Shown: piece after piece, positions 1 through 32,000 of the stretch
Position numbering within the stretch: position 1 is the stretch's first letter
Layout: every line of letters starts with the position of its first letter
DNA from: Mycoplasmoides genitalium G37
GTDB lineage: Bacteria > Bacillota_I > Bacilli_A > Mycoplasmatales > Mycoplasmoidaceae
Length of the DNA: 32,000 nt
Direction of reading: 5' to 3'
Assembly (NCBI RefSeq): GCF_000027325.1
Contig: NC_000908.2
Span: forward strand, 1 to 32,000
The notes under the pieces: model-generated
What the model was told of the DNA's origin: nothing
Databases searched by the model: none
Seen by the model: the letters and a program-made list of their open reading frames with translations, nothing else
Made by a program: the position numbers and the translations under genes

Positions 1-17
1 TAAGTTATTATTTAGTT

Positions 18-354
18 AATACTTTTAACAATATTATTAAGGTATTTAAAAAATACTATTATAGTATTTAACATAGTTAAATACCTTCCTTAATACTGTT
101 AAATTATATTCAATCAATACATATATAATATTATTAAAATACTTGATAAGTATTATTTAGATATTAGACAAATACTAATTTTATATTGCTTTAATACTTA
201 ATAAATACTACTTATGTATTAAGTAAATATTACTGTAATACTAATAACAATATTATTACAATATGCTAGAATAATATTGCTAGTATCAATAATTACTAAT
301 ATAGTATTAGGAAAATACCATAATAATATTTCTACATAATACTAAGTTAATACT
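18..354. repeat. Degenerate 11-bp periodic array built on the hexamer AATACT (complement AGTATT)
   Basis: Exact AATACT starts at 18, 52, 92, 138, 171, 193, 204, 237, 338 and 349. AGTATT starts at 63, 149 and 303. AATACC/GGTATT starts at 41, 80 and 314. Sites 138 to 314 all fall in the same register modulo 11, and the intervening 11-bp steps carry degenerate copies. Confidence 0.8.
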
Positions 355-446
355 ATGTGTAGAATAATAAATAATCAGATTAAAAAAATTTTATTTATCT
401 GAAACATATTTAATCAATTGAACTGATTATTTTCAGCAGTAATAAT

Positions 447-471
447 TACATATGTACATAGTACATATGTA
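447..471. repeat. Two copies of the 10-bp palindrome TACATATGTA separated by CATAG
   Basis: Read directly: the copies lie at 447-456 and 462-471. Confidence 0.8.
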
Positions 472-531
472 AAATATCATTAATTTCTGTTATATATAAT
501 AGTATCTATTTTAGAGAGTATTAATTATTAC

Positions 532-559
532 TATAATTAAGCATTTATGCTTAATTATA
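532..559. repeat. 28-bp palindrome (13-bp perfect arms TATAATTAAGCAT / ATGCTTAATTATA, 2-nt centre) followed by AGCTTTTT
   Basis: Read directly: arms at 532-544 and 547-559, with a T-run beginning at 563. Confidence 0.8.
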
Positions 560-685
560 AGCTTTTTATGAACAAAATTATAGACATTTTAGTTCTTATA
601 ATAAATAATAGATATTAAAGAAAATAAAAAAATAGAAATAAATATCATAACCCTTGATAACCCAGAAATTAATACTTAATCAAAA

Positions 686-1828
686 ATGAAAATATTAATT
701 AATAAAAGTGAATTGAATAAAATTTTGAAAAAAATGAATAACGTTATTATTTCCAATAACAAAATAAAACCACATCATTCATATTTTTTAATAGAGGCAA
801 AAGAAAAAGAAATAAACTTTTATGCTAACAATGAATACTTTTCTGTCAAATGTAATTTAAATAAAAATATTGATATTCTTGAACAAGGCTCCTTAATTGT
901 TAAAGGAAAAATTTTTAACGATCTTATTAATGGCATAAAAGAAGAGATTATTACTATTCAAGAAAAAGATCAAACACTTTTGGTTAAAACAAAAAAAACA
1001 AGTATTAATTTAAACACAATTAATGTGAATGAATTTCCAAGAATAAGGTTTAATGAAAAAAACGATTTAAGTGAATTTAATCAATTCAAAATAAATTATT
1101 CACTTTTAGTAAAAGGCATTAAAAAAATTTTTCACTCAGTTTCAAATAATCGTGAAATATCTTCTAAATTTAATGGAGTAAATTTCAATGGATCCAATGG
1201 AAAAGAAATATTTTTAGAAGCTTCTGACACTTATAAACTATCTGTTTTTGAGATAAAGCAAGAAACAGAACCATTTGATTTCATTTTGGAGAGTAATTTA
1301 CTTAGTTTCATTAATTCTTTTAATCCTGAAGAAGATAAATCTATTGTTTTTTATTACAGAAAAGATAATAAAGATAGCTTTAGTACAGAAATGTTGATTT
1401 CAATGGATAACTTTATGATTAGTTACACATCGGTTAATGAAAAATTTCCAGAGGTAAACTACTTTTTTGAATTTGAACCTGAAACTAAAATAGTTGTTCA
1501 AAAAAATGAATTAAAAGATGCACTTCAAAGAATTCAAACTTTGGCTCAAAATGAAAGAACTTTTTTATGCGATATGCAAATTAACAGTTCTGAATTAAAA
1601 ATAAGAGCTATTGTTAATAATATCGGAAATTCTCTTGAGGAAATTTCTTGTCTTAAATTTGAAGGTTATAAACTTAATATTTCTTTTAACCCAAGTTCTC
1701 TATTAGATCACATAGAGTCTTTTGAATCAAATGAAATAAATTTTGATTTCCAAGGAAATAGTAAGTATTTTTTGATAACCTCTAAAAGTGAACCTGAACT
1801 TAAGCAAATATTGGTTCCTTCAAGATAA
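686..1828 (+). CDS. dnaN: DNA polymerase III beta subunit (sliding clamp)
   Basis: Uninterrupted 380-aa ORF with an ATG start. It occupies the origin-proximal position upstream of gyrB/gyrA, and its length and sequence match the clamp family as I recognise it. The stop overlaps the next start (ATAATG). Confidence 0.93.
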   Translation: MKILINKSELNKILKKMNNVIISNNKIKPHHSYFLIEAKEKEINFYANNEYFSVKCNLNKNIDILEQGSLIVKGKIFNDLINGIKEEIITIQEKDQTLLVKTKKTSINLNTINVNEFPRIRFNEKNDLSEFNQFKINYSLLVKGIKKIFHSVSNNREISSKFNGVNFNGSNGKEIFLEASDTYKLSVFEIKQETEPFDFILESNLLSFINSFNPEEDKSIVFYYRKDNKDSFSTEMLISMDNFMISYTSVNEKFPEVNYFFEFEPETKIVVQKNELKDALQRIQTLAQNERTFLCDMQINSSELKIRAIVNNIGNSLEEISCLKFEGYKLNISFNPSSLLDHIESFESNEINFDFQGNSKYFLITSKSEPELKQILVPSR

Positions 1829-2760
1829 TGAATCTTTACGATCTTTTAGAACTACCAACTACAGCATCAATAAAAGAAATAAAAATTGCTTATAAAAGAT
1901 TAGCAAAGCGTTATCACCCTGATGTAAATAAATTAGGTTCGCAAACTTTTGTTGAAATTAATAATGCTTATTCAATATTAAGTGATCCTAACCAAAAGGA
2001 AAAATATGATTCAATGCTGAAAGTTAATGATTTTCAAAATCGCATCAAAAATTTAGATATTAGTGTTAGATGACATGAAAATTTCATGGAAGAACTCGAA
2101 CTTCGTAAGAACTGAGAATTTGATTTTTTTTCATCTGATGAAGATTTCTTTTATTCTCCATTTACAAAAAACAAATATGCTTCCTTTTTAGATAAAGATG
2201 TTTCTTTAGCTTTTTTTCAGCTTTACAGCAAGGGCAAAATAGATCATCAATTGGAAAAATCTTTATTGAAAAGAAGAGATGTAAAAGAAGCTTGTCAACA
2301 GAATAAAAATTTTATTGAAGTTATAAAAGAGCAATATAACTATTTTGGTTGAATTGAAGCTAAGCGTTATTTCAATATTAATGTTGAACTTGAGCTCACA
2401 CAGAGAGAGATAAGAGATAGAGATGTTGTTAACCTACCTTTAAAAATTAAAGTTATTAATAATGATTTTCCAAATCAACTCTGATATGAAATTTATAAAA
2501 ACTATTCATTTCGCTTATCTTGAGATATAAAAAATGGTGAAATTGCTGAATTTTTCAATAAAGGTAATAGAGCTTTAGGATGAAAAGGTGACTTAATTGT
2601 CAGAATGAAAGTAGTTAATAAAGTAAACAAAAGACTGCGTATTTTTTCAAGCTTTTTTGAGAACGATAAATCTAAATTATGGTTCCTTGTTCCAAACGAT
2701 AAACAAAGTAATCCTAATAAGGGCGTTTTTAACTATAAAACTCAGCACTTTATTGATTAA
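1828..2760 (+). CDS. J-domain (DnaJ-like) protein with a non-DnaJ C-terminal region
   Basis: The N-terminal J domain carries an HPD motif (YHPDVN, HPD at 1915-1923). The ORF continues in frame through several TGA codons to TAA at 2758-2760 (310 aa). I see no Cys-rich zinc-finger or G/F region. Confidence 0.85.
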
Positions 2761-2778
2761 AAAACCTTTCATTTTTAA

Positions 2779-4797
<2,019 letters not shown>

Positions 4798-4811
4798 TTT
4801 GGTTAGTATAA

Positions 4812-7322
4812 ATGGCAAAGCAACAAGATCAAGTAGATAAGATTCGTGAAAACTTAGACAATTCAACTGTCAAAAGTATTTCATTAGCAAATGAACTTGA
4901 GCGTTCATTCATGGAATATGCTATGTCAGTTATTGTTGCTCGTGCTTTACCTGATGCTAGAGATGGACTTAAACCAGTTCATCGTCGTGTTCTTTATGGT
5001 GCTTATATTGGTGGCATGCACCATGATCGTCCTTTTAAAAAGTCTGCGAGGATTGTTGGTGATGTAATGAGTAAATTCCACCCTCATGGTGATATGGCAA
5101 TATATGACACCATGTCAAGAATGGCTCAAGACTTTTCATTAAGATACCTTTTAATTGATGGTCATGGTAATTTTGGTTCTATAGATGGTGATAGACCTGC
5201 TGCACAACGTTATACAGAAGCAAGATTATCTAAACTTGCAGCAGAACTTTTAAAAGATATTGATAAAGATACAGTTGACTTTATTGCTAATTATGATGGT
5301 GAGGAAAAAGAACCAACTGTTCTACCAGCAGCTTTCCCTAACTTACTTGCAAATGGTTCTAGTGGGATTGCAGTTGGAATGTCAACATCTATTCCTTCCC
5401 ATAATCTCTCTGAATTAATTGCGGGTTTAATCATGTTAATTGATAATCCTCAATGCACTTTTCAAGAATTATTAACTGTAATTAAAGGACCTGATTTTCC
5501 AACAGGAGCTAACATTATCTACACAAAAGGAATTGAAAGCTACTTTGAAACAGGTAAAGGCAATGTAGTAATTCGTTCTAAAGTTGAGATAGAACAATTG
5601 CAAACAAGAAGTGCATTAGTTGTAACTGAAATTCCTTACATGGTTAACAAAACTACCTTAATTGAAAAGATTGTAGAACTTGTTAAAGCTGAAGAGATTT
5701 CAGGAATTGCTGATATCCGTGATGAATCCTCTCGAGAAGGAATAAGGTTAGTGATTGAAGTAAAACGCGACACTGTACCTGAAGTTTTATTAAATCAACT
5801 TTTTAAATCAACAAGATTACAAGTACGCTTCCCTGTTAATATGCTTGCTTTAGTTAAAGGAGCTCCTGTACTTCTCAACATGAAACAAGCTTTGGAAGTA
5901 TATCTTGATCATCAAATTGATGTTCTTGTTAGAAAAACAAAGTTTGTGCTTAATAAACAACAAGAACGTTATCACATTTTAAGCGGACTTTTAATTGCTG
6001 CTTTAAATATTGATGAGGTTGTTGCAATTATTAAAAAATCAGCAAATAACCAGGAAGCAATTAATACATTAAATACAAAGTTTAAGCTTGATGAAATTCA
6101 AGCTAAAGCAGTTCTTGACATGCGTTTAAGGAGCTTAAGCGTACTTGAAGTTAACAAACTTCAAACTGAACAAAAAGAGTTAAAAGATTCAATTGAATTT
6201 TGTAAGAAAGTGTTAGCTGATCAAAAATTACAGCTAAAAATAATCAAAGAGGAATTGCAAAAAATCAATGATCAGTTTGGTGATGAAAGAAGAAGTGAAA
6301 TTCTCTATGATATCTCTGAGGAAATTGATGATGAATCATTGATAAAAGTTGAGAATGTAGTGATAACTATGTCTACAAATGGTTATCTAAAAAGGATTGG
6401 AGTTGATGCTTATAATCTTCAACATCGTGGTGGAGTTGGGGTTAAAGGGCTAACTACTTATGTTGATGATAGTATTAGTCAATTATTGGTCTGTTCAACT
6501 CACTCTGACTTATTATTTTTTACTGATAAGGGTAAGGTTTATAGAATTAGAGCTCATCAAATTCCCTATGGTTTTAGAACAAATAAAGGTATTCCCGCTG
6601 TTAACTTAATCAAAATTGAAAAGGATGAAAGAATTTGTTCATTGTTATCTGTTAATAACTATGATGATGGTTATTTCTTTTTCTGTACTAAAAATGGAAT
6701 TGTTAAAAGAACGAGCTTGAATGAATTCATCAACATCTTAAGTAATGGTAAGCGGGCTATATCTTTTGATGATAATGACACTTTGTATTCAGTAATTAAA
6801 ACCCACGGAAATGATGAGATTTTTATTGGTTCTACCAATGGATTTGTTGTTCGCTTCCATGAAAATCAACTCAGAGTTCTTTCAAGAACAGCAAGAGGTG
6901 TATTTGGTATCAGTTTAAATAAAGGAGAATTTGTTAATGGACTATCAACTTCAAGCAACGGTAGCTTACTTTTATCAGTCGGTCAAAATGGAATAGGTAA
7001 ATTAACGAGCATAGATAAATATAGACTCACAAAACGTAATGCTAAGGGAGTTAAAACTCTAAGGGTTACTGATAGAACAGGCCCTGTTGTTACAACAACC
7101 ACTGTTTTTGGTAATGAGGATCTTTTAATGATTTCCTCTGCTGGTAAAATTGTGCGTACCAGTTTACAAGAACTTTCAGAACAAGGTAAAAACACTTCTG
7201 GTGTTAAGTTAATTAGATTAAAAGATAATGAACGTTTAGAAAGAGTAACTATCTTTAAAGAAGAGTTAGAAGACAAAGAAATGCAACTAGAAGATGTTGG
7301 ATCCAAACAAATTACGCAATAA
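4812..7322 (+). CDS. gyrA: DNA gyrase subunit A
   Basis: Uninterrupted 836-aa ORF. The QRDR-type region [10 protein letters not shown] and the catalytic [10 protein letters not shown] (active-site Tyr) are present, and the C-terminal beta-pinwheel repeats are recognisable. Confidence 0.97.
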
Positions 7323-8547
7323 CTATGATTTCTTTAAAAAGAAACTGTTAGAAAGAAATGTAAATGAGCAATTATTAAATCAGTTTATTCAAACTGATAA
7401 ACTAATGCGCAAAAACTTGCAACAACTTGAACTTGCTAACCAAAAACAAAGCTTGTTGGCAAAACAAGTTGCTAAGCAAAAAGATAATAAAAAGCTATTA
7501 GCTGAATCAAAAGAACTTAAGCAGAAGATTGAAAACTTAAATAATGCTTATAAAGATTCACAAAACATTAGTCAAGATTTACTTCTAAATTTTCCTAATA
7601 TTGCTCATGAATCAGTTCCTGTTGGTAAAAATGAATCAGCAAACTTAGAACTTCTTAAAGAAGGGAGAAAACCAGTTTTTGATTTCAAACCTTTACCACA
7701 TCGAGAGTTATGTGAAAAGTTAAATTTAGTTGCTTTTGATAAAGCTACTAAGATTAGTGGAACTAGGTTTGTTGCATATACAGATAAAGCAGCTAAACTA
7801 CTTAGAGCGATAACTAATCTAATGATTGACCTTAATAAAAGCAAGTATCAAGAATGAAACCTGCCAGTTGTTATTAATGAATTAAGTTTAAGATCAACCG
7901 GACAACTACCTAAGTTTAAAGATGATGTTTTTAAACTAGAAAACACCCGTTATTATCTTTCTCCAACTTTAGAGGTACAACTTATCAATTTACATGCTAA
8001 TGAAATTTTTAATGAAGAAGATTTACCTAAATACTACACTGCAACAGGTATTAACTTTCGTCAAGAAGCGGGTAGTGCTGGTAAACAAACCAAAGGAACT
8101 ATTAGATTGCATCAGTTTCAAAAAACTGAGTTAGTTAAGTTTTGTAAACCTGAAAATGCTATCAATGAATTGGAAGCAATGGTTAGAGATGCTGAACAAA
8201 TCTTAAAGGCACTTAAGTTACCTTTTAGAAGGTTATTGTTATGTACTGGTGATATGGGCTTTAGTGCTGAAAAAACATATGATCTTGAAGTTTGAATGGC
8301 AGCTAGCAATGAATATCGTGAAGTTTCTTCTTGTTCATCTTGTGGTGATTTTCAAGCAAGAAGAGCTATGATTCGTTACAAAGATATTAACAACGGTAAA
8401 AACAGTTATGTTGCTACTTTAAATGGAACAGCATTATCTATTGATAGAATTTTTGCTGCAATTCTAGAAAATTTTCAAACAAAAGATGGCAAAATTCTTA
8501 TCCCACAAGCATTAAAAAAATACCTTGATTTTGACACAATCAAGTAA
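7294..8547 (+). CDS. serS: Seryl-tRNA synthetase
   Basis: Fragments 7294-7857, 8107-8295 and 8296-8547 share a frame and are joined through TGA with no TAA/TAG between them (translated by hand). The protein has an N-terminal coiled-coil arm and a class II core ([23 protein letters not shown]). Length is 417 aa, and it overlaps the gyrA 3' end by 29 nt. Confidence 0.93.
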
Positions 8548-8550
8548 TTT

Positions 8551-9183
8551 ATGAATAAAGGTGTTTTTGTTGTTATTGAAGGAGTTGATGGAGCGGGCAA
8601 AACTGCTTTAATTGAAGGTTTTAAAAAACTTTATCCAACTAAGTTTTTGAACTATCAACTTACTTATACTAGAGAACCTGGTGGTACTTTGTTAGCTGAA
8701 AAAATTCGTCAACTTCTTTTAAATGAAACAATGGAACCTCTAACTGAAGCTTATTTGTTTGCCGCAGCTAGAACTGAACATATCAGTAAGCTAATTAAAC
8801 CAGCAATTGAAAAAGAACAACTAGTTATTTCAGATAGATTTGTTTTCTCTAGTTTTGCATACCAAGGATTAAGCAAAAAAATAGGCATTGATACAGTAAA
8901 ACAGATTAATCATCATGCGTTAAGAAATATGATGCCAAACTTTACCTTTATTTTGGATTGCAATTTTAAAGAAGCATTACAAAGGATGCAAAAGCGTGGT
9001 AATGATAATCTTCTTGATGAATTTATTAAAGGAAAGAATGATTTTGATACAGTTCGTTCTTATTATTTAAGCTTAGTTGATAAAAAAAACTGTTTCTTGA
9101 TTAATGGTGATAATAAACAAGAACACCTAGAGAAATTTATTGAATTGTTAACAAGATGCTTACAACAACCCACGCATTACTAA
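8551..9183 (+). CDS. tmk: Thymidylate kinase
   Basis: 210-aa ORF with P-loop GVDGAGKT and the TREPGGT and DRF motifs typical of dTMP kinase. It sits in the conserved tmk-holB pairing. Confidence 0.93.
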
Positions 9184-9920
9184 TCATTCAAAGAAAAGGT
9201 AGTTTCTTAAAACCTTTTCTTGATAATTATCTTACTAGTATTGTTTGTGAAAACAAAAATGGTTGCAAAAAGTGTATAAACTGTTTGGAAATTCTCAATA
9301 ATAAATACAACAGCTTATATTGATTTGATCAAATTAATCCTTTCAAAAGAGAAAATGCCCTTCAGTTAGCAAGAATTTTTAACCGTGAAAGAACAAGTGT
9401 AAACAATAAAAATATTTATCTAATTGAAGAAATTGAAAAATTAAGCAGTAATTCTATAAATAGTTTATTGAGACTAGTTGAAGATAGTCCGATAAATAGT
9501 TATGGTATTTTTACAACTAAAAATGAAAGTTTAATTCTTTCCACTTTTTTAAGTAGAGTACAGAAAGTAGTTTTAAAAAAAGCTAGTAAAGTTCCTTTTA
9601 AAGTAAGCAAAAATGATCAAGAAATTATTACAAGTTTTTTTACTGTAGATGAACAAATTGAAGCAATTGAAAATGGAAGTTTTAACCGTTTCAAAATTAT
9701 CTTAGATGCATGTTTAAACAAAAAAACAGGTACAGAACAAATTTATCATGCTTGACAAATTTTTAGAGATTTTTCTAATAGTGAAATTGCTCAGTTAATT
9801 ACTCTAATAATTAATAAAACTGAAAATATAGATAAAAAATCAATTTTGTTTAATTGTTTAAAAGTTTTGCCATATAATCCTCCAAAATCCACTTTGTTTG
9901 CTAATTTAGTTAGTTGATAG
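9156..9920 (+). CDS. holB: DNA polymerase III delta-prime subunit (clamp-loader component)
   Basis: ATG at 9156 is in frame with fragment 9468-9755, with TGA read-through to TAG at 9918-9920 (254 aa). It has a zinc module [13 protein letters not shown], the stretch [13 protein letters not shown] and an SRC-like LSRVQ. It lacks an intact P-loop and lies downstream of tmk, overlapping it by 28 nt. Confidence 0.8.
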
Positions 9921-9922
9921 TT

Positions 9923-11251
9923 ATGAAAAGCGAAATTAATATTTTTGCACTAGCAACTGCACCTTTTAATAGTGCATTACATATTATTAGGTTTTCTGGT
10001 CCTGATGTTTATGAGATTTTAAACAAGATAACTAATAAAAAAATAACAAGAAAAGGGATGCAAATTCAACGCACATGGATAGTTGATGAAAACAATAAGC
10101 GAATTGATGATGTGCTATTATTTAAATTTGTCTCTCCAAATTCTTATACAGGAGAAGATTTAATTGAAATTTCTTGTCATGGTAACATGTTGATCGTTAA
10201 TGAAATTTGCGCACTTCTTTTAAAAAAAGGAGGTGTTTATGCCAAACCTGGTGAATTTACCCAAAGGAGTTTTTTAAATGGAAAAATGAGTTTACAACAA
10301 GCTAGTGCTGTAAATAAATTGATTTTATCTCCTAACTTATTAGTTAAAGATATAGTCTTAAATAATTTAGCGGGTGAAATGGATCAACAATTAGAACAAA
10401 TAGCTCAACAAGTTAATCAATTAGTAATGCAAATGGAAGTAAACATTGATTATCCAGAATATCTTGATGAACAAGTAGAACTATCAACTTTAAATAATAA
10501 AGTTAAATTGATTATTGAAAAGCTTAAAAGAATTATTGAAAATAGTAAACAACTCAAAAAACTTCACGATCCTTTTAAAATTGCCATTATAGGCGAAACT
10601 AATGTAGGTAAATCTTCTTTACTCAACGCTTTATTAAATCAAGATAAAGCGATAGTTTCAAATATTAAAGGTAGTACACGCGATGTTGTTGAAGGGGATT
10701 TCAATTTAAATGGTTATTTAATCAAGATCTTAGATACTGCAGGTATCCGTAAACATAAAAGTGGGCTTGAAAAAGCAGGAATTAAAAAAAGCTTTGAATC
10801 TATAAAGCAAGCTAATTTGGTTATTTATCTTTTAGATGCAACACATCCAAAGAAAGATCTTGAATTAATTAGTTTTTTTAAGAAAAATAAAAAGGATTTT
10901 TTTGTTTTCTATAACAAAAAAGATTTAATTACAAATAAGTTTGAAAATAGTATTTCTGCAAAGCAAAAAGATATTAAAGAATTAGTTGATTTATTAACTA
11001 AATATATTAACGAGTTTTATAAAAAAATAGATCAAAAAATCTATCTGATTGAAAATTGACAGCAAATTTTAATTGAAAAAATTAAAGAACAATTAGAACA
11101 GTTTTTAAAGCAACAAAAAAAATATTTATTTTTCGATGTTTTAGTTACCCATCTAAGAGAAGCTCAACAAGATATTCTTAAACTACTAGGTAAGGATGTA
11201 GGTTTTGATTTAGTTAATGAAATTTTTAATAATTTTTGTTTAGGAAAATAA
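9923..11251 (+). CDS. mnmE: tRNA modification GTPase MnmE (TrmE/ThdF)
   Basis: ATG at 9923 (the track's TTG start at 9914 is a less likely extension). G-domain motifs [14 protein letters not shown] and DTAGIR are present. After one TGA the ORF ends with the family-specific C-terminal CLGK motif. Length is 442 aa. Confidence 0.93.
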
Positions 11252-12039
11252 TGGAATACTTTGATGCACATTGTCATTTAAATTGTGAACCTTTACTGAG
11301 TGAAATTGAAAAAAGCATCGCTAATTTCAAATTAATTAATTTAAAAGCAAATGTTGTAGGTACAGATTTGGATAATTCTAAAATTGCTGTTGAATTAGCT
11401 AAAAAATATCCTGATCTTTTAAAAGCAACCATAGGTATCCATCCAAATGATGTTCATTTAGTTGATTTTAAAAAGACAAAAAAACAACTTAATGAACTAT
11501 TAATAAATAACAGAAATTTCATAAGTTGTATTGGTGAATATGGTTTTGATTATCACTACACAACAGAATTTATTGAATTGCAAAACAAATTCTTTGAGAT
11601 GCAATTTGAAATAGCTGAAACTAATAAATTGGTTCACATGCTTCATATTCGTGATGCTCATGAAAAAATTTATGAAATATTAACAAGATTAAAGCCAACT
11701 CAACCTGTGATTTTTCATTGTTTCAGTCAAGATATAAATATTGCTAAAAAGCTACTATCATTAAAAGATTTAAATATTGACATCTTCTTTTCTATCCCAG
11801 GGATAGTTACTTTTAAGAATGCTCAAGCATTACATGAAGCTTTAAAGATTATTCCTAGTGAATTACTTTTAAGTGAAACTGACTCACCGTGATTAACCCC
11901 TTCTCCTTTTCGAGGCAAAGTTAACTGACCTGAATATGTAGTTCATACTGTTAGCACTGTTGCTGAAATAAAAAAAATAGAAATTGCTGAAATGAAGCGA
12001 ATTATTGTTAAAAATGCAAAAAAATTATTTTGACATTAA
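11251..12039 (+). CDS. tatD: TatD-family metal-dependent hydrolase/DNase
   Basis: ATG at 11251 overlaps the mnmE stop (TAATG). It has an N-terminal DAHCHL metal-binding motif, then HIRDAH and ETDSPW. Three TGA codons are read through to TAA at 12037-12039 (262 aa). Confidence 0.88.
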
Positions 12040-12067
12040 AAGTTAAATAAAGCAATTTATTTAACAA

Positions 12068-12724
12068 ATGGATGTTAGAACTGAAAGATTAAACGAATTG
12101 TTTTTTGTTTATCATAAAAACTTAAAAAATCAATCTAAATCTAAATATAGCAGAGCAGTTAATTACTTAAAAAGGCGTGGATTCAATTTACAAGATTTTT
12201 TAAAAGTTGGGGGTGGTGTTGGTTATTTACAAAATAAAGAATGATTAAATTTACCTTTATACAGTTTTGATGGTAATTTAATTGGTTTTCTAAACAGAAA
12301 AGTTAGTTATAAAAAGGAATTTTTATATACACCTTTTAATAAACCTCCTTCAAAGAGCGAAGCTTTTGTAGGACTCAGAGAATTAGTTATTAAAGACAAT
12401 AGCATATATCTTGTTGAAGGTGATTTTGACTGGTTAGCTTTTCGCAAAGCAGGTATATTAAATTCTCTTCCTCTTTGTGGTTTGACTATTTCAAATCAAC
12501 AAGTTCAATGATTAAAACAAAAAAAGATTAAAAAGATTTTTATCTGTTTTGATAATGATTTAGCTGGAAAGAATGGAGCAAAAAATTTAAAAGAATATCT
12601 AACTAAGCAAGGATTTATAACAAAAGTTATAGAAATTAAAGCTGCCGCAAAAGACTGAAATGATTTGTTTTTATTAAACAACTCAAATTGATCAGCGGTT
12701 TTAACTAATCAACTTCTTTTTTAA
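12068..12724 (+). CDS. DnaG-related protein, TOPRIM core only (no zinc ribbon, no DnaB-binding domain)
   Basis: 218-aa ORF under code 4. It carries a TOPRIM glutamate in YLVEGDFDW (E at 12416-12418) and a DxD in FDNDLAGKNGA (12551-12559). Upstream, the stretch YLKRRGFNLQDFLKVGGGVGY resembles the DnaG RNA-polymerase core. The first 100 residues have no Cys/His cluster. Confidence 0.8.
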
Positions 12725-13564
12725 GAATTTTTTAAATTTACTAATAATTGTTCTGATAATTATTTTAGTGATATTTAAATCTGGACAAAGCTGAACTAAA
12801 GCTCTCGCACCAGCAGCATCTTCAATTTCATTAACAATAACCCTATTATATCTATTTAAAAAGAAGTCAATAGCATAATAACCTTCCCTTAGGCGTTTAG
12901 CTATTTTCTTTATTTTTCTTTTAGTAAATCACTTTAATTTAAACAAGGAAACTTCAGCACCTTGTGAAAAGTTAGCTTTAAATTGATTAGCATTAGAAAT
13001 TTTTTTAATAACTTTAATTATTTTTCCAAACAAAATATAAGCACGATATTCAACTGTGCCAATTGATAAAAAAGGTTGAACAATTCATTCTGTTGCATTT
13101 TCAATGTTTAAATGTTTGATCTCGTCAGCACTATTAACTAAATGTACATCTTTTCCACCGTGTGAATTACGTTTCTTAACGATGACAGGAAATGATTTGA
13201 TTGTTTCTTTACTAAGAAGAGAAGAATTGACAGTTAGAAATCTATTTTGTTTTAATCATTTATATGTTTCGTATTTATCGTTTGCTATAAAAACAACATT
13301 AAAAGGATTAACTAAAAAAGTATTTATTTGATTATTGGTTTTTAAAAAATCTACTTTTCTTGAACGATTTAAAATCAATTCAGCTTCATTAATTTTAGCT
13401 TCGAAATTAATGTCTTTATTTTCAAGTAATAAGACTTCAGCATTTAGTTTTTTCTTTTGTAATTCCTTGATTAGACTTAAAGCAAATGTTTGATTTTTTT
13501 CAAAATCATCCTTGTTGTCATAAACAACTAATGCTTTTCTGTTTTTTAATTTAATTTTTCCCAT
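12701..13564 (-). CDS. ATP-grasp ligase, RimK-like paralog 1
   Basis: Translated by hand on the minus strand from ATG (13564) through TGA codons to TAA (12703-12701), giving 287 aa. The motifs FPVIVKKRNSHGGKDV, FKANFSQGAE and YYAIDFFLN..VIVNEIEDAAG parallel the neighbouring paralog and the RimK/glutathione-synthetase ATP-grasp fold. Confidence 0.8.
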
Positions 13565-13568
13565 TAAT

Positions 13569-14432
13569 CTAAATTGCTTTTAAAAGCTCAATTGCAAGAT
13601 TAGTATTTAAATACATTGAGCTTCTTGTTAATTGCACATTAGGATTTACTTCACAAAAGATCAATGATCTGTCTTGATCAAACAAAAAATCAATACCGCA
13701 ATAAAAAAGTTGCATTACTTTACTAATTTTAACTGCTAAATTTTCTTGTTCCTTATTCAAAAAAAAGCGTTCTGCCTTTGCCCCTTTATTGAGATTAGAA
13801 CGAAAATCACTATTATTAGTTGTATGTAAAGCACCTATAACTTTATTGTTCACAACAATAACTCTTACCGATTCACCTTTAGAGCAAGTAATGTATTTTT
13901 GCACAATTGCTTGTTGATTAAAAGACATTAAAGTTTTTCTTAATTTTTGTTCATCTAAACACAAAAAAACATAATCACCAAAAGAACCAAAAACACTTTT
14001 AACAATAACAGGAAACTCCATACTTTGTTTTATTTGATTAATAAAAACATCGAGCATTACTGGATTTCACTCCCTGTCAAAATTTTGAGGTCCTAAAAGT
14101 GTTTTAATCTGCTTTATGAATGGATATTGTGCAATGATAGCGTGACTAAGTCCTTTATTATCTGCATTGTTAATTCCAATTGAACTGTTAATTACTTCAA
14201 AACCATTGCTTTCTAGTCATCTAGCTAAAGCAATATTTTTATCCATAAAAAGAATTTTGTTGGATATGAAGGGTAAATTTGCTTTTGCTTTAGTTGTATT
14301 AATATCAAAACTAGTAAAGAATTTTAGTTCTATATCTAACTCTTCACTAGCATTTTTTAAAAGTTGAGTTTGATTTAATTTAGAGCTAATTGGATTAAAT
14401 GCTGGATTGTAAACAACGTTTATTTTTTTCAT
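13569..14432 (-). CDS. rimK: ATP-grasp alpha-L-glutamate ligase, RimK family, paralog 2
   Basis: Fragments 14432-14217 and 14057-13569 are in one frame and joined through TGA (hand translated, no TAA/TAG), giving 287 aa. Motifs are FPVIVKSVFGSFGD, FRSNLNKGAKAE and CGIDFLFD..LIFCEVNPN. Confidence 0.85.
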
Positions 14433-15216
14433 GCAATATTCAAAGATTTTTTATTATTGCTAAAACTGTAAAAGGGCCAACACCGCCAGGCGTTTTAGTT
14501 CATCATCTAGCTTTTTTTTCAATGCCTTCAGGATTTATATCACCACAAAGTTTATTTTGCTTGTTTCTTGAAACACCTATATCAAATAAAATAACTCCTT
14601 TTTTAAAGTTTTTAGCTTGAAAAAAATGAGATTTTCCAATAGCAGTAAAAACTATATCAGCACTTTTAATCAATTCAAATGTATTTGGAGTATCTTTATC
14701 GCATGCTTGAACTTTATAACCACTAGTTTTTAAAAATTCATAAATAGGTTTGCCACCAGTTATTCCCAAACCTACCACAACAATTTTTTGATTATTAAAT
14801 TCAAGGTTAAATAGTTCTTTTAGTGTTATTATAGCTTCAACTATACAAGGTTTAATTTCAGCCAAATGATTAGTTGTTAAACCATCAACATCTTTTAAAG
14901 GATTAATTGCTTCTAGTAGTGAGTTTTTATCTAAGTGTGGATAAACTGGCAATTGCAAAATGATACCAGTAACATTTACATCATGATTTAAACTAATTAT
15001 TTTTTCTATTAACTCTGCTTGAGTTATTTGATTAGATAGTTTAATTAATTCACTTTTTGCTCCTACAGTGTTACAAGCAATAAGTTTTTGTTTAATAAAA
15101 CTGTCTGATGAATCATCATCATTAGCTTGAATAATCACTAACTTACATTTTGATCAATCAAAATTCTTGTAAGTTTCTAAGATTGATTGCGCTTTTAGTT
15201 TTCCATCAAATGACAT
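14395..15216 (-). CDS. folD: Bifunctional methylenetetrahydrofolate dehydrogenase/cyclohydrolase
   Basis: The ATG at 15216 gives MSFDGKLKAQ..., which matches the usual FolD N-terminus (M..IDGK). DVDG and TPGGVGP motifs are present. The ORF reads through tandem TGA-TGA at 14500-14505 to TAA at 14397-14395 (273 aa). A longer upstream start is possible but would lie inside a terminator hairpin. Confidence 0.88.
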
Positions 15217-15233
15217 CTTATTTTGCCTAATAT

Positions 15234-15281
15234 AAAACAAAACGTCTAACTTCTTATTTATGCAAAGGTAAGTTAGACGTT
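15234..15281 (-). terminator. Intrinsic terminator-like hairpin between tRNA-Ala and folD
   Basis: Perfect 12-bp inverted repeat AACGTCTAACTT (15241-15252) / AAGTTAGACGTT (15270-15281) with a 17-nt loop. On the minus-strand transcript it is followed immediately by TTGTTTTAT. Confidence 0.6.
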
Positions 15282-15293
15282 GGAATTCTTTAA

Positions 15294-15369
15294 TGGTGGA
15301 GATGAAGGGTCTCAAACCCTCAACCTCCTGAGTGCAAATCAGGTGCTCTATCAGTTGAGCTACATCCCC
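15294..15369 (-). tRNA. tRNA-Ala (anticodon UGC), CCA encoded
   Basis: The reverse complement folds as a cloverleaf: acceptor GGGGATG/CATCTCC with the G3:U70 alanine identity pair, anticodon loop TTTGCAC, and 3' ACCA. Length is 76 nt. Confidence 0.95.
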
Positions 15370-15374
15370 ATTAT

Positions 15375-15451
15375 TGGTGGAAGTAAATGGACTTGAACCA
15401 TCGACCTCACCCTTATCAGGGGTGTGCTCTAACCAACTGAGCTATACTTCC
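15375..15451 (-). tRNA. tRNA-Ile (anticodon GAU), CCA encoded
   Basis: The reverse complement has acceptor GGAAGTA/TACTTCC, D-loop AGTTGGTTA, anticodon loop CTGATAA, T-loop TTCAAGT and 3' ACCA. Length is 77 nt, and it lies 5 nt upstream of tRNA-Ala. Confidence 0.95.
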
Positions 15452-15481
15452 AAGCATAATCCTAAGGGTATTTAACTAATT

Positions 15482-15487
15482 ATTATA
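15482..15487 (-). promoter_or_regulatory. Candidate -10 (TATAAT on the minus strand) for the tRNA-Ile/tRNA-Ala unit
   Basis: The plus-strand ATTATA at 15482-15487 reads TATAAT on the minus strand, about 30 nt upstream of the tRNA-Ile 5' end, in the divergent spacer. Confidence 0.3.
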
Positions 15488-15532
15488 ACAATTTTAATTT
15501 AACCAAAATACCCCTCGAATTTTAACAGTTTT

Positions 15533-15538
15533 TATAAT
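15533..15538 (+). promoter_or_regulatory. Candidate -10 (TATAAT) for the ABC exporter operon
   Basis: TATAAT ends 16 nt upstream of the ATG at 15555, in the 103-bp divergent spacer. Confidence 0.35.
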
Positions 15539-15554
15539 CAAAACAGCTAATTTT

Positions 15555-17426
15555 ATGGGGCTTGTTTTAAAAGAATTTAACAATAAAATAAGAACAGCAT
15601 TAATTCTCGCTCCTTTTTTCACTTTCGCTCAGATAGTGATTGATTTAATCATTCCTTCTTTTTTAGCAAGTGCTATTTCAGTTGTGTTTTCAATTGATAA
15701 ATTAAAACAGGATGAGTCAGGCGGAAAGACAATTTCAGTTGATTTTATTGGTGGGGCTAATATTAATTTTGCTAATGTAAGAGAAGCGCAAATAGTTTTA
15801 GCAACCACAGTTATTTTACTTGCATTATGTGGACTTTTTTTTGGTCTAATATCTATTTATTGTGCAAGTTATGTTTCAGCAAACACTTCTTTTCTATTAA
15901 GAAAAAAGATCTTTGCAAAATTAATGCGAATCACAACCCCATCACATGACCATTATGGTTCTTCTACTTTATTAGTTAGATTAACAAATGATGTTTATTT
16001 GATGGAGGTAATTGCTTTTGATTTTTTAAGGCTAATTATTCGTGCTCCGCTTTTGTTTATAGGTGGATTAGTGTTTGCAGTAACTACAAATCAAGATATG
16101 TCAATATCTTTACTAATTACTTTTCCTTTGATTCTTTTGGTAATTGGTATTCTAAACCGTAAATCTATTCCTTTATTTAAAGAAAATCAAAAATCAGTTG
16201 ATAAGATAAATGAAAGAGTAGAAGAAGATGTTTCAGGTTATAAAGTAATTCAATCTTTTAATCTTCATTCCTTTACAAATAACAAATTTAAGATTGCAAA
16301 TGAAGGATGAAAAAAGAATAGTACAAGTTCTTTATTTATAAACTCACTTAACATTCCATTTACCTTTTTTTTAAGCAGTTTAACTATTATTATTGCTCTA
16401 CTATTAGTTTTTCAATTAGATAGTAGTGTTTCAGTTGACCCATTACCGCAGGATGCAGCTATTAGACCTAATATCTTTGCTTTTTTCCAATATAACTTTT
16501 ACATTGTTTTAGGGTTTATCTTAACCTCTTTAACAATGGTGAACTTTAATCGTTCTAGAGTTGCACTAGGCAGAATTAAAGATATTTTATCTCAGCCTGA
16601 AATAAAAACTATTACAAATAAAGATCAAAAAGAATTATTACCTACCTTGGAGTTTAGAAATATCTCTTTTGGTCTTGGCAATAAGAACAATAACAATTTT
16701 TTACAAAATCTTAGTTTTAAATTTGAAGCATATAAAACATATGGTATTGTTGGGCCTACAGGCTCTGGAAAATCTTTAATTGCTAACATTATCGGTGGTT
16801 TATATGAGCCTAATGAGGGTGAAATTCTCATTGGTGGGGAGAAAATTCAATCTATTGACAGTTTATATCTATCAGAAATGATAGGAATTGTTTTCCAACA
16901 AAACATCCTTTTTAAAGGAACAATTTCTTCTAATATAAAAATTGGTATTGAAACTAGAAGTGATTGAAAGAATCAATCTGATTTACAAAAGAATGAAGCG
17001 ATGAAAAACGCAGCTAAAATAGCTTGCGCTGACACCTTTATTGAAAAGTTTTCTGATAGTTATGATCACAATGTTGAACAGTTAGGTAAAAACTTATCTG
17101 GTGGACAAAAACAAAGAGTTGCTATTGCAAGAACTTTAATTACAAAACCAAGAATTTTAGTTTTTGATGATAGTATGAGTGCTCTTGATGCTCTAACTGA
17201 AAAAAAAGTAAGAGAAAATATTGAAAATGATTTAAAGCTAACTACCAAAATCATTATTAGTCAAAACATTAATTCAATTAAACACGCAGATAAAATTTTG
17301 GTAATTGATAATGGCAGAATTGTTGGTTTTGATAGTGATCAAAAGCTAATGAAAAATTGTTCACTTTATCAAAAGATGAAAGAATCTCAAAAAGATTTGG
17401 GAGGTGATTTTGATGCAGTTAACTAG
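15555..17426 (+). CDS. ABC exporter subunit (TMD-NBD half transporter) with a degenerate catalytic site
   Basis: Fragments 15555-16310, 16536-16967 and 17001-17426 share a frame and are joined through TGA (hand checked), giving 623 aa. Walker A is GPTGSGKS and the signature is LSGGQKQ. Walker B ILVFDD has Asp where the catalytic Glu is expected (17169-17171). The H-loop position is Gln (ISQN, 17262-17264). Confidence 0.92.
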
Positions 17427-19242
17427 TGTAAAACCAAGTTCTTGAAAGATTTTAAAGAGATTAATTACTTCAATGGAAGGAAGTTGAAGTTATAAATTAC
17501 TTTATGTTTTTTTGTGTATAGTTCTTGGTATTTTATATGGAATTGCTAACCCTATCTTATTAGCACAAGGTCTTGGTTTTATTTTTCCTATTACTAGTAG
17601 TAATGGTCGTGCTGTTGACTCAATATATTCATTAATTTACCCAACAAATTTAAATGTATTCATTAGGCTCACAATTGTGAGCGTAACTGTTTTTGTAGCT
17701 TATGCATTAATCTTTGTATTTAATGTAGCGCAAAACTATGTAGGGATTAAACTTTACCAACAAACATGTGCTACTTTGCGTTGAAAGGCATATTTAAAAA
17801 TGCAGAGTATGTCAACCAGCTTTTTTGATACGCAAAATAATGGTGATCTTATGAGTAGGTTAACTAATGATATGTATAACATTGATAACCTATTCACTCA
17901 AGCTGGTGGACAAGCTATTCAAAGTTTGTTTAATATTTTAACAACCTCAGTATTAATATTTTTATTAAGCCCAGTTATTGCACTTATTTCACTTTCAATT
18001 TTAGCTACATTAATTACTTTTTCTTTTGCCTTTCTAAAGAAATCAAAAACTTCATATAGTCAAGTACAAAATAATTTGGGTGATATGTCTGGTTATATTG
18101 AAGAGGTTTTAACTAATCATAAGGTTGTTCATGTCTTGAAGTTGCAAGAGATAATGATTAAGGATTTTGATCAATACAACAAATCAATGATCAAACCAAC
18201 TGTAAGAGGGAATACATATTCGATCTTTCTTTTTTCTTGGTTTGGTTTTATATCAAATATTACTTATCTGGTTTCTATATCAATTGCTACTGCTTTTAGT
18301 GTTAATTCTATTCCTTCATTTGGAATTAGTGTTATTAACTATTCATTCATGTTGTCTTACATTGCTTCTTTAAGGCAAATAACTTTAGCATTAGATCAAA
18401 TCTTTACCCTTTGAAACTTAGTTCAATTAGGGGTTGTTAGTGCAGAAAGAGTATTTAAGGTATTAGATCTTAATGTAGAGAAAGATACTGCTACTATTGA
18501 CAAATTACCTGATATTAAAGGTAATATAAGGTTTGAAAATGTAGCATTTGGTTACAATAAAGATAAACCTACTTTAACAGGAATTAACTTTAGTGTTAAA
18601 CATGGAGATGTAGTTGCAATAGTAGGTCCTACAGGAGCTGGTAAATCAACTATTATTAATCTATTGATGAAATTCTATAAACCTTTTGAAGGAAAGATTT
18701 ATATGGATAACTTTGAAATTAGTGATGTAACTAAAAAAGCATGAAGAGAAAAGATTTCTATAGTATTACAAGATTCATTCTTATTTAGCGGCACAATTAA
18801 AGAAAATATTCGTTTAGGCAGACAGGATGCTACTGATGATGAGATTATCGCTGCATGTAAAACTGCTAATGCTCATGATTTCATCATGCGTTTACCAAAA
18901 GGATATGACACTTATATTTCCAATAAAGCAGATTATCTTTCTGTTGGTGAAAGGCAATTATTAACAATTGCCAGAGCAGTAATCCGTAATGCTCCAGTTT
19001 TGCTCTTAGATGAAGCAACTAGTTCAGTTGATGTCCATTCAGAAAAATTAATTCAAGAATCAATAGGAAGGTTAATGAAAAATAAAACTTCTTTTATAAT
19101 TTCTCATCGTCTTTCAATTATTCGTGATGCAACATTAATAATGGTTATTAATGATGGTAAAGTACTTGAAATGGGTAATCATGATCAGCTGATGAAACAA
19201 AATGGATTTTATGCACGTTTAAAACAATCTTCGGTTCGTTAA
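17413..19242 (+). CDS. ABC exporter subunit (TMD-NBD half transporter) with a canonical catalytic site and degenerate signature
   Basis: Fragments 17512-17784, 17800-18414 and 18886-19242 share a frame. Walker A is GPTGAGKS, Walker B plus Glu is VLLLDEAT, the H-loop is ISHRL, and the signature is LSVGERQ (18937-18957). The start is uncertain. The ATG at 17413 overlaps the upstream gene by 14 nt and gives the typical WKILKRL N-terminus. The alternative ATG at 17473 gives a 589-aa product. Confidence 0.9.
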
Positions 19243-19251
19243 TAAATTCTA

Positions 19252-22200
19252 ATGACTGTTGCTGAAATTAAAAAACTTGCATTAAATAATCAGGTATTTA
19301 ATGAAGCAAAAGCGCTTTTAGAAAAAGGTAATGTTATTTTTCCAAAAAAATTCTTAAAGCGAAAGAAGATCATTATTGAAGTATTAGATGGTAAGGTTTT
19401 TAAGGTTCAAATTAATTTAAAAACCGCTGCTGCACACTTGGATTGTAGTTGCTCTAATGATAAGCAAAATTGCGTTCATATAATTGCAGCGCTTTTGAAA
19501 TATAATGATCTAAAAAATCAAGATAACAAAGAATTTGACCTTAATAAAGCCGATAAATTAGAGTGCAAAGAAGTTGAAATTCTAATTGAAAATGTTAGCT
19601 TAGCAATTGTTAATGGCAGCTGAAAATTAAAGATAGGTTTTGTAATTAATATTGATAAAGTTCAAACTAATACAACTGCTTTACGTTTTTATTGTTGTGA
19701 TAATAAAGATGTTTATTTTCTACATACTGAAGATGAACAACTTTTCAGGATTGCTTTAGATAAATTTAATAGTGTTGAAAGACAAACATTATTAATTTTT
19801 GATCAGCTAAATAAAACAAAGCAAATGCAATATGAAAATAACAGTTTGCTTTTTAATTTAGATCAATTCCTAAGCCTAGTTAAGGAAGTTAAAAAACCTT
19901 CATTATTCTTATTAAATGAGGATAAAACTGACAATATTCTTTTCTTAAGAAGTCAACATAAAATCAATGGATTAAGCCACGTTTGTGGTTTTTTAAATAA
20001 TAAGGTTTTTGATTTTGTATCCTACAATGAAAAAACTAAGCAAATTGTTTTACGCTTAGCTTATCTTAATAAGTTCACTGATTTTAAATTTCCATACAAC
20101 ATTAACATCTATAAACTTGCTTTTGGAGAAACATTATTTTTCCATTTTTTAATCCATTTAAAAATGAATGGTTTTAAAAACATCTTTTTTCAAAGTGATG
20201 TTGTTATTGTTAAGGAAAGTGAATATCTACCTAAGATGTTTTTGACTATTGAATTTAATACACAAAAAAACAAGTTTATAACTGATGCTTTTTTTAAATA
20301 TAAGAATAAAAATAGCAATACTTTAACAACTGTTTACCCCCATCGCTATTACTTAGCTCAAAAAACTAATACATCAAACTTCAACCGTTTACTTTTTTAT
20401 GAACAAGCACTACAAAGGTTTTATGAAGAATTATTTCAAATAGATTATTTAAGAAGATTTGAAAACATTCCCATTAAAGATAAGAATCAAATTGCGCTTT
20501 TTAAAACTGTTTTTGATGATTACAAAACCATTGATTTAGCAGAATTGAAACTTACAAGTAATCTCTTAAATTACAAACAGTTACATTTTTCAATAAGTGA
20601 TATTAAAGCTTTAAAAATTGAAGATAGACAACTAAAAATTGAATTTAAAGCTGGCGGGATAGATCTAAAGTTAATTAAAAGTGTTTTAAGTAACTACTAT
20701 AAGGGTAATGCTATTTGTATTGGTGAAGATGGTTGATATGATTTGAACGATGAAAATGCTAAAGCACTAATTTCATTTTGGAGTCAAATTGACTTAAGAA
20801 ATGCTACTTGTGATGCTAATAACAATTTGCTTCTTGCTAAATACCACTTGTTTGAAGTTGTAGATACTATTAGTAAATACACTGATGTAACTAATTTATT
20901 AGATGAAAAAACAGCCTTACAATTAAAAATAGCTAGTGAAAATCAATTTCATCTTTCGTTAGATAATAACCAAATTAATAACTTACGCAAATATCAAAAA
21001 GAAGGAGTTAAATGGATAAGGGCATTAGAAGATAATCAGTTTGGTGGAATTTTAGCAGATGAAATGGGGTTAGGTAAAACTGCTCAAGTGATCTTTGCAA
21101 TGCTGGATAGTTATCAATCAACAAAATCACTTTTACCTAGTTTAATTATCGTTCCAGCATCCTTACTCTTAAATTGAAAAAGTGAGTTCCAAAAGTTTGC
21201 ACCTCATGTGAAAATAGTTACTGCTAATGGCAATTTTAAAGAACGCTCGCAGGTATATGAATCATTAAAAAATCAGATTTTGTTAATGAGTTTTAATGTC
21301 TTAAGAAGTGATATTAAATGAATATCTCAAAAAAAGTTCCATTATGTAGTAATTGATGAAGCACAAGGAATCAAAAATGAAAATTCTACTGTAACAAAAG
21401 CCGCTAAAAAAATTAAAGGTAATTTTTGCTTAGCACTTACCGGTACTCCTATTGAAAATCGTTTGCTTGATCTTTGATCTTGTTTTGATTTTGTTTTACC
21501 AAATTTCCTTGGTAATAAAAAACAGTTTTCAGATCAATTTGAAAAAGAAAAAAATGATGAAAGCTTTCAAAAATTAATGAAAAAAACGAGTCCTTTTATT
21601 TTAAGAAGGACTAAAAATAAAGTTTTAAAAGAACTACCTAAAAAAATTATTACTGATATCTATGTTGAACTTAGTGAAGAACATCAAAAACTGTATGATA
21701 AACAAAAAACAGATGGTTTGAAGGAGATTAAAGAAAGTGATGCTAAAAATGCTTTAAATATCCTTAGTTTAATCTTGAAATTAAGGCATATTTGTAGCTT
21801 AGTTAAAGACAATGATGTTAATGATTTTGAAGATAATTCCAAAGCTAATGCAGCTTTAAACATTATTTATGAAGCACTTGAAAATAAACGCAAAGTTATT
21901 TTGTTTACTCAATTTTTAGATGTAATTGATTGTTTTAAGCAAACTTTAAAAAATCAAAAGATTGATCACCTGGTATTTGATGGTAGAAAAACTGTGAAGA
22001 ATAGAAACACTATTATCCAGAAGTTCAATAGTGCTAAAGAACCTTGTGTGATGCTAGCTTCTTTAAAAGCTGGTGGAGTTGGTATTAACTTAACTGCTGC
22101 TGAAGTTGTTATTCATTTTGATGTGTGATGAAACAGTGCTGTTGAAAATCAAGCAACTGATAGAGCACATCGTATTGGTCAAAGTAAAACTGTACAAGTT

Positions 22201-22347
22201 TATAGAATTATTGCTAAAAATACTATTGAAGAGCGAGTTTGTCAAGTTCAGAATCAGAAACAAGAACTTGTTAAAAAAACCTTGGTTGAGGATGTAAATT
22301 TCTTTAAATCTCTTTCACATGAAGAACTCTTAAAGCTTTTTGAATAA
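19252..22347 (+). CDS. SNF2-family helicase with N-terminal SWIM zinc finger
   Basis: Fragments 19252-19623, 19825-20736, 20743-21177 and 21577-22128 are all in one frame with no TAA/TAG between them (hand translated), giving 1031 aa. The SWIM motif [12 protein letters not shown] lies at 19444-19479. Helicase motif I is ADEMGLGKT, motif II is DEAQ (21355-21366), and block V-VI is [22 protein letters not shown]. Confidence 0.92.
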
Positions 22348-22356
22348 AGCAAGAAT

Positions 22357-22362
22357 TATAAT
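22357..22362 (+). promoter_or_regulatory. Candidate -10 (TATAAT) for dnaJ
   Basis: TATAAT lies 26 nt upstream of the dnaJ ATG, and its last base overlaps the CIRCE-like left arm. Confidence 0.4.
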
Positions 22363-22388
22363 TAACACTCTAAGGATGCAAGTGATAA
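22362..22388. promoter_or_regulatory. CIRCE-like inverted repeat (putative HrcA operator)
   Basis: The sequence is TTAACACTC-N9-AAGTGATAA, against the CIRCE consensus TTAGCACTC-N9-GAGTGCTAA. That is 15 of 18 positions with the exact 9-nt spacer. It sits between the -10 and the dnaJ start codon. Confidence 0.55.
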
Positions 22389-23558
22389 ATGGCTGCTGGT
22401 AAAAGGGATTATTATGAAGTTCTAGGGATATCTAAAAACGCTAGTTCTCAAGACATAAAAAGAGCTTTTAGAAAGCTTGCAATGCAATATCACCCCGATC
22501 GTCATAAAGCAGAAAATGAAACTACTCAAAAACAAAATGAGGAAAAGTTTAAAGAGGTTAATGAAGCATATGAAGTTCTAAGTGATGAAGAAAAACGTAA
22601 GCTTTATGACCAGTTTGGTCATGAAGGGTTAAATGCTTCTGGTTTTCATGAAGCAGGGTTTAATCCTTTTGACATCTTTAATAGTGTTTTTGGTGAGGGA
22701 TTTTCCTTTGGAATGGATGGTGATTCACCATTTGATTTCATTTTTAATCGTTCTAAAAAACGTCAACAACAAATTGTTGTTCCCTATAACCTTGATATTG
22801 CTTTAGTAATTGAAATTAACTTTTTTGAAATGACTAATGGTTGCAACAAAACCATCAAATATGAAAGAAAAGTTTCATGTCATAGTTGTAATGGTTTTGG
22901 CGCTGAAGGCGGGGAAAGTGGATTGGATCTTTGTAAGGATTGTAATGGCAATGGTTTTGTTATTAAAAACCAACGTTCTATCTTTGGAACCATTCAATCC
23001 CAAGTCTTGTGTTCAACTTGCAATGGACAAGGAAAACAAATTAAAGTTAAGTGCAAAACTTGTCGTTCTAACAAATACACTGTTACCAATCAAATTAAAG
23101 AGATTAATATTCCAGCAGGAATGTATAGTGGTGAAGCTTTAGTTGATGAAAGTGGTGGTAATGAATTTAAAGGTCACTATGGAAAATTAATCATTCAAGT
23201 GAATGTATTGGCAAGTAAGATTTTCAAACGTAGTGATAATAATGTTATTGCCAATGTTTTAGTAGATCCAATGGTTGCTATAGTTGGTGGGGTAATTGAA
23301 CTACCTACTCTTGAAGGGATTAAAGAATTTAATATTAGACCAGGCACTAAGAGTGGCGAACAGATTGTTATTCCTAACGGTGGGATTAAATTCTCAAAGA
23401 GTTTTAAAAGAAAAGCTGGGGACTTAATCATTATTATTAGTTATGCACGTCCTTGTGAATACACTAACTTAGAATTGAAAAAATTACGTGAGTTTATCAA
23501 ACCTAATCAAGAGGTTAAACAATATTTAAATACTTTAAAAAATGAATACAAAACTTAA
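22389..23558 (+). CDS. dnaJ: Molecular chaperone DnaJ (type I, Hsp40)
   Basis: Uninterrupted 389-aa ORF with a J domain carrying YHPDRH. The Cys-rich region (22878-23075) has [24 protein letters not shown] and a fourth, glycine-less repeat [10 protein letters not shown]-terminal substrate-binding region follows. Confidence 0.95.
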
Positions 23559-24467
23559 TGTAAAAGGTTATCTAAATGTTGGTGATAACCATCAACTTTA
23601 TTACTGAACACAAGGAAATCCTAATGGTAAACCGGTTTTGTATATCCATGGCGGACCTGGTTCTGGTACTGATGAAGGATGTTTAAAGTATTTTGATCTT
23701 GAAACAACTTGGATTATTTTATTAGATCAAAGAGGTTGTGGTAAGAGTAAGACTAATGATATCTTTTATGAAAATAACACTGATAAATTAGTTAGTGATT
23801 TTGAAATTTTACGTCAAAAATTAAACATTAAAAACTGAACACTCTTTGGTGGTAGTTGGGGTTCTGCACTTGCTTTAGTTTATGCAATTAAACACCCACA
23901 AGTAGTTGATAAGATCTTTTTAAGAGCACTTTTTTTAGCTAGAGAAAAAGACTGATCTGAAGCTTTAATGGGATTAGGAAAAATGTTTTATCCTTATGAA
24001 CACCAACGCTTTATGGATAGTATTCCTAAAGCTTATCAGAACAGTTATGAACAAATTGTTAACTACTGTTATGATCAATTTCAAAATGGTGATGAATCAA
24101 CCAAAGAAAAACTTGCTAAAGCTTGGGTGGATTGAGAATCAACATTACTTTCACCTATTAACAAAATTCATTCAACAGCAACAGACTTTAAATTAGTTGA
24201 AAAACTAGCTTTATTGGAATGTCACTATGCAGTTAATAAAAGTTTTTTGGATGAAAACTTCATTCTAGATAACATTAGTGTTCTTAAAAATAAAAGTATT
24301 TATTTGGCTCATGGTAGATTTGATCTGATCTGTCCTTTATATCAACCATTAGCATTAAAACAAGCATTCCCTGAATTACAACTTTATGTAACCAATAATG
24401 CTGGTCATAGTGGTAGTGATGCTAATAATTTAGCAACTATAAAACACCTTTTAAAAACTTACCTTTA

Positions 24468-24468
<1 letters not shown>
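23542..24468 (+). CDS. pip: Proline iminopeptidase (alpha/beta hydrolase)
   Basis: ATG at 23542 is in frame with fragments 23638-23838 and 24214-24468, joined through TGA (hand translated), giving 308 aa. Motifs are HGGPGSG, the nucleophile elbow GGSWGS and a C-terminal GHS. It overlaps dnaJ by 17 nt. Confidence 0.9.
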
Positions 24469-26006
<1,538 letters not shown>

Positions 26007-26035
26007 GAAAAGTAGTATTAGAATTTTATTGATTT

Positions 26036-26473
26036 ATGCAATTAGAGTACCTCAATCTTATTTCTCAAGCTAAAGTTATTGCAGAAAAACAATTTAAAGC
26101 TAACCCTTTTTCTTTTGAAACAATTTGAAAAGAAGTAGTTAAACATTTCAAGATTTCAAAACAAGATGAACCAAGCTTAATTGGTCGTTTTTATCAAGAT
26201 TTTCTTGAGGATCCTAACTTTGTCTATTTAGGTGATAGAAAATGAAAACTTCGTGATTTTATGAAGTTTGATGAATGGAACAAGATATCACAATCTATGT
26301 TTGTTACAAAGGAGATTTTTGAAGAAGGTTATGAAGATCTTTCCAATAAAAAAGTAGAACCTGAGGAAGGAGTTGGTGATTTCATTATGGGAAATGATGG
26401 TGATGACAATGAAACTGGCAGTGAAATAGTACAAGGTTTAATTAATGATTCATTCAGTGAGGAAAATCAATAG
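26036..26473 (+). CDS. rpoE: RNA polymerase delta subunit
   Basis: ATG at 26036 is in frame with fragment 26261-26473 (145 aa). The N-terminal region (FSFETIWKEV...GRFYQDFLEDPNFVYLGDRKWKLRD) resembles the delta-subunit N-domain. It is followed by a strongly acidic tail. Confidence 0.8.
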
Positions 26474-26478
26474 TAGAT

Positions 26479-27345
26479 ATGCTTGTTAACTTTAAATTGA
26501 TGCTTCAAAAAGCAAAGCTAGGTAAATATGCAATCCCTCACATTAACATCAATAACTATGAATGGGCCAAAGCTGTTTTAACAGCAGCAAATCAAGCTAA
26601 TAGCCCAATTATTGTTTCAGTATCTGAAGGTGCTTTAAAGTACATGTCTGGTTATAGTGTTGTTATCCCGCTTGTTAAGGGTTTAATTGAATCACTAAGT
26701 GTTAAAGTACCAGTGACATTACATTTAGATCATGGTAGTTATGATGCATGTATCCAAGCATTACAGGCTGGATTTAGTTCAGTAATGTTTGATGGTTCAC
26801 ATTTACCATTTGAAGAAAATTTCAATAAATCTAAAAAGTTAATAGAGATAGCACAAAAAACAAATGCTTCTGTTGAACTTGAAGTTGGTACTATTGGTGG
26901 AGAAGAAGATGGTGTTATAGGACAAGGTGAGTTAGCTAATGTTGATGAATGTAAACAAATCGCTAGTTTAAAACCAGATGCTTTAGCAGCAGGAATTGGT
27001 AATATCCATGGTATCTATCCTAAGAATTGAAAAGGATTAAACTTTCCTTTGATTGAAACAATATCAAAAATTACTAACTTACCCTTAGTTTTACATGGTG
27101 GCTCTGGAATCTTAGAAAATGATGTTAAAAAAGCAATTAGTTTAGGGATTTGCAAACTAAATATTAATACTGAGTGTCAATTAGCATTTGCACATGAAAT
27201 TAGAAAATACATTGAATCAAATAAAGACTTGGATCTTAACAAAAAAGGTTATGATCCTAGAAAACTTTTAAAAGAACCTACTCAAGCAATTGTTGATACT
27301 TGCTTGGAAAAGATTGATTTGTGTGGTTCTAGAAATAAAGCATAG
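26479..27345 (+). CDS. fba: Fructose-bisphosphate aldolase, class II
   Basis: Fragments 26479-27030 and 27049-27345 are joined by one TGA (288 aa). Motifs are HLDHG, IGNIHG and VLHGGSG. Confidence 0.95.
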
Positions 27346-28449
27346 ATGTTAAGTGCAGGGATAGTTGGTTTACCTAATGTTGGTAAGTCAACTTTATTTA
27401 GTGCTATTACTAATTTGCAAGTTGAAATAGCAAACTATCCTTTTGCAACTATAGAACCTAATACTGGCATTGTTAATGTTAGTGATGAGAGATTAGATAA
27501 ATTAGCTAGCTTAATTAATCCTGAAAAGATAGTTTATACAACCTTTCGTTTTGTTGATATAGCAGGTCTTGTTAAAGGCGCCAGTCAAGGTCAAGGATTG
27601 GGTAATCAATTCTTAGCAAACATCCGTGAAGTGGATTTAATTTGTCATGTTGTAAGATGTTTTCAAGATAAAAAAATTGTTCATGTTAACAATACAATAG
27701 ATCCTGTTTTTGATTTTGAAATTATTGTTAATGAACTAATCCAAGCTGATTTTGAATTAATAACAAACAGAATCGGCAAGCTTAAAAGAAAAGCTGAATC
27801 AGGTGATAAAATCGCTAAAGAAGAGTTTGTATTACTTGAAATTGTTTTAAATGGATTAAAACAAGGTCAAATGCCCATTCAGACTCTAAGTGAAAGTGAA
27901 TTGAAAACAATTAAATCACTTAATCTATTAACAGCTAAACCTATTCTAATAGTAGCCAATGTATCTGAGAATGACTTATTAAACCTTGATAATAATGAAG
28001 CTTTAAAAAAATTGAATGCTTTTCTTGATCAAAAAAAGATTCCCAAGGCAATCACAGTTTGTTCTTTAATTGAAAAAGAATTAAGCGGTTTGAAATTAGA
28101 ACAACGTCAATACTTTTTGGATGAACTTGGCTTAAAAAATTATTCAGGTTTAAACCGAGTAATTCAAGCTGCATATCAAACTTTAAACCTTTGGTCTTTT
28201 TTTACTTTTGGTAAAAAAGAAGTTAGAGCATGAACATTTAAAAAGGGTTGAAATGCTCCTCAGTGTGCTGGGCAAATTCATTCTGATTTTGAAAAAGGAT
28301 TTATTAAAGTTGAAGTAATTAGTTGAGATCAATTGTTTGCAATGAAATCTTTACAAGAAGCTAAAAAACAAGGTTTGATAAGATTGGAAGGCAAAAATTA
28401 CTTAATAAAAGATGGTGATGTTTGTAACTTTAAATTTAACGTCACTTAA
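27346..28449 (+). CDS. ychF: Ribosome-binding ATPase YchF (Obg-family)
   Basis: The ATG directly abuts the fba stop. The P-loop is GLPNVGKSTLF and DIAGLVKGAS is present. After TGA read-through the conserved C-terminal TGS-like region follows (AGQIHSDFEKGFI...DGDV). Length is 367 aa. Confidence 0.93.
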
Positions 28450-28632
28450 AAATTAATCTATTTTCAAAATGAGTTTTTTCAACATTTATTAATTAAAAAT
28501 TAATGCTTTTTAAAGTTGAATCTTAATTCATTTTTCAATACTTTTTTAGGCTTCCTATTCTTTAATTAAATTAATACGCTTTTCTAAAAGTAAAAGTTAA
28601 GAAAAGTACTTTTATTCAAACAAAAACGTTTT

Positions 28633-28638
28633 TATAAT
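28633..28638 (+). promoter_or_regulatory. Candidate -10 (TATAAT) for the glycosyltransferase gene
   Basis: TATAAT ends 13 nt upstream of the GTG start at 28652, implying a very short leader. The palindrome AAAAACGTTTTT (28622-28633) abuts it. Confidence 0.35.
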
Positions 28639-28651
28639 TTTAGAGATAGTT

Positions 28652-29548
28652 GTGCCAAGTAAGTATTTATTCACCGTTATAATTCCAACATACAATTGTT
28701 GTCAATACATAAAAAAGGCATTAGATTCATTGCTTTTACAGAATGAATATTTTTTAAAAACACAAGTACTAATAGTTAACGATGGTTCACTAGACAATAC
28801 TAAGGAAGTTGTTAGTGACTATTTAATAAAGTACTCCAATATTAGTTATTTTGAAAAAACTAATGGTAATTGGGGTAGTGTTATTAACTATGTTAAAAAA
28901 AATAAATTAGCCTTAGGTCAATATATTACTGTTTTAGATAGCGATGATTATTTTTTAAAAGATAGTTTTAAAAAAGTGGCTCGTTTCTTTGGCCATGACA
29001 TGATCATTGGCGCTTTTTATTGTTATATTAATGAAAATAAAACTCGTTTTTTAAAACCTTATTTCGGTAAGACTGGTGTTATTAAAGAACATACCAAATT
29101 AAGAACCCCCCATTCCCAACCTATTGCTAAATTTTACAGTAATAAACTTTTCTATGAACTACATGATCTTAAGGAAAAGTTATTCTTCCAGGATTGTTTA
29201 ATGTATCACGATGCTATTAACAGAGTTGAAAGTGTTTTTTATTTGCGAGAGCCTTTAGCAGTTTGGTTTTCTACAAGACCTGGCAATTCTACAACAACTT
29301 CTTGAGAAAATCCAAATAAATTTAATGCTTGGTGTGAAATTCTCCAAAAAATGAATTTGTATGGAGCTGGGATAGTAATCTACATCTATACTATGCTACC
29401 TGGATTTCTAAAACAACTAAAGAAAAAACAACTAATACTGAATTTGAACCATAAACCAGCTTACACTTGATTACCTAAACCTTTAGCGTTTATTTTTGGT
29501 GGTTTAATGGCATTTAAAACCAGAAAATACATTAAATATCCTAAGTAA
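28652..29548 (+). CDS. Family 2 glycosyltransferase with a C-terminal membrane segment
   Basis: The gene has a GTG start. The N-terminus FTVIIPTYNC and the DxD motif LDSDDYF are typical of GT2. The ORF continues through TGA (29303) into hydrophobic segments (GAGIVIYIYTMLPGF, LAFIFGGLMAF) and ends at TAA 29546-29548 (298 aa). Confidence 0.85.
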
Positions 29549-29551
29549 TTT

Positions 29552-30124
29552 ATGGCAGAAATGATAGAAGCAAAAAATCTTCGTAATGGGCAAACCATCT
29601 TCGGTCCTAACAAAGAGATTTTATTAGTACTGGAAAATACATTTAACAAAACCGCAATGCGCCAGGGAATTGTTAAAACTAAAGTTAAAAACTTAAGAAC
29701 TGGGGCTATTGTTTGGCTTGAATTTACTGGTGACAAATTAGAACAAGTAATTATTGATAAGAAAAAAATGAATTTCTTATACAAAGATGGTAATAACTTT
29801 GTTTTTATGGATCAAAAAGACTACAGTCAGATTGAGATTAATGAAAAAAAATTAGAGTGGGAAAAAAATTTCATTACTGAAGAAATTGAAGTTACTGTTA
29901 TTACTTATCAAGATGAAATTCTAGGAGTTAATTTACCTGATTTAGTTCCTATTGAAGTTGAGTTTGCTGAAGATGCTATTCAGGGCAATACTGCTAACAT
30001 GGCAAGAAAAAAAGCACGCCTTGTAACTGGTTATGAACTTGATGTACCCCAATTTATTAATACTGGTGATAAGATTGTAATTGCCACTGTTGATGGCAAT
30101 TACCGTGAAAGGTTTAACAAATAA
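29552..30124 (+). CDS. efp: Translation elongation factor P
   Basis: Uninterrupted 190-aa ORF that aligns without gaps to the bacterial EF-P sequences I recall (VKTKVKNLRTGAI, FMD, VPQFINTGDKIVI). The loop that normally reads KPGKG reads KTAMRQG. Confidence 0.93.
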   Translation: MAEMIEAKNLRNGQTIFGPNKEILLVLENTFNKTAMRQGIVKTKVKNLRTGAIVWLEFTGDKLEQVIIDKKKMNFLYKDGNNFVFMDQKDYSQIEINEKKLEWEKNFITEEIEVTVITYQDEILGVNLPDLVPIEVEFAEDAIQGNTANMARKKARLVTGYELDVPQFINTGDKIVIATVDGNYRERFNK

Positions 30125-30548
30125 ATTAACTAGAACCCAAAGACGAATTGCTGTAGTGGAATTTATCTTTTCTCTCCTCTTTTTCTTACCTAAAGAAGCT
30201 GAAGTTATTCAAGCAGATTTTTTAGAGTATGATACTAAAGAACGACAACTAAATGAATGACAAAAACTAATTGTTAAAGCATTTAGTGAAAATATCTTCT
30301 CTTTTCAAAAGAAAATTGAAGAACAACAATTGAAAAATCAATTAGAAATTCAAACTAAATACAATAAAATATCAGGAAAAAAGATTGATCTTTTAACTAC
30401 TGCAGTTGTTTTATGTGCACTTAGTGAACAAAAGGCACATAATACTGATAAACCACTTTTAATTAGTGAGGCATTGTTGATTATGGATCATTATTCACAA
30501 GGTGCTGAAAAAAAACAAACTCATGCTTTATTAGATAAGCTCTTGTAA
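30093..30548 (+). CDS. nusB: Transcription antitermination factor NusB (divergent)
   Basis: The frame containing fragment 30330-30548 stays open upstream. The stretch TRTQRRIAVVEFIF resembles the NusB N-terminus (RR.AR..A.Q.L). The start is uncertain: ATG at 30093 (overlapping efp by 32 nt), GTG at 30105, or a later non-ATG codon. Confidence 0.65.
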
Positions 30549-31153
30549 TGAAACGTAACTGAAGACAACACTATAATGTTTTTTTAGCTAATCTAGTTTT
30601 AGTATTTGGCTTTGCTTTAAATATTTTGGTTGCAAAACAATCTTTAAATAACACAACGCCCCAGTTCAGGTTTTTGTTTGTAACTCCTTTTCTTGGCGTT
30701 GTCATAGGTGCTGTTCTCTATTTTTTTGATGTTAAGTGGTTTTTAATTGACTATCCATACAAGAAATTTCACTTTCAAAAAAAATGAGCAATTGTTTATT
30801 TATCAGGGGTTATTGTATTTTTTTTAAATGTTTTAATTGGAGTAGTTTTACTTGTTGTAATGGTTAATTACATTACTAACCAAATTCTTGAAAGGGAATA
30901 TGAAAGATTATTTACAAATTCATTACCTTATTTATGATCAACAACAGGAACTAGTATTGTTTTAAGTCTTATTAGTATAGGAATGAGTAAAACTGCACAT
31001 TTTTTTATTGATATAGAGATTTTGAAAGCCAAAAAAGGAGAACCCACTGATCCTAATAAAACTGATAATAGAGCAGTTGTTATTAATCTTGATGAGAATA
31101 AAAAGAATGAAAAAGAACAGTCCCCTCCTTCTGCAGAAATGACTAGTCTTTAA
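30548..31153 (+). CDS. Membrane protein of unknown function (about four hydrophobic segments, charged C-terminal tail)
   Basis: The ATG overlaps the nusB stop (TAATG). Hand translation through TGA codons gives 201 aa with hydrophobic runs (LANLVLVFGFALNILV, FLFVTPFLGVVIGAVLYFF, AIVYLSGVIVFFLNVLIGVVLLVVMV, TGTSIVLSLISIG). I recognise no family. Confidence 0.7.
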
Positions 31154-31703
31154 TTTCACTACCAAATAACCTTTTATGAACAAGCTCATTTAAAGTGTTA
31201 TCTTTTAAAAAAGTGCACACAATAACTGTTGCAAATTCCAAAGCACAACCAGCACTTCTTGCTGTTATTAATTTATTTGCTACTGTTACTTTTGCTGTTG
31301 ATCTGTTTTCAGACATAACTAAATTTGGGTTTGGAAAAGAAGAATAGATCTCATCTTTAGTGATAATACCATGTTTAAATAGAACATTCGGTGTGTCACA
31401 AATAGCAAAAAGATAAAGGTTATTTACTTTGAAATAATTAATTGTTTTAAGCAGTTTTTCATCTTTATCTAAGTGTTTTGTAGCTCCTATTCCACCGGGA
31501 ATATAAACTGCATCAAATTCTGATAAGTTAATGGTGTTGACAATATTGTTAACTTCAACAACACCATTACTAGCAGTTATCTTTTTTAATGAATGGTGAT
31601 AACATGTTGTTTGTATTGTTTTAATGAAACTAAATACAACCATTACATTAGTATATTCAACATCATTCATCTCTGGATAGACAATAACAAGTATCTTTTT
31701 CAT
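31143..31703 (-). CDS. DJ-1/PfpI (ThiJ) family protein
   Basis: The start MKKILVIVYPEMND at 31703 is preferred over the track's upstream extension. The nucleophile-elbow Cys sits in LFAICDTP, and IPGGIGA is present. Length is 186 aa, and the 3' end overlaps the convergent membrane-protein gene by 11 nt. Confidence 0.85.
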   Translation of the reverse strand: MKKILVIVYPEMNDVEYTNVMVVFSFIKTIQTTCYHHSLKKITASNGVVEVNNIVNTINLSEFDAVYIPGGIGATKHLDKDEKLLKTINYFKVNNLYLFAICDTPNVLFKHGIITKDEIYSSFPNPNLVMSENRSTAKVTVANKLITARSAGCALEFATVIVCTFLKDNTLNELVHKRLFGSEIKD

Positions 31704-31704
31704 T

Positions 31705-32000
31705 TTATTTAGTACCAAATAAACGGTCCCCAGCATCACCAAGACCAGGGATTATGTATCTATTGTCATTTAACTTTTCATCAATTGCTGCAAGAAATAT
31801 ATCAACATGAGGATGCATTTTTTCTACTTTATTAATTCCTTCAGGTGCTGCTACTATAGCAATAACACTAATTTTGATAGGTTTATCTTCTTTAATAGAT
31901 TTAATAGCAGTTAACAATGTAGTTCCAGTAGCAAGCATAGGATCAAGAATAATAACATGTGAATCAGAGATGTTTTCAGGCATCTTTTTATAGTATGAAA
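31705..32000 (-). CDS. upp: Uracil phosphoribosyltransferase (5' end lies beyond the window)
   Basis: The PRPP-binding motif [13 protein letters not shown] and the canonical C-terminus [16 protein letters not shown] are present. The frame remains open to the window edge, so the gene is partial. Confidence 0.93.

What the first reader, a model, noticed from the sequence alone, without database searches (positions are those of the whole stretch)
18..354. Helically phased 11-bp array of AATACT/AGTATT hexamers fills the putative origin
Exact AATACT starts at 18, 52, 92, 138, 171, 193, 204, 237, 338, 349 (and 671). Its complement AGTATT starts at 63, 149, 303 (and 517). One-off AATACC/GGTATT starts at 41, 80 and 314. 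Eight of these sites (138, 149, 171, 193, 204, 237, 303, 314) share one register modulo 11. The 11-bp steps between them (116, 127, 160, 182, 215, 226, 249, 260, 282, 292, 325) carry degenerate copies such as AATACA, AATATT, GATATT, TATATT, TGTATT, AGTATC and ATTACT. If sites were placed independently, the chance of eight sharing one of 11 registers is about (1/11)^7. A period of 11 bp is roughly one helical turn, so every site faces the same side of the duplex and the A/T runs are phased, which would favour intrinsic curvature. The pattern looks like an iteron-like protein-loading or nucleoid-protein array, or a decayed 11-bp tandem repeat. It sits exactly where DnaA boxes would be expected, and I can find none. 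I do not know of a described function for this motif.
Basis: seen in the sequence. Interest (0 to 1): 0.75.

Follow-up and report, generated by a model that had tools for sequence, protein, structure and literature searches.

The report
Phased protein-binding hexamer array at Mycoplasma origin
The 11-bp-spaced AATACT/AGTATT hexamers are a real, conserved array of palindromic protein-binding sites beside the Mycoplasma genitalium replication origin, and they probably act as a plasmid-style "centromere" for an unrecognised ParA-partner protein encoded next door, not as DnaA boxes.

Summary
Every listed site exists. ARTAYT hexamers are about 5-fold enriched over dinucleotide shuffles, the best period is exactly 11.00 bp, and all +11 pairs in the 32-kb window lie in 1-354.

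The context is wrong. The spacer is not dnaA-dnaN. It lies between dnaN and a divergent operon: soj/parA, an uncharacterised 218-aa protein, then dnaA. The array runs 26 bp beyond the window start, to within 17 bp of the soj ATG.

The same arrays sit upstream of soj in M. pneumoniae, M. testudinis (18 sites, one register), M. amphoriforme, M. alvi, M. gallisepticum, M. tullyi and an uncultured relative. The unit is an 8-bp palindrome, tARTAYTa, with an invariant central TA and mixed orientation.

The 218-aa protein (MPN_687 family) has a conserved basic N-terminal peptide, a disordered linker and a C-terminal domain that is probably ribbon-helix-helix.

Best reading (about 0.55): a type-Ib-like ParA/RHH/centromere-operator module embedded in oriC.

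Main rival (about 0.2): divergent DnaA boxes. The M. pneumoniae copies were published as "TATTA" DnaA boxes.

No binding was tested here. The identity of the binding protein is inferred.

The parts
1..354 (.). In-window part of the phased hexamer array. The array continues 26 bp upstream of window position 1, to 17 bp from the soj ATG. It has about 29 units of consensus tARTAYTa at 11-bp steps, with a few 1-2 bp phase slips.
7..68 (.). Soj-proximal units: ATTATT 7, AATACT 18, AATATT 30, GGTATT 41, AATACT 52, AGTATT 63. Units at -26, -15, -4, 7 and 18 share one register. Units at 30, 41, 52 and 63 share the next register (+1).
   Evidence: The first three align position-for-position with M. pneumoniae hexamers of flipped orientation.
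80..121 (.). Irregularly phased units: AATACC 80, AATACT 92, AATACA 116.
127..242 (.). Longest uninterrupted run, 11 consecutive units in one register: AATATT 127, AATACT 138, AGTATT 149, GATATT 160, AATACT 171, TATATT 182, AATACT 193, AATACT 204, TGTATT 215, AATATT 226, AATACT 237.
   Evidence: Every unit keeps the central TA.
249..354 (.). Distal units: AATATT 249, AATATG 260, AATATT 273 (off phase), AGTATC 282, ATTACT 292, AGTATT 303, AATACC 314, AATATT 325, AATACT 338, AATACT 349.
446..472 (.). Perfect palindrome TTACATATGTACATAGTACATATGTAA (12-bp stem, 3-nt loop). It is not part of the array. Its core ATATGTACATAGTACATAT is identical in M. pneumoniae.
   Evidence: z = -4.5
532..559 (.). 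Inverted repeat TATAATTAAGC-ATTT-GCTTAATTATA. It is conserved in M. pneumoniae with a compensatory C/G to T/A double change.
   Evidence: z = -4.3
566..586 (+). Two DnaA-box-like 9-mers, TTATGAACA (566-574) and TTATAGACA (578-586), each 2 mismatches from TTATCCACA. They lie in a block conserved with M. pneumoniae. This is the more likely DnaA site and dnaN operator.
   Evidence: DnaA represses dnaN in M. pneumoniae (PMC6721554).
686..1828 (+). dnaN (DNA polymerase III beta clamp, 380 aa), the right-hand boundary of the spacer.

Best explanation
The array is a row of about 30 binding sites for a two-fold-symmetric DNA-binding protein. Each site is an 8-bp palindrome, tARTAYTa, centred on an invariant TpA. 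Sites repeat every 11 bp, so successive dimers sit on nearly the same face of the helix and can touch each other.

The most likely binder is the uncharacterised protein encoded second in the adjacent divergent operon soj(parA) -> 218-aa ORF -> dnaA. This is the MPN_687 family, annotated 'hypothetical' everywhere. It has three parts:
- a conserved basic N-terminal peptide, KKRKxFxDLxxD
- a disordered linker
- a C-terminal strand-helix-helix domain that looks like a ribbon-helix-helix (RHH)

That is the architecture of the centromere-binding proteins of type Ib plasmid partition systems (ParG, omega, pB171 ParB).

Proposed mechanism, all inferred:
1. RHH dimers insert their beta-ribbon (invariant His-x-Tyr) into the major groove at each hexamer.
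2. They polymerise cooperatively along the 11-bp lattice into a one-sided or gently writhed nucleoprotein filament.
3. Their N-terminal tails engage Soj-ATP and stimulate its ATPase.
4. The first units abut the soj -10 box, so the same complex autoregulates soj, the RHH gene and dnaA.

Because the complex sits inside oriC, it would be the missing ParB/parS equivalent of these ParB-less bacteria. It could mark the origin for segregation, modulate DnaA through Soj, and possibly recruit SMC-ScpAB.

Shown here: the array, its phase, its palindromic unit, its conservation, the operon synteny, and the protein family architecture.

Inferred: who binds, and everything downstream of binding.
For: 1. 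The array is real and under selection. Enrichment and exact 11.00-bp periodicity hold against shuffles in M. genitalium. The same core and period occur upstream of soj in relatives:
- M. testudinis: 18 sites in one register, and 102 of 103 pairwise distances are 0 mod 11
- M. amphoriforme: 56 of 61
- M. alvi and M. pneumoniae
- M. gallisepticum and M. tullyi: about 10 dispersed AATATT-N5-AATATT doublets or triplets
- an uncultured relative

2. The unit is palindromic. I placed 101 frames by register, so the frames that match the hexamer do so partly by construction. Across all 101, T3 is 99% and A4 is 100%, with A1 84%, R2 93%, Y5 99% and T6 87%, and the spacers are uninformative. The matrix correlates 0.99 with its own reverse complement. 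AATACT and AGTATT are intermixed in one register. Orthologous sites flip orientation between M. genitalium and M. pneumoniae.

3. Synteny dnaN <- spacer -> soj -> small ORF is conserved in all eight species. The array starts 17-61 bp from the soj ATG in the four species with continuous soj-proximal arrays: M. genitalium, M. pneumoniae, M. testudinis and M. amphoriforme.

4. The ORF family has 15 representative clusters. The N-terminal motif (F, D, L, D invariant) and the C-terminal GxHFY...R..KV..AK..NI..S..IT.ILD are conserved.

5. Evidence for an RHH fold:
- AF2 gives an extended segment plus two helices, with block-mean pLDDT about 80-95.
- Four of the 8 Foldseek PDB hits are RHH proteins, with CopG-DNA on top.
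- Sub-threshold Pfam hits go to DUF6364 (11 of 15 members), CopG_antitoxin, RHH_3 and RHH_5.
- hhalign against CopG aligns strand, helix A and helix B in register, with pairwise E = 3e-4. The CopG and ParG sequences used were verified against the PDB.

6. Soj is a small Walker-type ParA without an N-terminal DNA-binding domain.

7. In M. penetrans the soj partner has a different predicted ribbon, TNIYLK. There the array upstream of soj has a different core, ARTTAY, and a 12-bp period, with 10 forward and 4 reverse units ending 45 bp from the ATG. The operon there is not followed by dnaA.

8. Near-canonical DnaA boxes (TTTTCCACA and similar) lie outside the arrays in M. testudinis, M. amphoriforme and M. 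tullyi.

9. In M. pneumoniae, SMC-ScpAB ChIP signal maps to genome nt 1-100 (PMC12494982). That is roughly the soj-proximal hexamer cluster. The authors note that no ParB is known to recruit it (PMC6721554).
Against: - No binding data exist for the RHH protein. 'MPN687' occurs in no searchable paper.
- The RHH assignment rests only on sub-threshold sequence and fold matches. No Pfam, NCBIfam or PDB hit is significant.
- Published work assigns the M. pneumoniae TATTA repeats to DnaA on the basis of ChIP-seq (PMC3536716, PMC6721554).
- The AATACT versus AATATT preference differs between M. testudinis and M. amphoriforme, although their predicted ribbons are identical.
- M. testudinis strongly prefers the asymmetric form (17 asymmetric, 1 symmetric). 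A symmetric reader does not predict that.
- The co-variation argument has only two classes.
- In M. penetrans the 2-kb region upstream of soj also holds DnaA-box-like 9-mers, so it may itself be an origin.
Confidence: 0.55

Rival explanations
1. The hexamers are divergent, low-affinity DnaA boxes. DnaA-ATP would oligomerise along the 11-bp lattice, as on the low-affinity arrays of E. coli oriC, to open the origin and to autoregulate the soj-dnaA operon.
For: [quoted passage not shown]
- DnaA ChIP peaks at oriC (PMC6721554).
- The spacer supports plasmid replication (Blotz 2018, as cited in PMC12494982).
- The DnaA recognition-helix signature is divergent in M. genitalium (RSHSSV) and M. pneumoniae (RNHSTV), against the canonical RDHTTV, which I quote from memory. 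An altered box is therefore plausible.
- No 9-mer within 1 mismatch of TTATCCACA exists in either spacer.
- From memory (Rozgaja 2011): E. coli low-affinity sites are 9-mers separated by 2 bp, which also gives an 11-bp period.
Against: - The unit is a 6-8 bp palindrome, not an asymmetric 9-mer.
- Orientations are intermixed within one register. That does not fit head-to-tail DnaA filaments.
- The same core is kept in species whose DnaA signature differs: RSHSSV, RNHSTV and RDHSTV.
- Species with the near-canonical RDHSTV signature have near-canonical boxes (TTTTCCACA, TTATCAACA) elsewhere in the spacer, mostly near dnaN.
- M. genitalium and M. pneumoniae share a separate conserved block of box-like 9-mers at window 566-586.
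- Only 5 of 10 predicted boxes overlap essential segments in M. pneumoniae (PMC12494982).
- ChIP-seq resolution cannot separate sites within a 700-bp spacer.
Confidence: 0.2
2. The array is bound by some other origin-associated or nucleoid protein, or it works mainly as intrinsically bent or easily deformed DNA that helps origin architecture. Candidate proteins are the DnaB1/DnaD-like MPN525, SsbB, HU, and SMC-ScpAB binding directly.
For: - ChIP peaks of DnaB1, SsbB, Smc, ScpA and ScpB are reported at M. pneumoniae oriC (PMC6721554, PMC12494982).
- Phased TpA steps and a weak 11-bp phasing of the 8 A-tracts (power 4.3) could bias bending.
Against: - Sequence-specific conservation of a palindromic core across at least eight species points to a specific dimeric reader rather than a shape-only element.
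- None of these proteins is known to read such a motif (my knowledge).
- There are few A-tracts.
- The M. gallisepticum arrangement is dispersed doublets over 1.5 kb, which does not suit one continuous bend.
Confidence: 0.2
3. The array is a neutral, decaying 11-bp tandem repeat with no function.
For: - TRF finds two short 22-bp repeats.
- Arrays clearly grow by duplication in M. amphoriforme (two copies of a 9-unit block) and M. alvi (three repeats of about 110 bp).
Against: - Core positions are about 85-100% conserved while the spacer positions carry no information.
- Motif, period and position next to soj persist across species whose flanking sequence is unalignable.
- Orthologous sites flip orientation while keeping the dyad.
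Confidence: 0.03

Closest known systems
Type Ib plasmid partition cassettes: TP228 ParF-ParG-parH, pSM19035 delta-omega with heptad repeats, pB171 par2 ParA-ParB-parC1/C2
   Same: - A small Walker ParA is followed by a small protein with a flexible basic N-tail and a C-terminal RHH.
- The centromere doubles as operator. It is an array of short (4-7 bp) repeats in direct and inverted orientation immediately upstream of the operon.
- Omega binds asymmetric heptads in either orientation at a fixed period.
The plasmid facts are from my own knowledge. ParG and CopG identity was verified.
   Different: - It is chromosomal and embedded in oriC next to dnaN.
- The operon continues into dnaA.
- The repeat period is 11 bp with a 5-bp free spacer, rather than contiguous 7-8 bp units.
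- There are about 30 units.
- There is no significant sequence similarity to ParG or omega.
- The linker is long and Q/N/P-rich.
R1 ParR-parC (type II): ten 11-bp iterons bound by an RHH dimer array. pSK41 and pB171 ParR segrosomes belong here too.
   Same: RHH dimers bind 10-11-bp iterated sites flanking or overlapping the par promoter and form a continuous helical nucleoprotein filament (my knowledge).
   Different: The partner NTPase there is actin-like ParM. Here it is a Walker-type Soj/ParA. The repeats there are direct, not palindromic with mixed orientation.
Arc and Mnt operators of phage P22
   Same: Two RHH dimers bind half-sites whose centres are about 11 bp apart on one face of the DNA and contact each other cooperatively (my knowledge). 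The AATATT-N5-AATATT doublets of M. gallisepticum look like this minimal unit.
   Different: Those operators hold only two dimers. They have no ParA partner and no origin context.
M. pneumoniae oriC 'TATTA' repeats, published as putative DnaA boxes
   Same: They are the same physical elements. Fifteen of the 20 TATTA pentamers are the 3' part of RRTATT hexamers (PMC3536716).
   Different: The published description is a 5-mer assigned to DnaA. In the papers I could search, it is not described as an 11-bp-phased palindromic hexamer array, as conserved across Mycoplasmoides, or as linked to soj and MPN_687.
E. coli oriC low-affinity DnaA arrays (R5M/tau2/I1/I2 and C3/C2/I3/C1)
   Same: They have 11-bp centre-to-centre spacing of initiator sites inside an origin (my knowledge).
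   Different: Those are asymmetric 9-mers, all in one orientation within an array, with 4 sites per array. Here the unit is palindromic, orientations are mixed, and there are about 30 units.
Chromosomal Soj-Spo0J(ParB)-parS near oriC (B. subtilis and most bacteria)
   Same: It is an origin-proximal ParA system. There, ParB's N-terminal peptide controls Soj, Soj controls DnaA, and ParB-parS loads SMC (my knowledge; PMC7022226).
   Different: No HTH/CTPase ParB gene is present and no parS lies in the window. The partner would be an RHH protein, and the site an iterated hexamer array.

Membership tests
DnaA-box cluster of a bacterial oriC | Asymmetric 9-bp box resembling TTATCCACA | tested here: not met
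   In the M. genitalium spacer the only matches within 2 mismatches are one at the array edge (spacer 399) and two at window 566-586, outside the array. The array unit is a palindromic 6-8-mer.
DnaA-box cluster of a bacterial oriC | Closely spaced boxes in one orientation, supporting head-to-tail DnaA oligomers | tested here: not met
   The spacing is 11 bp, but AATACT and AGTATT orientations are intermixed in one register in every species.
DnaA-box cluster of a bacterial oriC | Occupied by DnaA in vivo or in vitro | not testable with these tools
   Literature only. A DnaA ChIP peak lies somewhere in the M. pneumoniae spacer, and the TATTA repeats are called DnaA boxes (PMC3536716, PMC6721554). 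Resolution is not sufficient to assign sites.
Type Ib partition centromere/operator (parH, parC, omega-heptad type) | Array of short repeats, direct and inverted, immediately upstream of a parA operon | tested here: met
   The array starts 17 bp from the soj ATG in M. genitalium and 30-61 bp in three relatives (M. pneumoniae, M. testudinis, M. amphoriforme). Orientations are mixed.
Type Ib partition centromere/operator (parH, parC, omega-heptad type) | First gene is a small deviant-Walker-A ParA without an N-terminal DNA-binding domain | tested here: met
   The 269-aa Soj hits AAA_31 at 7e-35, plus CbiA and MipZ. Its best NCBIfam hit is ParA_partition, below that family's cutoff.
Type Ib partition centromere/operator (parH, parC, omega-heptad type) | Second gene is a small dimeric ribbon-helix-helix protein with a flexible N-terminal tail | tested here: inconclusive
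   - AF2 gives a disordered N-terminal region of about 170 aa, then an extended segment and two helices with block-mean pLDDT about 80-95.
- The top Foldseek hit is CopG-DNA, and 4 of 8 hits are RHH proteins, but E is above 1.
- Pfam RHH-type hits are all below threshold.
- hhalign against CopG gives E = 3e-4 and probability 38%.
- Dimerisation was not modelled.
Type Ib partition centromere/operator (parH, parC, omega-heptad type) | The second protein binds the repeats, stimulates ParA ATPase, and the cassette stabilises a replicon | not testable with these tools
   This needs EMSA or ChIP, ATPase assays and plasmid-stability assays.
ParB(HTH)-parS chromosomal partition system | 16-bp palindromic parS (TGTTNCACGTGAAACA) and a ParB/Spo0J gene | tested here: not met
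   No parS within 3 mismatches occurs in 32 kb. No ParB-family gene lies in the operon or flanks. The literature says M. pneumoniae lacks ParB (PMC6721554).
Plasmid-type iterons (Rep-initiator binding) | 17-22-bp direct repeats in one orientation, next to a rep gene | tested here: not met
   The period is 11 bp, the core is palindromic, orientation is mixed, and there is no rep gene.
Type II ParR-parC | 10-11-bp iterons plus an actin-like ParM partner | tested here: not met
   The 11-bp repeat geometry is met, but the adjacent NTPase is a Walker ParA, not ParM.
Intrinsically curved DNA (phased A-tracts) | A-tracts of at least 4 bp repeated in phase with the helix | tested here: inconclusive
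   There are only 8 A-tracts in 410 bp. Power at period 11 is 4.3, against about 1 expected. No curvature model or gel assay was run.

The most novel reading that the evidence does not exclude
Mycoplasmoides chromosomes, including the 'minimal' M. genitalium, carry a plasmid-type (type Ib) partition module built into oriC. It consists of Soj/ParA, a previously unrecognised ribbon-helix-helix centromere-binding protein (MPN_687 family), and an array of about 30 sites phased at 11 bp. This would be the missing ParB/parS equivalent of these bacteria. It would mark the origin for segregation, recruit SMC-ScpAB, autoregulate dnaA, and couple Soj to DnaA. The published 'TATTA DnaA boxes' of M. pneumoniae would then be centromere repeats.
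Probability: 0.45. Interest if true: 0.8.

Novelty: new variant of a known kind. Interest (0 to 1): 0.7.

Why it matters
M. genitalium and M. pneumoniae are the reference 'minimal cells' for whole-cell models, yet their origin and segregation machinery are poorly defined.
- Reviews state that Mycoplasma lacks par systems (PMC7022226).
- The M. pneumoniae regulatory-network study left open what recruits SMC-ScpAB to oriC without ParB (PMC6721554).
- Only half of the predicted DnaA boxes behave as essential (PMC12494982).

If the array is the centromere/operator of a Soj-RHH module, three things follow:
- It supplies the missing ParB analogue.
- It reassigns the published TATTA 'DnaA boxes'.
- It explains why soj, this ORF and dnaA form one operon facing oriC.

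It also gives a compact, directly testable system: one 50-aa domain, one 8-bp palindrome, one spacing rule. It would further show that a plasmid-type partition cassette can be domesticated as the chromosomal origin-segregation system.

Even under the DnaA reading, the strict 11-bp lattice and the palindromic unit would be an unusual origin grammar.

Tried and rejected
- Both genome-contig scans, with the full-length and the C-terminal alignments of the 218-aa protein, returned nothing, not even M. genitalium itself. This looks like a tool limitation from low-complexity back-translated patterns. Relatives were reached instead through Soj homologues and the look-up of encoding contigs.
- A profile search with the six-species C-terminal alignment in the word-indexed protein database found nothing. 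The exhaustive representative search did find the family.
- Pfam and NCBIfam gave no hit above threshold for the 218-aa protein.
- PDB profile searches gave only non-significant hits.
- hhalign against ParG aligned only the two helices, and against omega it failed.
- The Blotz 2018 oriC paper and the ChIP-seq supplementary tables are not held. I could therefore not map the published DnaA boxes or peak summits.
- One literature search was wasted because 'MG470' matched unrelated strain and accession names.
- Decayed tandem repeat: rejected.
- parS: absent.
- A-tract curvature: weak.
- The sigma-70 consensus scan of the spacer was uninformative in 16% GC DNA, with 16 hits against 10.4 expected.
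- A simple co-variation between AATACT/AATATT preference and either the RHH strand or the DnaA helix was looked for and not found.
Full report
**What the window is.** The window is the start of the Mycoplasma genitalium chromosome. Its dnaN (686-1828) and gene order match CP159789.1 positions 1-7828. The genome uses genetic code 4, so the table-11 ORF list fragments genes.

**The observation.** Exact AATACT/AGTATT occurs 13 times in the first 350 bp and only 40 times in the remaining 31.6 kb. Dinucleotide shuffles of 1-360 give 1.8 +/- 1.3 copies, and none of 5000 reaches 13. Eight of the 16 exact or one-off sites share register 6 mod 11 and five share register 8. Period 11 is the only outlier among periods 5-20.

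A simulation gives about 3.5e-4. With the generalised core A[AG]TA[CT]T the signal is much stronger:
- 22 sites in 410 bp against 4.5 +/- 2.0 in shuffles
- a spectral peak at exactly 11.00 bp, power 14.9 against a shuffle maximum of 6.2
- eight +11 pairs against 0.04 expected

In the whole window, all six +11 pairs lie inside 1-354.

Full-length contigs of M. genitalium (L001-L003, spacers identical to the window) show what lies left of window position 1. After only 43 more non-coding bases comes the start codon of a divergently transcribed operon:
- soj/parA-like ATPase (269 aa)
- a 218-aa ORF with no Pfam hit
- dnaA

So the 728-bp spacer is soj-dnaN, not dnaA-dnaN. Three more in-phase hexamers lie in the 43 bp missing from the window: AATATT at -26, and AATACT at -15 and -4. 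The array therefore begins 17 bp from the soj ATG. There it abuts the only perfect TATAAT on the soj strand. That last point is read directly from the sequence, and the transcription start is not known.

**Conservation.** I reached relatives through Soj homologues and fetched their loci. The arrangement dnaN <- spacer -> soj -> small ORF holds in M. pneumoniae, M. testudinis, M. amphoriforme, M. alvi, M. gallisepticum, M. tullyi and an uncultured relative. dnaA follows the small ORF in most of them.

Each spacer carries the same core at the same period next to soj:
- M. testudinis has 18 AATACT/AGTATT sites in a single register. 102 of 103 pairwise distances up to 121 bp are multiples of 11. 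About 31 consecutive 11-bp frames keep a central TA.
- M. amphoriforme uses mostly AATATT (56 of 61 distances in phase). The array is two copies of a 9-unit block.
- M. alvi has three repeats of about 110 bp, each with four units.
- M. pneumoniae has RGTATT/AATACY and AATATT sites with 11- and 22-bp steps, despite 26% GC.
- M. gallisepticum and M. tullyi have about ten dispersed AATATT-N5-AATATT doublets or triplets over 1.5 kb.

In the M. genitalium / M. pneumoniae alignment the array region is otherwise poorly alignable. The first three hexamers still align position-for-position, with flipped asymmetry: AATACT against AGTATT and GGTATT. This rules out a neutral decaying tandem repeat.

**Anatomy of the unit.** I pooled 101 frames chosen by register only, from five species. 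I placed the frames from the matched sites, so this is partly by construction for the matching frames. It is not by construction for the 29 degenerate frames. The consensus is t-A-R-T-A-Y-T-a, with T3 at 99% and A4 at 100%. The 5-bp spacers carry no information. The matrix correlates 0.99 with its own reverse complement.

Asymmetric versions occur in both orientations in one register. This is what a two-fold-symmetric dimer reading a short core in one major groove would leave behind. An 11-bp step puts successive dimers on nearly one face of the helix.

**The neighbouring protein.** The 218-aa ORF is 'Uncharacterized protein MPN_687' in M. pneumoniae and 'hypothetical' in M. genitalium and M. 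gallisepticum. 'MPN687' appears in no searchable paper.

An exhaustive HMM search found about 15 representative family members. All have the same build:
- an N-terminal KKRKxFxDLxxD peptide, with F, D, L and D invariant
- a variable, low-complexity linker
- a C-terminal domain of about 45 aa, L.KG.HFY...R..KV..AK..NI..S..IT.ILD

Evidence on the fold of that domain:
- AlphaFold models the linker as disordered. It models the C-terminus as an extended segment plus two helices, with block-mean pLDDT about 80-95. That is what a ribbon-helix-helix monomer looks like without its partner.
- The Foldseek top PDB hit is the CopG-DNA complex. MatP (twice) and Arc are also among the eight hits. All E-values are above 1.
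- Pfam gives only sub-threshold hits: DUF6364 in 11 of 15 members, plus CopG_antitoxin, RHH_3 and RHH_5.
- hhalign against CopG aligns strand, helix A and helix B in register, with E = 3e-4 and probability 38%.

I rate the RHH fold as likely but not proven.

Soj is a small Walker ParA with no extra DNA-binding domain. A small ParA, an RHH protein with a basic flexible tail, and an upstream array of short direct and inverted repeats together make the signature of type Ib plasmid partition cassettes (my knowledge; PMC7022226 for the classes).

**M. penetrans.** This species gives a limited co-variation test. Its soj partner keeps the N-terminal motif and a textbook RHH C-terminus, but with a different ribbon: TNIYLK instead of GxHFY. 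The array upstream of its soj has a different core, ARTTAY, and a 12-bp period. It has ten forward and four reverse units and ends 45 bp from the ATG. That operon is not followed by dnaA.

[quoted passage not shown] Fifteen of the 20 TATTA pentamers there are the tail of an RRTATT hexamer, so these are the same elements. DnaA does give a ChIP peak at oriC (PMC6721554). The DnaA recognition helix is unusual in M. genitalium (RSHSSV) and M. pneumoniae (RNHSTV).

- The unit is palindromic, and orientations are mixed within one register.
- The same core is kept in species with the near-canonical RDHSTV helix.
- Near-canonical boxes lie outside the arrays in those species.
- M. genitalium and M. 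pneumoniae share a separate conserved block with TTATGAACA and TTATAGACA at window 566-586, about 100 bp upstream of dnaN. DnaA represses dnaN (PMC6721554).
- Only five of ten predicted boxes overlap essential segments in M. pneumoniae (PMC12494982).

**A link to an open question.** Yus et al. found Smc, ScpA and ScpB at oriC. They remarked that M. pneumoniae has no ParB to recruit them (PMC6721554). Miravet-Verde et al. place that signal at genome nt 1-100 (PMC12494982). By my approximate coordinate mapping (dnaN start at about 692), this is spacer positions about 57-156. That is the soj-proximal GGTATT/AATACC cluster. [quoted passage not shown]

**Verdict.**
- 'Protein-loading array' is right in kind. 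The gene context, 'no DnaA boxes' and 'decayed repeat' are not.
- My best explanation (0.55) is a centromere/operator for a Soj-RHH partition-type module embedded in oriC.
- Divergent DnaA boxes (0.2) and another binder or a structural role (0.2) remain open.
- No binding has been measured, and the RHH assignment is sub-threshold.

Noticed in passing
window 446-472: A perfect palindrome, TTACATATGTACATAGTACATATGTAA (12-bp stem, 3-nt loop; RNA fold z = -4.5). Its 19-nt core is 100% identical in M. pneumoniae, although the flanks diverge. It could be a hairpin of one of the oriC ncRNAs, a terminator, or a dimer-binding site.
   Followed up: partly
window 532-559: An inverted repeat, TATAATTAAGC-ATTT-GCTTAATTATA. 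It is conserved in M. pneumoniae with a compensatory double change (AAGC...GCTT to AAGT...ACTT), so the pairing or dyad is under selection.
   Followed up: partly
window 566-586: Two DnaA-box-like 9-mers, TTATGAACA and TTATAGACA, 12 bp apart in a block conserved with M. pneumoniae (TTATTAACA...). They overlap a -35-like TAGACA upstream of dnaN. This is a candidate for the true DnaA operator.
   Followed up: partly
L001 2504-3817 (dnaA, outside the window), L006, L007, L008, L011: The DnaA domain IV 'RDHTTV' recognition signature reads RSHSSV in M. genitalium and RNHSTV in M. pneumoniae. It reads RDHSTV in M. testudinis, M. amphoriforme and M. alvi. The histidine that follows in canonical DnaA is replaced in all five.
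   Followed up: no
L012 3450-3735 (M. penetrans, upstream of soj): Four copies of a palindromic element of about 20 bp, (TG)TAATT(G)ATTACGTAATTAT, spaced about 88 bp apart. They lie in a 2-kb non-coding region that also holds several TTTTACACA and TTACACACA DnaA-box-like 9-mers.
   Followed up: no
L008 M. amphoriforme spacer 61-149 and 335-423; L011 M. alvi spacer 130-163, 240-273, 359-392: The arrays have grown by recent segmental duplication. M. amphoriforme has two near-identical 9-unit blocks, and M. alvi has three repeats of about 110 bp with four units each.
   Followed up: partly
L001 3817-4473 (218-aa ORF, outside the window): The exact 218-aa product of this strain type is found only in Logan assemblies. 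The named NCBI entries are 217-aa variants from other strains. The gene may be unannotated or differently called in the reference genome. The soj and ORF reading frames overlap by 11 nt.
   Followed up: no
window 1828-2760 and elsewhere: Table-11 ORF calling truncates genes because TGA encodes Trp here. For example, the 81-aa ORF at 1828-2073 is the start of the 310-aa DnaJ-domain gene at 1828-2760.
   Followed up: yes
Soj proteins: M. genitalium and M. pneumoniae Soj are 90% identical. The RHH partner's linker is only about 40% identical overall, yet its two termini are nearly invariant. That pattern suggests strong constraint on Soj and on the two interaction ends of its partner.
   Followed up: no

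Follow-up and report, generated by a model that had tools for sequence, protein, structure and literature searches.

Two paired ATP-grasp ligases adjoining folD in Mycoplasmoides genitalium: a possible link to the folate tail

Organisation of the folD locus

The window analysed is a stretch of 32,000 nucleotides from Mycoplasmoides genitalium G37 (NC_000908.2, positions 1 to 32,000). Three genes on its minus strand follow one another with overlapping or closely abutting frames (Table 1). Under genetic code 4, in which TGA is read as tryptophan, they appear as three minus-strand ORFs with the limits given in Table 1, except that the folD ORF (14395-15315) extends upstream to a TTG at 15315. The ATG at 15216 is its likely start, because the N-termini of the orthologues match from there (MSFDGK... 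/ M..LDGKK...). The folD product contains the domains PF00763 (94 bits) and PF02882 (116 bits). It scores up to 173 bits against the NCBIfam FolD models, under their equivalog cut-offs. The two genes that follow encode ligases that we refer to as P2 and P1. P2 is presumably the gene annotated MG_012 'rimK', judging by gene order, and P1 is taken to be the MG_011-type gene.

Table 1. Features of the folD-P2-P1 locus and the basis of their assignment.
Feature	Coordinates	Strand	Description and basis
folD	14395-15216	-	methylene-THF dehydrogenase / methenyl-THF cyclohydrolase (bifunctional); first gene of the likely coupled unit
folD/P2 overlap, 38 nt	14395-14432	-	3' end of folD over 5' end of P2; sequence reading
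P2, 287 aa	13569-14432	-	RimK-family ATP-grasp carboxylate-amine ligase (predicted); profiles, AlphaFold model, invariant residues
P2 stop / P1 start (ATG) spacer, 4 nt	13565-13568	-	sequence reading
P1, 287 aa	12701-13564	-	divergent RimK/ArgX-like ATP-grasp ligase (predicted); profiles, AlphaFold model, invariant residues

A first-pass annotation of this DNA had described the same joined frames, and our reading agrees with it in the overlap, the gap and the length of both ligases. The overlap between folD and P2 likely reflects translational coupling. Promoter-like sites between 12400 and 15600 are rarer than in shuffled sequence, and a terminator scan of the same interval returned no qualifying site.

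The order folD-P2-P1 is kept with overlapping frames in five other Mycoplasmoides species. The folD-P2 overlaps measure 11-29 nt in five to six other species, and the P2-P1 junctions in five vary between an overlap of 23 nt and a gap of 1 nt. In one further species folD and P2 are still coupled and P1 lies elsewhere in the genome. Among the species bearing folD-P2, the identity of P2 falls to 36%. The flanking genes are syntenic in the nearest relative only. Adjacency of folD and the ligases, which the first-pass annotation had proposed to examine, is thus conserved although the surroundings are not, and the recurring junctions indicate that the joined frames are not due to chance. The equal length of the two ligases, also pointed out there, is a coincidence of M. 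genitalium, since orthologue lengths vary between 269 and 301 aa.

Family, fold and catalytic residues of P2 and P1

Profile searches separated the two ligases. P2 scores 199 bits against PF08443 (RimK; cut-off 21) and 317 bits against TIGR00768 (cut-off 143.4). P1 scores 38 bits against PF08443, above the cut-off, and 60 bits against TIGR00768, below it. Because P2 passes TIGR00768 and P1 passes PF08443 only, P2 is by sequence a member of the RimK family, and P1 is a divergent relative of it. BLASTP aligns the two with 26% identity over 124 aa (E 6e-8), and their family profiles align over 277 columns, the full length, with a probability of 100%. On these alignments P1 and P2 are ancient paralogues. 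The homology that the first-pass annotation had noticed therefore stands; the 'NE[VI]' block it had listed does not, as P1 has NEIED and P2 has CEVN.

The AlphaFold models of both proteins are of high confidence (pLDDT 93.7 for P2 and 94.4 for P1). Both contain the three domains of the ATP-grasp fold, including its ATP-binding lysine, Gly-rich loop and acidic Mg ligands, with TM scores of 0.79-0.80 to ArgX and RimK. The best PDB matches of P2 are RimK (5zct, TM 0.79) and ArgX (3vpb, TM 0.80), and that of P1 is ArgX (3vpb, TM 0.79, E 1e-20). The P1 family profile likewise matches ArgX 3vpb with 109 bits and RimK with 90 bits. Of the relatives with solved structures, the LysX/ArgX enzymes (PDB 3vpb, 3vpd, 5k2m) thus come nearest to P1, and P2 is just as close to them. 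RimK from E. coli and Pseudomonas (PDB 4iwx, 5zct, 7qyr) has the ATP-grasp fold and catalytic residues in common with P2.

Invariant residues support the same assignment. Across 68 homologues of P2 these are K145, G149, S150, G152, Q178, R190, D209, F210, N213, D248, E261 and N263. Across 72 homologues of P1 they are R67, K97, K130, R174, F195, N198, D233, N245, E246, E248 and D249. The ATP-grasp catalytic set is included in both (K145, D248, E261 and N263 in P2; K130, D233, E246 and E248 in P1), with E-x-E in P1 where P2 has E-x-N. Each of the two thus appears to be a complete ligase of the ATP-grasp class, of RimK/LysX/ArgX type, and is predicted to be catalytically competent.

Neither protein passes the models of the characterised enzymes. 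The top scores of P2 are to LysX (TIGR02144, 89 bits; cut-off 275.6), followed by MptN (NF040720, 78 bits; cut-off 350) and CofF (TIGR04443, 61 bits; cut-off 300). All are above its score to RimK proper, the S6 ligase (NF007764, 55 bits; cut-off 331). The corresponding scores of P1 are 37, 32 and 33 bits, with no match to RimK proper.

Distribution of the cassette and its gene neighbours

No folC or other Mur-ligase gene was found in the M. genitalium genome (98.9% complete) by profile search, which is what the first-pass annotation had suggested checking; the sole PF08245 match is a 17-bit fragment. In a survey of 101 genomes of the family, 84 have folD, 5 have folC and 11 have the pair or P2-like genes. 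Five congeners carry folD with neither folC nor the pair, and no remnants of the pair were found beside their folD. Most of the family is in this state too, so folate use does not require the pair, and a need for it wherever folD occurs is not supported. We also looked beside folC in the folC-positive mollicutes for FolT, as a sign that one ligase replaces the other in position. One genome has a gene with five transmembrane segments before folC, which is not recognisable as FolT.

Outside Mycoplasmoides, a P2-then-P1 cassette is carried by many Clostridia, some Bacillaceae and Methanomassiliicoccales. The family comprises 954 cluster representatives at E<=1e-30. In 63 of the 80 loci examined P2 precedes P1 in the same orientation, and the commonest junction between them there is a 4-nt overlap. 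The P1 and P2 trees form clean, parallel clades, and natural P2-P1 fusion proteins exist. These fusions support the earlier suggestion that the two act together. A hetero-oligomer of the two had also been raised as a possibility; a stable one is not supported by published SEC-MS, in which the two M. pneumoniae orthologues were in different size fractions. A canonical folC is present in all five non-mollicute carriers tested, and folC even adjoins the pair in archaea and one Bacillus. The proposal that the pair takes the place of FolC is therefore not supported for the family as a whole. The pair is not a general FolC substitute, and not simply a FolC analogue.

Genes for folate metabolism adjoin the cassette in several lineages. 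Two genomes of another mollicute genus, one of them 'Ureaplasma sp. Hg1', have an operon of an ECF S component, P2 and P1 with overlapping frames. The best NCBIfam match of this S component is the folate family TIGR04518 (49 bits, under the cut-off of 60), and the second best is riboflavin (17-20 bits). In the PDB it matches nothing but four FolT chains, all weakly (E 0.01-0.1). In Methanomassiliicoccales and Bacillus sp. REN3, folC (TIGR01499, 349-355 bits) lies divergently adjacent to P2-P1. The gene for formate-THF ligase, fhs (PF01268, 931 bits), comes after P1 in the same orientation. Six loci, all from one Lachnospiraceae-type clade, have it directly beside P1, and three further loci have it close by. 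This link represents a single lineage, and ftsK is equally conserved on the other side. By a rough, post hoc estimate, there are five independent folate adjacencies where about 0.8 would be expected from some 55 separate contexts (Poisson P about 0.001). Among 401 randomly chosen Clostridia, 13 have the cassette, and a search to about 7 kb around these 13 found no folD, fhs, folC or FolT. Lone P2-like genes, present in about 30 of the 401, have no folC, folD or fhs within 1.5 kb. No fusion to FolC was found among the best 150 matches of the P1 profile.

The only other theme recurring across lineages is an amidohydrolase-like partner. It resembles PF05013 (N-formylglutamate amidohydrolase; weak, E 0.001-0.04) and is located directly upstream of the cassette in at least seven loci from at least four clades. 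Some clostridial P2 proteins carry a fused RNase H domain, and some clostridial P1 proteins are fused to a tail-anchored membrane protein of about 445 aa that is elsewhere a neighbour. Neither fusion suggests folate. No conserved small ORF or candidate target was found beside the pair in the 80 loci. Clostridial neighbours such as YkuD, BlaI/BlaR1 and SpoIID had pointed to a role related to peptidoglycan. We removed peptidoglycan and sporulation roles from consideration, because the function must fit the wall-less Mycoplasmoides and Methanomassiliicoccales, in which the cassette is kept.

Candidate acceptors and a possible role in folate tailoring

The gene annotation of P2 implies that the pair is a protein glutamate ligase of the S6 type, with P1 and P2 as two subunits. 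True RimK needs a terminal glutamate on S6, as known from E. coli. In M. genitalium S6 ends in ...KKGAKP, and in five other pair-bearing species it ends in ...PQGE, ...KDKQ, ...KGNK, ...KKKK and ...QGQE. A conserved acidic C-terminus is thus absent across the six species compared. The S6 reading fails because S6 lacks this tail, and S6 is unlikely to be the substrate on these sequences. A protein ligase of this type is improbable on other grounds as well. P2 is far under the cut-off for S6 ligases, no candidate target adjoins the pair, and the P2 orthologue of M. pneumoniae elutes at a size in the monomer range. RimK is the product of a single gene and acts alone as a homotetramer, whereas the ligases here are an obligate pair of 17%-identical paralogues. 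In its favour, P2 passes the RimK-family model and has RimK as its best structural match, and the RNase H fusion would provide a partner related to nucleic acids. The gene is also listed as RimK in the literature (PMC4014445; PMC4332154 supplement), and a trimming partner resembling a hydrolase would parallel RimB, which accompanies RimK (PMC10092738).

The closeness of P1 to ArgX and LysX in sequence and structure, and the top equivalog score of P2 to LysX, could instead indicate the loading of a LysW-like carrier protein with an amino acid, as a step in amino-acid biosynthesis. We consider this reading close to refuted and its probability very small. Both scores are far under the LysX cut-off, and a crude pattern search of the genome found no LysW-like ORF. 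The 80 loci contain no conserved small ORF beside the pair and no downstream lysine or arginine pathway genes, and mycoplasmas, to our knowledge, lack amino-acid biosynthesis. The LysX/ArgX enzymes are informative in another way: the family can also activate the γ-carboxyl of a C-terminal glutamate.

In two further readings the acceptor is a small molecule. We tentatively favour, at somewhat less than an even chance, that P2-P1 is a folate-tail ligase that adds glutamate to imported folate. This reading is favoured because no folC was found here and the cassette abuts folD, a FolT-like gene, folC and fhs in separate lineages. Against it, mycoplasma operons often mix unrelated genes, the FolT assignment is under the model cut-off with weak PDB matches, and the random clostridial sample has no folate neighbour. 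The pair may instead act on another small carboxylate, or make a free peptide or polymer, with the folate neighbours being operon happenstance. Candidates are an N-acyl-glutamate-type metabolite, as made by mammalian RimK-like enzymes, and poly-α-glutamate, as made by RimK in vitro. The lack of folate neighbours at most clostridial cassettes, the PF05013-like partner, the tail-anchored protein and the varied carboxylate acceptors across the RimK family (RimK, LysX, MptN, CofF, RIMKLA/B) are consistent with this. It leaves unexplained the five independent folate-gene juxtapositions, two of them in mollicutes and one in archaea, and the coupling to a vitamin-uptake S component. In addition, few other carboxylates could serve as acceptors in a minimal genome that encodes almost no biosynthesis. 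We regard it as rather unlikely.

The sequences show the gene structure, the fold, the conserved catalytic residues, the inheritance as a pair, the natural fusion, the recurring folate neighbours and the lack of folC and of an acidic S6 tail. Our preferred folate-tail model goes beyond this in proposing the acceptor, the added amino acid, how it is linked and how P1 and P2 share the work. folD, P2 and P1 would form one translationally coupled unit, and P2 and P1 would cooperate, either in two successive steps or as the two subunits of one ligase. Either enzyme would turn a carboxylate into an acyl phosphate, to which an amino acid, most probably L-glutamate, would then be ligated. The acceptor would most likely be the glutamate end of folate (pteroyl-glutamate) imported via an ECF transporter. 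A short tail would thereby be built or extended on the cofactor used by FolD, GlyA, ThyA and Fmt. In a cell that lacks FolC, such a tail would help to keep the cofactor inside and to bind it to its enzymes. Outside the mollicutes, the cassette would modify or extend a tail made by FolC.

Related enzymes provide parallels for this proposal. The archaeal RimK-family ligases MptN and CofF add α-linked glutamate to tetrahydromethanopterin and γ-glutamylated F420, respectively. They are similar in acting on small cofactors, MptN on an analogue of folate. CofF caps the F420 tail that CofE, a γ-glutamyl ligase not homologous to it, has made beforehand; the pair would stand in the same relation to FolC. 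MptN and CofF differ in that the hosts here use folate and have two ligases rather than one; we know of no mollicute that makes tetrahydromethanopterin or F420. FolC (TIGR01499) resembles the pair in the proposed role, ATP-dependent glutamylation of imported folate, and FolC-FolT salvage operons have the same logic of an S component followed by a ligase as the Hg1-type genomes. FolC has a Mur-ligase fold and P1 and P2 have no Mur-ligase domain, so any likeness is functional only.

With rather more doubt than favour, we further suggest that the cassette encodes an undescribed two-component ATP-grasp folate-tail ligase, unrelated to FolC/FolC2, which adds α-linked or other non-canonical residues. 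It would be the sole folate-glutamylating activity in FolC-less Mycoplasmoides, and the tail-modifying partner of FolC in gut Clostridia, some Bacillaceae and Methanomassiliicoccales. If so, it would provide a gene-level candidate class for the α-glutamyl folate extension of E. coli, biochemistry of the 1980s mentioned in PMC1971073. The same analysis acknowledged the missing FolC of mycoplasmas as an open point and listed 'a novel type of FPGS' as one option; De Crecy-Lagard et al. preferred that no polyglutamylation is needed (PMC1971073). Our literature search found no link between RimK-like ATP-grasp ligases and folate, and no discussion of MG_011/MG_012 or MPN015/MPN016 in main texts. The M. 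pneumoniae orthologues MPN015 and MPN016 are both expressed, and MPN016 is scored essential and MPN015 fitness in that species. Both ligase genes are non-essential in M. genitalium, and folD is essential in both species (PMC4332154 supplement).

The sequence evidence contradicts the S6-modifying role that, under the name RimK, has entered annotations and the literature on the translation apparatus. The genes concerned belong to a minimal genome that ranks among those modelled most intensively. If folate is glutamylated by the pair, this would explain the retention and use of salvaged folate by mycoplasmas that have no FolC, a point left open since folate pathways were compared in 2007. Metabolic and whole-cell models would be corrected, and a widespread cofactor-tailoring system would be recognised in gut Firmicutes and methanogens. 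M. genitalium transposon mutants and natural fusion proteins for expression are at hand for its study. Whatever the acceptor, the obligate P2-P1 pair represents an uncharacterised branch of the RimK family, and the cassette is a widespread, unstudied two-gene system that offers a testable lead.

The folD-P2-P1 unit and its two ligases

The genome containing the window, which spans its bases 1-32000, is a single contig of 580,076 bp, in which TGA encodes tryptophan. Genes in the window are arranged in the order dnaN ... gyrBA ... mnmE, tatD, a TOPRIM fragment, P1/P2/folD and two ABC exporters. P1 and P2 are paralogous RimK-like ATP-grasp ligases, and tRNA-Ile and tRNA-Ala are located upstream of folD-P2-P1 on the same strand. 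Reading frames and family matches agree with the first-pass annotation of folD and two 287-aa ligases on the minus strand. The sequence also shows the 38-nt overlap of the end of folD with the start of P2 and the 4 nucleotides that lie between the P2 stop and the P1 start. At its 3' end, P1 overlaps the 3' end of a convergent TOPRIM-only primase-like gene by 24 nt (12701-12724). We take P1, P2 and folD to be MG_011, MG_012 and MG_013. This fits an orthologue table pairing MPN015/016/017 with MG_011/012/013 (PMC4332154). It also agrees with G019, another compared genome, where the orthologues have almost the same coordinates.

Coordinates of the ligase genes, their neighbors and related genes (L-numbers are loci in other genomes; 'own genome' positions are outside the window)
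Feature	Location	Strand	Description
P1	12701-13564	-	ORF, 287 aa
P2	13569-14432	-	ORF, 287 aa
folD	14395-15216	-	ORF; Pfam-confirmed
TOPRIM-only primase-like gene	12068-12724	+	convergent with P1
ECF S-component match	own genome 391848-392225	-	folate family, 41 bits (cut-off 60)
ECF S-component match	own genome 124573-125034	+	folate family, 32 bits (cut-off 60)
S6 gene	own genome 116926-117552; L157-L161		
RNase H-P2 fusion	L145:4978-6765, L146:5607-7295, L147:5455-7149	-	N-terminal PF00075, 31-38 bits, cut-off 25.8
Separate ~245-aa RNase H-like gene	L149:8644-9381	-	just upstream of P2; 58-61% identity
Separate ~245-aa RNase H-like gene	L151:5665-6417	+	just upstream of P2; 58-61% identity
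Cluster 12 protein	L048:2300-2977	+	
Cluster 12 protein	L085:4423-5082	+	
Cluster 12 protein	L151		
Cluster 27 protein	L048:2974-4338	+	
Lone distant P2-like ligase	L025:7176-8060	+	27% identity

P2 clearly belongs to the RimK family (TIGR00768, 317 bits), and P1 is far more divergent (PF08443, 38 bits; TIGR00768, 60 bits, under the cut-off). The homology claimed for them is borne out. They share 26% identity over 124 residues pairwise, and profiles of ~70 homologues each align end to end over 277 columns with 100% probability and 17% identity. AlphaFold models from the family alignments have pLDDT values of 94.4 (P1) and 93.7 (P2) and a pTM of 0.91, and superpose on ArgX, LysX and RimK along the whole length (TM 0.79-0.82). 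The ATP-grasp signature is invariant in both families, including the phosphate-binding Lys, the Gly-rich loop, the 'DFRSN' Arg/Asn block and the acidic Mg ligands. The P1 family has a specific change, E-x-E where E-x-N is usual. Because the full-length models are confident and the signature residues invariant, P1 and P2 are both predicted to be real enzymes, and neither a decayed copy.

In M. pneumoniae, MPN016 (P2) was classed as essential and MPN015 (P1) as a fitness gene; in M. genitalium both genes are non-essential, and folD is essential in both species (PMC4332154 supplement). Both MPN proteins were detected by mass spectrometry. In size exclusion, MPN015 was found in the first fractions only (762 kDa and above) and MPN016 was confined to fractions of low mass, close to monomer size, with weak signals, and a stable form of the hetero-oligomer suggested in the first-pass annotation is unsupported under those conditions (PMC4332154 supplement). 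The genes that show no variants when M. pneumoniae strains are compared include 'rimK' (PMC4537597).

Distribution of the P2-P1 cassette

In the order, 299 genomes were compared, and P2-like genes were found only in the window's family (0/218 in 14 other families). Eleven of its 101 genomes, the window's genome counted, contain a P2-like match. Nine have the P2-P1 pair (the window's genome, six congeners out of 11 sampled, and the two genomes of a second genus), and the remaining two have more distant P2-like homologues only. Synteny between folD and the ligases is retained in five further Mycoplasmoides species with overlapping frames, including M. testudinis, M. alvi and presumably M. pneumoniae. 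In M. amphoriforme folD and P2 are still coupled, and P1 is relocated. Outside the nearest relative, no synteny with the window was found for the genes flanking the trio, so the trio appears to persist as a module through rearrangement. A thymidine kinase gene (PF00265, 183 bits in L020) is convergent beside the trio in several Mycoplasmoides species (L017, L018, L020, L021 and L022), not in the window's genome. The lone P2-like ligase of L025, from another genus of the family, directly follows a block ending in pyrF (PF00215, 193 bits), whose upstream genes were read by eye as pyrB, pyrC, pyrK and pyrD; a PAPS-reductase-like gene is downstream.

To survey the cassette more broadly, a P1 alignment was searched against one genome per species, yielding over 535 relatives. 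The top 80 loci came from Clostridia (Ruminococcus, Lachnospiraceae, Eubacterium, Acutalibacteraceae and others), a few Bacillaceae, Methanomassiliicoccales and mollicutes. In 63 of these 80, the P1-type gene has a P2-type gene of the same orientation directly 5' of it, most commonly with a 4-nt overlap. P1 was present in 13 of 401 randomly sampled clostridial species, with P2 adjacent every time. A tree of 153 sequences separates clean P1 and P2 clades, each supported at 99% and with internal groupings that parallel those of the other, which argues for an ancient duplication after which P1 and P2 moved together. In the P2 clade, mollicute sequences form a single group (96%), and archaeal sequences nest among Firmicutes. 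The pair is thus, judged from sequence, an old and widespread cassette. When 1.84 billion representative proteins were searched with a profile, 954 matched at E<=1e-30; the top matches are single proteins of 565-593 aa, P2-type in their first half and P1-type in their second. This fusion in gene order is good evidence that both proteins would act on the same process.

Candidate acceptors of the cassette

The first-pass annotation proposed that the pair glutamylates host-derived folates in place of Mur-ligase-type FolC. In agreement, searches of this genome, which is 98.9% complete, found neither folC nor any Mur-ligase gene. A comparative-genomics study of folate pathways gave three explanations for the absence of folC from mycoplasmas; 'a novel type of FPGS' was one of them, but the authors preferred 'no polyglutamylation needed' (PMC1971073). 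Gene neighborhoods point to folate in five evolutionarily separate settings, making it the leading candidate. In Mycoplasmoides, folD adjoins the pair. In the second mollicute genus, an ECF-transporter S component is 5' of the pair with overlapping frames. Within NCBIfam it scores highest with the folate family, at 49 bits against a cut-off of 60 (riboflavin, 17-20 bits), and the only solved structures it matches are four FolT chains. Ligases downstream of an uptake component are the classic salvage-and-trap arrangement. A folC gene (349-355 bits) is divergently adjacent to the pair in Methanomassiliicoccales and, separately, in Bacillus sp. REN3. In one Lachnospiraceae-type clade, formate-tetrahydrofolate ligase is 3' of P1 in nine loci, immediately in six. 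By a rough, post hoc estimate, ~0.8 independent folate adjacencies are expected over ~55 distinct contexts, versus the five found.

Other neighbors are lineage-specific and miscellaneous (FtsK, ClpP-like, sigma factor, BlaI/BlaR1, YkuD, SRP, CCA enzyme, amylase, SpoIID and others). Those related to the cell wall were excluded as a clue to a common function, since wall-less hosts carry the pair too. Two weak ECF S-component matches in the M. genitalium genome are candidate folate-uptake components.

It is improbable that P2-P1 modifies protein C-termini. MG_012 has been treated as a RimK that adds glutamates to the S6 C-terminus, with its restriction to two species noted and lateral transfer suggested (PMC4014445); annotation alone is the basis. 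S6 ends in ...KKGAKP in this genome and in ...KDKQ, ...KGNK, ...KKKK, ...PQGE and ...QGQE in five other pair-bearing species, so an acidic terminus that could be extended is not conserved among the six. On the S6-ligase equivalog model, P2 reaches 55 bits, versus a cut-off of 331. Its best equivalog matches are LysX, MptN and CofF, and clostridial, archaeal and Bacillus members give the same ranking. A crude pattern search of the genome found no LysW-like carrier, and the 80 loci have no conserved small ORF beside the pair. The S6 alternative is weakened by these comparisons. Mycoplasmoides S6 proteins have long, highly variable, mostly basic C-terminal extensions, with total lengths of 182-475 aa. 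Bacterial S6 is typically ~100-135 aa.

A role of P2-P1 in ligation onto another small acceptor, or in synthesis of a free peptide, is the main rival, and we consider it rather unlikely. The five folate settings speak against it; in its favor, no folate gene is within ~7 kb of the cassette in any of the 13 randomly sampled clostridial loci, and several clades have an amidohydrolase-like partner and a tail-anchored protein beside the pair. The former (cluster 12), ~220 aa long, resembles N-formylglutamate amidohydrolase at sub-threshold scores (PF05013, E 0.001-0.04) and is encoded immediately 5' of P2-P1 in at least seven loci from at least four clades. The latter (cluster 27), ~445 aa with one C-terminal membrane helix, often accompanies it, and is fused to P1 in the 715-aa representative P0088 (30% identity over 372 aa). 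They are candidate tail-trimming and anchoring partners; an amidohydrolase-like partner would suit tail trimming whatever the acceptor, as RimB does for RimK (PMC10092738). In one clostridial subgroup, a ~245-aa RNase H-domain protein is upstream of the pair, and in three genomes it is fused to P2. Folate does not explain the RNase H or the amidohydrolase-like and tail-anchored associations.

Proposed folate-tail ligation and FolC

All five non-mollicute pair carriers tested have folC, so the cassette would not be a general replacement for FolC. Of the 101 genomes of the window's family, 84 were found to have folD and 5 folC. In five congeners folD is accompanied by neither folC nor the pair, and no pair remnants were found near their folD; the pair therefore appears dispensable for folD. 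The first-pass interpretation is partly supported. The proposed link to folate is strengthened, now resting on five settings rather than a single adjacency; 'substitute for FolC' is too narrow. Our best reading, held tentatively and with slightly less than even confidence, is that P2-P1 is a two-enzyme folate-tail ligase. In these FolC-less mycoplasmas P2-P1 would be the sole glutamylating activity, and elsewhere it may act as a partner of FolC.
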